A stretch of DNA of 64,000 nt from Minisyncoccota bacterium. Lineage in GTDB: Bacteria > Patescibacteriota > Minisyncoccia > Phycocordibacterales > UBA9973. Numbering within the stretch: position 1 is the first letter of the stretch; every line of letters starts with the position of its first letter. The position numbers were made by a program, and so were the translations under genes. The notes under the pieces are model-generated. The model made no database searches and was not told where the DNA came from. It saw nothing but the letters and a program-made list of their open reading frames with translations. Where the stretch lies: the NCBI GenBank assembly GCA_031972855.1, contig DALYDY010000001.1:128048-192047 (forward strand). The letters are read 5' to 3'. Positions 1 through 64,000 of this stretch are shown here, piece after piece.

Positions 1-2315
1 TTTGATGTTATGGTTACGTTTACATTAATAACTGAATCTTTCTCTATATTATAATCTCCAAGAGGGCTGCTAACTGTAAACTCAGGTTTATTGTTTGGAG
101 TGTGTATATTATCGTAATAGTCTGGTTTTGTTGGTGTTATTGTATTGTACCTATTTTTATTATTTGCCCACCAGTTTTGAACAGCTGTTTCCCAGTTATT
201 ATATTGTGAATCATTGTATGGGTTTGCTGGTATTTCACCTGTAGGATCATTTTTGTTAACCCAGTGTAATATTGTGTGAATATTTGGGATAATTTTTTCT
301 TCTCTAGTTTCATTTGGAGTAAATTCAGTAGCAAGTCCTCCTGATATTTTATCAATAAAGAAACTTTCTCCTCCTTGCCAATTTCCACGCAGTATTGATT
401 TTGTTTCTATAGGTATTTCTGCAGGGGGAGTAAATTTTTCATTATCTCTTTTAGACAGGGCAAATCTCATAAATTCATTCCATGTTGGTCCAGCAAGAGC
501 GGCTCCACCTTTTTTCATTGAAGTATTATCATTATTACCAGCCCAAACTCCAGTTACAATATTTGGAGTATATCCAATAAGCCAAGCATCTCTATTATTG
601 TTTGTTGTACCTGTTTTAGCGGCTACATCGTATCCTGGAATATATAGAGCAGAATTAGCTCCAAACGTTGGTATACGGGCAGTATTATCGCTTAAAACAC
701 TATTTAAAAGTCTTACAGATTGAGTGTTTAATACTTGAGAACTATTTTCTTTAAAATCTTCTAATATTTCACCATTTTTACTCTTAATTTGAAGAATAGC
801 CCTTGTTTCATTTTTTAAACCTTCATTTGCAAAAACTCCATAAGCACTTGTTATGTCTAGTAGAGAAACTTCTCCACCTCCAAGAACAAGAGATAGTCCG
901 TACTGACTTTTGTCTCCAGTCATATTAACACCAAGACTTCTTGCTTTGCGAAGTGCTTCATCAACTCCAACTAAATACAACATCTTTACAGCTGGGACGT
1001 TTATTGATTCTTGAAGAGCGCTTCTTAGTGTGATTGGTCCGCGACTTTTATCATCGAAGTTGCTAGGCATATAACACTCTTCTTTTTTGTGTCCTGACTC
1101 AGGTTTTCCATATGGTGTACATGATGTTGAAAATTCTGTTGGAACATCAAAAACTGTTGTGTTTGGTGTATAACCTTTTTCAAAAGCAGTTTCATATATA
1201 AAAGGTTTAAATGATGATCCAGGTTGACGTCTGGCTGTTGCTATATTGAAAGCACCATCAATATCAGTATCAAAATAATTTCTTGAACCAACCATTACAA
1301 GTATTTGTCCTGTTTTAGGATCAATAGAAACAAGTCCTTGATTGCTTGCGTTGTAAGCTTTTTCACTTTCTTTTGCATTTCTAAAAACGATATCTTCAGC
1401 TTGTTTTTGGAGTGTATAATCTAGAGTTGTTATAACATTCAGTCCTCCTGTTTGTATTACATCTGGACCATATTTTTGTTCCAAATATTCTTGAACAAAA
1501 AATACAAAGTGAGGAGCTTTTATTCCTGTTGATTGTTCTGGTTTAAAAACAACAACTTCGTTTTTTGCTTCATCACGTTCTTTTTCTGTAATTATCCCAA
1601 GTTCAAACATTCTGTTTAAAACTAAATTTTTTCTTTCGTCTAATTTAGCTTTGTTTTTTCTATATGGAGAATACAAAGTAGGGGCGTTTGGAATGGCTGC
1701 CATATATGCTGATTCAGCTAGAGTTAAGTCTATCGGGTCTTTACCAAAAAACATACGAGCACCTTCTTTTACACCATAAACAGTCCCTCCATAAGGATTA
1801 TTGTTTATATATAATTCAAGAATCTGTTCTTTATCAAAAACAGTTTCTATTTTATAAGCCAAAACAACCTCTTTTATTTTACGAGTTATACTCTTGTCTT
1901 GAGTAAGTAGAGAATTCTTTATAACTTGTTGGGTTATTGTGGATCCTCCTTGTTTTGATTTTCCGCTTGTTATATTGACCAAGATAGCTCTCATTATTGA
2001 AATAGGTCTTACTCCATTGTGAGTATAAAAACTAGAGTCTTCAATAGCTGTGGTTGCTTGAGGTAACCATTTTCCCATTTCGGAAAATGGTATTTCTGTT
2101 CTCTTTGTGTTTGTATGGAAATCATACAAAACAACCTCTCCTGTACGGTCGTATATTTTTGTTGAATTTTCTATTAATCTGGCCTCAAAACTCTTAAAAT
2201 CTGGTATTTGAGCTGTTGCTACATATATCATTATTCCTGCAACACCTATAAAAGATATGCCTAAAAATAGGAAAAGAGTATTCTTTAAAATCATTATAAC
2301 TTTACGTTTTTTCAT
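1..2315 (-). CDS. Class A penicillin-binding protein (PBP1A-type transglycosylase/transpeptidase); start codon at 2313-2315, C-terminus runs off the window start (partial)
   Basis: Reverse-strand translation from the ATG at 2315 gives MKKRKVIMILKNTLFLF... with an N-terminal TM helix, a glycosyltransferase-like N-domain, and the transpeptidase motifs SSFKP (SxxK), SIN (SxN) and KTGT. No stop before position 1; absent from the ORF track because it is unterminated. Confidence 0.8.
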   Translation of the reverse strand, partial: MKKRKVIMILKNTLFLFLGISFIGVAGIMIYVATAQIPDFKSFEARLIENSTKIYDRTGEVVLYDFHTNTKRTEIPFSEMGKWLPQATTAIEDSSFYTHNGVRPISIMRAILVNITSGKSKQGGSTITQQVIKNSLLTQDKSITRKIKEVVLAYKIETVFDKEQILELYINNNPYGGTVYGVKEGARMFFGKDPIDLTLAESAYMAAIPNAPTLYSPYRKNKAKLDERKNLVLNRMFELGIITEKERDEAKNEVVVFKPEQSTGIKAPHFVFFVQEYLEQKYGPDVIQTGGLNVITTLDYTLQKQAEDIVFRNAKESEKAYNASNQGLVSIDPKTGQILVMVGSRNYFDTDIDGAFNIATARRQPGSSFKPFIYETAFEKGYTPNTTVFDVPTEFSTSCTPYGKPESGHKKEECYMPSNFDDKSRGPITLRSALQESINVPAVKMLYLVGVDEALRKARSLGVNMTGDKSQYGLSLVLGGGEVSLLDITSAYGVFANEGLKNETRAILQIKSKNGEILEDFKENSSQVLNTQSVRLLNSVLSDNTARIPTFGANSALYIPGYDVAAKTGTTNNNRDAWLIGYTPNIVTGVWAGNNDNTSMKKGGAALAGPTWNEFMRFALSKRDNEKFTPPAEIPIETKSILRGNWQGGESFFIDKISGGLATEFTPNETREEKIIPNIHTILHWVNKNDPTGEIPANPYNDSQYNNWETAVQNWWANNKNRYNTITPTKPDYYDNIHTPNNKPEFTVSSPLGDYNIEKDSVINVNVTITS

Positions 2316-2367
2316 ATAAAAAGTATAACACAAAGACAAAAAAGAGAATTTTTGGTAAAGTGTAGAT

Positions 2368-3570
2368 ATGGAAGCAAATAAAAAAGAACAAATAGAAATA
2401 GTTTTAAATCGCGGGGTTTCTGCTATCTATCCATCTAAAAAAGATGTTTTAGAAATGCTTTCTCAAAATAAAAAACTTACAATTTATGCAGGTTTTGATC
2501 CAACAGGACCAACCCTTCACTTAGGTCATGCTATCTCTCTTTTAAAGCTAAAAGATTTACAAGATATAGGACATAAAATAATTTTTCTTATTGGTGATTT
2601 TACTGCAATGATAGGGGATCCAACAGATAAATCTGCGACAAGACAAAAACTTACAAAAAAAGAAATAATTCATAATCTTAAAGAATACAAAAAACAAGCT
2701 TCAAAAATTATTAATTTTTCTGGGAAAAATAGTGCCGAAATAAAGTTTAATTCAAAATGGCTTGGAAAAATGAATTTTAATGATGTTTTAGAACTTACAT
2801 CACTGATGACTGTAGGACAAATGATAGAGCGTGATATGTTTCAAAAAAGAATGGAAGAAGGTAAGCCAATATTTCTTCATGAATTCTTGTATCCACTTAT
2901 GCAAGGATATGATTCTGTTGCAATGAAAGTTGATGGAGAGGTAGGAGGAAATGATCAAATATTTAATATGTTGGTTGGACGTGATTTGGTAAAATCAATT
3001 CTTGGTAAAGAAAAGTTTGTAATAGCAAATGCATTACTTACAGATGGTTCTGGAAAGAAGATGGGAAAAACAGAAGGTAATATGCTAGCACTCTCTGACA
3101 CACATGAAAATATGTTTGGAAAAGTTATGAGTTGGTCTGACGATATGATAATTAAAGGATTTGAGTTGTGTACAAGAATTCCATTTTCTGAAATCGAGTC
3201 CATTAAGAAAGGTTTAGAAAAAAATACTCTACACCCTAAACATGCAAAAGTTCAACTTGCTTTAACTATAGTTACTATGTTTTATGGTGAGAAAAAAGCT
3301 ATACAAGCTCATGATTTATGGGAAGAAACATTTAGTAAGGGAGGTATTCCAGAAAATGTTGAAGAGATTATTTGTAAAGAAGGTGATAAATTGATAGATA
3401 TTTTTTCAGAAAATAATATTGTTTCATCGAAGACAGAATTTAGAAGACTTACAGAAACTGGATCTATAACACATATGGAAAGTGGCGATAAAATAAATAA
3501 TGAGTCAAAATCTTTAGAGGGAACATACAAAATAGGTAAGAAAAAATTTGTAAAAATAAAAAATAAGTAA
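2368..3570 (+). CDS. tyrS: Tyrosine--tRNA ligase
   Basis: Class I aaRS HIGH-type motif (GFDPTGPTLHLGH), KMSKS-like KMGKTEGN, C-terminal S4-like region; 400 aa. Confidence 0.8.
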   Translation: MEANKKEQIEIVLNRGVSAIYPSKKDVLEMLSQNKKLTIYAGFDPTGPTLHLGHAISLLKLKDLQDIGHKIIFLIGDFTAMIGDPTDKSATRQKLTKKEIIHNLKEYKKQASKIINFSGKNSAEIKFNSKWLGKMNFNDVLELTSLMTVGQMIERDMFQKRMEEGKPIFLHEFLYPLMQGYDSVAMKVDGEVGGNDQIFNMLVGRDLVKSILGKEKFVIANALLTDGSGKKMGKTEGNMLALSDTHENMFGKVMSWSDDMIIKGFELCTRIPFSEIESIKKGLEKNTLHPKHAKVQLALTIVTMFYGEKKAIQAHDLWEETFSKGGIPENVEEIICKEGDKLIDIFSENNIVSSKTEFRRLTETGSITHMESGDKINNESKSLEGTYKIGKKKFVKIKNK

Positions 3571-3573
3571 AAA

Positions 3574-3594
3574 TAAAACCCCTTAAGGGGTTTT
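3574..3594. terminator. Bidirectional rho-independent terminator between convergent tyrS and 3599..3838
   Basis: aaaacccc-ttaa-ggggtttt hairpin flanked by A/T runs. Confidence 0.7.
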
Positions 3595-3598
3595 ATTT

Positions 3599-3838
3599 TT
3601 ATAGTTCTTCTTCCTTTTCTTCTTCATCATCTGTAATGTGAAGTCCAAGTCCAGCCAAATCTTCGCCATCCTCTGTTTCGAGGGTTTCATCAATAACAGC
3701 TTTTACTTCTTCGTCTTCATCATTCTTTGCGAATAAGTCGCTTTTATCTCCGTCAGAATTTGTGTTCCAAAGAACATCTTCTTCTACACTTTCAAATATG
3801 TTTGTTTCAAATGGGTCTTCGTCGTAATTGTCGTACAT
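3599..3838 (-). CDS. Small highly acidic hypothetical protein (79 aa, D/E-rich)
   Basis: ORF with extreme acidic composition (DEDEEVKAVIDETLETEDGEDL...); lies between a terminator and ruvC. No recognisable domain. Confidence 0.35.
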   Translation of the reverse strand: MYDNYDEDPFETNIFESVEEDVLWNTNSDGDKSDLFAKNDEDEEVKAVIDETLETEDGEDLAGLGLHITDDEEEKEEEL

Positions 3839-3926
3839 TTTATTTTTTAAAAATTACTTTTGTTAATGTTTTAATTTTGTACCAAATATTAGAAATCAAT
3901 GCAAGAGCTTTTTTATGTATAAGACA

Positions 3927-4403
3927 CTAAAATCTCTCTATGGCAATACATGTTAGTCCTATAGCTATGGCGTCGAGTTCATCATCAGAGTTTTTTCCTT
4001 CTGGAACAGTGATTAATTTTGTCACCATATCCATAACTTGAGCTTTGTCTGCTTTGCCGTATCCTGTAATTGCGAGTTTTATAGTATTTGGATTATATTC
4101 AAAAATATTTAGATTGTTTGTTGAGGCGTTGGCAAGTAATATTCCTCGAACCTCAGATACAAGCAATGCTGTTTTTACATTGTTTGAAAAAAGAAGTGTT
4201 TCGGTAGCAAAAATTTCTGGTTTATATGTATGTATCATTTCCAAAAATTTATTTTGAACAAGAGAGAGACGTTCGTGGTGGGGGATTTTGGCAGATGTTT
4301 TAAAACACTCACTGTGGATAAGTATTTCTTTTTGCCCTTTTTCTTTTTGTATAACTGCAACCCCAAGTCTTTCAAACCCAGGGTCAATAGAAAGGATAAT
4401 CAT
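3927..4403 (-). CDS. ruvC: Crossover junction endodeoxyribonuclease RuvC
   Basis: MIILSIDPGFERLGVAV... RNase H-like fold with the RuvC N-terminal Asp motif; size 158 aa; adjacent to ruvB. Confidence 0.85.
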   Translation of the reverse strand: MIILSIDPGFERLGVAVIQKEKGQKEILIHSECFKTSAKIPHHERLSLVQNKFLEMIHTYKPEIFATETLLFSNNVKTALLVSEVRGILLANASTNNLNIFEYNPNTIKLAITGYGKADKAQVMDMVTKLITVPEGKNSDDELDAIAIGLTCIAIERF

Positions 4404-4451
4404 ATAAATAGTGTACTAGCAACAGTCAATTTTAATAAATCGCTCTTAACG

Positions 4452-5435
4452 CTACTTTTCAACAAAATCAAAACCAAGATGCTCATACGCCTTTTTTGTT
4501 ACAACACGCCCTCGAGGAGTACGTTCGAGAAGTCCTTCTTGGATGAAGTATGGCTCGATAACTTCTTCTATGGTCGCTTCTTCTTCTCCTGTTGCAGCAG
4601 CAATTGTATTTAGTCCAACAGGGCCACCATTAAATTTTTCTATTATTGTCTGAAGTATGTTTCTGTCTGTAGGGGTTAGACCGAGCTCGTCTATTCCAAG
4701 TAGTGCAAGGGCTTCTTTGACTGTCTTTTGGTCTAACTCTTTTTTGTGTACTTGAGCGTAGTCACGAATACGCTTAAGGAAATAGTTTGCTGTACGAGGT
4801 GTTTTGCGAGCACGAGCACCTATTTCCACTCTTCCTTCAGAAGTAAGTTCTATCCCTAAGACTTTTCCAGATTGTTCAATAATCTTTTCTAATTCTTCTG
4901 GTGTGTAGTATTCAAGACGGAATGTTCCTCCAGAGAATCTTGAACGAAGCGGTGCAGATAAAAGTGCGATGCGAGTTGTTGCGGCAATAAGAGTGAAAGG
5001 TGGAAGGTCAAGTTGTATTGTACGAGCAGAAGGACCTTTGCCAATTACAATATCAAGAACACCAGATTCCATGGCAGGGTAGAGAACCTCTTCTATCATT
5101 TTGTTGAGACGATGTATTTCATCAATAAATAAAATATCTCCAGGTGCTAGGTTTGTAAGTATAGAAGCAAGGTCTCCAACTTTTTCAATTGCAGGTCCTG
5201 ATGTGTTTTTTATGTTTCTTCCTGTCTCACTTGCAATAAGATGTGCGAGTGTTGTCTTGCCAAGACCTGGTGGTCCATAAAATAGTAAGTGTTCTGCTGG
5301 ATGATTGCGTTCATCTGCAGCTTGAAGTAGTATTTTTACATTTTCTTTTATATGAGATTGTCCAATATACCCATCCCACGTCTTTGGTCGGAGAGCTTGA
5401 TCTAAATATTTTTCATTGTCGGGATTTTGTGACAT
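4452..5435 (-). CDS. ruvB: Holliday junction branch migration ATPase RuvB
   Basis: AAA+ Walker A GPPGLGKTTLAHLIA, Walker B/sensor motifs, RuvB winged-helix C-terminus; 327 aa. Confidence 0.9.
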   Translation of the reverse strand: MSQNPDNEKYLDQALRPKTWDGYIGQSHIKENVKILLQAADERNHPAEHLLFYGPPGLGKTTLAHLIASETGRNIKNTSGPAIEKVGDLASILTNLAPGDILFIDEIHRLNKMIEEVLYPAMESGVLDIVIGKGPSARTIQLDLPPFTLIAATTRIALLSAPLRSRFSGGTFRLEYYTPEELEKIIEQSGKVLGIELTSEGRVEIGARARKTPRTANYFLKRIRDYAQVHKKELDQKTVKEALALLGIDELGLTPTDRNILQTIIEKFNGGPVGLNTIAAATGEEEATIEEVIEPYFIQEGLLERTPRGRVVTKKAYEHLGFDFVEK

Positions 5436-5815
5436 AAAATTGGTTTTTGTTGTATAAAATGTATTCTGTATTTAACACAATAAATGAAACTAGTTATTTT
5501 TGGAAGCCTTACGAAGTACGACTGGTGCGAGTAGAGCAAATTTTCACCAGAAAATTATGCGTGCTTCCAAAAATAATCTAGCTGAATGACACTTGACAAA
5601 TAATCTCACTATGATATACTTACCTTAGTTAAGTTAATTATAGCAGAAGAAATTGTAAATCTCTAAGCAATCAACCTTACGGTCTAGAGGGCTTCGCGGA
5701 GGACGTTTTGGTTTGGGTTCGTCCCACTACTGGGGCTATCCTTTAAGATTCTCTTACTTGTTTTTAATACTAATTGCAAGGATTGTTTGGAGATTTATCA
5801 TTTTTTCTTAATTTA

Positions 5816-5850
5816 AAATAAAAACACCACAACTATGTGGTGTTTTTATT
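5816..5850. terminator. Bidirectional rho-independent terminator (downstream of pilB, and of a possible + strand RNA)
   Basis: aaaaacaccacaactatgtggtgttttt perfect hairpin with flanking A/T runs. Confidence 0.7.
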
Positions 5851-5863
5851 TTATTTGTATATT

Positions 5864-7558
5864 TTAATCTTCATCAAAGTCCACAACACTTGTAGCTTCG
5901 TCTAGAGAGGTAATACCTTTTAATATTTTTACAACAGAGTCTTCTTTCATATCTAGAAGATGTTGTTTTTCGGCAACCTTTTTAATTTCACGTTCACTTG
6001 GATTTTCATTTACTATCTTTTCGATTGCTTCGTCTGTCAGAATAGCTTCAAAGATACCAATACGTCCTTTGTATCCAGTGAAGTTACATTTTTCACAACC
6101 TACAGCGTCACAAACTTTGTAAGAATCTTGAACTTCTACTCCATAACTTTTCATATCCTTTCCTTCTTCTACTGCTTCGCTTATTATTTTTTTGAATAAT
6201 TCTGTTTCTTTTTCATTTGCAATACGTTCTGCTTTACAATTTGTACATAGAATTCTTACAAGACGTTGAGCGACAGATATAGTAAGAGCTGAAGTTAGAA
6301 TTTTTGGATTAATACCAAGATCAATAAGACGGGGAATAACACCTTGAGCATTGTTGGTGTGAATTGTTGAAAATACCAAGTGCCCAGTAAGCGCCGCGTC
6401 GATAGCAATCGACGCAGTTTCGCCGTCACGGATTTCTCCCACCATCACAACGTCTGGGTCTTGTCTCATGGCTGCACGCAATCCTGCTGCAAAGTTGTAA
6501 CCTTTATCACTTTCTGTTTGTGTTTGGGTAATACCTGCTAGGTGATATTCAATAGGGTCTTCGATAGTAATGATTTTTATTTCTGGATTGTAGATACGAC
6601 GAAGAAATGAATAGAGTGTTGTTGTTTTTCCAGACCCTGTTGGACCTGTGATGAGCATTAGACCGTTTGGTTTTTTGATTTCGTGATCAAGAATTTCAAA
6701 AAGTTTTGGCTCTATACCTAGAGATTCAAATTTTACTTTTGTAATTTTTGGATTAAGAATACGCATTACAATTCCTTCACCATAAGCAGAAGGGATTACT
6801 GAAGTACGAATTCCTATTTCTTCACCTTTTATTTTTATACTAAAACGGCCATCTTGAGCTTGTCCTGTCTGAGTTAGTTTGAGGCCCGAAAGAAGTTTTA
6901 TTCTTGAATTTATAAAATGGTATCTATCACTTCCAATATCTGTTACATCTTGTAGAACTCCATCAAGACGATAACGAAGTCTTGTTGCGTGCTCTTCTGG
7001 TTCAATGTGTATGTCAGAAGCCTCAATTGCAAGTGCGCCTGCAAGAATAATTTCAAGCATTCGAGAAGTTTTTTGACCGCTTTCCATTGCTTGATCTAAA
7101 GTCTTCTTTATATCATTTGATGATTTTATATTTTCTCCCAAAACAAGAAGTGTGTTTTCCGTAATATCAATACTTCCTTCAGATGAAGCTTCAGCAAGAG
7201 ATAGTTCTTTGTATCGAGACCAAACTTTGTTGAGACTTGTGTGAGACGCAAGATAGAAGTGGGGGATGTATCCTTCTTTTTCAAAAAGTTTAGAAACCTC
7301 CACTCGAGCGTCTTCTTGAGGTGAGATAATTGCGATGTGTAAATGTTTTCCAAGTATTTTGAAAGGGCCAATACCAAATTTGTGTGCATCTTCTTCACTA
7401 ATACTGCGAAGTGCCTCGTTTTCAATAGCCACTCCAGCAAGATTTATTGAAGGCATGTTGTATGTGTCTTCCGCAAGTGTTTTGATTAGATTTTCTTCCT
7501 CATCCTCTCTTAGTTCTCTTATTTTTTTTATATCAGAGTCGTCAAATTGAATAGTCAT
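5864..7558 (-). CDS. pilB: Type IV pilus / type II secretion assembly ATPase (GspE/PilB family)
   Basis: Walker A GPTGSGKTTTLYS, Asp/His boxes, C-terminal tetracysteine CxxC...CxxC; 564 aa. Confidence 0.85.
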   Translation of the reverse strand: MTIQFDDSDIKKIRELREDEEENLIKTLAEDTYNMPSINLAGVAIENEALRSISEEDAHKFGIGPFKILGKHLHIAIISPQEDARVEVSKLFEKEGYIPHFYLASHTSLNKVWSRYKELSLAEASSEGSIDITENTLLVLGENIKSSNDIKKTLDQAMESGQKTSRMLEIILAGALAIEASDIHIEPEEHATRLRYRLDGVLQDVTDIGSDRYHFINSRIKLLSGLKLTQTGQAQDGRFSIKIKGEEIGIRTSVIPSAYGEGIVMRILNPKITKVKFESLGIEPKLFEILDHEIKKPNGLMLITGPTGSGKTTTLYSFLRRIYNPEIKIITIEDPIEYHLAGITQTQTESDKGYNFAAGLRAAMRQDPDVVMVGEIRDGETASIAIDAALTGHLVFSTIHTNNAQGVIPRLIDLGINPKILTSALTISVAQRLVRILCTNCKAERIANEKETELFKKIISEAVEEGKDMKSYGVEVQDSYKVCDAVGCEKCNFTGYKGRIGIFEAILTDEAIEKIVNENPSEREIKKVAEKQHLLDMKEDSVVKILKGITSLDEATSVVDFDED

Positions 7559-7618
7559 TATGTATTGATTTTACCGTTTTTATCTTTGTAATACAAAGGA
7601 AAAATAGAAAATATACTA

Positions 7619-8926
7619 TTGACAAATATAAAGTATTATGATATCATTAGTAAAAATAACGACAAAGTGAAAAAATATACAAAGCTCATTGAAAAAGTCC
7701 TATTACTCTTGCTTCTAATGGGAGCGACAAGTATAGGCATAAAAGCACAAGAAAAACCAAAAATTTCACCGTCCGCATTACAAATACGAGATGGAACCAA
7801 TGGAAGTGAAAGCGAATATACGTTAGAGGATTGGATTGATATCTATTCTTCTGATGATAATGTTGCAGGTAAAAATGGTGAAGGTTATCTATGTTACGTA
7901 ACTAAAGGAGGTATCAAATTATGGGAGCCCCCAAGTTCGTTCAGGTCTCATTTTTGGAGAAGATTAAACTCTGTTGCTCAGTGTAAAAACTGGACAATTG
8001 AAGGTAAGGCTTTTATTCCAGAAACTAAGATGAACAATCTTTCATGGAGAGAAATCATTACATATTACTGTGTGATTGATTATAATCCTTGGGAAGAAGA
8101 TGATGTAAAAGTCTTCGGTTGGTCACATGATAAGAATCAAAAAAATTCGAAGATTGTGCCATCTTTTAGAAAGTCTCACAAAGATGAAGGTAAGCTGTGT
8201 TTTAATACAGCAGCCTTTGATAAAGTGAGTGCGCCACAGGAATTAATTCCGTTGCGGAGTACGCGATGTACAAATCCTTTGGATAAAAAATTGGAATGTT
8301 ATGAGCGAAAAACTTCTAATATTCAAAAGAATTATCCTTCTGTTACATTTATACCTACATCGACATCATGTGGTTGTCCTCAACCCCAGATTGTTTATAT
8401 TAGGTCAGAGCAACGGCATGATAATTATCAGCCACCTCAAACTTATGTAAACAATACCTCTTCCTCTGTTAATGTTGGAGTTAGTCTAGCTTACACCGCT
8501 TTGGGTGCAGCTCAACAAATGATGGGTAACAATTATCAACCTCAGTATTATCCTCAACCTCAACCTCAATATTATCCACAACAACCAACACTTCAGCCAA
8601 GCTGGGGTAATCCAAATCCAACTCTTGGAACTGGATATGTAGATAATGGTGGACCTGTTTTAGGTAATGGAGGAATCCCTCAAACAGGAGGGCCAACTTT
8701 TGGAAATGGTGGAATTCCTATAAACGGAAATCCAACTTATGGAAACTCGGGGTTCTCAAACGGAAATCCAACCTATGGAAATTCTGGTTTTAGTAATGGT
8801 AATCCAAATTATGGAGGTGGAGGAATATCTACAGGAGGCTCTGTTTTAGGTAATGGTGGCGTTTCGACTGGTGGTCCATCTTTTGGAAACGGAGGAAATC
8901 CAAGTCTTGGTAATGGAAGACCGTGA
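7619..8926 (+). CDS. Hypothetical membrane-anchored/secreted protein with a Q/P/Y-rich segment and C-terminal G/N/P-rich tandem repeats
   Basis: N-terminal TM helix (LLLLLLMGATSIGI); QPQYYPQPQPQYYPQQPTLQP; ~10 degenerate repeats of the GNGGxPxxGGPxFGNGG type at the C-terminus (DNA tandem repeats around 8630-8920). Confidence 0.5.
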   Translation: MTNIKYYDIISKNNDKVKKYTKLIEKVLLLLLLMGATSIGIKAQEKPKISPSALQIRDGTNGSESEYTLEDWIDIYSSDDNVAGKNGEGYLCYVTKGGIKLWEPPSSFRSHFWRRLNSVAQCKNWTIEGKAFIPETKMNNLSWREIITYYCVIDYNPWEEDDVKVFGWSHDKNQKNSKIVPSFRKSHKDEGKLCFNTAAFDKVSAPQELIPLRSTRCTNPLDKKLECYERKTSNIQKNYPSVTFIPTSTSCGCPQPQIVYIRSEQRHDNYQPPQTYVNNTSSSVNVGVSLAYTALGAAQQMMGNNYQPQYYPQPQPQYYPQQPTLQPSWGNPNPTLGTGYVDNGGPVLGNGGIPQTGGPTFGNGGIPINGNPTYGNSGFSNGNPTYGNSGFSNGNPNYGGGGISTGGSVLGNGGVSTGGPSFGNGGNPSLGNGRP

Positions 8927-9037
8927 TAATGTGCTTTTAAAATTGAGGAAATTTTGTCTAAGACAAAATTTCCTCTCTATTTTCAAGTATTTACAATTGT
9001 GTGAATATTTAAAAATGGAGTATTCCAGATAATAATT

Positions 9038-10726
9038 ATGAAAACAAATTATATGAAAAAAATAACAAAATACGCACTTGGGTTTACAGCCCTTGTTTTG
9101 AGTGTGTTTGTATCACAAACAGCACACGCTCAATATTCTGGTAATTGGAACAACGATCCAAAAGATCCTCCAACTATCATGATAATGAATTCAACTAGAA
9201 ATCCTGGATGTAATTTTGGACAATGTGGATCAACTTCTGTAACAGCTAATACAGGTGATCTTATTTCTGTTCAAATTTATTATCACAATACAGGTACAAA
9301 TCCTGAACAAGCAATTCTAAATCTATCACCAAGAACAAGTGGAAGTGTAAACTCACTCTCATTTATTGGTGGAGTTAATGGAAAAAATAGTTCAGCTACA
9401 CTTACTATAAACGGAGGTGCACAACCTGTTGAATATATAGGTGTTGGACGTTTTTATCAAAATCAATCATCAGTAGGACAAACAGGAGATTATTCTCAAG
9501 TATTCTCTGGTGGATTTAATGCTGGAAATATTGCTGCGGGATGGTCTTCACAAGGAAACCTCGTATTAGATTTCCGTGTAGGTGTTGGTTCAACTAATAC
9601 AGGTTTTGCTTGTTCTGACGGTATTGATAATGATGGAGATGGACGTATTGATATGAATGATATTGGTTGTTCTGGTTCTACAGATAATGATGAATATAAT
9701 ATTAATTCAAACTCTATTTATGGATGTACTGATAGATCTGCTACAAACTACAATCCAAACGCAACAATAAATTCTGGATGTATATACACTCAAACAGACA
9801 ATACTCTTAATGTTTCAACAACTGTTGCAACAAACGTAGGACAAAACAGTGCTCGTTTGAATGGAATTGTGTTTTCAAATAATTATCAAGCAACATCTTG
9901 GTTTGAATGGGGTTCTACAAGAAGTCTAGGATATACAACATCTCAAACAAATCTTGGAACATCAACAAGTTATCCAACATCTAGTTCTATATCAGGTCTT
10001 AGACCAAACACTGTTTATTTTTATCGTGCCGTTGCACAAAATCAATACGGTGTAGTTCGTGGTTCTATTGTTCAATTCAAAACTCTTGATGACGGAAGTT
10101 CTGTTGTTGTTGATACACAAACAAGATATATTGTTCGCAATCAAATTGTTAGAACAAATCTATCTGCCGGACTAACAACACCATCACTATTTGGTCTTCG
10201 TATTGAAAATCGTTATACAAATGCTTGTATTGGAGATAATCTAGAATATAGTATTCGTTTTGATAACGTAAGCACAACAACAGTTACTGATACAGTGCTT
10301 CAAGTTATTATTCCTTCAGAAATGACTTTTGTTAAATCTTCACAAGGAACTTTTGATGCTGATACAAATACTCTTACAGTAAATGTTGGAACAGTAAATC
10401 CAGGTGAATCAAAAGAAGTTTTTGTAAATGTAAAAATGAATACATCTGCAAAAGACCGTGACTTCGTACTTACAGCTCGTTTGATGTATACAAATCCACA
10501 AACAGGAGCACAAGAAGATGTCCTCGGATATTCTTTCCTAAAAGGATTGGTATGTAATAACAATCTTCTAGGAGCATCAGCTTTCTTCTCAGGAGCATTC
10601 TTCCCAACAACATTGTTTGGATGGTTACTCTTAATACTTCTTATTCTATTGCTTGTATTTATTTCTCGTAATTTATACGAAAAAACTTATAAGAAAAAGA
10701 AAACAGAAATCAATATAACTCAATAA
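9038..10726 (+). CDS. Predicted cell-surface protein (signal peptide, Cys-containing Asp-rich Ca-binding-like segment, C-terminal TM anchor with basic tail)
   Basis: N-terminal signal-like region (ALVLSVFVSQTAHA); CSDGIDNDGDGRIDMNDIGCSGSTDNDE; C-terminal hydrophobic helix LLLILLILLLVFI followed by SRNLYEKTYKKKK. Confidence 0.5.
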   Translation: MKTNYMKKITKYALGFTALVLSVFVSQTAHAQYSGNWNNDPKDPPTIMIMNSTRNPGCNFGQCGSTSVTANTGDLISVQIYYHNTGTNPEQAILNLSPRTSGSVNSLSFIGGVNGKNSSATLTINGGAQPVEYIGVGRFYQNQSSVGQTGDYSQVFSGGFNAGNIAAGWSSQGNLVLDFRVGVGSTNTGFACSDGIDNDGDGRIDMNDIGCSGSTDNDEYNINSNSIYGCTDRSATNYNPNATINSGCIYTQTDNTLNVSTTVATNVGQNSARLNGIVFSNNYQATSWFEWGSTRSLGYTTSQTNLGTSTSYPTSSSISGLRPNTVYFYRAVAQNQYGVVRGSIVQFKTLDDGSSVVVDTQTRYIVRNQIVRTNLSAGLTTPSLFGLRIENRYTNACIGDNLEYSIRFDNVSTTTVTDTVLQVIIPSEMTFVKSSQGTFDADTNTLTVNVGTVNPGESKEVFVNVKMNTSAKDRDFVLTARLMYTNPQTGAQEDVLGYSFLKGLVCNNNLLGASAFFSGAFFPTTLFGWLLLILLILLLVFISRNLYEKTYKKKKTEINITQ

Positions 10727-10730
10727 ACAT

Positions 10731-10764
10731 AAAACGGGTCGGACTAAAAGTCCGACCCGTTTTA
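10731..10764 (+). terminator. Rho-independent terminator after the surface-protein gene
   Basis: aaaacgggtcggact-aaa-agtccgacccgtttt hairpin. Confidence 0.75.
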
Positions 10765-10779
10765 TGTTAGTATATCGTT

Positions 10780-11217
10780 ATGAAAAAGACTTTGGAAAAT
10801 TTAGAAGATGTAAAAGAATTTGCAAGAGATGTTGCAGAAATTGTCGCACGATTTCATGTTGATGAAGCTAAAGTTGTGGCACTCAAAGGCGATCTTGGTG
10901 CAGGGAAGACAACATTTTCAAAAATGTTTGGAGAGGCTATCGGGGTTAAAGAAAGTATTCAGAGTCCTACTTTTGTATTAATGAAATTTTATGATGTTTC
11001 ATTTGGACACTTTAAAAAGATGATTCACATAGATGCTTACCGAATAGAAAGTAATGAAGAAATTTTGCGCCTTGGTTTGACTGAAATTTTGAAAAATAAA
11101 GAAAATCTTGTATTAATCGAATGGCCAGAAAAAATAGAAAACCTAATTCCAAAAAATGCTCTAGAAATTGTATTTACTCATATAGATGAAGATACTAGGG
11201 AAGTTCATGTAAAATAA
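10780..11217 (+). CDS. tsaE: tRNA threonylcarbamoyladenosine biosynthesis protein TsaE (YjeE)
   Basis: P-loop GDLGAGKTTF, SPTF, H.DAYR, IEWPE motifs typical of TsaE; 145 aa. Confidence 0.8.
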   Translation: MKKTLENLEDVKEFARDVAEIVARFHVDEAKVVALKGDLGAGKTTFSKMFGEAIGVKESIQSPTFVLMKFYDVSFGHFKKMIHIDAYRIESNEEILRLGLTEILKNKENLVLIEWPEKIENLIPKNALEIVFTHIDEDTREVHVK

Positions 11218-11240
11218 AAAAAGCCCGGAAATTCCGGGCT
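11217..11240. terminator. Bidirectional terminator between tsaE and 11245..11547
   Basis: aaaaagcccggaaattccgggct hairpin. Confidence 0.65.
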
Positions 11241-11244
11241 CTAA

Positions 11245-11547
11245 CTATTTAGAAATTTCTTCCTTCAGTTGTTTTAATGCGCTGTCAATTCTTTCAAACA
11301 ACAACTTTTTTAACTCTGGGAGAATCTCTTCAAAAGATTCCTTAATAAGAATCACAAACTCTTCTGGGTCTTGACCACTTTCTTTGTAAGCTTCTACATA
11401 ACCATCTCTTTTCATGGTTTTAATGAACTCTTCGATATCCTTTTTTTGCATTTCAGGACTTCTGTCTTCTTTAAGAAAAGGCAGGGTTGTGGCCATCTTT
11501 TTCCACAACATCTTTTTTAAGATGATTTTGATGAACTTGTTTTCCAT
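11245..11547 (-). CDS. Hypothetical protein (100 aa, K/E-rich)
   Basis: ORF only; no recognisable motif. Confidence 0.4.
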   Translation of the reverse strand: MENKFIKIILKKMLWKKMATTLPFLKEDRSPEMQKKDIEEFIKTMKRDGYVEAYKESGQDPEEFVILIKESFEEILPELKKLLFERIDSALKQLKEEISK

Positions 11548-11693
11548 CTTTTTGTATTTAGTTTTTTAAAAAACACAAACCATTACTAGGATTGGTTTGC
11601 AAAATTTGTACTACTACCTAGTATTGCTCTATTTTATTATATACTTTATAAATATTTTGTCAATATTAAGCACTTAGATGTATAATTGGTTTA

Positions 11694-14075
11694 ATGAAAA
11701 AAGATTCTAAAAAACGCCTTGTATTGCTTGATGCTCATGCAATAATTCATAGAGCATATCATGCGCTTCCAGATTTCGCTTCGTCCGACGGTACACCCAC
11801 AGGAGCTCTCTATGGTGTGTCTACAATGCTTTTGCGTATAATAACAGATCTTAAACCTGACTATTTGATAGCTTGTTTTGATCTTCCAGAAAAGACTTTT
11901 CGTCATGAAGTCTATGAAGGATATAAGGGTACTCGCAAGGCTTCCGATGATGCTCTTATTTCCCAAATAGATAAATCCAGAGAAATATTTACTGCCTTTG
12001 GTATTCCCATATACGCAGTTCCAGGATTTGAAGCTGATGACCTTCTTGGAACTTTTGCTGAACTTACAAAAAAAGAAAAAGATTTGGAAGTCATTATTGC
12101 TTCCGGTGATATGGATACACTTCAGCTTGTAGAGGGTGACCGAGTATCTGTCTACACTCTTAAAAAAGGTTTGACAGATACTGTGCTTTATACAGAAAAG
12201 TCTGTGACAGAGCGATTTGGATTTCCACCAACTCTTATTCCTGACTACAAAGGACTTCGAGGTGACCCCTCGGACAACATTATTGGTATTGCAGGTATTG
12301 GAGAAAAGACCGCGACTATACTCATAACTTCATTTGGAACAATAGAACAAATATACAAAGCTCTAAAAAAAGATGAGTCAAAATTTAAAGAAGTAAAAAT
12401 TACCGATAGAATAATTGGTCTTTTAAAAGATGGAGAAGAAGAAGCTTTGTTTTCAAAAACACTTGCAACAATACGTCGTGATGCACCAATAGAACTTTCT
12501 CTTGTAGATGCGGAATGGAAAAACCATATAAAAAGAGAATCCACTGAAGCGACTTTGATGAAATACGAATTCAAAAGTCTTCTAAATAGGGTAAAAAATA
12601 TTTTTGGGGAACATACAGATAATTACGACAACAAAGAAAAAGAGCAAAAAGAAGAAGAAAAAGTTGACCCGAAGTTTTTTCGTGAAGCTCAAATATTAGC
12701 AGGACTGATTGTTGCTGATGGGACACTCCCTGATCTGTCTGGAATATACAGAATGACAAATACAGAAAAATTAGAAGATGCTGTTGTTATTTTGAAAAAA
12801 GATATTGAAAATAACGAATTATCTTACGTTGCTGACCACATAGAAATTCCTCTAATTCCTATTGTAAAACAAATGGAAGATAACGGAATTTTGGTAGATG
12901 TAGAATATCTTGAAAAATTACAAAAACAATATCACAAAGAAGTAGGTATTCTTACAGAACAAATTTACAAAGAAGTAGGTCATGAATTTAATATTAATTC
13001 ACCAAAACAATTGGGTGAAGTTTTGTTTGATGAACTCAAATTAGGAGAGGGGACAAAGCTTAAAAAAAGCGAAGGTGGAGCAAGAACAACTCGAGAATCA
13101 GAACTTGTTAAATACAAAGACGCTCATCCAATAATTCCACTTATATTACAATATCGTGAATATACAAAACTACTCTCTACCTATATAGATACTCTACCTA
13201 CTCTTGTAGACAAAGATAATCGTATTCATGCATTATGGAATCAGCTCGGAGCGGCGACTGGACGATTTTCTTCTGAACGTCCAAACCTCCAAAATATTCC
13301 AACCAAAACAGAACTAGGTAAAAATATCAGACGAGCATTTATTGCTAAAGAAGGTTTTAAACTCGTTTCTTTTGATTATTCTCAAATAGAACTTCGTATT
13401 GCAGCAATACTTTCAGGTGACGAATATCTTGCTAAAGTTTTCCAAGAAGAAAGAGATGTTCACTCTGCCGTATCTTCGAGAGTTTTTGGTGTCCCAGAAA
13501 ATGAGGTGACAGCTGATATGCGAAGACAAGCAAAAGTGATTAACTTCGGAATACTTTATGGAATGGGAGTAAATGCTCTGAAAGAAAATCTTGGAACAGA
13601 CAGAAAGACAGCACAGGAATTTTATGATAATTATTTCAAAGAATTTCCAAGTATTAGAGGATATTTGGATGGAGTCAAAGATTTTGCAAAACGTCTCGGA
13701 TATACAACAACACTTTTTGGGAGAAGAAGATACTTTCCAATGATTAGGTCTCCACTTCCATTTATTCGTGCTACAGGTGAGCGTATGGCCATTAATGCAC
13801 CTATTCAAGGTACTAATGCAGATATTATGAAGCTAGGAATGATTAGGATTAATAAATTTTTAGAAGAAAACAATCTTTCCAGTGAAGTCAAAATTGTTCT
13901 TCAGGTTCACGACGAATTAGTCTATGAAATAAGTGAAAATATTTTAGATGAAATAATTCCTAAAATAGAAAATATTTTAATTGATATTATACCTCTTGAA
14001 TTTTTAGAGAATAGAGTAAAAGTCCCACTTCGTGTTGGGGTTGCATTTTCATCTGATTGGGGTAGTATGAAATAG
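11694..14075 (+). CDS. polA: DNA polymerase I (5'-3' exonuclease + polymerase domains; short, Taq-like length)
   Basis: N-terminal FEN/5'-nuclease motifs (LVLLDAHAIIHRAYHAL, GIPGIGEKTA); family A polymerase motifs (DYSQIELRI, RRQAKVINFGILYGMG, QVHDELV); 793 aa. Confidence 0.9.
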   Translation: MKKDSKKRLVLLDAHAIIHRAYHALPDFASSDGTPTGALYGVSTMLLRIITDLKPDYLIACFDLPEKTFRHEVYEGYKGTRKASDDALISQIDKSREIFTAFGIPIYAVPGFEADDLLGTFAELTKKEKDLEVIIASGDMDTLQLVEGDRVSVYTLKKGLTDTVLYTEKSVTERFGFPPTLIPDYKGLRGDPSDNIIGIAGIGEKTATILITSFGTIEQIYKALKKDESKFKEVKITDRIIGLLKDGEEEALFSKTLATIRRDAPIELSLVDAEWKNHIKRESTEATLMKYEFKSLLNRVKNIFGEHTDNYDNKEKEQKEEEKVDPKFFREAQILAGLIVADGTLPDLSGIYRMTNTEKLEDAVVILKKDIENNELSYVADHIEIPLIPIVKQMEDNGILVDVEYLEKLQKQYHKEVGILTEQIYKEVGHEFNINSPKQLGEVLFDELKLGEGTKLKKSEGGARTTRESELVKYKDAHPIIPLILQYREYTKLLSTYIDTLPTLVDKDNRIHALWNQLGAATGRFSSERPNLQNIPTKTELGKNIRRAFIAKEGFKLVSFDYSQIELRIAAILSGDEYLAKVFQEERDVHSAVSSRVFGVPENEVTADMRRQAKVINFGILYGMGVNALKENLGTDRKTAQEFYDNYFKEFPSIRGYLDGVKDFAKRLGYTTTLFGRRRYFPMIRSPLPFIRATGERMAINAPIQGTNADIMKLGMIRINKFLEENNLSSEVKIVLQVHDELVYEISENILDEIIPKIENILIDIIPLEFLENRVKVPLRVGVAFSSDWGSMK

Positions 14076-14101
14076 TTTAAATGTTATATAATTAAAAAGT
14101 T

Positions 14102-14566
14102 ATGGAAAACAAACAAAGCGTACATGTTATATTATCAAGGTCATATATGGTCTTCTTGCTTATATTTGCACCTTTGATATTTATTGATATTTTTTGGCCT
14201 GTACCAATATTTGATAAAAATATGCAATTATTGGGAGGTTTGCTTATGATCGGATCTCCTTTGATTTTGATCAGTGCCCAAAAAGCATCTCGAGCCTTTA
14301 AGAAGGCAAAATCAATGTATCCAATCACAGCACAATCTTTTAGAAATGGATTATATAAAATAACTCGCACTCCAACTCACATAGGACTATTGCTTCTTGC
14401 TATGGGTTTTGCAATATCTGCAAACTTACCATTTTTGTTGATTGGAGCAATGACATCTTTTCTTATAACTCGTCACACATTTATTGCCAAAGAAGAAAAA
14501 GTTCTTGCAGATAAATATGGCAAGTCTTATATAGAGTATAAGAATACAACAGGAAGATATTTATGA
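14102..14566 (+). CDS. Isoprenylcysteine carboxyl methyltransferase (ICMT/PEMT) family membrane protein
   Basis: Multi-TM protein with C-terminal RTPTHIGLL...EEKVLADKYGKSYIEYKNTTGRYL matching the ICMT-family C-terminal motif pattern. Confidence 0.55.
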   Translation: MENKQSVHVILSRSYMVFLLIFAPLIFIDIFWPVPIFDKNMQLLGGLLMIGSPLILISAQKASRAFKKAKSMYPITAQSFRNGLYKITRTPTHIGLLLLAMGFAISANLPFLLIGAMTSFLITRHTFIAKEEKVLADKYGKSYIEYKNTTGRYL

Positions 14567-15264
14567 TTTTTTTGGTTATTGGAAATTCCTCAATTTCAGA
14601 TGAAATAAAAAAAACATTAGATAATACAACTCGTGTATTTTTTGATGAGAATACTTCTTTTGAGCAATTTATAAAAGAATCTCTAAGATCAATGTCACTT
14701 TTTGATGATGTTTATACTTATAGTATTTCAGATATTTCAAACGATGATTTTGTGAATGTATTTTCAAAGTACAAAGAAGAGTTTAAAAATACAAAAAATA
14801 ATTTTATTTTTTCTATACCTTCACTTACAAAAAAAGTAGAAGATGTGTGCAAGGATGTTACTGTATCTTTTGTAAAAAATGAAACAAAAAAACAAGCATC
14901 TATTCCAAAAGTTTTTGCACTTTCTGATGCGTATATAAATCATGACAAGAAAAAGGCATACGCAACATTTTGTGAAATTATAAATGAAGGTGGTACGCCC
15001 GAAGAAATATTAGGAACATTGATATGGCAAATAAAACAAGTTTTGAATATTTATAATATACAAAAAGAAAAATTATCTCCAGATGATTTTGGAATGAAAC
15101 CTTATACATTTTCAAAAACAAAAAGTGCTCTATTAAAAAAAGAAAACACCGAAGAAAATATTTTGAATGATTATAAAGAACTCGTACTTATATATCACAG
15201 GGGACACAATGGAATTGTTTCTATAAAAAATGCTTTAGAAAAATTTATTTTAGAAAGAGTTTAA
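14563..15264 (+). CDS. Hypothetical protein, possibly DNA polymerase III delta subunit (HolA-like, short)
   Basis: ATGA overlap with the upstream gene; C-terminal region LSDAYINHDKKKAYATFCEIINEGGTPEEILGTLIWQIKQVL resembles the HolA C-terminal domain. Weak. Confidence 0.3.
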   Translation: MIFLVIGNSSISDEIKKTLDNTTRVFFDENTSFEQFIKESLRSMSLFDDVYTYSISDISNDDFVNVFSKYKEEFKNTKNNFIFSIPSLTKKVEDVCKDVTVSFVKNETKKQASIPKVFALSDAYINHDKKKAYATFCEIINEGGTPEEILGTLIWQIKQVLNIYNIQKEKLSPDDFGMKPYTFSKTKSALLKKENTEENILNDYKELVLIYHRGHNGIVSIKNALEKFILERV

Positions 15265-15556
15265 ATAATATAATGAATAAAAAAATAAAGCACGGACAAT
15301 CGTCTGTGCTTTTATATAAATGTATTTAATTTTGTGTATCGTAATGAACTAATAAGGGTTGTAATAATAAATGTTTTTCAAAAACAAAAAAGATTTAATT
15401 CTTTTTATATTGCTCTAAACTGAGCGTGTGTTGAATAACGTTTTTTGTTTTTAAACATGAACCCTTCTTGTATTAAGTATATCCACAATAAAAGCCCTTG
15501 TTAAGAGCTTTGTTGTGGATATCTATAAGTTCTAAATAATCCTTATACTGCAAACT

Positions 15557-16081
15557 CTATTTAGAGTTTCTTTCTCCAACAAATGCTAGTAATGATATTG
15601 TTATCAACACCACCAAAGACATAAGAGGGATACTAATAAAACCAAATCCTGACACTAAATGTTGAGTGCAAGACACTTCAACACCACAAGGTAGGGGAGA
15701 GTTTCCTGTGTAATAAATAAAATTGTGATAAATAGCAAACAATAATCCAAAGATAGATAGTGATTGTATTGAAGAAAACAAAGAAGGTGTTTTTATTTTT
15801 TTACTCACTAGAGCTGTTGCACTTATAATAAATGCTCCAAAGATTCCGATACGTTGCCACCAACAAAGTACGCATGGCTCGTATCCTATTATTCCAGAAT
15901 AGATAAGACTTCCGATAGATGCTCCTCCAGATATAAGAACAATTAAGGTTAGAGAATTATTTTTTACAAAATCAAAAACAAAGTGTTGTTTTTTTGAAAT
16001 GATAAAATAAATAATTTTTATACTAAATCCAGCGAGAACTATTGTTCCTAAAGATAATATTGTATTTAGAGTTTCTGCCAT
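15557..16081 (-). CDS. dsbB: Disulfide bond formation protein B (DsbB family)
   Basis: 4-TM protein with EPCVLCWWQRI (compare E. coli DsbB KPCVLCIYER) and a second Cys pair LPCGVEVSC. Confidence 0.75.
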   Translation of the reverse strand: MAETLNTILSLGTIVLAGFSIKIIYFIISKKQHFVFDFVKNNSLTLIVLISGGASIGSLIYSGIIGYEPCVLCWWQRIGIFGAFIISATALVSKKIKTPSLFSSIQSLSIFGLLFAIYHNFIYYTGNSPLPCGVEVSCTQHLVSGFGFISIPLMSLVVLITISLLAFVGERNSK

Positions 16082-16082
16082 A

Positions 16083-16493
16083 TTATTTTTCTATAAGTTT
16101 TAATGTTTCTGATATTGGACAACTTGTTTTCTCTGCAAGAGATAGAGGAGTTTGTTCTCCTGTAAGTTTGCTACCATCTGCAAATATCCAAGTCGGGTAT
16201 CCTTCTATTCCAGCGTCTTTACAAACTTGTAGTTGAGATTTTCCGTCGCCTGTTGAACATTCAGTATATGGTAATTTCTTTGCGCCAGCTTTACCAAACA
16301 TTTTCTTTTGGTTTTGACAATGAGGACACCAAAAAGTTCCATAAAATTTTGCTCCTGCATCACTGATACATTGAGCGAGTGTTTCTGCTTCTGTTGGAAC
16401 TCTATTTTTATTTTTCTTGTACGCTGTAGCGGATCCCCAAATTACAATCGCTATAACTATTAAAAATGACACTAAAAATATCTTCTTTTTCAT
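16083..16493 (-). CDS. Thioredoxin-fold thiol:disulfide oxidoreductase (DsbA/Bdb-like), membrane-anchored
   Basis: N-terminal TM/signal anchor; CPHC active site (FWCPHCQNQK); immediately upstream of dsbB on the same strand (1-bp gap). Confidence 0.7.
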   Translation of the reverse strand: MKKKIFLVSFLIVIAIVIWGSATAYKKNKNRVPTEAETLAQCISDAGAKFYGTFWCPHCQNQKKMFGKAGAKKLPYTECSTGDGKSQLQVCKDAGIEGYPTWIFADGSKLTGEQTPLSLAEKTSCPISETLKLIEK

Positions 16494-16558
16494 ATAGGGA
16501 TATTATAGCAAATTTTTGGAAAGGGGAGGGTAAAATAAAAAAGGTAACAGTTAGACTG

Positions 16559-16897
16559 TTACCTTTTAAATAATTGCTCCTTTAAAACTTTATTTTTAGG
16601 AATTACTGGTATTTCATAAGATATTGCTAAATTGATTTCTTTTAACATACCTTCTGTAATTTTGGGTCCATACAACCAGACTTCGTCAATCATCCCTCTT
16701 CTAAAATATTCATGATTTACCAAACCGGCACGATATTTTGTAGAATCATTTTCTGGTAAATATTGTCTCCATGTAAAACTAGGGAAGACTGGAATAATTT
16801 CTTCAGAATGAATTGCTTTGCATATTTGAATTACTTTTTTGATATTACTCTCAACATCTCCAGATATTGCATGAGCTATAAAAACTGTTTTTGCCAT
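16559..16897 (-). CDS. Hypothetical protein (112 aa), possibly nucleoside 2-deoxyribosyltransferase-like fold
   Basis: VFIAHAISGD... flavodoxin-like N-terminus; weak similarity only. Confidence 0.3.
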   Translation of the reverse strand: MAKTVFIAHAISGDVESNIKKVIQICKAIHSEEIIPVFPSFTWRQYLPENDSTKYRAGLVNHEYFRRGMIDEVWLYGPKITEGMLKEINLAISYEIPVIPKNKVLKEQLFKR

Positions 16898-16920
16898 TTT
16901 TTTATATTTGTTTGATTAGA

Positions 16921-16946
16921 TATTATACTTATTTTGTAGAATGTCA
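16921..16946 (-). promoter_or_regulatory. Sigma70-like promoter for 16559..16897 (minus strand: TTGACA-14 nt-TATAAT)
   Basis: Minus-strand reading ttgacattctacaaaataagtataat; part of a ~55-bp module duplicated at 17503-17560. Confidence 0.5.
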
Positions 16947-16964
16947 ACAAAAATAAAAAGCCGA

Positions 16965-17501
16965 TCACACGGCTTTTTTGGGAATACTATTCAAAACTTT
17001 TTCTGCTAATTCTGATATGGTTTTCTTTACTTCAAAATAATCTTCTTTGTTGAATATTGGATCGAGACCTGTACTTAAAGATTGTTCCATAATTCTGAAT
17101 TTTTTGTCGTCCCAACGAAGATTATTTATTGGAAATTCCGTCCAATTGTTTTTGTAGTGATCTTCCTTGATATTAAATCGAACAATTATATCTCCATCAT
17201 ATTCAAACCCAATGAAGTTTATTTTTTCTATGTATAGTATTTCTATACTCAACAGAGTGATTCCTGTTTTAGGGTATTCAATTCCATAGAATATTTTATA
17301 TCTTGTTTCTTCACTCAAGAAAATTGGAATTTCTCCAAAATTAATAGAACCAATTACATTTTCATGATTCTTATCTAATTCTTTCTCAATCTCTTTTTTT
17401 AATGAAGTTATTTTTTCATTGAAGTTGTCTTTAGCTAGACTTCTTTTATTAAAGAAAGATTCCAAATCTCCTTTAAGAAATGTTTTTTCTTGTGTGTTCA
17501 T
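16965..17501 (-). CDS. Hypothetical protein (178 aa)
   Basis: ORF only; preceded by the same promoter/5'UTR module as the downstream gene. Confidence 0.4.
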   Translation of the reverse strand: MNTQEKTFLKGDLESFFNKRSLAKDNFNEKITSLKKEIEKELDKNHENVIGSINFGEIPIFLSEETRYKIFYGIEYPKTGITLLSIEILYIEKINFIGFEYDGDIIVRFNIKEDHYKNNWTEFPINNLRWDDKKFRIMEQSLSTGLDPIFNKEDYFEVKKTISELAEKVLNSIPKKAV

Positions 17502-17525
17502 TTTTTAGTATTTGTTTGAGTAGAT

Positions 17526-17551
17526 ATTATACTTATTTTTAATAATGTCAA
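17526..17551 (-). promoter_or_regulatory. Sigma70-like promoter for 16965..17501 (second copy of the duplicated promoter module)
   Basis: Minus-strand reading ttgacattattaaaaataagtataat. Confidence 0.5.
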
Positions 17552-17638
17552 CAAAAATAATTTAACGGAATCGCCTCTCCCTTCGGTCGAAACGCACTAA
17601 TTTTACATTCGTTACACTTATTAAAATTAGGCGCCTGC

Positions 17639-17661
17639 GGTTCGATTCCTACCGAGCGGAC
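17639..17661 (+). repeat. Inverted partial copy of the tRNA-Lys T-arm/acceptor 3' end (23 nt), convergent with tRNA-Lys across a palindromic terminator
   Basis: ggttcgattcctaccgagcggac is the exact reverse complement of 17716-17738 (gtccgctcggtaggaatcgaacc). Confidence 0.8.
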
Positions 17662-17673
17662 TTTAACAGAAAT

Positions 17674-17707
17674 AAAAAATACCAAATTTATAAATTTGGT
17701 ATTTTTT
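17674..17707. terminator. Perfect palindromic hairpin (bidirectional terminator) between the tRNA-Lys gene and its inverted fragment
   Basis: aaaaaataccaaattta/taaatttggtatttttt. Confidence 0.7.
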
Positions 17708-17715
17708 ATTTATTG

Positions 17716-17788
17716 TCCGCTCGGTAGGAATCGAACCTACGACCATCTCCTTAAAAGGGAGCTGCTCTACCAGCTGAGCTACGAGCGG
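17716..17788 (-). tRNA. tRNA-Lys (anticodon TTT); no encoded CCA
   Basis: Minus-strand cloverleaf: CCGCTCG acceptor, D arm GCTC-AGCTGGTA-GAGC, anticodon loop CTTTTAA, T arm GTAGG-TTCGATT-CCTAC, acceptor CGAGCGG + A. Confidence 0.85.
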
Positions 17789-17922
17789 ATGTATTTAAAG
17801 CATTCAACAGAGTAATAAGTATAACCTATTTTTTATTGAAGCCGCTACATCTAAGCTAACGAGCGGATATATTCTCTAAAATCTTTGGAAAATTAGAGAA
17901 TATGTATAATAAAATAGCATTT

Positions 17923-18312
17923 TTAGAGCGGAAGGTCAAATGCGTAAAAACCTGCAGTTGAGAAAAGGAGAGAAATCGCTGTTGCTATAACAAAAACAAA
18001 CAAAGTTTTTTCTGTTAGATTTCCATCTTTTAATTTTTTACCTAGTCTGATTGTTGTATCAAAAATAGCAAATAGAGATGCAATCTGTGTTAATGTTCCA
18101 AGCAAAAACAAGACTCCAAGCACTATTTCAAAACCACTATACCATTTGTGCCATGAATTATCCTTATCTTTCCATGTTTTCAAACCACGAAGGAAAAAAT
18201 AAAGACCAATAGTAATTCTAAGTATTAATGGAGCCACAAGTGCCCACGAAAGTAAATTTGGAAATATTGTAACCATATATGCTAGTATACTCTGTATAAG
18301 CCAGAGACTCAA
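17923..18312 (-). CDS. Hypothetical membrane protein (4 TM)
   Basis: Hydrophobic 129-aa ORF. Confidence 0.4.
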   Translation of the reverse strand: MSLWLIQSILAYMVTIFPNLLSWALVAPLILRITIGLYFFLRGLKTWKDKDNSWHKWYSGFEIVLGVLFLLGTLTQIASLFAIFDTTIRLGKKLKDGNLTEKTLFVFVIATAISLLFSTAGFYAFDLPL

Positions 18313-18326
18313 CAGAGATTCAATAT

Positions 18327-18848
18327 ATGAAAACCATCAAAAAAGAACCAAATATTATAGTAATCCTTCCAGACATTCGAAGTGCTGAAAATGTCGGCTC
18401 TATTTTTCGTACATCTGAAGCTCTTGGGGTAGATCAAATAGTTCTTGGGGGAATCACCCCAGATCCTGTAGATAAATTTAATCGTCCAAATAGTAAAATT
18501 GCAAAGACAGCGCTCGGTGCGGAGAAAACAGTTTCTTGGACTCATTGTAATAGTTTGGGTGCTAGATTTACTAGATTAAAAAAAGCCGGGTATACACTTG
18601 TGGGAATAGAACAAGATGTGAGGTCTGTTGATTATAAAAAAATAAAAAATACAGATAAGATGGTATTTGTGATGGGTAATGAAGTAGAAGGTCTTCCTAA
18701 AAATATTTTGGATAAGATGGATATAATTGCTGAGATTCCAATGAGAGGGGAGCTTGCCCGGAATCGCCCAATAGGTGATATGGGTAAAGAATCTCTTAAT
18801 GTATCTGTTTCTTTTGGTGTGGCTTTGTTTAGAATTTTGAATAAATAA
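18327..18848 (+). CDS. SpoU/TrmH-family RNA 2'-O-methyltransferase
   Basis: SPOUT motifs: SAENVGSIFRTSEALGV, VFVMGNEVEGL, SLNVSVSFGVALF. Confidence 0.75.
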   Translation: MKTIKKEPNIIVILPDIRSAENVGSIFRTSEALGVDQIVLGGITPDPVDKFNRPNSKIAKTALGAEKTVSWTHCNSLGARFTRLKKAGYTLVGIEQDVRSVDYKKIKNTDKMVFVMGNEVEGLPKNILDKMDIIAEIPMRGELARNRPIGDMGKESLNVSVSFGVALFRILNK

Positions 18849-19010
18849 AAACTCGTTATATAAATAACGAGTTTTTATTTTTTTATCTAACTTCCTGAGG
18901 GGATTCAAGAAAAGGGTCTGTATAAACTTTTTTTGCACCACCATTTGCATACCACAGCATAAACAATGCTACAAATGCGACTATAAACCATTTAAAATCT
19001 TCCATATAAT

Positions 19011-19967
19011 TTAATTATAAAGCACTTGGTGTTTATTGCAAAAGTGAGAACTGCGACCATTTACCATCTTTCTTTCTATTATTCCTCCACATCCGCGTTT
19101 ACCGCAAACTTCATTTTTCTTTTGGTATACATTGTGATGGTGTTGAAAATTTCCACGTTCTCCATCTATATTTCTATAGTCAGACATTGAGTCTCCTCCA
19201 AAATCAATTCCTTTTTCTAAGACTTCCTTCATACTTTTATAAAGTAGAGAAAGATTTTTCTTTGGGATTTTATTGAATGTCGATTCTGGGTGAATAGATG
19301 ATGACCACAACATTTCATCAGAATAAATATTTCCTATACCCGCCACAATGCTCTGGTCCATAAGTACTGTTTTGATGGCTTTATTTGTATTTTTACTCAA
19401 TCTCTCTAAGAATACTTTTTCTGTAAAAGATTCTTCAAGTGGTTCAGGGCCTACACCTTTCAAATGAATACTTTGCTCTAGATAATCTGTTTTTATTAAT
19501 GTGACTTTTCCGAATTTTCTAGAATCACAAAAAGCGAGATACTTTCCATTGGAGAAAGAAAATACAACATGAATAAATCTATTGTAAGGGTCTTTTAATG
19601 CTTCATTTTTTTCATCACTCGCTACACTCCAAGCATTTTTCTTTTTGTCGTAAGTGTATTTCCCAAAGAGTAGGTGACCTGTCATTTTTAGGTGAATGAG
19701 GATTGTATATGAAATTGCTTGCCCGTCTATTTGAATAGGAGCGAGATGTATAAGAATATTTTTTGCTCTCCTCTCTACCTTTTTTACTTTTGCACCAACA
19801 ACAATCTTTTTTAATTTCTTAAAAAATTCTTCATCTTTTATTGTGTCTTTGAATTGTTTGATTGGGTTTTTGCGAGTAAGGTCTGTCCACACATCAGTGA
19901 TGGTGAGTTTTGGCAAGACTTTTTGTAATCCATTTACTGTCGTTGTAACTTCTGGTAGTTCAGGCAT
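19011..19967 (-). CDS. mutM: Formamidopyrimidine-DNA glycosylase (Fpg/MutM/Nei family)
   Basis: Start chosen at MPELPEVTT (Fpg N-terminal PELPEV signature); C-terminal zinc finger CGKRGCGG...HFCNKHQ. The ORF-track start at 20021 is an upstream extension. Confidence 0.8.
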   Translation of the reverse strand: MPELPEVTTTVNGLQKVLPKLTITDVWTDLTRKNPIKQFKDTIKDEEFFKKLKKIVVGAKVKKVERRAKNILIHLAPIQIDGQAISYTILIHLKMTGHLLFGKYTYDKKKNAWSVASDEKNEALKDPYNRFIHVVFSFSNGKYLAFCDSRKFGKVTLIKTDYLEQSIHLKGVGPEPLEESFTEKVFLERLSKNTNKAIKTVLMDQSIVAGIGNIYSDEMLWSSSIHPESTFNKIPKKNLSLLYKSMKEVLEKGIDFGGDSMSDYRNIDGERGNFQHHHNVYQKKNEVCGKRGCGGIIERKMVNGRSSHFCNKHQVLYN

Positions 19968-19972
19968 ACAAT

Positions 19973-20377
19973 TTAATATATATAAAAATAAATAATTATT
20001 GGAACAATCCAAACAAGCCAATCAATAATTCCTTTGTAGAGATTTTGATTATAAAAAGTTGGATGCAAATAAAATTCCTGGAAGGTAATCCAAAGAGTTA
20101 ATAATCCCAGAATTATAATTGGAAATATTTTAAAGCCAGTTTTGGTAAAAAGGAAGTGAGAAAATAAAATAATAAGTATTGCTCCAGCAAAATGAAATAT
20201 TTCTCTATAAATTAGAAGGCTAGTGCAGTGATACGCGTCGCCGTACTTTAGAGTACATGTATCATGTACATAGTTGTAGGATTTTCTAAAGAAAACAGTT
20301 TTTCCTGAAATATGTGAAGGAAATATAAAAAGCCTGTCTGGAATAGTAATTATAAAATTATATAAATTTTTGATCAT
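19973..20377 (-). CDS. Hypothetical membrane protein
   Basis: Hydrophobic 134-aa ORF. Confidence 0.35.
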   Translation of the reverse strand: MIKNLYNFIITIPDRLFIFPSHISGKTVFFRKSYNYVHDTCTLKYGDAYHCTSLLIYREIFHFAGAILIILFSHFLFTKTGFKIFPIIILGLLTLWITFQEFYLHPTFYNQNLYKGIIDWLVWIVPIIIYFYIY

Positions 20378-20379
20378 AT

Positions 20380-20949
20380 CTATTTACCCAATAATTGAAG
20401 TGCGGAGCGAATGCGTTCGTTTGTTGTACCTTCTTTTGGAATATCTTTTAGAATATTACGAACTTCAGATCCGTTCCATCCGAGAGCTTCTAGGGCTAGA
20501 ATAACATCTCCATCAGAAGACATTTCTTCTTTTGTCATAACCACTCCTTTTACTTTATCTTTCAATTCATGAACAATCTTCTCAGCTGTCTTTTTCCCTA
20601 TACCAGAAACTTTGGTTAGGTGAGATGCGTCGTTTGAAGCGATTGCATTTATGAGGGTTTCACTATCTACTGCATCAAGCACGCCGAGAGCTGACTTTGG
20701 CCCTATTCCGGAGACTTGTAGAAGTAACTCGAATGTTTCGAGGGTTCCCATTGTGGTAAATCCGTATAAATCTAAAGCATTCTCACGAACAGATAGATAT
20801 GTGAAGAATGTTATTGGGTTTCCCAAATTGTCATTTATAGAAAATAATGTTTCTTTTGTGGTGTGTATTTTGTAGCCAACACCTCGAACATCAACAAGTG
20901 CGATGTTTTCTTTTAGAGAGCGTGGAATTCCTGTAATTGAGCCAATCAT
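20380..20949 (-). CDS. ruvA: Holliday junction DNA helicase RuvA
   Basis: MIGSITGIP...VDVRGVGYKIH OB-fold N-terminus, helix-hairpin-helix pairs (GIGPKSALGVL, SGIGKKTAEKIV), RuvB-binding C-terminal domain; 189 aa. Confidence 0.85.
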   Translation of the reverse strand: MIGSITGIPRSLKENIALVDVRGVGYKIHTTKETLFSINDNLGNPITFFTYLSVRENALDLYGFTTMGTLETFELLLQVSGIGPKSALGVLDAVDSETLINAIASNDASHLTKVSGIGKKTAEKIVHELKDKVKGVVMTKEEMSSDGDVILALEALGWNGSEVRNILKDIPKEGTTNERIRSALQLLGK

Positions 20950-21156
20950 ATGGATATAGTATATAGTAACTAGTAATTAGAGTATAGACTCATACAAGCT
21001 CGGTACCTTTAGGCGTCAAACAAATACTATGTTCTATTTACTAATTACTAATTACTAAAATACTTACAAGTTCTGGTATTTTCTCATTTTTCATGATATA
21101 GTATCTTTTGTTCGCAATGATCGTGTCTCGATATAAGCAAACACTTAAATAAACAT

Positions 21157-21402
21157 ATGCCAATTACAAAATCAGCAAAACAAGCACTTAAAGTTTCACT
21201 TAAGAGACGTGCAATGAATGACCGCAATAAAAAAGCAGTCAAAGAATCTATAAAAGCCGTTGAAAAAAATCCAAAGGCAACAGATTCAAAACAAACTCTT
21301 TCAAAGGCTTTCAGTGCTCTCGATAAAGCAGTAAAGCGTGGTGTTATGAAAAAGAACACAGCTTCTCGCAAAAAATCACAACTTTCAAAAAAGGTTGGAT
21401 AA
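21157..21402 (+). CDS. rpsT: 30S ribosomal protein S20
   Basis: MPITKSAKQALKVSLKRRAMNDRNKK... basic helical protein, 81 aa. Confidence 0.85.
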   Translation: MPITKSAKQALKVSLKRRAMNDRNKKAVKESIKAVEKNPKATDSKQTLSKAFSALDKAVKRGVMKKNTASRKKSQLSKKVG

Positions 21403-21405
21403 TAA

Positions 21406-21441
21406 AAATCCCTCATAAGTAACTCTTATGGGGGATTTTTC
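21406..21441 (+). terminator. Rho-independent terminator after rpsT
   Basis: aatccctcataag-taac-tcttatgggggatt followed by a T run. Confidence 0.65.
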
Positions 21442-21463
21442 TTTGCTATACTATAAAAATATC

Positions 21464-22975
21464 ATGAAATATTTTCGACGAATTGTTAATTATTTTTTTT
21501 ATTCAATAAGAATAAATCGCATTTATCGCGATCACAAAAATTTTAAAAAACTTCAACAAGAAGAACTTTTTAAGATTATAAATTTAACAAAGGATACAAA
21601 GTGGGGGGCATTATATAAATATAATGAAATAAATTCTATAGAAGATTTTCAAAAAAATGTACCAATTTCAAAATATGAAGAAATAGCACCTTTTATAGAA
21701 GAGATGTTAAAGGGTGAAAAAAATATTTTATGGCCTGGCTTTGTTAAAAATTTTTCAAAATCATCAGGAACAACAAATGCAAAAAGTAAGTATATTCCAC
21801 TACCTGATATTTCTCTTCAAAAAAATCATTTCAACCAAGGTATGGATATGATATCTGTATATCTTTATAACAATAAATATTCTAGAGTACTTTTTGGTAA
21901 GACACTCTCTATTACCGGGAGTCTCTCGAATTCTCCTTTTGGTAATACAGATATTATGGTTGGAGATGTTTCGGCTGTCATAGCTTCAAACGTTCCAAAA
22001 TGGGCTCATATTATAAGAACCCCAAAACTATCTACAGCACTACTTTCTGATTGGAAAGAAAAGGTTGTAAAAATAGTTGACTCTGCTTCAAAAGAAAATG
22101 TTGTAGCATTACTTGGTACACCAACCTGGGTTTCTGTTATTTTGAATAGATTGAATGAAAATACAAATAAGCCTATAAGTGCTTCTTGGAAAAATTTAGA
22201 AGTGTTTTTTCATGGAGCTGTTTCTTTTGCTCCATACAAAACTCTTTTTAAAGAACTTCTTCCTGATAAAAAAATAAATTATGTTGAAGTATATAATGCT
22301 TCAGAAGGCTTCTTTGCTTTTTCTGATGATATGGAAAAACCAGAAGAAATGTTACTTTGTTTGTCTGGAGTATTTTATGAATTTATTCCACTATCTCTTT
22401 TTTCAAAAGGTGAAAGACATGCAGTCTCTTTAAAAGATGTTGAATGTGGTGTTTCTTATGTTGTTGTAATTACAACATATGGAGGACTTTCTAGATATGT
22501 GATTGGAGATACTATATCTTTTGTTAATCTTAATCCTTTTAAAATTATATTTACTGGACGTACAAAATATTTTTTAAATGCTTTTGGTGAAGAGTTAGAA
22601 GCTTTTCACGTTGAAAAAGCGCTGAAAGAATCACTCCAAAAAACAGGAGGTTCAATAAAAAATTTTACAGTTGCCCCTCTTTATATGAAGGATAATAAAA
22701 GCGGCGCTCATGAATGGCTTATTGAATGGTCATTTGAACCTTCTGATATTTTGTTATTTGAAAATAGTGTTGATGAAATTATTAAAAACTTGAACTCAGA
22801 TTATGAGGCAAAAAGAATGAACGATTCTATTTTAGGGAAGCCTGTTTTTAGATATTTACCCGAAAATACTTTTCATAATTGGATGGAAAAGAGGGGAAAG
22901 CTCGGAGGTCAGAACAAAGTCCCGATACTTTCAAATAATCGTGAATACGTTGATGATATTATAAATACACTTTAA
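21464..22975 (+). CDS. GH3 family (auxin-responsive GH3-like acyl-adenylating enzyme) protein
   Basis: SSGTTNAKSKYIPL adenylation motif and overall length typical of bacterial GH3 proteins. Start moved to ATG 21464 because the ORF-track start (21428) lies inside the rpsT terminator hairpin. Confidence 0.6.
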   Translation: MKYFRRIVNYFFYSIRINRIYRDHKNFKKLQQEELFKIINLTKDTKWGALYKYNEINSIEDFQKNVPISKYEEIAPFIEEMLKGEKNILWPGFVKNFSKSSGTTNAKSKYIPLPDISLQKNHFNQGMDMISVYLYNNKYSRVLFGKTLSITGSLSNSPFGNTDIMVGDVSAVIASNVPKWAHIIRTPKLSTALLSDWKEKVVKIVDSASKENVVALLGTPTWVSVILNRLNENTNKPISASWKNLEVFFHGAVSFAPYKTLFKELLPDKKINYVEVYNASEGFFAFSDDMEKPEEMLLCLSGVFYEFIPLSLFSKGERHAVSLKDVECGVSYVVVITTYGGLSRYVIGDTISFVNLNPFKIIFTGRTKYFLNAFGEELEAFHVEKALKESLQKTGGSIKNFTVAPLYMKDNKSGAHEWLIEWSFEPSDILLFENSVDEIIKNLNSDYEAKRMNDSILGKPVFRYLPENTFHNWMEKRGKLGGQNKVPILSNNREYVDDIINTL

Positions 22976-22996
22976 ATATGATAAAGTATTAAATAT

Positions 22997-23266
22997 ATGG
23001 AAATTTATTTAGAAGAATATTTTGGTTTGGAATGTCCTCACTGTCAGAGGATGCAAGAACTTTCAAAAAAAGTTGAAAAAGAAATTGGTATAACCATCAA
23101 TCGTTTTGAGGTTTGGCACAATTATGAAAATATGAAAAAGGTCGAAGATCTCGACCCTAAGAACGAATGTGGTGGTGTACCTTTTTTTATAAACAAAAAA
23201 ACAGGAAAGACTCTTTGTGGGGAAGTTTCTGAAGAGGAAATAAAAAATTGGGCTCTTGGTAAATAA
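22997..23266 (+). CDS. Small glutaredoxin/thioredoxin-like protein
   Basis: CPHCQ redox motif in an 89-aa protein. Confidence 0.5.
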   Translation: MEIYLEEYFGLECPHCQRMQELSKKVEKEIGITINRFEVWHNYENMKKVEDLDPKNECGGVPFFINKKTGKTLCGEVSEEEIKNWALGK

Positions 23267-23284
23267 GGTATATACTTTTTATAT

Positions 23285-23818
23285 ATGAACCAACCTCACA
23301 AAACACATTTTATAGGTACAATACTGATTACTTTCTTTATTATTCTATTGACCGCTATTTTTTTAATAATGAAGAATAGAGTTATTACCGAAGACATTGT
23401 TATTGTTCCTGTTCAAGAAAAACCAATAAGTACTGTAGTAGATAAAACTAAAAGTAATTGCGGTATAACAGTCACTAGTCCAATGATTAGTGATAAATTT
23501 AATGATATTAAAAAAGTTTCAGTGATTGTAGATAATACTAAGAGGGTTGAGCTTGGATGTGGTTGGACTGTATTTGAAGCTCAAGCTGGAACATTTAAAT
23601 TCTTTGATTCAAACAATGAAGAAATTGCAAATGGAATATTGATGGCTGAAAATGGTGCGGATTGGATGACATCTCTTCCTGTGATATATGAAGGGGAAAT
23701 AAAAATAATTGATATTAAAAAATCTATAAAAGAAGGTATAGGTAAACTTGTTATTACAGAAGATGATCCAAGTGGAGAAAAAATTCCTCAAACTGTTGAA
23801 ATCCCTGTGAAGTTTTAG
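23285..23818 (+). CDS. Hypothetical N-terminally membrane-anchored protein
   Basis: TM helix followed by a soluble domain; no motif. Confidence 0.4.
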   Translation: MNQPHKTHFIGTILITFFIILLTAIFLIMKNRVITEDIVIVPVQEKPISTVVDKTKSNCGITVTSPMISDKFNDIKKVSVIVDNTKRVELGCGWTVFEAQAGTFKFFDSNNEEIANGILMAENGADWMTSLPVIYEGEIKIIDIKKSIKEGIGKLVITEDDPSGEKIPQTVEIPVKF

Positions 23819-23838
23819 ATAAATAAAAACCCTATTTG

Positions 23839-23867
23839 TTGACAAAAATGTTTATATAGTATATAAT
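23839..23867 (+). promoter_or_regulatory. Consensus sigma70 promoter (TTGACA-17 nt-TATAAT) upstream of the sigma factor gene
   Basis: ttgaca aaaatgtttatatagta tataat. Confidence 0.6.
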
Positions 23868-23885
23868 ACAAAAAATTAACAAAAA

Positions 23886-24407
23886 ATGAATAAACTTATT
23901 AACGAAACAGGAGAAGTTTTTACTGAGCGTACTTATTGCATAAATGCATATTTACGCGATATTGAAAAAATTCCTGTACTTAATAAGGTAGAGGAATTAG
24001 GATTGGTTCAAAAAGCCAGAGAAGGAGATGAAATGGCAAGAATGGTTTTAATTGTATGTAATTTGAAATTAGCTTTTAGAATTGCAAAAAAATACTATTC
24101 TCCAAAAATATCTTTTCATGATTTATTTTGTGAATCAAACGAAGGATTAATAAAGGGGGTGGATAGGGTAATATCTAAGTGGGATTCTTCTCGTGGCTTT
24201 AGAATAACAGCTCTTGCTATTTATTCTATTTACGGTCAACTGGTTAATAATTTTGATTTTTTAAAAGATCAAATAAAGTTACCTTATTCTGTTGCTAAGA
24301 TAATTCGAGAAAGAAAAAAAGTTTTTAAAGAGTTGCAATCAAAAAATTGTTGTGATCCATCAGAACAAATGGTTCTTGAAAATTATCAGAGAAAGATATT
24401 TTTTTAG
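23886..24407 (+). CDS. RNA polymerase sigma-70 family factor, N-terminal part (regions 1.2-3); interrupted at a T7 run
   Basis: YLRDIEKIPVLNKVEELGLVQKAREGDEMARMVLIVCNLKLAFRIAKKY (regions 1.2/2.1-2.2), HDLFCESNEGLIKGVDR (2.3/2.4), region-3-like tail. Stop codon immediately after TTTTTTT (24399-24405). Confidence 0.7.
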   Translation: MNKLINETGEVFTERTYCINAYLRDIEKIPVLNKVEELGLVQKAREGDEMARMVLIVCNLKLAFRIAKKYYSPKISFHDLFCESNEGLIKGVDRVISKWDSSRGFRITALAIYSIYGQLVNNFDFLKDQIKLPYSVAKIIRERKKVFKELQSKNCCDPSEQMVLENYQRKIFF

Positions 24408-24418
24408 ATAGGAGTCTA

Positions 24419-24865
24419 TTGATGATTCAAGAAGGACTTGAATTTGTTTATGAAAACAACGTTTCATTTTTTAGTACTGAAGAATGTTCAAATTTATTAA
24501 TTCAAAAAGAGTTATTCATTGCTGATGAAGATTTTTCAGCAGATCATTTTGTAGAAAAAGAAGATTTGAAAACAGATACATTAAGATCTCTTAGTTTCTT
24601 AACAGAAAAAGAATTTATAGTTGTTAGTCTGTATTATGGAATTGAATCTGAGAAACTTTTTAAACTTGTTTCTGGTATTAATAAAAATATTGGAATTGAA
24701 ATAAAAAATAAGTTTCAAAATCCAGAACACGAAGGACTAACTCTTGAGGAAATTTCTGGAATCATTCCTTTTACAGTGGAGAGGATTAGGCAGATAAAAG
24801 AAAAAGGAGTAAGAAGACTTAGACAATCTAGGGTTTCTGGTGTTTTGAGAAAATATTTAGGATAG
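24419..24865 (+). CDS. Sigma-70 region 4 (C-terminal part of the same sigma factor, different reading frame)
   Basis: LRSLSFLTEKEFIVVSLYYGI...LTLEEISGIIPFTVERIRQIKEKGVRRLRQ is a region-4 HTH. The frame is reached by adding 1 nt to the T7 run. Confidence 0.65.
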   Translation: MMIQEGLEFVYENNVSFFSTEECSNLLIQKELFIADEDFSADHFVEKEDLKTDTLRSLSFLTEKEFIVVSLYYGIESEKLFKLVSGINKNIGIEIKNKFQNPEHEGLTLEEISGIIPFTVERIRQIKEKGVRRLRQSRVSGVLRKYLG

Positions 24866-25154
24866 TCCCGCAGAAATGCGGGATTTTTTTTGTACTCTAG
24901 TTATGTACGCGAGTAAAGTAGATTGCTCTCGGTAGAAATCTCGCTACACTAAAGGTACTGCGATTTAAACAGGTTGATTAAAATCTAATAAATCGGGAGC
25001 CTACGGTCGCGGGTGAGTTTCAATCTCACTTCGTTCAATAATGAAACTCCTTTCGATTCCTAACAAAAATAAAGTAGTTCACGGAATCGCCTCTCCCTTT
25101 GGTCGAAACGCACAATTTTTATAATCACTCCGTTCTTTAAAAATTGGCGCCTAC

Positions 25155-25201
25155 GGTTCGATTCCTACACGCGAGCAAAGCAGATTGCTCGCTCGAGAGC
25201 A
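25155..25201 (+). repeat. Inverted copy of the tRNA-Arg(GCG) T-arm/acceptor 3' end interrupted by a 25-nt hairpin insertion
   Basis: ggttcgattcctac + acgcgagcaaagcagattgctcgct + cgagagca; compare the tRNA 3' end GGTTCGATTCCTACCGAGAGCA on the opposite strand. Confidence 0.75.
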
Positions 25202-25202
25202 C

Positions 25203-25239
25203 AAAGAGAAAAGCCTCCCTATGGGAGGCTTTTCTCTTT
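25203..25239. terminator. Palindromic hairpin (bidirectional terminator) between the tRNA fragment and tRNA-Arg
   Basis: aaagagaaaagcctccc-tat-gggaggcttttctcttt. Confidence 0.65.
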
Positions 25240-25240
25240 G

Positions 25241-25312
25241 TGCTCTCGGTAGGAATCGAACCTACATCGCAACTTCCGCAAAGTTGCGTCCTATCCATTG
25301 AACGACGAGAGC
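25241..25312 (-). tRNA. tRNA-Arg (anticodon GCG as read; possibly ACG/ICG family), no encoded CCA
   Basis: Minus strand: GCTCTCG acceptor, D arm TCGT-TCAATGGATA-GGACG, anticodon stem CAACT / loop TTGCGGA, T arm GTAGG-TTCGATT-CCTAC, CGAGAGC + A. Confidence 0.75.
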
Positions 25313-25390
25313 AGATTGATAACATATATCAATAGTAAGTAATATACAGTAAAAAACCCTTTTTGAAAAGGGTTTTTAAATATTCTTTAT

Positions 25391-25858
25391 TTATATACCA
25401 AAATAATCAAAAAGTCTTTCAGCAACACTCTCCATTAGAGCCTCTTCTTTTTTTGTATAGGATCCAACAACTTTAACTAAGTCCTCTTCATTTATATTAA
25501 TAATAGGAAAAGATACGATTCTGTTTATACCAACATTACGACTAATAAGAAGAAGTCTCTCATCTTTTCTTGTAACAATATTGTAATTTAGAATATTGTT
25601 CCACAGTATGTACTCTTCATTTATTGAAATTCCTTTTTCATTGATTTCAAAATCAGTAATATTCGGCTCCTTGTGTGCTGTAAATATTATAAGAGATCCA
25701 GAGATTAAAATAAAAATTCCAAAAAGAAAGTTTGAATAGAAAAAAGATGCAATCGATCCAGCGATAACTATAATTCCCATAGCCCAATACCAATCAATGC
25801 TTTTAGGTTTGAATTGGTAGGGAAGAGCGCTCCAAGATATAGACGGTTTTTGTTCCAT
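25391..25858 (-). CDS. Hypothetical membrane protein (2 TM near N-terminus)
   Basis: ORF with hydrophobic helices; no motif. Confidence 0.4.
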   Translation of the reverse strand: MEQKPSISWSALPYQFKPKSIDWYWAMGIIVIAGSIASFFYSNFLFGIFILISGSLIIFTAHKEPNITDFEINEKGISINEEYILWNNILNYNIVTRKDERLLLISRNVGINRIVSFPIININEEDLVKVVGSYTKKEEALMESVAERLFDYFGI

Positions 25859-25860
25859 AT

Positions 25861-26361
25861 ATGTATTGTAGCAATAATTTAATTATTAACAGGTGGAAAA
25901 ATAGTTGCAACATGTTACTATGGTTTTCTATGTGGATTATTTTTGCTTTAGGTGCTTCTGTATTTTGGGGAATGACTTATGTATTGAATGAAGAAATATA
26001 TAAGAAAATTTCTGTTACAACATCTCTTGCTGTTGCTTCTTTGTTTATCTTTATAATAATGACAATTGTTTCGTATTTAAATAATACATTAAAAACAGAC
26101 TTAGCTTCTATTGTTTCTTCAAAAAGGACTTTCCTATATGTTTGTGCTGGAATAGTAACTCTTCTTATTGCTGAGCTTTTTATTGGGTTTTCTATAACAC
26201 ACAAAAGCGCTGTTTTAGCGGGGCTTGTAGAAATTTCATATCCAATATTCATAGCTTTGTTTAGTTATCTTCTTTTTAAAAATCATATAAGTATACCTAC
26301 TATATTAGGGGCTATATTTATTTTTGGAGGAATATTTATAACTTACTATTTTAATAAATAG
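25861..26361 (+). CDS. Hypothetical small multi-TM membrane protein (EamA/SMR-like size)
   Basis: Four to five predicted TM helices in 166 aa. Confidence 0.4.
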   Translation: MYCSNNLIINRWKNSCNMLLWFSMWIIFALGASVFWGMTYVLNEEIYKKISVTTSLAVASLFIFIIMTIVSYLNNTLKTDLASIVSSKRTFLYVCAGIVTLLIAELFIGFSITHKSAVLAGLVEISYPIFIALFSYLLFKNHISIPTILGAIFIFGGIFITYYFNK

Positions 26362-26387
26362 AAAATCGTAGTACAAAATATTAGTAT

Positions 26388-26930
26388 TTGTTATATTTAT
26401 TAAATATGAAAAGGATTTTTATTGTTTTAATTTCACTTATTATTGTTGGTGCTATTTTTTATATCTTAAAAACTAAAGAATTATTTGTTCCAATTGCTAA
26501 AAGTGTGACAATTGACCATATTTTAATAGAAAAAAGTAATCGCGTTATGAGTGTTTATAGTAAAGGTGAACTCATAAAAACATATAAAGTCTCACTCGGC
26601 TCTAATTCAAAAGGTCCAAAACAATTTGAAGGTGACAAGAAAACTCCTGAAGGTGTCTATTTTATTGATAGTAAAAACTCTAACAGTAGTTTTCATAAAA
26701 ATTTGGGAATTTCTTATCCCAATCAAGATGATAAAAAATTTGCCGAATCTCAAGGAAAAAATCCTGGTGGCGACATAAAAATTCATGGCCTTATGAATGG
26801 GTTTGGATTTATTGGTGAATTACATAGATTATTTGATTGGACGTCCGGATGTATAGCTGTGACTAATCAGGAGATTGATGAATTGTACGAACATGTTTCA
26901 GTTGGTGCTAAGTTTGAAATTAGAGAATAG
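26388..26930 (+). CDS. L,D-transpeptidase (YkuD family)
   Basis: Catalytic-domain motifs HGLMNGFG...DWTSGCIAV (His/Cys of the LDT active site); N-terminal TM anchor. Confidence 0.7.
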   Translation: MLYLLNMKRIFIVLISLIIVGAIFYILKTKELFVPIAKSVTIDHILIEKSNRVMSVYSKGELIKTYKVSLGSNSKGPKQFEGDKKTPEGVYFIDSKNSNSSFHKNLGISYPNQDDKKFAESQGKNPGGDIKIHGLMNGFGFIGELHRLFDWTSGCIAVTNQEIDELYEHVSVGAKFEIRE

Positions 26931-26947
26931 TCTTATTAAAAATAAAT

Positions 26948-26968
26948 AAAACCCTTTCGGGTTTTATT
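26948..26968 (+). terminator. Rho-independent terminator after the L,D-transpeptidase gene
   Basis: aaaaccctttcgggtttt. Confidence 0.7.
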
Positions 26969-27204
26969 TATTTTGTTGCGGAAGAGGTGAGATTCGCCTT
27001 CGACTAAAAATATTGCCGTCGCATATATTTTTGTCTAGGCACCGGCTCGAAAAATTTTCTGCTGAAAATTTTATACTCCGCTGTTCTAAAGTCCATCAAG
27101 GCATTAAAATGGACACCTGTGGACGGCCCGGCTCAGTCTCTGACTTTGTCAGGCTTCGCGGTCTGCGCCTTTCGAATCCTCCCAACCTTACCGAAAACAA
27201 AATC

Positions 27205-27226
27205 ACCCGACACTTTTGTGTCGGGT
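27205..27226. terminator. Hairpin terminator downstream of tRNA-Ser (bidirectional)
   Basis: acccgacac-tttt-gtgtcgggt with flanking T/A runs. Confidence 0.6.
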
Positions 27227-27239
27227 TCATTTGTTTTTG

Positions 27240-27326
27240 CGGAGGCGGGGGGATTCGAACTCCCGGACCCCGTAAAGGGTCTCCTGTTTTCAAGACAGGT
27301 GCCTTCAACCACTCAGCCACACCTCC
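27240..27326 (-). tRNA. tRNA-Ser (anticodon TGA), type II with long variable arm; no encoded CCA
   Basis: Minus strand: GGAGGTG acceptor, D arm, anticodon stem CCTGT / loop CTTGAAA, variable arm AGACCCTTTACGGGGTCC, T arm GGGAG-TTCGAAT-CCCCC (one A-C mismatch), CGCCTCC + G. Confidence 0.8.
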
Positions 27327-27417
27327 ATGTATATTACGTTTTTGGTTGAACGTTTAAGTACTATATCAAAAATATGACAAGAGAGCAATATTCAAAATAC
27401 TATGATAGGATATCTAT

Positions 27418-27840
27418 ATGAAGTCTTTAGGAATTGATTATGGAACAAAAAAGGTTGGTTTTGCTATGTCTGACAATGATGGTATTATGGCTTTTCCTTT
27501 AAAAATAATAAAAAATGATGAAAATTTAATAAAAAATATTTTAGATATAATTAGTGAAAATAATATAGAAATAATATTTGTCGGTAAGTCTATTTCGCAA
27601 ACAGGGGAGAATAATAATGTTCAAAAAGATATTGAAAAGTTTCTAGAAAGATTAAAAGAAGAAATAAATATACCAATCAAGACTGTCATAGAATCTTTTA
27701 CTAGTAGTCATTCCAGATATGGTTCTGATAAAAGTTCTTTTAATGATAGGAAGACAAAACAATTAAATGATGGACTTGTAGATGCAAAAGCTGCAACACT
27801 TATTTTACAGAGAGGTTTAGAAACTATTAAAAATTTATAA
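27418..27840 (+). CDS. ruvX: Putative pre-16S rRNA nuclease / Holliday junction resolvase-like protein YqgF (RuvX)
   Basis: MKSLGIDYGTKKVGFAMSD N-terminal RNase H-like motif; 140 aa. Confidence 0.75.
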   Translation: MKSLGIDYGTKKVGFAMSDNDGIMAFPLKIIKNDENLIKNILDIISENNIEIIFVGKSISQTGENNNVQKDIEKFLERLKEEINIPIKTVIESFTSSHSRYGSDKSSFNDRKTKQLNDGLVDAKAATLILQRGLETIKNL

Positions 27841-27853
27841 TTTAAAAAATAAT

Positions 27854-28195
27854 ATGATAACAATTGATGATTTTGCAAAATTAGAAATAAAATTAGGAAA
27901 AATTTTGAGCGCAGAGCTTGTGGAAGGTTCTGATAAATTAGTTTTATTTAATATTGATCTTGGAGAAGAAACAGGTCCAAGACAAATCCTCTCTGGCGTG
28001 CGTGCTTATTTTCCAGACGAGCAAATGTTGGTAGGGAAGACTGTTCCTGTTATTGCAAACCTAGAACCTAGAACAATTAGAGGACATATTTCAAATGGAA
28101 TGATTTTGTATGGAATACAAAAAGATGAAGAGGGTGAAATTCTAACGACTCTTGAACCAAATAAAGAATTACTTCCTGGATCTTTGGTTAGTTAA
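27854..28195 (+). CDS. tRNA-binding protein (CsaA/Trbp111, EMAP-like OB-fold)
   Basis: IDDFAKLEIKLGKILSAELVEGSDKL...RQILSGVRAYF...PVIANLEPRTIRGHISNGMIL matches the Myf/EMAP tRNA-binding domain. Confidence 0.75.
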   Translation: MITIDDFAKLEIKLGKILSAELVEGSDKLVLFNIDLGEETGPRQILSGVRAYFPDEQMLVGKTVPVIANLEPRTIRGHISNGMILYGIQKDEEGEILTTLEPNKELLPGSLVS

Positions 28196-28197
28196 TT

Positions 28198-28242
28198 AAA
28201 ACCCCGCGAGACAATAAAATTTTATTGTCTCGCGGGGTTTTT
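28198..28242 (+). terminator. Strong rho-independent terminator
   Basis: aaaaccccgcgagacaataaaattttattgtctcgcggggttttt. Confidence 0.8.
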
Positions 28243-28292
28243 CATTACTTTCTCTTTAGAATAAAAAATTTAATTGCTATAATAAAAGAGTA

Positions 28293-29921
28293 ATGCGAAA
28301 TATTTTTGCAAAACTTTTTAACCCTCCTTCATATTTAAAAATGCCTTCAGTTGGTGTTGATATTTCAGATAGGTCTATAAGATTTGTAGAATTTAAAGAG
28401 GATTATTTGGGTAACAAAAAACTGGCTCGTTATGGCCTAAAAGATATAGAAGCAGGAATAATATCAAATGGTAAAGTTTTAGATAGAGAAAAGCTGATAA
28501 AAATTTTAAATCAAATTAAAAAAGACTACAAATTGTCTTTCGTTAGAGCTTCTATACCAGAAGAGCAAGTGTATTTGTTTTCTATACAGATTCCAAAAGT
28601 TAAAGAAAACAATATAAGAGAGACTATTGAACTCTTACTAGAAGAACATGTTCCAATTCCTGCTAATGAAATAGTTTTTGACTATCAAATTATAAGCGAA
28701 TTAGAAAATAATTATAATATTGAAGTTACTGCTGTATCTACAAAAATAGTTGAAGATTATGCAGCAATATTTGAGGAAGCAGGACTGACTCTTGTTGGTT
28801 TTGAACTTGAAGCTCAGTCAATAACTAGATCTATTATAAAAACAGGAGACTCTGGTACTTATATGGTCGTTGATTATGGTAATACTCGTACAGGACTTTC
28901 GTTTGTTGTTGATGGTATTGTGAGGTTTGCGTCTTCTGTAGATATTGGTAGCTCTATGCAAGATAAGGAATTATCTAGAGCTCTTTCTCTTGATGTAAAA
29001 ATAATAGAAGAATTAAAGAAAAAAAATGGCTTACTAAAAACCAATAAAGACGAGGCTTTTTTCCAAGCAATATTAAGTGAGACAGCACTTCTTCGTGATG
29101 AAATAAATAAACACTTTATTTATTGGCATACACACAAAGACGACTTTGGTGAAGTTAGACCTCCTGTTGATAAGATTCTTTTGTGTGGAGGAAATGCAAA
29201 TCTTATAGGTCTTCCGGAATACTTGTCTTCATCTTTACGTGTACCTGTTATGCATTCTGATGTTTGGATAAATATTACAAACAGAACAAAATATATTCCA
29301 CCTCTAGAAAGAGGGCCGGCTTTGTCTTACCCAACAGCAATAGGTCTAGCTCTTGCTGAAGATAATTCTCTTGTTAATTTGCTCCCTCTGAATTTTCAAA
29401 AGACACTAAAGAAAATACTCTTTCTAAGGTTTGCAAACTTATTTGTTATATCTTTATCAGTCTCTTTTTTACTTGGAACAATACTTTTAATTCCAACATA
29501 TATTATTGGAAATGAAAGATTGTTGGACTTAGAATCAAAAATATCACTTCAAGATAAAACACAATTAAATCAACAAGAATCAATTGTTTTAACTGATACA
29601 GAAGATATAGTTTCTAAATTAAAAATATTCCCCGATGGAGATATACAAAATAATTCATTTGTATCTGGGGTTATTATTCCTATAACTGAAAAGTCTAAAA
29701 ATACTGTAAATATAAATTCAATATTATATGAATATAGAACAAACAAAGAAGATATAAATATAAAGATTTCAGGAAAAGCTTCCACAAGAAATATTCTTGC
29801 TACTTTTGAGCAAAACTTAAATAAAAGTGAATTATTTAAAAAAGTAAATTTACCAATATCTAATTTCGTAAAAGGAAAAGATATTGATTTTACTATAGAT
29901 GGACTTATTACATATGAATAA
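28293..29921 (+). CDS. Type IV pilus assembly protein PilM-PilN fusion
   Basis: N-terminal actin-like ATPase-fold PilM region (VGVDISDRSIRFVEF...), central TM helix (LFVISLSVSFLLGTILLI), C-terminal PilN-like periplasmic region; 542 aa. Confidence 0.6.
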   Translation: MRNIFAKLFNPPSYLKMPSVGVDISDRSIRFVEFKEDYLGNKKLARYGLKDIEAGIISNGKVLDREKLIKILNQIKKDYKLSFVRASIPEEQVYLFSIQIPKVKENNIRETIELLLEEHVPIPANEIVFDYQIISELENNYNIEVTAVSTKIVEDYAAIFEEAGLTLVGFELEAQSITRSIIKTGDSGTYMVVDYGNTRTGLSFVVDGIVRFASSVDIGSSMQDKELSRALSLDVKIIEELKKKNGLLKTNKDEAFFQAILSETALLRDEINKHFIYWHTHKDDFGEVRPPVDKILLCGGNANLIGLPEYLSSSLRVPVMHSDVWINITNRTKYIPPLERGPALSYPTAIGLALAEDNSLVNLLPLNFQKTLKKILFLRFANLFVISLSVSFLLGTILLIPTYIIGNERLLDLESKISLQDKTQLNQQESIVLTDTEDIVSKLKIFPDGDIQNNSFVSGVIIPITEKSKNTVNINSILYEYRTNKEDINIKISGKASTRNILATFEQNLNKSELFKKVNLPISNFVKGKDIDFTIDGLITYE

Positions 29922-30489
29922 TAAAATAATTAAAAACACCATAGCGACTTTAATTGTTTCATTTATATTGATGGTTTTGTGTATTTTGTTGTTTGTTTTT
30001 AGTATTTCAAAAATAAAAAAAATATCAAACAATATTCTAAAAGCACAAGAAGATATAGCCTCCCTAAAAGATATCTCAGGTAGAATGATAGCTTTGTCTC
30101 GTTCACAAAATTCTCTTAAAGAAGCTCATGATAAATTGGATGTTTATTATATAACTGAAAATAGTGTCCCTGATTTTTTGAGTGAAATAGAAAATTATGG
30201 AAAATCAATCAATACTTCTGTAGACTTTCAAATGATTGATAAAAATAATACAAAATCTAATTCAATAACAATTAAAATAAATGCAGAAGGGAATTTTAAG
30301 TCAATTCTTAATTTTACAAATTATTTAGAAACTCTTCCTTACTATACAAAATTCAATCGCGTATTTTTAGTTTCAAAGCCAATAGAAAATATTGTTGTCG
30401 ATCCAAAATCAAAAACCCCAACATTGTCTAATATTTGGAAAGCAGAATATTCACTAGAAGTTTTAAGTTTTATTCCTACTAAAAATTAA
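29899..30489 (+). CDS. PilO-like bitopic membrane protein (pilus alignment subcomplex)
   Basis: N-terminal TM anchor then coiled-coil/ferredoxin-like region; overlaps the pilM/N stop; 196 aa. Weak. Confidence 0.35.
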   Translation: MDLLHMNNKIIKNTIATLIVSFILMVLCILLFVFSISKIKKISNNILKAQEDIASLKDISGRMIALSRSQNSLKEAHDKLDVYYITENSVPDFLSEIENYGKSINTSVDFQMIDKNNTKSNSITIKINAEGNFKSILNFTNYLETLPYYTKFNRVFLVSKPIENIVVDPKSKTPTLSNIWKAEYSLEVLSFIPTKN

Positions 30490-30491
30490 TT

Positions 30492-30806
30492 ATGCAAATA
30501 AATAATCTTCTAAAAAATCCAATAAAATTTCACAAGAGAAATCCTCTAGCTATTGTTTTTAATGTTTGGTACTTGATATTGTCCATGTTCTTAGTGTTGT
30601 CAGTATTTATTGGAATTTATGCTAAAAATTTATTTGATAGTGTAAATAATTCTGTTTATGAAGGAAATCCAAATCAAATAATAAGAACAGATAAAGATGT
30701 CTCTTATGAAAAAATAAACAATATAGAAAAGTTTTTTAATAATAGAAAAGAAAATTTTCCATCGGTAAATAGTATAATCAATACAGTAGGGGATCCTTCT
30801 TTGTAA
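30492..30806 (+). CDS. Hypothetical bitopic membrane protein (possibly pilus-associated)
   Basis: Single TM helix, 104 aa, same operon. Confidence 0.3.
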   Translation: MQINNLLKNPIKFHKRNPLAIVFNVWYLILSMFLVLSVFIGIYAKNLFDSVNNSVYEGNPNQIIRTDKDVSYEKINNIEKFFNNRKENFPSVNSIINTVGDPSL

Positions 30807-30818
30807 GAAAGTAGTTTG

Positions 30819-30890
30819 TGCCCTCGCGAGGAATCGAACCTCGAATAACGGCTTAGAAGTCCGCAGTTATATCCATTTAACTACAAGGGC
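30819..30890 (-). tRNA. tRNA-Arg (anticodon TCT); no encoded CCA
   Basis: Minus strand: GCCCTTG acceptor, D arm GTTA-AATGGATA-TAAC, anticodon loop CTTCTAA, T arm CGAGG-TTCGATT-CCTCG, CGAGGGC + A. Confidence 0.8.
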
Positions 30891-31086
30891 GTATTAGGTT
30901 TTATAAACTTAGTGTGTTCATATTTCTTACCACTACAAGGTCTTATATATTTATATATAACACATAATTTACATGTAGTATTGCTATCTTATCAAATATA
31001 GATAATTTAATAAAGTATTTCTAAATATTGTATTTTTTATAAAATTATTGTAATATAACCCTATTGGATACAAATGTTTCCTTTTT

Positions 31087-31159
31087 GGGCGATTAGCTCA
31101 GTTGGTAGAGCAACGCTTTTACACAGCGAAGGTCAGAGGTTCGAGTCCTCTATCGCCCA
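31087..31159 (+). tRNA. tRNA-Val (anticodon TAC); no encoded CCA
   Basis: GGGCGAT-TA-GCTC-AGTTGGTA-GAGC-A-ACGCT-TTTACAC-AGCGA-AGGTC-AGAGG-TTCGAGT-CCTCT-ATCGCCC-A. Confidence 0.85.
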
Positions 31160-31302
31160 CAAAATCAAAAACCTCATTCTGAAAGAATGAGGTTTTTGAT
31201 TTTTGAGGTAAATAGGGGATGAGAAAGACGGAGGCGCGAAGCCGGTTTTGTAAAAACCGTTGCCGAGTCGGGGTCGATAAATTTTAAAAAAATATTAGTG
31301 AC

Positions 31303-31325
31303 CGAGTCCTCTATCGCCCACAAAA
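31303..31325 (+). repeat. Direct repeat of the last 23 nt of tRNA-Val plus its trailer (cgagtcctctatcgcccacaaaa), 161 bp downstream of the tRNA
   Basis: Identical 23-mer at 31142-31164 and 31303-31325; each copy is followed by its own hairpin terminator. Confidence 0.8.
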
Positions 31326-31366
31326 ACAAAAACTCACTCTTCTGGAGTGAGTTTTTGTTTTAATAT

Positions 31367-31843
31367 CTATTCATTATTTAAAACAATAGTGTCTGCAATT
31401 AAGTCGTGTAATGCTTGTTTATTTTTTGTAAAAAAGTATATAAGCCACCCAATATAAAAAGGTATAAATCTTGTAACTATTTTTGAAAACTCTCTTTTGA
31501 AAGATTGTGTCTTTTTTATTTTATTTCCTTCAAAGTCTGTTACATGAATATTTAGAATATGTTTTCCAAGTGTTCCGCTATGTTCTTTTGAATTCATTAT
31601 TGCATTATAGATAACATTTAATATTATAAATAAAAATATAGAAACTAGAACATATAAATAACTTACTCCGTGAATAATTTTCATTATTATCGAAGTAATT
31701 CCAAAAGAAATAATAATTATAGTTATGTCGTCTATGAGTATTGCAAGTGCTCTTTTCCAAAAAGGTGCAAAATTTTTCTCTAAACTAGAATGTATTTCCA
31801 AGGGTTGTATTTCTGGAATAATTTGTGATTCTTTGTTTTCCAT
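31367..31843 (-). CDS. RDD-family membrane protein
   Basis: RALAILIDDITII motif (RDD) and 3 TM helices. Confidence 0.5.
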   Translation of the reverse strand: MENKESQIIPEIQPLEIHSSLEKNFAPFWKRALAILIDDITIIIISFGITSIIMKIIHGVSYLYVLVSIFLFIILNVIYNAIMNSKEHSGTLGKHILNIHVTDFEGNKIKKTQSFKREFSKIVTRFIPFYIGWLIYFFTKNKQALHDLIADTIVLNNE

Positions 31844-31884
31844 ATTGTTTTATATGAGTTATTGCTGTATTGTAACATTAACAC

Positions 31885-32649
31885 ATGGGAAATATCAAAA
31901 CACCAAAAATAATATACGAAGACGATCTCGTGCTGGTTATAGATAAACCGGCAGGTTTGATAGTTCATGCAGATGGCAAAAGAGAGCAAGAAACACTTGT
32001 TGATTGGTTGCTTGAAAATCGCCCAGAACTAAAAGATATTGGAGAACAAATGGTTGTAAAAAAAGATGGGGAAGACTTCATTATTCCAAGACCAGGTATT
32101 ATGCATCGTTTAGACAAAGAAACATCTGGTGTAATGATTATTGCAAAAACAGATGCAATGTTTAAGTTTTTAAAAAGACAATTTTTTGAACACACAATTA
32201 AGAAAACTTATCGCGCTTTTGTGTACGGACACTTATCAAACGATATTGGAATGATTGATGCTCCAATAGGAAGAAGTTCTACTGATATTCGTATGTGGAA
32301 TGCTGGACGTGGAGCTCGTGGTGAGAGAAGGGAAGCCAAGACTCGTTATAGAGTTCTTTCTCGTTTTATTGATCCAGAAAGCAATGAAAAAGTTAGTGAA
32401 ATTGAAGCATATCCTCAAACAGGGAGAACACATCAAATTCGTGTTCACTTTAAGTTTATAAATCATCCAATTGTCTCTGATTTCTTGTATTCCCAAAACA
32501 AACCAAAACTACTTGGTTTTGATAGGGTAGCATTACACGCCTATTCTCTAGAAGTGGCTTTTCCAGGGGGAGAAAGGAAGACTTTTAATGTAGAACCACC
32601 AGAAGATTTCAAAAAAGCTGAAGAACTTGCAAAAGCCCTAAAAATGTGA
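31885..32649 (+). CDS. RluA-family pseudouridine synthase
   Basis: HRLDKETSGVMIIAKTD catalytic-Asp motif, IVHADGKREQ; 254 aa. Confidence 0.8.
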   Translation: MGNIKTPKIIYEDDLVLVIDKPAGLIVHADGKREQETLVDWLLENRPELKDIGEQMVVKKDGEDFIIPRPGIMHRLDKETSGVMIIAKTDAMFKFLKRQFFEHTIKKTYRAFVYGHLSNDIGMIDAPIGRSSTDIRMWNAGRGARGERREAKTRYRVLSRFIDPESNEKVSEIEAYPQTGRTHQIRVHFKFINHPIVSDFLYSQNKPKLLGFDRVALHAYSLEVAFPGGERKTFNVEPPEDFKKAEELAKALKM

Positions 32650-32665
32650 TACATTCACTCTACTT

Positions 32666-33106
32666 ATGGCAACAGAAAATATTAGCTTTTCTCCTACAGT
32701 AAATGTAGAAGAACGCAAAAAAATCAATATAAAAGCAGGAGACACTGTTCGTGTTTGGAATAAAATCCAAGAAAAAGGAAAAACACGTCTACAGGCTTTC
32801 GAAGGACTAGTTCTTGCTCGCAAACACGGTACAGAAGCAGGTGCAACTTTTACAGTTCGCAAAGTTTCTAATGGTGTTGGTGTAGAACGTATTTTCCCTC
32901 TATATTCTCCAAGTATCGACAGAATAGAAATCTTGAAGAAATCAAGTGTTCGTCGTTCAAAACTATACTTTATTCGTGAAAAAGCTGTTAAGGAAGTTGC
33001 AAAACGTCTAAAAAGTGTGGTTGTTGCTTTTCAAAAAGGAAAACCTGTTGAAGAAGAATTGATTGAAGCAGAAACAGAAGAAAATACTTCAGAAAATGCA
33101 GAATAG
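32666..33106 (+). CDS. rplS: 50S ribosomal protein L19 (with C-terminal acidic extension)
   Basis: GDTVRVWNKIQEKGKTRLQAFEGLVLARKHG...TFTVRKVSNGVGVERIFPLYSP...RRSKLYFIR. Confidence 0.85.
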   Translation: MATENISFSPTVNVEERKKINIKAGDTVRVWNKIQEKGKTRLQAFEGLVLARKHGTEAGATFTVRKVSNGVGVERIFPLYSPSIDRIEILKKSSVRRSKLYFIREKAVKEVAKRLKSVVVAFQKGKPVEEELIEAETEENTSENAE

Positions 33107-33109
33107 TTA

Positions 33110-33152
33110 AAAAGAAAAGTGCGTCCCGTTCGGGACGCACTTTTCTTTTTAA
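33110..33152 (+). terminator. Rho-independent terminator after rplS
   Basis: aaaagaaaagtgcgtcccgttcgggacgcacttttcttttt. Confidence 0.8.
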
Positions 33153-33202
33153 ATTTTTTCAGCTTGAAATAAACACTATTTTAATGTATATTGTCAGCAT
33201 AT

Positions 33203-33286
33203 GCGCAGGTGGCGAAACTGGTAGACGCACTACCTTGAGGTGGTAGCGCCCGCAAGGGCATGGAAGTTCAAGTCTTCTCTTGCGCA
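33203..33286 (+). tRNA. tRNA-Leu (anticodon GAG), type II; no encoded CCA
   Basis: GCGCAGG acceptor, 3-bp D stem with AAACTGGTAGA loop, anticodon stem CTACC / loop TTGAGGT, long variable arm CGCCCGCAAGGGCAT, T arm GGAAG-TTCAAGT-CTTCT, CTTGCGC + A. Confidence 0.8.
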
Positions 33287-33367
33287 CATAAACTCTTAAG
33301 CCCGGCTCTAGTAGAGTTGGGCTTTTGATTTTTCTCTATATTTTATGTATTTGTTATAATTAAAAAC

Positions 33368-33949
33368 ATGATTATAAGACCAAAATCAAAACAACCAATA
33401 CCGGAAAATGCTACAAAAGTATTTAAAGGTAAGATATTTGATGTTTATCAATGGGAACAAAAAATGTTTGATGGAAGTGTTTCTGTTTTTGAAAAGATAA
33501 AACGTCCAGACACTGTCTTGGTTTTACCTGTGTTAGATAATGGGAATATTATAATTGCCGAAGAAGAACAACCTGGTGCTGAAATGGTTATACAAGCTAT
33601 TGGGGGAAGAGTAGAAGAAGGAGAGGATGTTTTAGATGCTATAAAGAGAGAATTATTAGAAGAGAGTGGGTATGAAGCATCTAAATTTATTCTTTGGAAG
33701 GCTTTTCAGCCAGAGACAAAGACAGATAGAGCAATTTATTTTTTTATAGCAAAAGGTTTAATAAAGGTTGGTGAAAATTCGATAGATAATGGTGAAAAAA
33801 TATCTTTAAAAGAAATTACATTTGATGAATTATTAAAACTTGCTTATGATATGAAATTAGGAGACAAAGAAATAGTACCTGATTTATTAAAAGCCTCTAT
33901 TGATCAAGATTTGAAAGAAGAATTAATAAAATTATTTAGCCCAAATTAA
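33368..33949 (+). CDS. NUDIX hydrolase
   Basis: Nudix box GGRVEEGEDVLDAIKRELLEESG. Confidence 0.75.
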   Translation: MIIRPKSKQPIPENATKVFKGKIFDVYQWEQKMFDGSVSVFEKIKRPDTVLVLPVLDNGNIIIAEEEQPGAEMVIQAIGGRVEEGEDVLDAIKRELLEESGYEASKFILWKAFQPETKTDRAIYFFIAKGLIKVGENSIDNGEKISLKEITFDELLKLAYDMKLGDKEIVPDLLKASIDQDLKEELIKLFSPN

Positions 33950-33989
33950 TTTTTGAAAACATCGTATATTTTGATACTATATAAAAATA

Positions 33990-34988
33990 ATGAATATAAA
34001 TTTTTTGTTTGGAATACTTTTCTCGCTTGTAGGACTTTTAATAGCCCTGTATTTATTCCGTAAAAAGAAAGCATTACAAAAGCCCTTTTGTCCTCTTCGT
34101 GCCGATTGTCATACTGTAATACAAAGTAACTATGCTTCAATGTTTGGTGTACCTTTGGAATATTTTGGGATAGGGTATTATCTTTTGTCTGCTATTTTAT
34201 ACGCAACACCTTTTGCTTTTAATTTTTTAGATATTGTATTACTTAAAACAATTCTTATTGCACTTTCTGTTGTTGGAGCAATTTTTTCAATATATCTAAT
34301 AGCTCTCCAGGCTTTTGTTATTAAGTCTTGGTGTTCTTGGTGTGTTTTGTCAGCCACAATATCAATCATACTTTTTATAATATCTTCTATATCTCTAACT
34401 CCTGAAGTCTTCGCTCTCATCGCTTCATTTAAAAGATTTATAATTATTATTCATGTTCTTGCTGTTGTTATTGGAATGGGAAGTGCTTTTGTTACTGATA
34501 GACTTTTCTTTAAGTTTTTGAAAGATTACAAAATTTCAGAAGAAGAAAAAAACATTATGGACGAAGTTTCAAAAGTGATTTGGTACTCCCTTTTTGTTGT
34601 AATTATTTCTGGAATATTTATCTATATGACAAATATGGAAGGGTATAACAACTCTCCAAAATTTTGGGTAAAAATGATAGCTGTTTTGGTTGTTACAATA
34701 AATGGTATATTTTTGAATGTTGTTATTTCTCCAAAACTTATATCTATTAATTTTTTGAATGAAGTGCCGTTCTCAAGAGATATATCTAAGAAAAGAAAAC
34801 TCGCATTTGCTCTCGGTGCAATATCTTTATCTTCTTGGCTTACAGCATTTTGTCTTGCTATGTTAAAAAATCTGCCTTATAATCTCTTTGAAATTTTTGG
34901 TGCATATTTCGTAATTTTAGTTTTAGCTATTTTAGGTAGTCAGGTTTTCGAATATGTATTATCAAATAAAAAAATAAATATTTCATAA
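33990..34988 (+). CDS. Vitamin K epoxide reductase (VKOR)-family membrane protein with an extra C-terminal multi-TM domain
   Basis: Loop cysteines CPLRADC and TM active-site CSWC, in a ~9-TM 332-aa protein. Confidence 0.6.
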   Translation: MNINFLFGILFSLVGLLIALYLFRKKKALQKPFCPLRADCHTVIQSNYASMFGVPLEYFGIGYYLLSAILYATPFAFNFLDIVLLKTILIALSVVGAIFSIYLIALQAFVIKSWCSWCVLSATISIILFIISSISLTPEVFALIASFKRFIIIIHVLAVVIGMGSAFVTDRLFFKFLKDYKISEEEKNIMDEVSKVIWYSLFVVIISGIFIYMTNMEGYNNSPKFWVKMIAVLVVTINGIFLNVVISPKLISINFLNEVPFSRDISKKRKLAFALGAISLSSWLTAFCLAMLKNLPYNLFEIFGAYFVILVLAILGSQVFEYVLSNKKINIS

Positions 34989-34989
34989 T

Positions 34990-35562
34990 ATGCTCTACAC
35001 TGGAAAAGGTGACAAAGGAACAACAAAATTATTCAATACACCAAGTGATGAGCGTATTTCAAAAGGGGATGTTATTTTTGAAGCACTAGGGACTGTTGAT
35101 GAATTGAATGCTTATATAGGATTGTTAAAAGTAAAGGTAGAGAATATGACATTCTTGATGAATCATGAAGAAAAACTCATTTCTCATATTCTTCATACTG
35201 TCCAAGAAAGCCTTTTTGTTGTTCAAGCCGAGCTTGCGGGTGTCCAAATGCATCTTGAAGAAAAGCACACACAAGAACTAAGTGATCTTGTGAACGATAT
35301 AGAAAAAACACTTCCTCCAATTACAACATTTTTTATTTCAGGAGGTACAGAACTCGCAGTTATTTCTGATATAATCCGCACTATTTCGAGAAGATGTGAA
35401 AGGCTTTTGGTTCGAGTTTCTAATCAAAATAAAGAAATTGTGGGGGAATATACGCTTTCTTATATAAACCGTCTCTCAAGTGTGTTTTATGCGTTTTCAC
35501 GCCTGTTTAACCACGAGGCAGGTGTTTCAGATATACCTCCAGGATATAGAAGAGATAAATAG
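34990..35562 (+). CDS. PduO-type ATP:cob(I)alamin (corrinoid) adenosyltransferase
   Basis: MLYTGKGDKGTT...ISKGDVIFEALGTVDELNAYIG N-terminal signature of the PduO/MMAB family; 190 aa. Confidence 0.7.
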   Translation: MLYTGKGDKGTTKLFNTPSDERISKGDVIFEALGTVDELNAYIGLLKVKVENMTFLMNHEEKLISHILHTVQESLFVVQAELAGVQMHLEEKHTQELSDLVNDIEKTLPPITTFFISGGTELAVISDIIRTISRRCERLLVRVSNQNKEIVGEYTLSYINRLSSVFYAFSRLFNHEAGVSDIPPGYRRDK

Positions 35563-35616
35563 TTGAAAAATACACAGAAATATGGTTTAATCGACAGACA
35601 ATAGAATAATGTAGAT

Positions 35617-35689
35617 GGGGATTATGGTGTAACGGTTAACACTGAGGTTTGTGGAACCTTCAATCTGGGTTCGATTCCCAGTAATCCCC
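35617..35689 (+). tRNA. tRNA-His (anticodon GTG) with encoded G(-1); no encoded CCA
   Basis: G(-1)-GGGATTA-TG-GTGT-AACGGTTA-ACAC-T-GAGGT-TTGTGGA-ACCTT-CAATC-TGGG-TTCGATT-CCCA-GTAATCCC-C. Confidence 0.85.
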
Positions 35690-37336
35690 CTTTTCAGGAG
35701 TTAATATAACGGAGTCAGGTAATTTGGTCTGGCGTATAGATACGTTCCGACCCCGACCCCTGACAGGACTTAATATAACTGAGTCATCCGTTGTAATAAT
35801 TCCTTTCTCAAAAGCTCGATCCTTTACCGGATCGGGCTTTTGCGTTGTGTTCCAAATAAGCGCGCCTGTTGCCTCAAGTCCTAACACGATTGGAGATTTA
35901 ATTGCCTCGACGATTAGCTTGTCCTCGGCTTTGAATTGGTCCCAGAAAAGCCCAAGGTACAGGCGTTTCAAATCGTCCGGTGCTTTCTGGTAGGTCTTGC
36001 CGATGTTCCGCATAAGGGCTAGTACGTCTTGGATTACATCAATCTTCAGGTTCTTTGTTTGGTCCAGTTTGTGCATTTCGTCCTCGACTCCATCAATCTG
36101 TTCTCGGTAGCGGACCTTTATTTTGGTGAACGCCGCATCGTCGATGATTCCGTTGATCAGCTTTTCTTCGGCGATCTCAAGTTTGCGCTCGAAGTTTATT
36201 TTTGATGTCATGAACTGTTTCTTTTGATTCCCGACATCGGATTTCTTTTCTTCGTAGATGTCCCGCATTTTCTTCACCACTTTATCTATGAAGTCGTCAG
36301 AGAATTGCAGTCCTTTGAATTTCTCTATGATCTGATTTTCTAAATCAAACACCTCGACGTATTTGTCGGTACATTTCTTTTGGTCATTGGACCGATTGCA
36401 GTGGTAGTACGCTTTCTTTTTCAAAGGGTGATATTCGGCCGTGTATCGTTGGCCGCACTTGTTACAAAATACAAATCCGCGCAGTAGAAAGTTATGCTTG
36501 TGCCGTCTGCATGCGTAGCGATTATTTTCCAGCATGACTCTCTGGCATTTATCAAAAAGCTCTTTGGTGATGATTGCCTCATGCTTGCCGATATCATTCA
36601 TCCCTCGCCACTCCATTCCGCCATAATAAAAAGGGCACTTGATTGTGCGAAACATTTTACTCATCGCCACTCGTTTACCCACGGTGCTGACCAGTCCTTT
36701 CTTGTAGAGCAGATCCCGAATCTCAATCAGGGAATAATCGCCGGTGCTATAGAGTTTGAATCCCTCGGCGATGAGTGGTGCGCGGATCGGGTCTGTCGTG
36801 ATGATTCTTTTCTTTTCGTCGTCGGGAGTTCCCGAGTTGAAGTATCCCATCGGTGCTTTCGTCGGCCACCATCCGTCCTTGTATTTTTGCTCCATGCTCT
36901 TGAGCGTCTTTCGGGAAGTGATCTGCGATTGCAGTTGGTTCACGCCGGCAATTATCAAGTCCATGAAGTTGCCCTCGGGCGTGTCCTCGAGTCCCGGTTG
37001 CGATACCGATATCAGTTCGACGTTGTGCTTTCGCAGGAGTGCCTTGATCGTAAGGTGGTCCCCGGCATTACGGGCGAGTCGGTCCGTATCTTGGACGAAG
37101 ATCGCGCCGATGCTCTTATCCTCTTGGATACGGATCAACATGTCTTGAAGTCCGGGGCGATTCATGTTGGTCGCGCTCTTGCCCGGGTCCTTGTAGACAC
37201 CGTCGTCGGCAAGCTTGAAGGTTTTCATATCTTCAATGCCGCGCTCGCAGAGGCGCAGTTGGGTTTTTAATGAGTGCCGTTCGTCACCGGCTTGTTCATC
37301 GGTGGAAACTCGGCAGTAAATGAGAGCTTTATTCAT
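35660..37336 (-). CDS. Large serine recombinase (resolvase/invertase catalytic domain + recombinase domain + zinc ribbon)
   Basis: N-terminal YCRVSTDEQ catalytic-Ser motif, resolvase-domain conserved Arg/Asp residues, central recombinase domain, C-terminal Cys cluster (CNKCGQ...HCNRS). Start taken at MNKALIYCRVS. The open frame continues antisense through the tRNA-His 3' end before the first stop. Confidence 0.8.
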   Translation of the reverse strand: MNKALIYCRVSTDEQAGDERHSLKTQLRLCERGIEDMKTFKLADDGVYKDPGKSATNMNRPGLQDMLIRIQEDKSIGAIFVQDTDRLARNAGDHLTIKALLRKHNVELISVSQPGLEDTPEGNFMDLIIAGVNQLQSQITSRKTLKSMEQKYKDGWWPTKAPMGYFNSGTPDDEKKRIITTDPIRAPLIAEGFKLYSTGDYSLIEIRDLLYKKGLVSTVGKRVAMSKMFRTIKCPFYYGGMEWRGMNDIGKHEAIITKELFDKCQRVMLENNRYACRRHKHNFLLRGFVFCNKCGQRYTAEYHPLKKKAYYHCNRSNDQKKCTDKYVEVFDLENQIIEKFKGLQFSDDFIDKVVKKMRDIYEEKKSDVGNQKKQFMTSKINFERKLEIAEEKLINGIIDDAAFTKIKVRYREQIDGVEDEMHKLDQTKNLKIDVIQDVLALMRNIGKTYQKAPDDLKRLYLGLFWDQFKAEDKLIVEAIKSPIVLGLEATGALIWNTTQKPDPVKDRAFEKGIITTDDSVILSPVRGRGRNVSIRQTKLPDSVILTPEKGDYWESNPD

Positions 37337-37509
37337 GGTAATTGTAATAGTTAGCTGATAAGGGCAATGCGACGACATTATGCTAGGAACACGGGATATA
37401 GCAATGGTGGGTTTTGTTTTTGTGTCGTATATGTGGTCATTTTTATCGTTTTTCACTACTGGCTTAACTGACGTTATTTTGAAATGGTCCTTATTTCATG
37501 GGCTATTAA

Positions 37510-37869
37510 CTACAGAAATCCGTCATGTCTGTTCCGAGGGTCGATCCAGTCGCCCGGGTACTCTCTGATGATTTCATTGAGTTTCTGTCGCAACTGCGCC
37601 ATTTCAACAGAAAACTGTTCAAGCCGTTCTTTCCATCGGTCAAACTGCGGTCGCTTTTCACGGAGTACTGTCTGTTCTTTCGTAAGGCGTTCGAATGCTT
37701 TCCACATCAGCTTTGTTGCATATGCTCGGTTGAGGTTGTATCCCTTTTCTTTGAGGTAATAGCAAAGCGCACGAGCGCTCATGCTCGTATCTTTGGATAC
37801 GATGTCATAGATGATATCGATATGGTGGTTTGTTTGTTCTGATGAGTATTTCATGGATTGTGAAAACAA
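37510..37869 (-). CDS. Hypothetical small HTH/coiled-coil protein (possible transposase-OrfA-like or recombination accessory factor)
   Basis: 119 aa, GC-rich codon usage like the island; basic helical N-terminus. Weak similarity only. Confidence 0.3.
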   Translation of the reverse strand: MFSQSMKYSSEQTNHHIDIIYDIVSKDTSMSARALCYYLKEKGYNLNRAYATKLMWKAFERLTKEQTVLREKRPQFDRWKERLEQFSVEMAQLRQKLNEIIREYPGDWIDPRNRHDGFL

Positions 37870-38030
37870 AATTCATTCTGGCTTATTCGCTGTTTGGTGG
37901 CTTGTGATGGATTGTCATTCGGTGTTTTCTTAGGGTTTTCAGTATTTTTTGGCACGCGCGTTAGGTTTCTTTTTTTATTTCCTTTATTTTCTTTCTTACC
38001 CCCTCGAAAGTGTTCGGTATGCTGAACACC

Positions 38031-38504
38031 TTATAGCGGTTTAACCCTGAATTTATCAGTAAGATTCTTGATTCCGTCTTGTAAATTTGAACGGTCTTGC
38101 TGTTCATTCTGTCGAATGTTCTGTTCTGTAGGTTGAATCCCTTGTTCGATACACCGAAATCCCTGTTCAGCTTGCCGAACCGAGGCTTGATAAATCCAGA
38201 AGTAATTCACACCTGTTTTATTTTTCGGGAGCTTAATAAGGAACCCTTTCTCGGCGAGTGACTTTCTGGTTTCACTGATCTTGCCACGGGACCAGTTTGG
38301 CAAGCAGTGATCTTTGATGTCTTGAAGTGATAAGTCCTCGATGATACCAAACCGCTCCTCGTCGCGTTTATCCCATCGTGCATGGGTCACATACATGTCG
38401 AAAAGCCGATACTCCTGATCGGTCATCACTTTTTTGTATTCGATAGCCATATATCTATATAGCTTTAGGTAGCCTACGTGTTTTTTCTTCATGTTCATTT
38501 TCAT
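38031..38504 (-). CDS. Hypothetical protein (157 aa)
   Basis: ORF with island-like composition. Confidence 0.35.
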   Translation of the reverse strand: MKMNMKKKHVGYLKLYRYMAIEYKKVMTDQEYRLFDMYVTHARWDKRDEERFGIIEDLSLQDIKDHCLPNWSRGKISETRKSLAEKGFLIKLPKNKTGVNYFWIYQASVRQAEQGFRCIEQGIQPTEQNIRQNEQQDRSNLQDGIKNLTDKFRVKPL

Positions 38505-38618
38505 GCTCGATTTGCATCAAGAGGATTTGGGCGAGACGTTCGACAAAGAAATCCAAGTCTTTTGGATTCAAGGGGACCTGTACAGGGACCGGTTTGTTGT
38601 CGAGCGTCTGGTCCATAA

Positions 38619-38876
38619 TTAATTTACCTCGTAGAGGCGGGTCTTTAACGCTTTGATCTGGTCAAAGTAAGCGCGCGGTTCGACCGACAGCTGACGCTTT
38701 TGGAATTCTGAAACAATGTCTTCAAGTTCCGGAGTCCGGGCGAATATGAATTGCGCTCGCCTCGGTACACTCTTGTCGACATCTTCGAGTGGCACGAACA
38801 GCGAAATTGCCGCCGCGCACGCGAGGTCTGAAGTTTGGTACATAGATTTTTGATTAATAATAATTTTCATAGTCAT
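38619..38876 (-). CDS. Hypothetical protein (85 aa)
   Basis: ORF only. Confidence 0.3.
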   Translation of the reverse strand: MTMKIIINQKSMYQTSDLACAAAISLFVPLEDVDKSVPRRAQFIFARTPELEDIVSEFQKRQLSVEPRAYFDQIKALKTRLYEVN

Positions 38877-39354
38877 TTTTCAAAGAGCTAGCTGAAAACA
38901 AAAAAGAGGACTTGCAACGCAAATCCAATATTGATGGATATGCATCACAAGTCCTCCGGGGTATTCGGCCAGACTTCGAACATTAGTTGTGAAAAGACTA
39001 CTCTCAAATCGTAGCGCGGACCGCTAATGAAGCGCAACTCCTGACAGTGTGGACAAAGTAGTATGCCTAGTGAACCACTTAAAGATTTTATCTTTACGTC
39101 ATAACAACTTTTTGGAATCGAATTGGCCGTATGAGGAGAGCAATAGAACACTTGTTTTTAAAAAGGCAAACAGTGGAGAGATTCCCTGTAGGCTTAGTCT
39201 GGTATCTATAACACCGTGGGGATAACCGATAAAGGTTGTAGATATGCGACAAGTAAAATCTAAAATAACCCTTATTTAAAAGGGCTATTTTTGGAATAGG
39301 GGTCTCTTGTAAATAACTATTTGCAAGTAAAGGCACTTTCTTGTATACTTATGT

Positions 39355-40821
39355 TTGCAAGTGAAAAAGCCTATGAAAACAGAGCAAAAACAAAAAATCT
39401 TTGAATTTATACAGGACCAGATCGCAAATGCTGACTTTAGAATCAAGGCATACGTATTTGATGAGTCCGGGAAGAAGCGTCTCGGGCGTAACTGCTTTGT
39501 GAAGCTTGATATGCATGTACAGAACTTCCTACAAGGAAAATCTCCTATTCGATGGATAACCATGTATGGCTTACGTGGTGCCGGCAAAACTACCTTACTT
39601 GCTCAGTTGTATGAGCAGACGAAAATTGAGAGCAAAAGAAAATTATTTTTATCAGTGGATCAGGCGGTTGGAATTTTTGGAGTTAGTCTCAAAGATATTC
39701 TTGATGTCTACGAAGAATCGCTTGGTACATCCTTCGAACGTCTCACGGAACCAGTCTTCCTTTTTCTTGATGAGGTTCAATACGATGAGAAGTGGGCTCT
39801 ATTACTCAAAACGATTTATGATCGCAGTAGCAAGGTTTTTATTATTGCGACAGGTTCGTCTGCGCTTTCGCTACAAGCGAGTCCTGATGTTGCACGACGC
39901 GCAATTTTTGAAAAACTTTTCCCGATGAGCTTCACGGAATATATAAAGATTAAAAATCAAAAGACAGAAATTCGGGGACTTGCCAAGGAACTACGCGAGG
40001 CGATTTTTAATTCCAAAGATGCTAAAGAGGTTCACACACGTCTTAAGGGTTTGGAAGTAAAAGCTCGGCAGTATTGGTTAGATATAGAACGGAAAGAGAT
40101 TGATTCATATATGCAATATGGGACACTGCCTTTTATGATCGCTCTGAATAATGAGGCAATGGTCTACGATCAAATCAAGAAGACCCTTGAGCGTGTTATC
40201 AGTATTGATATTCCACATATAAATCAATTTTCAGCAGAGACTATATCCAAGATACCAATGGTGCTTTATGCACTTGCAGAAACGGACCAGTTGAGCTTGA
40301 GCAGTCTCGCTGATAAAGGCGAGCTTGATATTAGCCGTCCAGTGCTTACAGCCGTTCTCGAAACTCTGGAAAGAACAGAAACGATTTGGCGTATTTACCC
40401 TCATGGGTCGCATGTAACACAAACAACTCGTCAGCCATCAAAATATCTTTTTACGAGCCCAGCGTTTCGGTCCATGTATTTTAATTTTATAGGAAACACA
40501 AGGACCCACGATACCTATAAAGGGAAAATACTTGAAGATACTGTCGGTCTTTATCTTAATCGCATATTCTCGGGCAAGCCCGACACTTCCGTAACGTACG
40601 ACAGTGCCGCCGGCGGAGCTGATTTCATTATTCGTCAAAGTAAAGACATGATTGTATTGGAAGTCGGGTACGGCGATAAATCGTTTAGGCAAGTTGTAAC
40701 TACAATGGCAAAGGTCGGAGTAAATGCTCGATACGGCATAGTTGTGTCGCAAAGTCCGCTTGCCTTAGATGAAGAGAAAAATGCAGTAAGTATCCCACTC
40801 TCTTATTTTTTGTTGATGTAA
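39355..40821 (+). CDS. AAA+ superfamily ATPase (COG1373/DUF4143-type)
   Basis: Walker A GLRGAGKTTLLAQL, Walker B FLDEVQY, C-terminal DUF4143-like region; 488 aa. Confidence 0.65.
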   Translation: MQVKKPMKTEQKQKIFEFIQDQIANADFRIKAYVFDESGKKRLGRNCFVKLDMHVQNFLQGKSPIRWITMYGLRGAGKTTLLAQLYEQTKIESKRKLFLSVDQAVGIFGVSLKDILDVYEESLGTSFERLTEPVFLFLDEVQYDEKWALLLKTIYDRSSKVFIIATGSSALSLQASPDVARRAIFEKLFPMSFTEYIKIKNQKTEIRGLAKELREAIFNSKDAKEVHTRLKGLEVKARQYWLDIERKEIDSYMQYGTLPFMIALNNEAMVYDQIKKTLERVISIDIPHINQFSAETISKIPMVLYALAETDQLSLSSLADKGELDISRPVLTAVLETLERTETIWRIYPHGSHVTQTTRQPSKYLFTSPAFRSMYFNFIGNTRTHDTYKGKILEDTVGLYLNRIFSGKPDTSVTYDSAAGGADFIIRQSKDMIVLEVGYGDKSFRQVVTTMAKVGVNARYGIVVSQSPLALDEEKNAVSIPLSYFLLM

Positions 40822-40845
40822 AGATCCAGAATAATTAAAATTACT

Positions 40846-41034
40846 ATGAAAATCGACAACCAAGAAAACAAAAAAGAACTCTACATCAAATGCGTAAAAT
40901 GCGGTGATGAGATTTTTTGGAATACGCACAAACAACTAACTTACTGCACATGTAAGGCTATTTATGTTGATGGCTGCGAGGGTTATATCCGGGTCGGCGG
41001 AAATAAAGAGGATCACGTTGAGATTCAAAAATAG
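40846..41034 (+). CDS. Small zinc-ribbon protein
   Basis: CVKCGDE...CTCKAIYVDGCEG Cys pattern; 62 aa. Confidence 0.4.
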   Translation: MKIDNQENKKELYIKCVKCGDEIFWNTHKQLTYCTCKAIYVDGCEGYIRVGGNKEDHVEIQK

Positions 41035-41039
41035 ATCAC

Positions 41040-41372
41040 ATGAATAATCAAAAGATAGAAATTATAAGACAACCAGTATTTAAACCTTTTGAAAGTAGAA
41101 TGGTTCTTTGCGCTGATCCTGTTATCAAAATAAGCGATAAAGAAAAAATAGCCCGCTTTGCTATTTCTATGGTTGATACATCTGTTTTACAGTTGGGAGA
41201 TAATTTTGAAAAATTAAACAAAATGATTAGAGATACTCTCCAGGACGGTGTTCAAGAAAATTTTGAAATAGATGGTGTTTACTACTTTGAATACACAGGT
41301 AGTCATTTCCAACAATTAGATGGGAAACCAGATTGGGCTAATGATTTCTATAGACAAGGTATAAATATTTAA
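41040..41372 (+). CDS. Hypothetical protein (110 aa)
   Basis: ORF only; 6-bp intergenic gaps on both sides (operonic). Confidence 0.35.
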   Translation: MNNQKIEIIRQPVFKPFESRMVLCADPVIKISDKEKIARFAISMVDTSVLQLGDNFEKLNKMIRDTLQDGVQENFEIDGVYYFEYTGSHFQQLDGKPDWANDFYRQGINI

Positions 41373-41377
41373 AATTT

Positions 41378-42847
41378 ATGGGATGGATAATTTTCATTGG
41401 AATAGTTATTTACTTCATTTACAGCTCTTCAAAAAGCACAGGTACTTCAGCGTCTCCATCTAAGCCTCACTACTCGAAGCCTTATAGCAAGCCCGCAGTT
41501 GTTGTAAATAAAAAACTAAATGAGGATCAGTTACTTGTTGAAAAAATAACGCTTAGCGAAGAGCAGCAGACCCTGTTCGATAAAATCGAACATAGCACCG
41601 ATCACTTCTTCATTACAGGTAAGGCGGGGACCGGTAAGTCAGTGTTGTTGCAGTATTTGAAATTCAAATCAAAGAAACGCTTGGTTGTTGGTGCTTTTAC
41701 CGGAGTCGCTGCACTGAACGTAGGAGGCCAGACCTTGAATTCGTTATTCGAATTGCCGACGGGTTTCATAGATTTAAGTCGCTTAACAGTAAGCGGTCGA
41801 GTTTCCACTTTGATGAGGCACGTTGATACTGTCGTCATCGATGAGATATCTATGGTCCGGGCTGATATGATGGGTGCCATTGATGTAATTCTTCGACAGG
41901 CGCGCAAGAATGACGTTCCATTCGGCGGAGTTCAAATGGTCATGTTTGGGGACCTTTACCAATTACCTCCCGTTGTGGCCGACGAAGCACTGCATCAGTA
42001 TTTTGCCCATAATCATGGTGGTCCTTATTTTTTTAATGCTGATGTCTGGCAGAGAGCAACACTTCACACTTTCGAACTGAGTCATATTTTCCGTCAGCAG
42101 GATGATGAGGAATTCAAAGCTATTCTTAATTCAGTACGAAAAAATCAAATAGAAGATACTGTCCTTTCATCCTTGAATCAACGGCACGTTGACCAGGTAC
42201 CCACTGACGGAGTCGTTACGCTTGCAACTCGCAACGCTGTGGTTGATCGAATAAACAATGATCGCCTGGCTCGACTTGGCGGTGAGTTGTATGAATATCG
42301 CGCAGATGTTTCTGGGAATTTAGAACGATCTGCGTTTCCAGCTGAAGAATTCTTACGACTCAAAAAGGGTGCTCAGGTGATGCTCCTCAAAAATGATCCA
42401 GAGAAGCGATGGGTAAATGGTACGGTCGGTGTGGTTGAGTCGTTGTCATCGTCTGAAATAAAGGTCCGCATTAATGGCGAAATTATTTATTCGATCCCGC
42501 GAGCAACCTGGACCAAAATTCGCTATTTCTACGATACTGAAACAAGAAAAATCGAAGAGGAAGTTTTGAGCTCATTTACTCAATTCCCACTTCGCTTGGC
42601 ATGGGCGTTCACGATTCACAAATCCCAAGGTAAAACATACAATGCTGTCGTCGTAAATATGGAGGGAGGTGCTTTTGCTCACGGACAAACGTATGTTGCG
42701 CTCAGTCGTTGCACTTCTCTTAACGGACTATATCTGACCCAGCCTATCGAAAGAGATGATATAAAAGTTGATCCGGTCGTAGTCAGCTTTATGGAACAAA
42801 TTACATTAGAGACTATTAATCCTGATGTACAAACACAAATTATATGA
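41378..42847 (+). CDS. PIF1/RecD-family (SF1B) DNA helicase
   Basis: Walker A GKAGTGKSVLL, VVIDEISMV (Walker B), GDLYQLPPV (Pif1 motif III), C-terminal SF1 helicase motifs (AFTIHKSQG...YVALSR); N-terminal TM segment. Confidence 0.8.
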   Translation: MGWIIFIGIVIYFIYSSSKSTGTSASPSKPHYSKPYSKPAVVVNKKLNEDQLLVEKITLSEEQQTLFDKIEHSTDHFFITGKAGTGKSVLLQYLKFKSKKRLVVGAFTGVAALNVGGQTLNSLFELPTGFIDLSRLTVSGRVSTLMRHVDTVVIDEISMVRADMMGAIDVILRQARKNDVPFGGVQMVMFGDLYQLPPVVADEALHQYFAHNHGGPYFFNADVWQRATLHTFELSHIFRQQDDEEFKAILNSVRKNQIEDTVLSSLNQRHVDQVPTDGVVTLATRNAVVDRINNDRLARLGGELYEYRADVSGNLERSAFPAEEFLRLKKGAQVMLLKNDPEKRWVNGTVGVVESLSSSEIKVRINGEIIYSIPRATWTKIRYFYDTETRKIEEEVLSSFTQFPLRLAWAFTIHKSQGKTYNAVVVNMEGGAFAHGQTYVALSRCTSLNGLYLTQPIERDDIKVDPVVVSFMEQITLETINPDVQTQII

Positions 42848-44226
42848 AAAATAACATCTACCCAATTATCGGCATGAGTCCAGGCAATAGCTACTTCAAG
42901 GATGAAGAGATTAAATATCTTCTCAAGACCGCAGTAGACCGCTATGGAAAGGTTGCTGTGATGATTGCTGACATCCCTGCAATCTCGACATATGTCGCAC
43001 TCGGCTATCCTGAAAATCGTGCGCGGCGCGATAAGGCCCTGCCACAAGGAAATCTTTTGAAAAATAGAACTGAGCGGGCCGTCGTCCAACTCGGATACAC
43101 AAAGGATCAGGTAAGGATTATTGATTGGGAAAATGAAATAGAACCGAATGAAAATTACAAAAAGTCGTATAAGTATATTCGGCATCTTTATGAATCAAAC
43201 AAGCAATTTGAACATGATGCCGATGAGACAACTAAGGGTGTCGTCACTGGTTCAAAGAAAGAAATTAAAGATATAGATGTTGCGGTAAAAACTGCGGTCC
43301 ACTACTTGCTTTCAGAATTTGCTTTTCTTGATTTTGCACCCGGATTTTTAGGAGCTGAAAAAATCACCTATATTTATCACAAAAATTGGCCTGTGTATGA
43401 AAACTATATTGCAGGAAAGTATGACGGGAAATCAAAAGACCATGTCGATTTCCTACTCATGGAAAATCCATGGGAGACGTATCGTTCAGTGTGGGGTGAT
43501 GAGGATAATGAGAATGGAAGTTATACATCCGCCCTTGATCGTGTAGAAAAGACAAAGACGCTCCGTGTAGCTTTCACAAACTATCCACCCGCGTTATTTT
43601 ATAATCACGAAACCGATACTTTCTCGGGTATTTTCTATGAGATTATTACTGCAATAGCAGAAAAGCATGGTTGGCAGATTAAGTGGAGCGAAGAGACAGG
43701 ATATGGTGTTGTAATTGATGGATTGGACCATAATCGCTTTGATCTGTTTGGGAGCACTGTTTGGCCGACACCTGAGCGAAAAGAGAAAGCGTCTTTTTCA
43801 AAATCTATGTATACAAGCGAGGCATATCCATGGACGTTTCCAGGATTTGAGTATGAAAAGCTTAAAGATAGTCCTGATCTAAGGGTTGTGGTGAAAGAAA
43901 ACGATATCTCTCATTCGATTGCAATGGCTGATTTTCCAAAAGCACGACTGGTATTTGTACCGCAGCTTTCGGACCCTCAAGAATTGCTGCAATTTGTAGC
44001 TGACGGAAAAGGGGACGTGACGTTTGCAGAAATTAACCTTGTGGAAATTTTTATAAAAGCGAAACAAAAGAAATTGGTACAGGCAACAAGTAGTCCTATT
44101 CGCGTATATGAAAATACTTTTGTTTTCAAAAAAGACGATCCCTCATTAAAAAATCTTATTGATGAAGAAATCGTAGCCATGGTTGCTAGTGGTAAAATGG
44201 AAAAGTTGATAGAAAAATATCTTTAA
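42844..44226 (+). CDS. Two-domain protein: N-terminal cyclodipeptide synthase (CDPS, tRNA-dependent)-like domain fused to C-terminal family-3 solute-binding-protein (SBP_bac_3)-like domain
   Basis: N-terminal ~235 aa align motif-by-motif with YvmC/AlbC-type CDPSs: IIGMSPGNSYFKDEEI vs VGISPFNSRFSEDYI, VAVMIADIPAISTYVALG vs VSVLLAGHEAANLLEALG, AVHYLLSEFAFLDFAPGFLGAEKITYIYH vs [29 protein letters not shown] (catalytic Tyr/Glu positions conserved). C-terminal ~225 aa match amino-acid-binding SBP family 3: LRVAFTNYPPALFY...GIFYEIITAIAEKHGWQIKW...RFDLFGSTVWPTPERKEKASFSKSMY. ATGA start/stop overlap with the helicase gene. Confidence 0.65.
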   Translation: MKNNIYPIIGMSPGNSYFKDEEIKYLLKTAVDRYGKVAVMIADIPAISTYVALGYPENRARRDKALPQGNLLKNRTERAVVQLGYTKDQVRIIDWENEIEPNENYKKSYKYIRHLYESNKQFEHDADETTKGVVTGSKKEIKDIDVAVKTAVHYLLSEFAFLDFAPGFLGAEKITYIYHKNWPVYENYIAGKYDGKSKDHVDFLLMENPWETYRSVWGDEDNENGSYTSALDRVEKTKTLRVAFTNYPPALFYNHETDTFSGIFYEIITAIAEKHGWQIKWSEETGYGVVIDGLDHNRFDLFGSTVWPTPERKEKASFSKSMYTSEAYPWTFPGFEYEKLKDSPDLRVVVKENDISHSIAMADFPKARLVFVPQLSDPQELLQFVADGKGDVTFAEINLVEIFIKAKQKKLVQATSSPIRVYENTFVFKKDDPSLKNLIDEEIVAMVASGKMEKLIEKYL

Positions 44227-44240
44227 CACATAATTAATTC

Positions 44241-44768
44241 ATGACACTACTTATTTTCCAAATTCTCTCAAGCGTTTTTGGTTTTGCAAACAAACTCTTG
44301 CTGTATCTTGGGAAACGAACGGGTTGGATTTTGGGATTTCTGGCGGGAGTATTTTTTGTCGTTTATTTTTTCCTAATCGGATTTACTGTATATGCATTCG
44401 TACAAATAGGATTTAGTCTTTTGATGCTGTATGGATATTTTTCTCATACAGGAATCTCTAAAAATGCAAGAATTTTTGCCACCGTAATTTTATCTTTAAT
44501 CGCTATTATTATTTGCTTTATAACGTTTAACGGCAAACTGACTTTACTTGAAGCAACTTCAGCTTTATTGGCCTCATGGGGCACATACTATCTTGCATCA
44601 AAGAATAATATAAAAGGGTGGGGCATGTACCTTATTGCTCATTTTATCCTTATTTATCTAACCATCATAAAACAACAATATATTTTTGCCTTGTTTCAAG
44701 GGTTGTCAGCAGTCGTTTCGATCTTAGGAATTATTAGATCAGGAGATACTAAAACGAAGGGTTTCTAA
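44241..44768 (+). CDS. Small multi-TM membrane protein (possible PnuC-like transporter; uncertain)
   Basis: 175 aa, 5-6 TM helices, directly downstream of the CDPS-SBP fusion gene. Confidence 0.3.
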   Translation: MTLLIFQILSSVFGFANKLLLYLGKRTGWILGFLAGVFFVVYFFLIGFTVYAFVQIGFSLLMLYGYFSHTGISKNARIFATVILSLIAIIICFITFNGKLTLLEATSALLASWGTYYLASKNNIKGWGMYLIAHFILIYLTIIKQQYIFALFQGLSAVVSILGIIRSGDTKTKGF

Positions 44769-44785
44769 AAGTTTAACTATTAAAA

Positions 44786-44821
44786 AAACCTCATGTTGAA
44801 TTTATACAACATGAGGTTTAA
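44786..44821. terminator. Bidirectional hairpin terminator
   Basis: aaacctcatgttg-aatttataca-acatgaggttt. Confidence 0.7.
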
Positions 44822-44850
44822 CTTTTGATGAAGAGGATTAAACTGTCATC

Positions 44851-45423
44851 TCAGTTCATTTGAGCTTTAATACCGAAAACTTCGCCACCATACGCAAACA
44901 CCTGTTCATCTAACACCTTGATCAAGCTGGAAAGTACTTTGTCTTTCTTTTTTGAATGGGCAAAGATGATGTTTTCAACCGAGATGACAATCTCACCTTT
45001 TTTGAGCTTATTGACACTTTTTTCAAAACTGCCATCGCTATAAGGTATAGATTGGGTAATGATAGTATCAGCGGTTGCTTGTTCAATTTTAATTACGCAA
45101 CTGCCACTCATTCCACTCATCCTGCCTTCAATGCTGTAACGGGCATTTACTATGCGGTTGCCTACACTATCTCTTTGATATGCATCAGGGTCTTTCCATT
45201 CAATGTTGGTTCCAACTGTAGGGAAGTATTTTTTCGCAGTATCGACCATTAAGGCAAACACTGAATCCAATACTTCATTTTTAACAATTTTTGCTTCCAC
45301 CTTTGGAACCTCCTTTGCTACGGGGACCGGAGCGAGAGTGTCATTTCTACTTTCTGGCTCATTAGAGCAAGATGTCATACATAAAGCGATAAACGCAATA
45401 GAAAGATTAAGTAACTTTTTCAT
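44851..45423 (-). CDS. Lipoprotein (hypothetical)
   Basis: Signal peptide with lipobox LCMTSC. Confidence 0.5.
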   Translation of the reverse strand: MKKLLNLSIAFIALCMTSCSNEPESRNDTLAPVPVAKEVPKVEAKIVKNEVLDSVFALMVDTAKKYFPTVGTNIEWKDPDAYQRDSVGNRIVNARYSIEGRMSGMSGSCVIKIEQATADTIITQSIPYSDGSFEKSVNKLKKGEIVISVENIIFAHSKKKDKVLSSLIKVLDEQVFAYGGEVFGIKAQMN

Positions 45424-45533
45424 TTGTTATTTGGTTTTGATTGTTTGAAAAGAACGAATTTCACTGTCAACCCACAACGTTTTGTTATGAACTGAATAAT
45501 GAAGGGAGCTACTTTATTCACTCCCTTTGAGGT

Positions 45534-45944
45534 TTAACCTCCATATGAATTTGAAGAAAGTACCGTCAGGTCTTTATCTCCACCACTCAATTCCCAATCT
45601 CTATCCATTCTCCAACAGGATAATGTTACTTCATCCAAACGATGGATTTGAAGTAACTTGATAGCAGGAAAGTGAATCGCAATGTGAGAAAACCTTGATA
45701 CTTCTGCAAGCTCTATTGTTACACCCAGCGTATCAGCATTCTTTTCGATTTTGGTAATCCCTTTATACCAATCCCATACATAGACAACAGGAATGAAATC
45801 AGGGTCACTGGTTTCTACTGTCATATCCATATCGAGATTGAGCTGATTGATGTCAGTAGGGTTGATGTTATATTTTCTAACACCCAAATTTCTACCTAAT
45901 CGTGTAAGTGTTGCTACACCAAGATGGTTCAATGAAGTTTTCAT
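45534..45944 (-). CDS. Hypothetical protein (136 aa)
   Basis: ORF only. Confidence 0.35.
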   Translation of the reverse strand: MKTSLNHLGVATLTRLGRNLGVRKYNINPTDINQLNLDMDMTVETSDPDFIPVVYVWDWYKGITKIEKNADTLGVTIELAEVSRFSHIAIHFPAIKLLQIHRLDEVTLSCWRMDRDWELSGGDKDLTVLSSNSYGG

Positions 45945-46083
45945 TTTTGAAAGAATTTTACCGCAACGTGCGATGCCGAGATGATTTTTTAGCGTTGTGC
46001 CATTCTGTGAGTTTGTCCATTCTCACTATATCTGCCAATTAAGGAAGCAGAGGAACCTATGCCTGTAGTATAGCACATATACA

Positions 46084-46112
46084 TTGACAAGTCAAGCACA
46101 ATATGCTATGAT
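46084..46112 (+). promoter_or_regulatory. Consensus sigma70-type promoter upstream of the DGR target gene
   Basis: ttgaca-17 nt-tatgat, ~75 nt upstream of the start codon. Confidence 0.5.
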
Positions 46113-46189
46113 TTAACCAGAATACAGTAAACCTCTCGCCGTCTTCGGTATAACGAGTAGAGGCTTCGTTCATTTAAATCTTAATTGTC

Positions 46190-46828
46190 ATGGCAAAATT
46201 TAATGTCACAGGCGACCAACACTTCGGCACCACAGGACAGGTGCTCGAAATTCAACGCCAAATCCGTCTTAAGGGCGGAAGTCCAATCGATCCCGAGCTC
46301 GTTGCTCTTGCACTTCAGGACATCATCGAAGGTAAGTTCAACCGCAGTAAGAAAGAGAATGCAATTCTCAAACTACTGTCGAAAGGCGAATCCATCATCA
46401 TTGATGCATGTGATGGGACCGAAACATTGGCAACTGCCAAAGAAACATTCAAATCTGGTATAGATGGAGACTTCAAGAACTGGGGTACCAACAAGCCGGG
46501 CGTTTCTACTGAAGACACCGCAGTACAGGTTCACGAAATGGTGAAGGACGCTACCTTTGCACAAATGTTCGGCTCCCTCGGGACCGATCTGGACAAGCTG
46601 TGTCTGACACAAGCCCAGATAAAGAACTTTTGCAAAAAGCATCCCAACTGGTTACGCAAAGACGGATATGCGACTTTCTTCCTGTTCAAGGTTGAAGATC
46701 AATTCTTCGTTGCTTTCGTGTACGTGTACTCTGACGGCTTGAACGTCTTCGTGTTCCGGTTCGGGTACGACTTCGTTTGGTTTGCCGAGTGCTCCCTTCG
46801 TCTGGTGGTTCCGCAACTGACCGCTTAG
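46190..46828 (+). CDS. DGR target (variable) protein; C-terminal variable region encoded by the VR
   Basis: The last ~40 codons coincide with the VR (46700-46820). The VR differs from the TR only at TR adenines, mostly in AAC codons. Confidence 0.8.
46700..46820 (+). repeat. DGR variable repeat (VR), 121 bp
   Basis: 121-bp alignment with the TR at 47131-47251: 19 mismatches, all at positions where the TR has A (AA->TT x5, AA->TG, A->T x5, A->G, A->C x2). Confidence 0.9.
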
Positions 46829-47130
46829 TACCTTGTTCTAATGACGCTTATTTTCTTAATCCCTTTGATTCTTCGGAATTGAAGGGATTTTTTTATTTTT
46901 GTATAATGATCGGGCAGTGGTGCAATATGTCGCGGTTACGGCTGCGGGATCACGATTGCTCAAAATCATCATCGAGAATTTTGCCGGCTACGGCTTTCAA
47001 AAGAGTGAAGATTTTTTTGAAATAAAAAAACTTTTCAGTTGGTGCGGTGTGCTTGCGGACTTCTAGGTCCCGAATAAAATACAGCACGGTCCCTGATGGA
47101 AACATGCTTGGATCGGCGGTGGTATAGACG

Positions 47131-47251
47131 GCACAGCGCACAATTCTTCGTTGCTAACGTGAACGTGAACTCTGACGGCTTGAACGTCAACGTGAACCGG
47201 TTCGAGAACGACAACGTTTGGAATGCCGAGAACTCCCATCGTCTGGTGGTT
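47131..47251 (+). repeat. DGR template repeat (TR), 121 bp
   Basis: Non-coding copy of the VR containing AAC-rich sequence (aacgtgaacgtgaac...); sits between the target gene and the RT. Confidence 0.9.
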
Positions 47252-47281
47252 CCGAAAATGATAGTTTTCTCCTCTCTGATT

Positions 47282-47626
47282 TTATTGTCCGAGAGGAGTT
47301 TTCTTTTCAAGCCCCTTTCTCCAACCGCCGAGCATTTTGCCTATCTCATCCAACTGTTCGGAGAGTATTGCATATTTGTCGTTCGGCAGGCATTTGTTCT
47401 CCCACGCCAACTGCAAAAAGAATTTCACCCCGTCGAGCTTTGATATTGAAATGGTGATACGGTTGATCTTCTGATCTCCCGACAGATAGAAGGAAACAAA
47501 AATGTTTTCCAACAGTTCTAAAAAATAGCAGTCTATCTTGCCACCGAGATTGTGGCGGTAGGTCTTGGGAAAATCGGCCAGTAACTTAAACCAGAGTGAG
47601 TACGATGCTTTTGCCTTTATGAGCAC
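47282..47626 (-). CDS. Accessory variability determinant (Avd)-like four-helix-bundle protein, encoded antisense to the TR and RT
   Basis: 114 aa; LWFKLLADFPKTYRHNLGGKIDCYFLELLENI... and C-terminal EIGKMLGGWRKGLEKK resemble the Avd family (compare the bAvd C-terminus VGRILGSWIARVNRKG). Confidence 0.6.
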   Translation of the reverse strand: MLIKAKASYSLWFKLLADFPKTYRHNLGGKIDCYFLELLENIFVSFYLSGDQKINRITISISKLDGVKFFLQLAWENKCLPNDKYAILSEQLDEIGKMLGGWRKGLEKKTPLGQ

Positions 47627-47680
47627 TGAAGGTGCTCGGGGGGGGTAGATTAATTGACATAGTAATTTTAATTAATATTT

Positions 47681-48697
47681 ATGAAAAAATTCGGTCGCTC
47701 TTACCAGAATATCATAACAGTCGAAAATTTGCTCCGCGCGTGGCAGGAATTTTTGTCTGGGAAAAAGAACCGCATCGATGTCGCCGCGTTCCAGAATCGG
47801 CTCATGAATAATATCTGCGATCTGCATCAGGAGCTTGCCGACAAGACCTACCGGCATGGTGCGTATCACGCATTCAACATTTCCGATCCGAAGCCGAGGA
47901 ACATTCACAAGGCTACGGTCCGGGACCGTCTGTTGCACCACTTACTTCACGCCGAAATGTATCCGCACTTCGATAAGAAATTCATTCACGACTCGTATTC
48001 CTGTCGCATCGGCAAAGGTACGCACAAAGCGATGGACCGCTTTCAGGATTTTGGCCGTATCGTTTCCAAAAACGACACTCGCGTATGTTGGGTTCTGAAA
48101 TGCGACATCAGAAAATTCTTTGCAAACATAGACCACGTGATTTTGAAAGATATCATTGCACGGCACATTGAAGATCGCGACTTGTTGGACTTGCTCGGGC
48201 ATATCATCGATAGTTTTTCGACACAGGGCAGGACGGATGTCGGTCTGCCACTCGGCAATCTCACCAGTCAGCTCTTGGTCAATGTCTACATGAACGAGTT
48301 CGATCATTTCATGAAGCGGACGCTCAAAGTTACCCATTACATTCGCTACGCTGATGACTTTGCCATTCTCTCCGAGGATCGGGACTATCTGGCGGACCTT
48401 ATTCCACAAATAGCCGAGTTTCTGGGGGATAGGCTGAAATTGTCCTTGCATCCCGACAAAGTGTTTGTGAAGACGCTTGGCTCGGGCGTTGATTTCTTGG
48501 GGTGGGTTCATTTCCCGCACCATCGGGTTTTGCGTACGGCCACGAAACGGCGGATGTTTGCCAATCCGGGCATTTACGCGGCCGACGAAGCGGTGGTGAA
48601 CTCATATCGCGGGTTGGTTTCTCATGGCAACGGGTGGAAGTTGGTTCGCACGATCGAGGCGGTTTCGGCGAAGGTGTCGTCGTCCGAAATCGGCTGA
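47681..48697 (+). CDS. DGR-type reverse transcriptase
   Basis: RT motifs including YADD (IRYADDFAILS) and the DGR-typical LPLGNLTSQ motif (SQ rather than the group II SP); 338 aa; immediately downstream of TR/avd. Confidence 0.85.
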   Translation: MKKFGRSYQNIITVENLLRAWQEFLSGKKNRIDVAAFQNRLMNNICDLHQELADKTYRHGAYHAFNISDPKPRNIHKATVRDRLLHHLLHAEMYPHFDKKFIHDSYSCRIGKGTHKAMDRFQDFGRIVSKNDTRVCWVLKCDIRKFFANIDHVILKDIIARHIEDRDLLDLLGHIIDSFSTQGRTDVGLPLGNLTSQLLVNVYMNEFDHFMKRTLKVTHYIRYADDFAILSEDRDYLADLIPQIAEFLGDRLKLSLHPDKVFVKTLGSGVDFLGWVHFPHHRVLRTATKRRMFANPGIYAADEAVVNSYRGLVSHGNGWKLVRTIEAVSAKVSSSEIG

Positions 48698-48888
48698 ACG
48701 TGGCCGTTGAAATTCTGGAGGGTGACAAACCCTCGGATGCCGTTTGAAGAGCTCACACAGGGCAAAATACGCGCGAATTATGCCAACTGTAATTCTTTCT
48801 TCTTGTCGGAAATCAGCCTTAGTTTCTCTCGTAAAATTTGCATATACCCCTCGTCGAGAAGTATAGTTAGAAGGTCATTCTGACTCTG

Positions 48889-48932
48889 CCCCAAAAGAGA
48901 AAAAGCCCATAAGGGCTTTTTCTCTTTTGGGG
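48889..48932. terminator. Long perfect palindrome (hairpin terminator) at the right end of the GC-rich island
   Basis: ccccaaaagagaaaaagccc-ataa-gggctttttctcttttgggg. Confidence 0.6.
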
Positions 48933-48974
48933 GATTAAGCAAGTGAACTACTTCACTTGCGTCTGGGAATCGAA
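48929..48974 (-). repeat. tRNA-His 3'-end-like fragment (inverted relative to tRNA-His) interrupted by a 25-nt hairpin insertion
   Basis: Plus strand gggggatta + agcaagtgaactacttcacttgcgt + ctgggaatcgaa. The flanks equal the reverse complement of tRNA-His 3' end GGGGGATTACTGGGAATCGAA (21/21). The insertion is a homologue of the 25-nt insertion at 25169-25193. Confidence 0.7.
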
Positions 48975-49122
48975 AAGCTTTTGCTTATTTATGAAAATCT
49001 TTGATTTGAATAAATGCAAAAGGTGTACTGCTCCTGTAAGGAGAGATTCCTATTAATCTAAAAATTATTTATATTGACTTATAAAAAAATAAATAGTATA
49101 TTACGATAAATAATTTTAATTT

Positions 49123-49386
49123 ATGAATAAAATAGAATCAATATCTTCTTTTGCAGAAGGTCAAAAAGTCACAGTAAATCGTTTGGAAAAAGATAGTTAT
49201 ACTGATGAAGGTGAAATAATATCAGTTTCAGGCGAAAGGCTTAAGGTAAAAATTACCAAGTCAGATAAGGCAGAAATTGAAGGTAAAATCATCGAGCTTG
49301 GTTACAGAAATGGAATTTGGAACTATATCAACGAAGGTGGAACCTATAGTAGTCGCGATGAAGGCTATAATATAGTCAAAATCTAA
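49123..49386 (+). CDS. Hypothetical protein (87 aa)
   Basis: ORF only. Confidence 0.35.
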   Translation: MNKIESISSFAEGQKVTVNRLEKDSYTDEGEIISVSGERLKVKITKSDKAEIEGKIIELGYRNGIWNYINEGGTYSSRDEGYNIVKI

Positions 49387-49446
49387 AAAAAGTATTATTT
49401 AAAATATAATGCTTTTTATTTTGTTTTTGTTGTTATAATAAAACAC

Positions 49447-50121
49447 ATGTACAACAGACTAAATCATCTACTAAAATCTTATACAACACACTTTAAACAA
49501 AAAGAGTTTATATTATCTTTTTTGATTTCTTTGGTTATGATGTGTGTTGCTCTTGTTGTTAATTTTTATGCCGGAACTTATGCTACCTTGAATGCTAGTA
49601 ATTCTGTAACAGATATTATTTTGAATAATATTCGCGCTTTTGCTGTTGATGATTTGTTTGCTGATGGTACGACTATATTTGCAGTATTTTCTTTGATAAT
49701 ATGTCTGCTCTATATAAAAAGATTGCCATTTATTTTTAAATCTCTAAGTCTTTTTATTCTGGTTCGTTCTATTTTTATTAATCTTACAAATATAGGCCCT
49801 TTTCCAAGTCAGGTAATTATTTCCCCAGAAGATATAATAAGTAAGTTTTCTTTTGCTGGAGACCTTTTCTTTTCAGGCCACACAGGTATACCATTTTTGT
49901 TAGCATTAATATTTTGGGATGTAAAAATACTTAGATATACATTTCTTGGAGGTTCATTCTTTTTTGCAACCATTGTATTACTCGGGCATCTTCATTATTC
50001 TATAGATGTGTTGTCCGCTTTCTTTATTACATACACTATATATCACATCGCAAAGATTGTCTTCAAAAAGGATTTGAATTTATTTGAAAAAGATATTTAT
50101 ATAGAAGTGTTTGAGAAATAA
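49447..50121 (+). CDS. PAP2-superfamily-like membrane protein
   Basis: SGHTG and HYSIDV motifs (PAP2 motifs 2/3-like) in a 6-TM protein. Confidence 0.45.
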   Translation: MYNRLNHLLKSYTTHFKQKEFILSFLISLVMMCVALVVNFYAGTYATLNASNSVTDIILNNIRAFAVDDLFADGTTIFAVFSLIICLLYIKRLPFIFKSLSLFILVRSIFINLTNIGPFPSQVIISPEDIISKFSFAGDLFFSGHTGIPFLLALIFWDVKILRYTFLGGSFFFATIVLLGHLHYSIDVLSAFFITYTIYHIAKIVFKKDLNLFEKDIYIEVFEK

Positions 50122-50642
50122 TGGTATATTTAAAAAATATGGAAAATTTAAACGAAGACGAAAATTCAAAAATAGAAAAACAGGAAGCTAAACCCACTTT
50201 AGAAGAAAATAATACTTCTTTTGTTGTGAAAGATAACAAAACAGAAAATCATAAAGAAGTGGAAAATAAAATAGGAGAAATAAAAGATGATTTAGAAAAA
50301 GCCTATAATGGTGAAAATACTATTGAAAGTGAAAAAATAGAAAAAGATTTTGTGGTAGAAATGCTCAAGAAAAATGGACTCGAAGATCTTGAGACTAAGA
50401 AATTATTTAATGATTATCTTGATCAACAGCAAGAATTGAGAGATAGTAATGAAGACATAGATGCATCGCAGATATTCAATATTCGTCACTCTATGGATAT
50501 GACAGATTTTTATATTGCTATAGGTGATAATGAAGGTGCTCTTGAAAACATTAATGAGGCTCTGGACCAAGCAGAACACTACAAGTTGGAGGATCTAGTC
50601 TTGGAGATAAAAAATAAAAGAAAAGAATTATTAAAAAATTAA
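50121..50642 (+). CDS. Hypothetical acidic protein (173 aa)
   Basis: ORF only, E/D/K-rich. Confidence 0.35.
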   Translation: MVYLKNMENLNEDENSKIEKQEAKPTLEENNTSFVVKDNKTENHKEVENKIGEIKDDLEKAYNGENTIESEKIEKDFVVEMLKKNGLEDLETKKLFNDYLDQQQELRDSNEDIDASQIFNIRHSMDMTDFYIAIGDNEGALENINEALDQAEHYKLEDLVLEIKNKRKELLKN

Positions 50643-50718
50643 TAAAAATAAAAAAGTATCATTAATTAATGACACTTTTTTATTTAGGTATATACTATAT
50701 CTGTAACCTTATAATTTT

Positions 50719-51234
50719 ATGCAATACAATATACATCCAATTTTTGTTCATTTCCCTATAGCTTTTCTAATGCTTTATTCGTTAATCAAGATACTCCCGC
50801 TTCAAAAATGGATATCGAGTATTTCTTTAAAAGTTGTAGAAAGAATTCTTCTTACTGCTGGTATATTGGGTGGACTTCTCGCTCTTCAGACAGGTGAAAT
50901 TGCTGAAAATCTAACCAATCCAAATCATGATATTTTAGAAATGCATGAATTTTTTGCTTCTCTATCTGTAAGGGTTTATGGTGTGATATTGCTTGGTGAG
51001 CTAATGGTTATTTTTGGATCTTTTGTAAATAGTAAAATTCAAAATAAAACAGTTTTGGATATATATAAAACTCTTGTTACTCTTCTTACAAATAAATATT
51101 TAGTAATTATTCTTGCTGTTGTTGGTGTTGTTGCGATAGCTCTAACAGGTCTTCTTGGTGGAGTTATGGTTTATGGAACATCGGCAGATCCTTTAGCGGA
51201 ACCGATACTCTCATTATTAGGAATTAATTTTTAA
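50719..51234 (+). CDS. Hypothetical membrane protein (4 TM)
   Basis: Hydrophobic ORF. Confidence 0.4.
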   Translation: MQYNIHPIFVHFPIAFLMLYSLIKILPLQKWISSISLKVVERILLTAGILGGLLALQTGEIAENLTNPNHDILEMHEFFASLSVRVYGVILLGELMVIFGSFVNSKIQNKTVLDIYKTLVTLLTNKYLVIILAVVGVVAIALTGLLGGVMVYGTSADPLAEPILSLLGINF

Positions 51235-51240
51235 AAAAAT

Positions 51241-51639
51241 ATGAAAAAAGGATATAAAGAAAATATTGAACAAAAAACATTAGAGAACACAAATTTTAGA
51301 CACGTTTTGTATACAGGAGAAGAGATGCAATTAGTTTTAATGAGTCTTCTTCCTGGAGAAGATATTGGTGAAGAAGTTCACAATGAAAACGATCAATTCT
51401 TTCGTTTCGAAGCTGGTTTTGGAAAGGTTGTAATTAATGACAATGAATATGAAGCAGTTGATGGTGATGTTGTGATAGTTCCAAAAGGTGCAAAACATAA
51501 TGTTATAAATACTGGAAGTATTGCTTTGCAACTCTATACAATATATTGCCCAGCTCACCACAAAGATGGAATAATTAGAGAAACAAAACAAGATGCGATG
51601 GATAATGAGGAAGAGTTTGATGGAACAACAACAGAATAA
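51241..51639 (+). CDS. Cupin-domain protein
   Basis: VVIVPKGAKHNVINTG cupin motif; 132 aa. Confidence 0.5.
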   Translation: MKKGYKENIEQKTLENTNFRHVLYTGEEMQLVLMSLLPGEDIGEEVHNENDQFFRFEAGFGKVVINDNEYEAVDGDVVIVPKGAKHNVINTGSIALQLYTIYCPAHHKDGIIRETKQDAMDNEEEFDGTTTE

Positions 51640-52024
51640 AGCTTTCACGATGCAGAGCATTGAGACACGGAACCTTTGTTCTGTCTTCACTCGGACGTTG
51701 TAAAAGTTAGAAAACTTTTACACGCTCTTCGTTTGCCAGAATAAAATAAAGCCCTTTAGGGGCTTTTTAGTTGTGAGACATTAGATAGCAGAATCTATCG
51801 TATCTTGCTTTTTCTATGGTCCCGCATTCAAATAATTCATTAAATATTTTCAACGCTTCTTTTAGGGAATTAAATTCAAAACTTTCATATTCACCCTTTT
51901 TGATGTACCAAGCCAATTTACAATGAGTAGGTACTTGTAATAATTCTGCCTCCATAATTAAAAAGAATTTATTATATATATTGTACGTTTTTTATTTTAT
52001 AAAAACAAATGGTATATTTGGATT

Positions 52025-52594
52025 ATGAAAGAAGTAATAATCATACATGGTTGGGATGGAAGTCCCAATGAACCACTACATCAATATTTGAAAGGTCTTT
52101 TTGAAAAAGAAGGTTTCAATGTAAAAATCCCAAGTATGCCTCATCCAGAAACTCCAAATATAGAAGATTGGGTTTCTACTATAAAAGAAAATGTAAATAA
52201 TCCAGAGAATACTATTTTTGTTGGCCATTCTGTTGGATGTCAGGCTGTACTTCGCTTTGTTGAAACATTAGATTTAATTGTTCCGAGAATTATTTTGTTT
52301 GCTCCTTGGATGGAATTAGATGAACAGACTATAGAAGATGAAGGGGAAGAAGTAGTAGAAATTGCACGTCCATGGATGGAAACACCTATTGATTTTGAAA
52401 AAATAAAATCAAATATAAAAAGTGGAATTGCAATTTTTTCTGACAACGATATTTATGTTCCAATTTTTCAAAAAGAGTTTTTTGAAAATAAATTAAATAT
52501 AGAAACTCTAATTGAACACAATCAAGGACATTTCGATCCTTCAAGTGGATTCACAGAATTACAAACAGACTTTGATATTATACTAGGAAAATAA
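52025..52594 (+). CDS. Alpha/beta-hydrolase-fold serine hydrolase (YdeN/RBBP9-like)
   Basis: GHSVG nucleophile elbow, ~190 aa with the Ser/Asp/His spacing of the Ser_hydrolase family. Confidence 0.6.
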   Translation: MKEVIIIHGWDGSPNEPLHQYLKGLFEKEGFNVKIPSMPHPETPNIEDWVSTIKENVNNPENTIFVGHSVGCQAVLRFVETLDLIVPRIILFAPWMELDEQTIEDEGEEVVEIARPWMETPIDFEKIKSNIKSGIAIFSDNDIYVPIFQKEFFENKLNIETLIEHNQGHFDPSSGFTELQTDFDIILGK

Positions 52595-52596
52595 AT

Positions 52597-52620
52597 AAAA
52601 CTCCCCGTAAGGGGAGTTTT
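52597..52620. terminator. Bidirectional terminator
   Basis: aaaactcccc-gtaa-ggggagtttt. Confidence 0.75.
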
Positions 52621-52635
52621 ATTTATTTGTGAATA

Positions 52636-52953
52636 TTATTCACGTGGGCGGTCTTCTTTTGGACGAGCGATTGAAACGCGGATTCCGCGTCCATCGAGCT
52701 CTTTTCCATCAAGTTCTGAAATTGCACGTTCTGCTTCTTCAGCTGAACTCATTTCAACGAACCCGAAGCCTTTTGAGCGACCTGTCATTTTATCCATAAT
52801 CACAGCTGCAGATTCTACAGTTCCGATTGTTTGGAAGAATGCACGTAGTGAATCATCTGTGGTTTTCCACGCGAGTGATCCAATGTAAAGTTTTTTCTCC
52901 ATAGGTATATGTTCTAGTTTATCACTTTCGACCGTATCCAAAACCAACAGCAC
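52636..52953 (-). CDS. RNA-binding protein with RRM domain (glycine/arginine-rich tail)
   Basis: RNP-2 LYIGSL and RNP-1 KGFGFVEM motifs. Confidence 0.85.
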   Translation of the reverse strand: MLLVLDTVESDKLEHIPMEKKLYIGSLAWKTTDDSLRAFFQTIGTVESAAVIMDKMTGRSKGFGFVEMSSAEEAERAISELDGKELDGRGIRVSIARPKEDRPRE

Positions 52954-53097
52954 CTATAGAGAAAACTCGATACGAAGCAGTAGCAGAAGATACTCTATAA
53001 GTAAAGCACACTTACAGACAAAAAGGAAGGGGTATAAATTAAGTTATGTGTTATATAATTGCTGTTATTAGTAGTTTTTTAATTTTTTCTGTATTAT

Positions 53098-53475
53098 ATG
53101 CTGTCATTTATAGGTATTTTACTTCTTGCAACTATAGCTTCTGTTATTGTTGGTATGATTTGGTACACCCCATTTGCTTTTGGTTCTATTTGGATGCGCC
53201 TTTCTGGTGCTTCTATGGAAGAAGGATCAAACATTAAAGCAATGGCTTTAGGTATTTTGATTAGAATTCTTGCAACTTTTGGTTTGTTTGTATTTACTGT
53301 TGCTACAGGTGCAAATCCTTTGTTTGTTGCTGGTATGTTGTGGATATCTGTTATTGTTCCTGGATATCTATCTTCAATGCTTTATAACAAAATGAATTGG
53401 AGATTAGCCTTGATTCATTCTGGGTATGATATTATTTCTCTAGTTGCTGGTGCTTTGGTTTTGATGTATTTGTAA
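53098..53475 (+). CDS. Hypothetical membrane protein (DUF1761-like)
   Basis: 4 TM helices, 125 aa. Confidence 0.4.
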   Translation: MLSFIGILLLATIASVIVGMIWYTPFAFGSIWMRLSGASMEEGSNIKAMALGILIRILATFGLFVFTVATGANPLFVAGMLWISVIVPGYLSSMLYNKMNWRLALIHSGYDIISLVAGALVLMYL

Positions 53476-53828
53476 AATATAAAACAACCAATAAAAAAAT
53501 CTCTCACTAGTGAGAGATTTTTTTATTGGTTGTTTTTAAAGTCTAAACAAGTCTTTTAATAGTGTATTCCAGCTTTTATTAAAGTTTGTAACTATTAAGT
53601 AAGAAGGAATAAAAAATATAGCCAAAATAAAAAATAACAACAATTTAAGAGTTTTCTCAATTATTGTAAAAATAACTCCAGAGATATCTTTACTACTTCC
53701 TTTTGTTCCTTCCCAAAGTTCTTTAAAAAAGTCTTCCATATATAAAGAATATACAATGTATAGTCCAAAAATGCTAGTCTAGTAGTATTTTTATAAAAGA
53801 ATATAATTAAATAAAACTAAATAAAAAA

Positions 53829-54485
53829 ATGAAAACAAAGGAAGAATTAAGAAGAAGATTCTTCTTAAAAGAAGAGCAGTGGCAAGAATTGACTATGGAA
53901 TATTACTATAGAGAATCAGTTTATATTGATTTTTATTATGACGATTCAATTTTTTCCTTGTCTAGACAAAATCTATGGCTTCGTAAAAGATTTGATCAAA
54001 AATCAAATTTTGTTTATCAATTGATAAAGTTGGATAATTCTGGAAATTTAGATTCATATGAAAAATATGATGACTTAGAAAAAATTAAGGAAATGTGCAA
54101 TATTATTAATTTTGATGAAATTGATTCTAAATTAAAAACATTTTGTGAACTAAATGTTCATAAAGAAACAATTTGTATTCCTCACATCACAGAAGGACTT
54201 GGGCATATTGGATTTAAAGTTACTAAGAATTTTGTAACAAGCCCTAATGATTCTTCATGGTCCTACACTGTTTATGATTTAAAATATATTAAAGGTGTTG
54301 AAGGTCTTTCTCTTCCTGAAAAAACACGCGTTATTGATTTAATGTGTAAAGAATCAAAATGGGATAATACATATATGTATGGTAGGGTTATTGAATATTT
54401 AAGAAATTTTTCTCCAGACCATTTTACAAAATTAGTTAATAATTTTGTTTGCCCTCCTTTTCCTGAAAATATTGCCGTTATTTAA
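53829..54485 (+). CDS. Hypothetical protein (218 aa)
   Basis: ORF only. Confidence 0.4.
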   Translation: MKTKEELRRRFFLKEEQWQELTMEYYYRESVYIDFYYDDSIFSLSRQNLWLRKRFDQKSNFVYQLIKLDNSGNLDSYEKYDDLEKIKEMCNIINFDEIDSKLKTFCELNVHKETICIPHITEGLGHIGFKVTKNFVTSPNDSSWSYTVYDLKYIKGVEGLSLPEKTRVIDLMCKESKWDNTYMYGRVIEYLRNFSPDHFTKLVNNFVCPPFPENIAVI

Positions 54486-54553
54486 GCCCCCTTATAGGAG
54501 GCTTTTCTTTTTGTGTTACAATAAGTTCCTACTAGAATAATTAAATAAAAAAT

Positions 54554-55171
54554 ATGTCATTTATAAAAAATCTTTCATGGCGCTATGCAACAAAAATGTT
54601 TGATTCAAACAAAAAAGTTGAAAGTGCTCATGTAGAAAAAATATTAGAAGCCGTAAGACTTGCTCCAACATCTTTTGGTCTACAACCATTCCATGCGACC
54701 GTTGTAGAAAATCAAGAACTCAAAGATAAGCTTCAAGGTTTTGCTTGGAATCAAGCTCAAATTGGCTCATCTTCACAAGTACTTGTTTTTTCATATAGAA
54801 CAGATATCTTAGCTAGAATTAATACTTACTTTGAAATGGTTTCTGGAGGTAGTGAAGAGGTTAGAAAAGGAATGGGAGAATACGAAACAATGATGAAAAA
54901 TTTTGCAGAAGGTATGTCAGAAGAAAAAATTTCTTCATGGGCTGCAAAACAAGCATACATTGCTCTTGGATTTGCTCTTGCTACTTGTGCGGAGCTTGAG
55001 ATAGACTCTTGTCCTATGGAAGGATTTGATCCTATTGCTTTTAAAGAAGCTTTAGAACTTCCAGAAAATATAACCCCTGTAGCACTTCTTCCAATTGGTT
55101 ACAGATCAGAGAGTGATATTGTACGTGCTAAAGTTCGTTTTCCAGAAACTGATCTATTTTCAAATAAATAA
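54554..55171 (+). CDS. NAD(P)H nitroreductase family protein
   Basis: VRLAPTSFGLQPFHATVV and C-terminal nitroreductase-fold motifs. Confidence 0.7.
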   Translation: MSFIKNLSWRYATKMFDSNKKVESAHVEKILEAVRLAPTSFGLQPFHATVVENQELKDKLQGFAWNQAQIGSSSQVLVFSYRTDILARINTYFEMVSGGSEEVRKGMGEYETMMKNFAEGMSEEKISSWAAKQAYIALGFALATCAELEIDSCPMEGFDPIAFKEALELPENITPVALLPIGYRSESDIVRAKVRFPETDLFSNK

Positions 55172-55248
55172 ACATAAAAATAAAAAACTGGATTTAATCC
55201 AGTTTTTTATTTTTATGTTAAGAATGGTTTTGTTATACTAGATATATT

Positions 55249-55869
55249 ATGAAAAAATACATTTCAGAACTTATTGGAACTTTTATTTTGTCACTAGTTG
55301 TTGCTTTGGCTGTTGGTGGGGGAGCTTTCTCTATATCAATACCAGTCTTAGCAGCTATAATCATCGGAATATTTTTCTATACAATTGGTGGAATATCTGG
55401 AGCACATTTAAATCCTGCTGTAACAATAGCAATGATTGCAACAAAAGAAATAGAAGGTAAACAAGGAATTGCTTATTTAGCATCTCAATTTATTGGTGGA
55501 GCTTTTGCTCTTGTTGTTGCAGGAATGTTTAATTTAAGTTCAAATCTTCCTTCCACTTCTGTGTCTATGGGTTCTGGGATAGCTGAAGCTGTTGGTGCAT
55601 TTGTTTTTGCTTTTGGTGTAGGGGCTGTTTACTATAAGAAAGTAAATTCTACAATCTCAGGAATTGTTGTTGGTATGTCATTTATTATTGGTGTTTCAAT
55701 TGCTGGTCTTCTTGGTTCTTATGGCTTCATTAATCCAAGTATCTCACTTGCTTCTGGGGTTTTTGATATGTTCTATCTACTCGGACCTATTATAGGTTTT
55801 ACTATTGGTTTTATGTTTTATAAATGGCTTATAGATTCACCTAGTATTCAAGTACAAGTAGTTGAATAA
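55249..55869 (+). CDS. MIP-family (aquaporin-like) channel, short form
   Basis: First NPA box (GAHLNPAVT) and an NPS variant second box (GFINPSISL); 6 TM; 206 aa. Confidence 0.55.
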   Translation: MKKYISELIGTFILSLVVALAVGGGAFSISIPVLAAIIIGIFFYTIGGISGAHLNPAVTIAMIATKEIEGKQGIAYLASQFIGGAFALVVAGMFNLSSNLPSTSVSMGSGIAEAVGAFVFAFGVGAVYYKKVNSTISGIVVGMSFIIGVSIAGLLGSYGFINPSISLASGVFDMFYLLGPIIGFTIGFMFYKWLIDSPSIQVQVVE

Positions 55870-55933
55870 TAAAAACAAAACCCTTAGTATAGGGTTTTGT
55901 TTTTATTTAAATAATGATACATACTGTAGGAAT

Positions 55934-56779
55934 ATGAGCATCACACTAAAAAGAGTAATAAAAATAAGTCGACCTAGATTTTGGTTGTATGAACTCGGGA
56001 CATTTTTTGTGGGAGTTATTGCTGGAGGATTTTTTGGTGTTTCTATTATAAGTCTTATTGTGTGGGGGCTTTATTTTTTAATTTCAGCAAATATTTTAAT
56101 TTATGGAATAAATGATATATATGATTATGATACGGATAAATTAAATCCAAAAAAACAAAACTATGAAGATTTATTAAATCCAACAGATCACAAAAAAATA
56201 TATTTTTGGATTTTGATAACAAATATACCTTTTGCTTTTTTTGTTTTTAATTTATCAAAGGCTACAATAATTTCTCTATTTTTCTTTGTGTTTTTTGCTA
56301 CTTTTTATTCTGCAAAACCTATTCGAGCAAAAGCTCGTCCTTTCCTAGATTCATTTTTTTCTGCGGGTCACTATGTAGCAACAGGTGTGTTTGGATATTT
56401 TCTAACAAATCCTGAGTATGCGTTTCCTTTGTGGGGAATTGTAGCTGGGATGTCTTGGGCTATTTCTATGCACGCATACTCTGCTGTTCCTGATATTGAA
56501 TCTGATGCAAATGGAGGCTTGCAAACAATTGCGACCTATTTAGGTAAAAATAAAACAATATTGCTGTGTTCTTTTTTGTACACAGTCTCAGCAATTATTG
56601 GGTCTATATTGGTAGGGTGGTGGATTTCAATTTTACTTATTCCGTATTTGGTTATAATGTATAAATCTTATTTTGCTGATGAAATTTTTCTTTTTAAACT
56701 TTATAAATATTTTCCAATATTAAACGCATTCTCTGGAATGGTTATCTTTTGGAGTTTGTTATTAAAAATAATTTTATAA
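55934..56779 (+). CDS. UbiA-family prenyltransferase (possibly carotenoid-related, e.g. lycopene-elongase-like)
   Basis: Asp-rich motifs NDIYDYDTD and DIESD in a 9-TM protein; convergent with crtI and sharing its terminator. Start moved to ATG 55934 (MSITLKRV...), which has an RBS-like agga upstream. Confidence 0.55.
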   Translation: MSITLKRVIKISRPRFWLYELGTFFVGVIAGGFFGVSIISLIVWGLYFLISANILIYGINDIYDYDTDKLNPKKQNYEDLLNPTDHKKIYFWILITNIPFAFFVFNLSKATIISLFFFVFFATFYSAKPIRAKARPFLDSFFSAGHYVATGVFGYFLTNPEYAFPLWGIVAGMSWAISMHAYSAVPDIESDANGGLQTIATYLGKNKTILLCSFLYTVSAIIGSILVGWWISILLIPYLVIMYKSYFADEIFLFKLYKYFPILNAFSGMVIFWSLLLKIIL

Positions 56780-56782
56780 AAT

Positions 56783-56807
56783 AAAAACCTCACATTGTGA
56801 GGTTTTT
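56783..56807. terminator. Bidirectional terminator between the UbiA gene and crtI
   Basis: aaaaacctcacattgtgaggttttt. Confidence 0.75.
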
Positions 56808-56818
56808 ATTTTATTTGT

Positions 56819-58336
56819 CTAAACTTCTTTTAGTGGTTCTGGGTCAGATATTTTTTCAATTCTTTTGTAAACTAGTTCTGCAGAAATGAGACATATAGGA
56901 ACTCCAATTCCAGGGTTTGTTCCTGCTCCAACAAAAAATAGATTTTCAACCTTTTTTGATATATTGTTTGGTCTGAATATTGCTGTCTGTGGAAGAGTGT
57001 GAGCGAGTCCTAAAGCTGTTCCTTTGAATGCATTGTAGTCTTGTATAAAATTATCAACACTGTAAATTTCTTTTGTTATAATTCTTTCTTTGAGATTTGG
57101 TATGTCCAATTCTTTTTCCATTAATGAAAGTATTTTATCAGCGTATAATTCTTTCTCTTCCTCTGTATGAGATAGGCCTGCTGCAATCGGGACCAAGACA
57201 AAAATATTTTCAGTATTATCTGGAGATATACTGTTGTCAGATTTTGATGGGGCACATACATAGAGTGCTGGATATCCTGGCCATGTAGGATGCTTGAATA
57301 TTTGATCAAAATTCTCTTTCCATGTTTTAGGGAAGAAAAGGTTGTGATGTGATAGTGTCGGAACTTTTCCATCTATTCCCAAATACATAATAAATGCACT
57401 TGGAGCAAGAGTCCTTTTGTCCCAATATCTCTGATTGTGTTCTCGATATTCTTCTTGAATAAGAACTTGTTCTGTGTGGTGATAGTCTGCATTTGAAATA
57501 ACCATATCAGCATCAATAACCGATCCATTTTCCAAAGTAACACCTGTAGTTTTTCCATCTACAATATTTATTTTTTTAACAGGTGAATTTATTTTTATTT
57601 CAGTACCATATTTCTCTGATACTGTAACAAGAGCTTTTGTTACTTCATAAAGACCTCCTTTTGGGTACCAAACCCCAAGACCGAAGTCTACATAATTCAT
57701 CAATGTATATATGCCTGGAGTATCATAAGGAGATGTTCCAAGTAGTACTGTCTGATACTGCATGACTTTTTGTAAAAGATCGTTTTTGAATAATTTATTT
57801 ATTATGGTGCTTTGTTTTGAAAAGATAGGAAGCTTTCTTCCTAGAGTCATTACTCTTTTGTTGAAGAAATCAAAAATAGAATCATAGTTTTTGTACATGA
57901 ATTCTTGTTTTGCAACTTCATATTGAAATTTTGTTTGTGACAAAAATTTTTCAAGAACATCTCCACTGCCTTTTTCTAATGATTCAAAAGTTTCTTTGTT
58001 TTTTTCTAGGTCTGCAAAGAAATCAAAAAATCCATCACCTTGCTGGAATACTCTATAAGAAGGGGATAGTAATTGTAGTTCTAAGTGATCATTAATATCC
58101 TCGCCTAATACTTTAAAGAAATCTTCAAAAACATCTGGCATCATATACCAACTTGGACCTTTGTCGAAAATAAACTTTCCTTTATTAGTATCTTTTACGA
58201 TTAGAGAAGCTCTACCTCCTGGCATGTCATTTTTTTCTAAAATCGTAACCTTATATCCTTTTTTTGAAAGTAGACAAGCTGAAGCAAGTCCTCCTATTCC
58301 TGATCCTATAATAATTATGTGTTTTTGTTTATTCAT
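56819..58336 (-). CDS. crtI: Phytoene (or 4,4'-diapophytoene) desaturase, CrtI/CrtN family
   Basis: N-terminal FAD/Rossmann motif IIIGSGIGGLASA...LEKNDMPGGRA; 505 aa amine-oxidase-fold length typical of CrtI. Confidence 0.75.
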   Translation of the reverse strand: MNKQKHIIIIGSGIGGLASACLLSKKGYKVTILEKNDMPGGRASLIVKDTNKGKFIFDKGPSWYMMPDVFEDFFKVLGEDINDHLELQLLSPSYRVFQQGDGFFDFFADLEKNKETFESLEKGSGDVLEKFLSQTKFQYEVAKQEFMYKNYDSIFDFFNKRVMTLGRKLPIFSKQSTIINKLFKNDLLQKVMQYQTVLLGTSPYDTPGIYTLMNYVDFGLGVWYPKGGLYEVTKALVTVSEKYGTEIKINSPVKKINIVDGKTTGVTLENGSVIDADMVISNADYHHTEQVLIQEEYREHNQRYWDKRTLAPSAFIMYLGIDGKVPTLSHHNLFFPKTWKENFDQIFKHPTWPGYPALYVCAPSKSDNSISPDNTENIFVLVPIAAGLSHTEEEKELYADKILSLMEKELDIPNLKERIITKEIYSVDNFIQDYNAFKGTALGLAHTLPQTAIFRPNNISKKVENLFFVGAGTNPGIGVPICLISAELVYKRIEKISDPEPLKEV

Positions 58337-59177
58337 ATTTGTTTAAGATTGTTTTTATAAAAACAATAAATTTTTCTTTTGTATTTAAACTTGTTCTTTT
58401 GCTAATATTGTAATTGCTTTCTTTTATTTTTTTTAACAATCTCGAATATCTATTGTAAGACAAAAGTATTGCGAATCTCGTATATATAGGTAATAGTTTT
58501 ATACCCTCTCTCCCAATAATACCAAGTTCGCGAGTTCTTTTTTCTTGTATATCCATATATTTTATCCAATCTATATTCTTTTCTTGTAACCCTATTTGTC
58601 TTATAAAATCTTTTTGTTTTAAATTACAATTTTCTAACTCGTCTTGAGGTAAGTATATACGAGATCTCTCTTCATAATCATTTCGTGCGTCTCTAATAAA
58701 GTTTACCATTTGGAACATTTCAGCCATTGCTTTTGCGTGAGGTTTCCAATCTCCCTGTGCTTTTGTTATATATCCCATAACATATCCTATTATTACAGCC
58801 GATCCATACATGTATTCCTCCAATTCTCTATAAGTATTATATATATACTTACTTGTATCTTTTTCCATTGATTGAAAAAAAGCGTCAAAAATTTCTTCCT
58901 CTATAGCAATTTCTTTTTGTAAAATCCTCGTACTTTCTTGAACTATATTTTGATTGTAATTATTTTTCCAAGCATTACGCCATTTATTTAGAGCAATTTT
59001 TGCTTCTTCGTCTTTAAAATCGGTATCTACAATTTCATCAACAATTCTTACGAATGCATAAAATATCCAAGTCTGATACCTTTGTCTTTTTGGAAAGAAT
59101 AAAGTAGCAACATAAAATGTGTTGCTGTATTTTTTAATAATATTCTTTGAGTTTTTAATTTGTTCCTTTGTGTACAT
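58329..59177 (-). CDS. crtB: Phytoene/squalene synthase family enzyme (CrtB/CrtM-like)
   Basis: YSNTFYVATLFFP...FYAFVRIVDEIVD (first Asp-rich motif) and YGSAVIIGYVMG; 282 aa. Confidence 0.75.
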   Translation of the reverse strand: MYTKEQIKNSKNIIKKYSNTFYVATLFFPKRQRYQTWIFYAFVRIVDEIVDTDFKDEEAKIALNKWRNAWKNNYNQNIVQESTRILQKEIAIEEEIFDAFFQSMEKDTSKYIYNTYRELEEYMYGSAVIIGYVMGYITKAQGDWKPHAKAMAEMFQMVNFIRDARNDYEERSRIYLPQDELENCNLKQKDFIRQIGLQEKNIDWIKYMDIQEKRTRELGIIGREGIKLLPIYTRFAILLSYNRYSRLLKKIKESNYNISKRTSLNTKEKFIVFIKTILNKYE

Positions 59178-60187
59178 TATGATGTTCTTTTTTCTATCAA
59201 CAAAATTAAATCTAAAAGAATTTTTTTTGTATTATCTTTTATATCTTCATTTTCAATATTTATCTTTGCTTTTTTTAATTTTTCAAATACTTCATTTCTC
59301 AACTCACCAACCAATCCACTTGTTCTTATTCTTTGTTTAAATTCATTTGTAATAAGATTTCTATTCTTTGATCCAAATATTTTATTAAATTCTTTTGTTA
59401 ATAATAAATCATTTTGATTTTTTATCTTTGCATTAATAAGTGTTGGTTGTCCTTCTACTATATCTGTAAATCCGTGCTTACCCAAATCTTCATCTTCACT
59501 CATTATATCAATCAAATCGTCGGTTATTTGGAAACATGTTCCAAGATTGTCTCCATAAACATAAACCCAGTCACTAGGTTTTTTGTCTGACAGTATTACA
59601 CCAAGTTCAAGTGGGCGAGTGCATGTATATCGAGCTGTTTTTAAAAGCATGCATTCTAAAATATTTTTTTCCAATGGGTCTTTTTGATTTCTATTATCCA
59701 AGTCAATCATTTGTCCAATAACAACTTCGTTGATTAATTTTTTCCAAATATTCAAACTCTCTTTTGGTTGTGGAAAAGAAAAGAAGGAATTATATGCCCA
59801 ATTAAAAAGAAGGTCAGCAATAAGTATTGCTTGATGTTCGTTTATAGGTTCTTTATATATTTTTTTTGAGAATGTGTGTATAGCTTCTGTTCCATGCCTT
59901 AAATCTTGTTCATCCATAATATCATCCTCTACTAGAGCCATAAGATGTATAAGTTCTATAGCTATTAGAACATCTTTTATATCTTTCCAAGACTCTTTAT
60001 TTTCTTGGTAGCCTACAGCTATTATAAAAGGACGAATCCTTTTACCTTTTGCGGCAAGAATTATTATATGATCAAATATGTCTTTTAATCTTTCATTTGT
60101 TGTAATTTCTTTACTTTCTTCTATATATTTATTAAGTGATTCTAGTAATAACAGATCAAATTCTTTTTTAAATTCTGAGAGGTTCAT
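59177..60187 (-). CDS. Polyprenyl synthetase (GGPP/FPP synthase, CrtE/IdsA-like)
   Basis: [12 protein letters not shown] and SARM ITDDLID Asp-rich motifs; 336 aa; stop overlaps the crtB start. Confidence 0.7.
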
Positions 60188-60279
60188 ATTTTAAAAACAT
60201 TGTAAATGTTTTTTTTGATTATTATATTAATACAATTTACCATTTTGCAATTATACTTTTTTTTTATAGAATACTCTAT

Positions 60280-60831
60280 ATGAACAATAATAACGACGAC
60301 AAACAAGCAATTTGGTGGATTATAGGAGTTCTTATTGTTGCTGGTATTGGTTCTTATTTTTTAATAAATAAAACAGTAAATACAACAGAAAAGATTCCAG
60401 CAAAAATAAATATTGCAAATCCAGATGAATTGCCAAAAGAAACGGTTCCAGGAAAAGATGATAAATTAATAGATAATAAAAATAATATGGATAATACTAT
60501 AACAACAAAAGATGGAATGAAAATAACTACTTTAAAACAAGGTAGTGGGGAAGTAGCAGAAAACGGTAAAGAAGTTACTGTACACTACACAGGTACATTT
60601 ACTGATGGTAAAAAATTTGATTCAAGTGTTGATCGTGGTGAACCTTTTAAATTTGTTCTTGGTGCGGGAAGAGTTATTAAAGGTTGGGATGAAGGTGTTC
60701 TCGGTATGAAAGTTGGAGAAAAAAGAAGTCTAGTTATTCCTCCAGCTCTTGGTTATGGAATGAATGATTATGGTCCTATACCTGGAGGGTCAACACTTTT
60801 GTTTGATGTTGAACTTCTCGGAGTTAAATAA
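60280..60831 (+). CDS. FKBP-type peptidyl-prolyl cis-trans isomerase, membrane-anchored
   Basis: N-terminal TM helix; FKBP domain [18 protein letters not shown]...[27 protein letters not shown]. Confidence 0.8.
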
Positions 60832-60914
60832 ATTTTTCTTAAGTATTAAATAAAAAAACTTATTTTTAAATAAGTTTTTTTATTTTTAATTGAAAATTAT
60901 GGTATAATGACCAT

Positions 60915-62447
60915 ATGAATTCAAATATAATGGATAAAATTAAATATGGACTTAAGGGTTTTTTTAGTAAAAAAAGATACTGGATGGGGTTTATCTTAAT
61001 TGTTTTAATATCTTTACCTTTTATTTTAAAAGATAAAACAGCTGGAATAATAACATCTGTTGTTGAAAATAAAACATTAACTCAGACAGTTCTTGCTACT
61101 GGACAAGTGACAAGTATTACAGATCTGTCATTATCATTCACTTCTTCTGGTGTTATAAAAAACATTCCAGTTGTAGTTGGCCAAAAAGTTAAAAAAGGTC
61201 AAATACTTGCAAGTATAGAGCAAGGTAATGAACTTGCTGTGCTAACACAAGCTCGTGGCCAACTTCTTGCAGCAAAAGCAAGATATCAAAAAATTATTGA
61301 AGGTGCAACAAACGAAGAAGTTGCTTTAGCACAAACAGCCTTAAATAATGCAAAATCAGATTTAGAAAAAACAAAATTAACCCAAACAACTTTGGTTGAG
61401 AATGCTAGAAGAACTCTCCTTAGTACTGGTCTAGAAGCAGTTTCTTCTTCATCAACAACACCTCCTACAATTTCTGGTACTTATAATGGAGAAGAAGGTT
61501 TTTATAAAATAAATACTTTTTCTACTGGTGCTGGTGGGTATTTTTCAGTTACCGGACTTGAAAATTCAACAGGAGTTATTAGTACAAATAATCCTGTAGC
61601 TATTGGTGAAAGGGGGCTTTTTATTCAATTTCCATCAAACTTTAATTCAGGATCTCAAACATCTTGGACTATAGATATTCCAAATAAAAAATCATCAAGT
61701 TATATAACTTCTTTAAATTTATATAATTCTGCAATTGAAACACAAAAAAGCCAAATCTCTAGTGCTGAATCTCTGGTGGCTACAAGACAAGCTGAATTTA
61801 ATATAAAAGTTGCAAAAGCTCGTGATGCAGATATAAATTTAGCTCAAGCAGATGTTTTATCTGCTGAAGGGAGTTTACAAAATGCTCAAGCAAATTTTGA
61901 AAAAACAGTAATTAGAGCCCCAGGAGATGGAACTATTACAAGAGTTGTAAACAAAGTTGGAGAACTCGCACAAGCTCTAAAAGAAGCTATAGTACTTCAA
62001 GATGTTGATAATTTATATATTAAAGCAAATATAAATGAGTCAAATATAACAAATATTGTTATTGGTCAAAAAGTATCTATTACATTCGACGCTTTCCCAG
62101 GTAACTACACTGGTGAAGTCGTACATATTGACCCTTCAGCAAAAGTAGAAGATGGTATTGTTAATTATGAAATTAAAATCTCAATAAATGAGAAAGATAT
62201 GTTTATTCGTCCAGGGATGAATGCTGATATAAAAATAGAGGCAAACGAGAAACCAAATACAATAGTTGCTCCAAAAGCCTCTATCAAAAAAGATGAACAA
62301 GGTTCTTATGTTGAAGTTGTTACAAATACAAAAAACAAAAAATCTGAAAGAAGAAATGTTACAACAGGAGTAACAGGGGATGGAGCTCTTGTGGAAATTA
62401 TTTCTGGTCTATCTGTCGGAGAAGAAATAATTGTATCTAGAAGTTAA
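60915..62447 (+). CDS. Efflux periplasmic adaptor (HlyD/MacA-family membrane fusion protein)
   Basis: N-terminal TM anchor, biotin-lipoyl-like and coiled-coil regions, beta-barrel C-terminus; followed by ABC permease and ATPase genes. Confidence 0.65.
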   Translation: MNSNIMDKIKYGLKGFFSKKRYWMGFILIVLISLPFILKDKTAGIITSVVENKTLTQTVLATGQVTSITDLSLSFTSSGVIKNIPVVVGQKVKKGQILASIEQGNELAVLTQARGQLLAAKARYQKIIEGATNEEVALAQTALNNAKSDLEKTKLTQTTLVENARRTLLSTGLEAVSSSSTTPPTISGTYNGEEGFYKINTFSTGAGGYFSVTGLENSTGVISTNNPVAIGERGLFIQFPSNFNSGSQTSWTIDIPNKKSSSYITSLNLYNSAIETQKSQISSAESLVATRQAEFNIKVAKARDADINLAQADVLSAEGSLQNAQANFEKTVIRAPGDGTITRVVNKVGELAQALKEAIVLQDVDNLYIKANINESNITNIVIGQKVSITFDAFPGNYTGEVVHIDPSAKVEDGIVNYEIKISINEKDMFIRPGMNADIKIEANEKPNTIVAPKASIKKDEQGSYVEVVTNTKNKKSERRNVTTGVTGDGALVEIISGLSVGEEIIVSRS

Positions 62448-63727
62448 TGATTAATAATCTACAAAAAATAGAAAAATCTTTTAAGCAAAATGCTAAAGTT
62501 GGCTGGTTTTTGGCTAAGCGTGATATTAAACGTGCAAATATTTGGACAACAGGACTTATAGTTCTTGTGATGACTCTTACTTTTTTAAATCTAATTGTTG
62601 TTTCCGGAATACTCGTTGGACTTATTCAAGGTTCAGAAGATTCTCAAAAGAAATATGGAATTGGTGATGTTATAATTTCTCCTTTTTTGAATAGAAGTGC
62701 TATAGATCAAACACCTCAAATAATTGATATTGTAAAAAACATTCCAGGATACAAGAATCATACAGTCAGATATTCTGGTTCTGCTCGTATAGAATCAAAT
62801 TATCGCGACACAATAAAGCCTGGTAATAAACGTGACGGTGCAGGAGGTTCGCTTCTCGGTATTGATCCAATAGTAGAAGAAAAATTTTCTGGAATATCAA
62901 AATTTGTTATTAGAGGTTCATATTTAGAAACTCAAGATAGTGATAGTGTTCTACTTGGTAAAAATCTTTTGTATGAGTTCACACCTATTGAGGCTCCAGG
63001 TTTTCAAACTCTAAAAGATGTTTCTATAGGTTCTCGTGTAAAAATTACAGTAGGAAATACTTCTCGTGAATATTTTGTAAAAGGTATTTTGGGTAGTAAG
63101 GTTGATGAATTTGATACCTCTATTGTGATGGTTGATAGTGAAGTTAGAAAGCTTACAGGTAGAACTGATTTGAATGCTGGTTCTATTCCTATTCAAATTT
63201 TATCAGGTACAGACCCTGTTGCTGTAAAAAATTTCTTACTTGATTCTGGGGTAGGAGAATATGCTCGTGTTCAAACAGCAGAAGAAGCTTTCCCAAAATT
63301 CTTAAAAGATATAAAAAACACTTTTGCACTCCTTGGCTCTATGATTTCAGCTATTGGTCTTGTTGTTGCTTCGATTACTATATTTATTGTTATTTTCGTT
63401 AACGCTATAACTCGTAGAAGATTTATTGGTATTTTGAAGGGTATTGGTATAAACAAAAGAGCTATTTTATATTCATATATATATCAAGCTTGTATATATG
63501 CATTGTTTGGAATTATTATCGGAATGATTTTAATATTCTTTTTGATAAAACCTTATTTTGCTGCTAATCCGATTAACTTTCCTTTTTCTGATGGAATATT
63601 AGTTGCAACATTATCAGGGACTTTGATTAGAGCAGGTATTTTGATGGTAACAACACTCATTGCTGGATTTATACCTGCTCGAATGGTTATTAAACAAAAT
63701 ACACTCAGTGCAATTCTTGGTCGCTAG
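62447..63727 (+). CDS. ABC transporter permease (FtsX/MacB-like)
   Basis: N-terminal TM, large periplasmic domain, C-terminal FtsX-type 3-TM bundle; 426 aa. Confidence 0.65.
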   Translation: MINNLQKIEKSFKQNAKVGWFLAKRDIKRANIWTTGLIVLVMTLTFLNLIVVSGILVGLIQGSEDSQKKYGIGDVIISPFLNRSAIDQTPQIIDIVKNIPGYKNHTVRYSGSARIESNYRDTIKPGNKRDGAGGSLLGIDPIVEEKFSGISKFVIRGSYLETQDSDSVLLGKNLLYEFTPIEAPGFQTLKDVSIGSRVKITVGNTSREYFVKGILGSKVDEFDTSIVMVDSEVRKLTGRTDLNAGSIPIQILSGTDPVAVKNFLLDSGVGEYARVQTAEEAFPKFLKDIKNTFALLGSMISAIGLVVASITIFIVIFVNAITRRRFIGILKGIGINKRAILYSYIYQACIYALFGIIIGMILIFFLIKPYFAANPINFPFSDGILVATLSGTLIRAGILMVTTLIAGFIPARMVIKQNTLSAILGR

Positions 63728-63745
63728 TTATATAAATTATAAAAT

Positions 63746-64000
63746 TATGCTTACTATAAAAAATCTTACAAAAAAATTTAAAAGTGGAGACCAAGAGACG
63801 ATCGCCGTCAACGATCTTTCTTTTGATATTATAGAAGGGCAATTTGTTACCATTACAGGTAAATCAGGTTCTGGAAAATCTACTTTAATGTATCAGATAG
63901 GGCTTTTAGATATGCCTACAAGTGGACAAGTTATAATGGATGGAAAAGATCTTATTAATCTTGATGAAGAAGGAAGAACAATAATACGCCTAAATGACTT
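63746..64000 (+). CDS. ABC transporter ATP-binding protein (MacB/LolD-like), 3'-partial at the window end
   Basis: MLTIKNLTKKFKSGDQETIAVNDLSFDIIEGQFVTITGKSGSGKSTLMY... Walker A; runs off the end of the window. Confidence 0.75.

Follow-up and report, generated by a model that had tools for sequence, protein, structure and literature searches.

A DGR cassette of the CPR type with a structured RNA domain 5' of its TR and a length-variable poly-C tract in avd

Introduction

The closest described relatives of the locus analysed here are the DGRs of the CPR (Patescibacteria). According to two surveys, about 90% of the DGRs collected from the CPR have architecture B3, TR-(avd)-RT (Wu et al. 2018, PMC5758913), while the targets of CPR clade 2 DGRs are without known domains (Roux et al. 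2021, PMC8144416). A published RNA analysis of antisense-avd elements covered only 40 nt upstream of TR. In the DGR of Bordetella phage BPP-1 (mtd-avd-TR-brt; 8ub7), avd is co-oriented and upstream of TR, a structured 'Sp' RNA lies 3' of TR, and the target, at the tip of the phage tail fibre, clearly has a C-type-lectin fold. Structured RNAs beside bacterial RT genes include the RT-9 (RF03080) and RT-10 motifs, the latter being present in the BPP-1 DGR (Weinberg et al. 2017, PMC5737381). Outside the DGRs, homopolymeric contingency loci with poly-G/C are found in Campylobacter, Neisseria, and Bordetella (e.g. PMC1891110, PMC11868660).

The window, i.e. the whole 64-kb stretch of DNA analysed here, contains a locus with the B3 layout of PMC5758913: TR, a reverse-strand avd, and RT, with the target upstream. 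It shares with the CPR B3/clade 2 DGRs the gene order, the opposite-strand avd, the host group, a small target without recognised domains or membrane anchors, and a VR outside the CLec1-3 and Ig classes, such VRs being filed as 'UVR'; at the survey level of description, the accessible parts of PMC5758913 and PMC8144416 give no difference. The element belongs to a known CPR/Patescibacteria DGR type and is, as a DGR, an ordinary new member, of little added value next to the thousands already catalogued from the CPR with this layout. Two features, a 227-nt RNA domain 5' of TR and a poly-C tract in avd, are common to the whole clade and unreported in the literature searched. Neither was found in the accessible parts of the two surveys, and a search of the DGR/Avd literature for homopolymers, phase variation, and slipped-strand events returned nothing relevant; Paul et al. 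2017 may contain a prior description.

Results

Composition of the cassette

The first-pass annotation had proposed a complete DGR cassette consisting of a target gene with VR, a TR, an antisense avd, and an RT, and all of these core elements hold. The cassette comprises the following features.

46084-46112, + strand: promoter-like site of the target gene, TTGACA-17-TATGAT with TG extension (11/12 matches in a consensus scan; presumed function)
46190-46828, + strand: target gene, ORF of 212 aa
46700-46820, + strand: VR, target residues 171-211, with the IMH-like block at 46799-46813
46858-46889, + strand: putative target-gene terminator hairpin, 14 bp with TTCG loop, then a T-run (terminator scan)
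47141-47261, + strand: TR with 32 A, nine AAC, and one AAT, and the IMH*-like block at 47240-47254
47282-47660, - strand: avd, assembled as an ORF at 47282-47626 (GTG start, 114 aa), with a conserved ATG at 47660-47658
47681-48697, + strand: DGR RT, 338 aa, Pfam RVT_1
48889-48932, + strand: perfect 20-bp inverted repeat downstream of RT, a likely terminator, at the right-hand limit of the conserved cassette

The RT carries LPLGNLTSQ at residues 189-197 (48245-48271) and YADD at residues 223-226 (48347-48358), as the first-pass annotation had pointed out, and thus the [I/L/V]GxxxSQ and YxDD motifs of the DGR clade. A KPR motif at 47891 aligned with the corresponding motif of bRT, the Bordetella DGR RT (8ub7). 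Among solved relatives bRT ranks first (E 9e-37), its IGSLTSQ lying opposite LGNLTSQ in the alignment, whereas group II intron and retron RTs reached only ~1e-17. Homologs of the RT in the CPR number in the thousands. The BPP-1 element thus resembles the locus in its homologous RT with xGxxxSQ and YxDD and in its Avd, and also in adenine-specific variation at AAC codons, a VR at the 3' end of the target gene, and a GC-rich IMH-like block followed by a hairpin. In contrast to the co-oriented avd of BPP-1, avd of the window is antisense.

VR/TR pair and information flow

VR and TR aligned without gaps over 121 nt at an offset of 441. All 19 mismatches fall on TR adenines (hypergeometric P = 5e-14, given 32 A in the 121-nt TR and 19 mismatches); the VR position, the adenine restriction, and the AAC-rich TR of the first-pass annotation were therefore confirmed by re-alignment. 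Its TR position (47131-47251) is 10 nt too low; at the corresponding offset of 431, merely 31 of 141 compared bases match, and offsets 425-439 yield no alignment. The mismatches comprise 15 A->T, two A->G, and two A->C, and every varied adenine is at codon position 1 or 2. A mutagenised zone at 46715-46797 holds 17 of the 19 mismatches, 15 of the 17 being A->T. The remaining two (46814 and 46817) come after an identical 15-nt GC-rich block, CGTCTGGTGGTTCCG (VR 46799-46813, TR 47240-47254), past which VR reads CAACTGACC and TR reads AAAATGATA. This block is a candidate IMH in VR and IMH* in TR. Since the two mismatches map to Q209 (nearly invariant) and L210 (family consensus) of the target, they resemble fixed VR/TR (IMH vs IMH*) differences, not mutagenesis. 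No further VR-like copy was found in the 64-kb window.

One assembled VR is available for the window genome, and activity was judged from relatives (related loci are given L numbers). The same layout with adenine-only mismatches was found at about 40 of 80 loci with target homologs, and the order of target, TR, reverse-strand avd, and RT is the same in all related complete loci. The TRs of the window and L084 differ at one of 121 positions, and their VRs at 19, 17 of which are at TR adenines. Six TR substitutions in L008 are all mirrored in its own VR, and those in L009 are likewise mirrored. Such mirroring of non-adenine changes shows flow of information from TR to VR in relatives, and the comparison of relatives points to this transfer being unidirectional. 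Over 3342 nt, L166 differs from L167 only at seven VR positions, each templated by a TR adenine, and by a single base in the poly-C tract; DGR activity appears to be ongoing in this relative.

Homology to L083, L084, L085, and L009 ends at 48892-48894. The cassette had been described as carried on an integrated element, which we do not uphold: in L001, a relative, the target gene comes immediately after tRNA-His, and both island and RT are missing, and the same 2.8-kb cassette occurs in unrelated contexts of other genomes. A search of the distal side of the island for an att repeat duplicating the 3' end of tRNA-His gave a single 12-mer outside the tRNA, compatible with chance. Trans targeting of the orphan paralogs L075 and L074 was also considered; the TRs of L073 and L027 from the same MAGs do not match them, so that trans targeting is unsupported for those paralogs.

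Target gene and protein

The promoter-like site of the target gene sits within a block conserved with relatives (46079-46164). The ORF encodes a 212-aa protein, described earlier as lacking a signal peptide; inspection of the sequence revealed no N-terminal hydrophobic stretch suggestive of one, and the protein appears to be small and cytoplasmic, unlike the tail-fibre tip of BPP-1. Its family has at least 589 members. Profile searches against Pfam, NCBIfam, PADLOC, and PDB gave no match, and an exact-protein look-up found no identical protein on record.

VR encodes residues 171-211 of 212, at the 3' end of the gene. The family alignment follows the pattern VAxVxVxSxGLxVxVxRFxxDxVWxAExxxR, whose variable columns are exactly the codons templated by AAC or AAT in TR. 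The predicted structure consists of an N-terminal helical hairpin and a compact beta1-alpha-alpha-beta2-5 domain, and the variable residues alternate along a beta-hairpin in this model (strands 171-180 and 183-190). A C-type-lectin-like C-terminus had been expected. The closest described DGR variable proteins with that fold are Mtd, TvpA (2y3c), and an archaeal protein (Handa et al. 2016). The target bears a weak resemblance to CLec proteins, and Foldseek searches of the model against PDB and BFVD gave no match; a C-type-lectin fold is a tentative candidate.

Downstream of the gene, the hairpin at 46858-46889 shows column identities of 0.6-0.8 over 29 loci. It corresponds to the inverted repeat 3' of IMH in other DGRs and, by analogy with Bordetella work cited in PMC5758913, may act in homing.

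Structured RNA 5' of TR

The region between the target gene and avd is predicted to specify an RNA with the following features.

46879-46907, + strand: promoter-like site of the TR RNA, TTGAAG-17-TATAAT, -10 box at 46902-46907 (presumed use)
46914-47140, + strand: structured 5' domain, 227 nt, nine helices, directly 5' of TR
46914-22/46951-59: helix H1
46927-36/46941-50: helix H2, GGUUACGGCU loop
46961-73/47007-19: helix H3
46979-86/46995-47002: helix H4
47043-53/47130-40: helix H6, whose last base immediately precedes TR
47057-60/47067-70: helix H7
within 47084-47117: helices H8 and H9
47269-47308, + strand: hairpin and U-tract, CTCCTCTC (47269-76) pairing with GAGAGGAG (47291-98), then TTTTCTTTTC (putative terminator of the TR RNA)

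The TATAAT -10 box is kept in nearly all aligned loci and lies 7 nt before helix 1. RNAalifold analysis of 29 loci gave 59 pairs, 49 of which show compensatory changes. In the 5' domain, 93.8% of cells are paired compared with 43-52% in slid controls, and none of 500 shuffles reached 93.8%. The RNA model (R1) matched 51 of 80 loci fetched independently via Avd, always antisense to avd and at the expected distance; there, pairing extends to 92.1% of cells, and compensatory changes affect 32 of 35 pairs.

No Rfam family reached its gathering score in the window and 16 relatives, and 19 further diverse relatives gave no match, including RT-9, at E <=0.1. The first hairpin of RT-9 has a GGUUACGGCU loop, as does H2; RT-9 scored 19.1 bits against the window (E 1.3-2.9) with a gathering score of 46.1, and was rejected as the family of the 5' domain. 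The window RNA is the larger of the two.

All 29 aligned loci have the hairpin at 47269-47308, whose inner stem shows compensatory changes; it was recovered by an MFE fold and straddles the avd stop codon. Such a hairpin 7 nt after TR distinguishes the locus from BPP-1. Its position equals that of the 'Avd-binding stem-loop' of Handa et al. (bioRxiv 10.1101/2023.10.23.563531), to which it may be analogous. Helices predicted within TR show mostly one-sided changes, compensatory at a minority of pairs only, and no covarying helix was found between the 5' domain and the TR 3' flank. H6 is probably the counterpart of the 'stop duplex' of Bordetella. The RNA scaffold would then lie 5' of the template instead of 3', where BPP-1 has its 'Sp' RNA.

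Poly-C tract in avd

An antisense Avd-like four-helix protein, already recognised in the first-pass annotation, is supported by a match to Pfam PF22296 bAvd (49.1 bits, cut-off 40); the score against the NCBIfam equivalog DivGenRetAVD NF033474 (56.9 bits) is below its 80-bit cut-off. The GTG-initiated ORF spans positions 14-106 of the 107-position Pfam profile.

47638-47645, no strand assigned: homopolymer, G8 on the + strand and C8 in the avd mRNA, codons 6-8

The conserved ATG lies eleven codons upstream of the GTG and is one base out of frame in the window because of this tract; the break in the frame was absent from the first-pass annotation. A hairpin, GAGCAC-N5-GTGCTC (47621-47637), abuts the tract, which is the only G/C run of at least 7 in the 64-kb window. 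In L083 (98% identical, C7), avd is called as 125 aa from the conserved ATG, and in L086 (84% identical, tract-free) avd begins MNISSTLRTPTVL at ATG -11. Long Avd homologs start with M-x(3-6)-PP(P)R-x-P-x-VL. Identical Avd alleles occur as 126-aa and 113-aa forms, and at some loci the out-of-frame upstream ATG is the sole start codon, with no in-frame one.

A tract of at least six C is present at 75 of 104 evaluable avd loci (~72%; mode 9-10, range 6-14), or in 71 of 99 avd clusters. Tract lengths are 7, 8, 11, and 11 in the window's own 95% cluster, and 11, 10, 11, 7, and 12 in five contigs that are 97-99.8% identical, with only C12 in frame; lengths taken from metagenome assemblies may be off by one base. 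Among about 50 classified clusters, 10-13 are in frame, 24 need +1, and 12 need +2; on these counts, DNA-level switching cannot be told from slippage of the ribosome or during transcription. The 99 G/C runs of at least 7 in 1.09 Mb are mostly the avd tract (about 74 loci with such a length). The all-C proline codons at about 75 loci, despite a genome GC of 30-45%, together with this share of the G/C runs, point to selection for the homopolymer itself.

Contingency loci likewise have a 7-12-nt G/C homopolymer just inside the 5' end of the coding sequence, whose length varies in otherwise identical strains and shifts the frame, and the same combination was found here: a homopolymer inside the 5' coding region, different lengths among near-identical strains, and a changing frame. 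Known contingency loci mostly switch surface structures or restriction systems, whereas the putative switched gene here encodes an accessory factor of targeted mutagenesis. The tract probably gates full-length Avd and hence mutagenesis. With C8 and avd one base out of frame, the element of the window would be either 'off' or using an N-terminally shortened, GTG-initiated Avd.

Discussion

We consider it very likely that the locus is a complete CPR-type DGR of the TR-(avd)-RT layout, diversifying the C-terminal ~30 residues of a small cytoplasmic protein with its own ~390-nt RNA and with an Avd that is probably gated by the tract. In the mechanism that we propose, a discrete non-coding RNA of ~390 nt would start at a promoter of its own (-10 box at 46902), with the structured 5' domain of 227 nt followed by the 121-nt TR and the terminator hairpin. 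The RT with Avd would copy TR to cDNA, misincorporating opposite adenines, and the cDNA would replace VR up to the GC-rich IMH-like block, rewriting one face of a beta-hairpin and the following loop of the target protein. Full-length Avd, and hence mutagenesis, would be gated by the hypermutable poly-C at codons 6-8.

An RT of retron, group II intron, or defence type beside an unrelated duplication can be given almost no credence. The best partial NCBIfam match of the RT is indeed a group II intron RT model, but its 147.6 bits are far under the 300-bit cut-off, bRT leads the solved relatives by 20 orders of magnitude, an Avd gene adjoins, and the adenine-only mismatches (P 5e-14) recur in about 40 loci. 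A group II- or retron-type RT lacking a TR-VR pair is ruled out by the VR/TR alignment, the bRT match, and this recurrence. It is more conceivable, though still improbable, that the window cassette is a recently inactivated relic with a frozen VR, in which an ordinary disabling mutation has shifted the avd frame. The conserved ATG of avd is indeed out of frame with the rest of the gene, the window genome is represented by a single assembled VR, and the unusual VR spectrum (A->T in 15 of 17) could stem from one old event. Against decay, the RT, TR, RNA domain, and hairpins are all intact, and the GTG-initiated ORF still covers nearly the whole bAvd profile (14-106 of 107). Moreover, out-of-frame avd is the majority state in relatives, including strains with very recent VR turnover (L166 vs L167), and a reversible switch therefore fits better.

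The differences in tract length might instead be sequencing or assembly artefacts, with a tract that merely encodes Pro-Pro-Pro and a constitutive Avd. Errors are frequent in long G/C homopolymers, the sequences are all from assembled metagenomes, and a sister clade without the tract encodes RPP at the same place. However, lengths of 7, 10, 11, 11, and 12 with identical flanks come from five different ENA analysis accessions, their spread exceeds the usual one-base error, and the use of all-C Pro codons at about 75 loci in genomes of 30-45% GC points to selection for the homopolymer, which leaves this explanation with little likelihood. Somewhat less unlikely is an action of the tract at the level of RNA or the ribosome, where +1 frameshifting at CCC-C or transcriptional slippage would give low constitutive Avd and no on/off switch. 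At CCC-C, tRNA-Pro is classically prone to +1 slippage, the state requiring +1 is the commonest (24 of ~50 classified clusters), and a hairpin abuts the tract. Programmed +1 frameshifting was taken up as the sole explanation when 10 of the first 16 loci needed +1; all three frames proved common in the larger set, so that it stands as a rival compatible with switching and not as the whole explanation. In-frame and +2-requiring alleles are common too, and DNA-level length polymorphism is directly seen between near-clonal contigs. DNA-level switching and slippage are not mutually exclusive.

We tentatively suggest, as a possibility that we rate slightly below even, that in the large CPR DGR clade targeted hypermutation is under stochastic poly-C control of avd, such that only part of the population diversifies its target at a given time, and that the clade uses, unlike Bordetella, a stand-alone ~390-nt RNA with a 5' protein-binding scaffold (227 nt, nine covarying helices) whose TR-abutting helix serves as the cDNA stop. 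The value of the locus lies in the RNA scaffold and the poly-C tract rather than in its DGR membership. The conserved 5' RNA domain provides a testable model for RT-Avd-RNA assembly in antisense-avd DGRs. The target family may offer a new protein scaffold able to tolerate massive variation, and raises the question of the role of an intracellular variable binder in an ultra-small symbiont. The tract suggests that a targeted mutator may itself be switchable by a simple-sequence mutator, with implications for how cells keep the price of mutating themselves low.

A complete DGR with adenine-only mismatches

The first-pass annotation had proposed a complete diversity-generating retroelement (DGR), and the analysis bears this out: a target gene, a variable region (VR), a template region (TR), an accessory protein (Avd) and a reverse transcriptase (RT) are all present, the VR and TR differ at adenines only, and the whole is of a known CPR type.

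Features of the DGR cassette (window coordinates)
46190–46828, + strand: target gene, 212 aa
46700–46820, + strand: VR, aligned to the TR without gaps
47141–47261, + strand: TR, aligned to the VR without gaps at an offset of 441
47282–47626, − strand: Avd (Pfam bAvd)
47681–48697, + strand: RT (RVT_1; motifs LPLGNLTSQ and YADD)

The TR had been placed at 47131–47251, which is 10 nt too low. After re-alignment at the offset of 441, the reported restriction of mismatches to TR adenines holds for 19 of 19 (15 A→T, 2 A→G and 2 A→C; P = 5e-14, with 32 A in the 121 nt of the TR). The varied adenines are at codon position 1 or 2 in every case, and the TR contains nine AAC codons and one AAT codon. Only one VR copy is found in the window. 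Seventeen of the mismatches lie within 46715–46797, upstream of a GC-rich 15-nt block that is identical in the VR and TR (46799–46813 and 47240–47254). The last two lie 3' of this block and affect Q209, which is nearly invariant, and L210, a family consensus residue; from the sequences, we read them as fixed differences of the IMH/IMH* type rather than as products of mutagenesis.

The best solved relative of the RT is the Bordetella DGR enzyme bRT (PDB 8ub7; E 9e-37), whereas group II intron and retron RTs match it at about 1e-17; together with the LPLGNLTSQ and YADD motifs, this supports the assignment to the DGR type. The Avd-like protein scores above the cut-off with Pfam bAvd (49.1 bits; cut-off 40) and below it with the NCBIfam equivalog (56.9 bits; cut-off 80). 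Architecture B3, TR-(avd)-RT, makes up 90% of the CPR set, in which the VRs belong to unknown classes (Wu et al. 2018, PMC5758913), and CPR DGRs have been placed in cellular clade 2, with targets lacking recognizable domains (Roux et al. 2021, PMC8144416). The window DGR is a typical member of this group.

The target family

The target protein gave no match in Pfam, NCBIfam, PADLOC or PDB sequence families, and 589 homologs of similar length were found in Patescibacteria-type MAGs. In the family alignment, the hypervariable columns are exclusively those templated by AAC/AAT (VAxVxVxSxGLxVxVxRFxxDxVWxAExxxR). The N-terminal ~60 residues (alignment A1 of the target family) occur in at least two unrelated versions, one beginning MRTKTLEQNTAQDF, and both modules share a conserved C-terminal domain of ~150 residues, a pattern that suggests domain shuffling ahead of the variable scaffold. 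The C-type-lectin-like fold expected earlier is tentative, the evidence being weaker than had been supposed; new C-Lec variants were anticipated among clade 2 targets (Roux et al. 2021, PMC8144416).

Activity and substitution spectra

Among 80 genome loci with target homologs, about 35 have the cassette order of the window, target(+)-TR(+)-avd(−)-RT(+), with a VR-to-TR spacing of 425–496 nt, and nearly all related VR/TR pairs mismatch at adenines only. About half of the target homologs in these 80 loci are orphans with no RT within 6 kb. The TR of the related locus L008 has six substitutions relative to the window, and each of them recurs in its own VR. The TRs of L084 and the window differ at 1 of 121 positions and their VRs at 19, 17 of which are TR adenines. 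Two assemblies of a relative with 87% Avd identity, L166 and L167, differ over 3342 nt only at seven TR-adenine sites of the VR and one poly-C base. These three comparisons indicate that the DGR clade is active, and the direction of information, as read from the sequences, is from TR to VR. We infer that the DGR is active in the window's own genome as well.

The mutation spectrum of the window VR is extreme: T is found at 15 of the 17 changed adenines in 46715–46797, so that nearly all variable sites encode Phe or Tyr. In 27 related VRs, A→G dominates and A→T has a pooled share of 27% (binomial P ~3e-7 for the window skew, before correction for 29 loci). The opposite skew is seen in L021, with A→G at 17 of 22. 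The spectra appear over-dispersed between loci, which could reflect selection or an effect particular to each homing event.

Three loci (L035, L039 and L070) have two neighbouring targets, each with a VR mismatched at adenines only to a single TR; the window has one target. The same cassette in L070 (DATJQC010000114.1), a contig binned as Nanoarchaeia (DPANN archaea), has 18 such mismatches in each target and reflects either transfer between domains or misbinning. In two loci near-identical to the window element, homology begins within the VR: L083 (5643–5707; window 46756) is joined there to unrelated sequence, and L085 (position 1; window 46803) starts at a contig end. Assemblies may break or chimerize at the hypervariable VR.

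Genomic context

From tRNA-His (35618–35690) to about 48.9 kb, the GC content is 0.40–0.49, compared with ~0.30 on either side. This GC-rich stretch opens with a gene for a large serine recombinase (Resolvase + Recombinase + Zn_ribbon_recom), which ends within the tRNA-His 3' end (region 35618–37456), and this junction marks the left edge of a 10–13 kb island; no att repeat was found at its far side. The island also encodes an AAA_14/DUF4143 ATPase, a PIF1 helicase, a cyclodipeptide synthase-solute-binding fusion and an NMN transporter. The ATPase (39355–40821) matches the PADLOC candidate defence family PDC-S01 (E 3e-27). The fusion ORF (42844–44226), which adjoins the NMN-transporter-like gene inside the island, combines a cyclodipeptide synthase (PF16715, residues 8–193) with a family-3 solute-binding protein (PF00497, residues 241–460).

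The DGR had been regarded as cargo of an integrated element, a claim countered by its relatives. In L001 (4022–5147 versus window 35614–35690 and 46116–46899), the same upstream genes and tRNA-His are present, and the target gene (87% identical to the window over 46116–46899) comes ~270 nt after tRNA-His; island, TR, avd and RT are all missing. The orphan VR of L001 differs from the window TR at 23 positions, 18 of them adenines. In L084, the 2.8-kb cassette (window 46079–48892) lies beside a transposase and a Fic gene, and in L166–L170 it is flanked by the genes for a pseudouridine synthase and ribosomal L19; the window itself has an RluA-type pseudouridine synthase-like ORF (31885–32649) next to an L19-like ORF (32666–33106), both assigned by eye from translations. 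These contexts argue against the DGR being part of the recombinase island, and their differences indicate that the cassette is mobile or often relocated. The earlier interpretation stands overall, with three points corrected: the position of the TR, how strong the fold evidence is, and the claim that a mobile element carries the DGR.

A structured RNA 5' of the TR

A structured RNA lies in the 310-nt interval from the target stop codon to the TR, which is conserved to the same degree as the TR.

RNA features (window coordinates)
46914–47140, + strand: structured RNA domain, defined by covariation
47043–53/47130–40, + strand: closing helix H6, terminating at the base preceding the TR
47269–47308, + strand: hairpin and U-tract, kept in all loci, 7 nt 3' of the TR and straddling the avd stop codon

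RNAalifold predicted 59 pairs from 29 loci, with compensatory changes in 49. Paired cells amounted to 93.8% in this alignment, compared with 43–52% with slid partners, and none of 500 shuffles reached this value. A covariance model of helices H1–H5 matched 51 of 80 loci fetched independently via Avd homology, each time antisense to avd and ~250 nt past its stop codon; in this set, 92.1% of cells were paired and 32 of 35 pairs showed compensatory changes. A conserved TATAAT (46902–46907) lies 7 nt ahead of the domain. With this start, the 5' domain reaching up to the TR and the 3' hairpin with U-tract, the TR RNA looks like a stand-alone transcript of ~390 nt.

The Rfam search of the domain gave no family at threshold; the sole resemblance was a weak match to RT-9, with which it shares a GGUUACGGCU loop. 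Handa et al. limited their RNA analysis of such DGRs to 40 nt on the 5' side of the TR and 100 nt on its 3' side (bioRxiv 10.1101/2023.10.23.563531). If H6 is analogous to their "stop duplex" and the 3' hairpin to their "Avd-binding stem-loop", H6 would stop cDNA synthesis where the TR begins and the hairpin would bind Avd. No helix was found between the 5' domain and the TR 3' end.

A poly-C tract in avd

The beginning of avd contains the window's only G/C run of at least 7.

Homopolymer in avd (window coordinates)
47638–47645: G8 on the + strand (C8 in avd mRNA), codons 6–8, just 3' of a conserved ATG (47660)

With C8, the frames of this ATG and of the Avd body differ by one base. In L083 (98% identical, C7), the frame is intact and the protein is called as 125 aa, and a relative without the tract has a MNISSTLRTPTVL start from the equivalent ATG; the upstream ATG is therefore the probable natural start. 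In several loci, no ATG, GTG or TTG is present in the Avd frame from −12 to +20 codons around the first aligned Avd residue, which leaves the out-of-frame ATG upstream as the sole candidate start there.

A tract of at least six C is present in 75 of 104 evaluable avd loci (mode 9–10, range 6–14). The representatives of 95%-identity clusters comprise 10–13 that are in frame, 24 requiring +1, 12 requiring +2 and 18 that lack an ATG within 33 nt. Among the nearest Avd homologs in the protein database, about half are short at the N-terminus, and one allele is known at both 126 and 113 aa. Contigs of this allele from five samples (97–99.8% identical) have identical flanks around C11, C10, C11, C7 and C12; the frame is kept by C12 alone. 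Assembly error is a possible source of differences in tract length but does not account for the spread from 7 to 12, and the pattern is characteristic of a contingency tract. A further contribution may come from slippage, either ribosomal (+1 at CCC-C) or transcriptional. No paper linking DGRs or Avd to contingency tracts was found in the literature that could be searched, within which, to our knowledge, both this tract and the 5' RNA scaffold are undescribed so far. The two features are clade-wide and merit follow-up.
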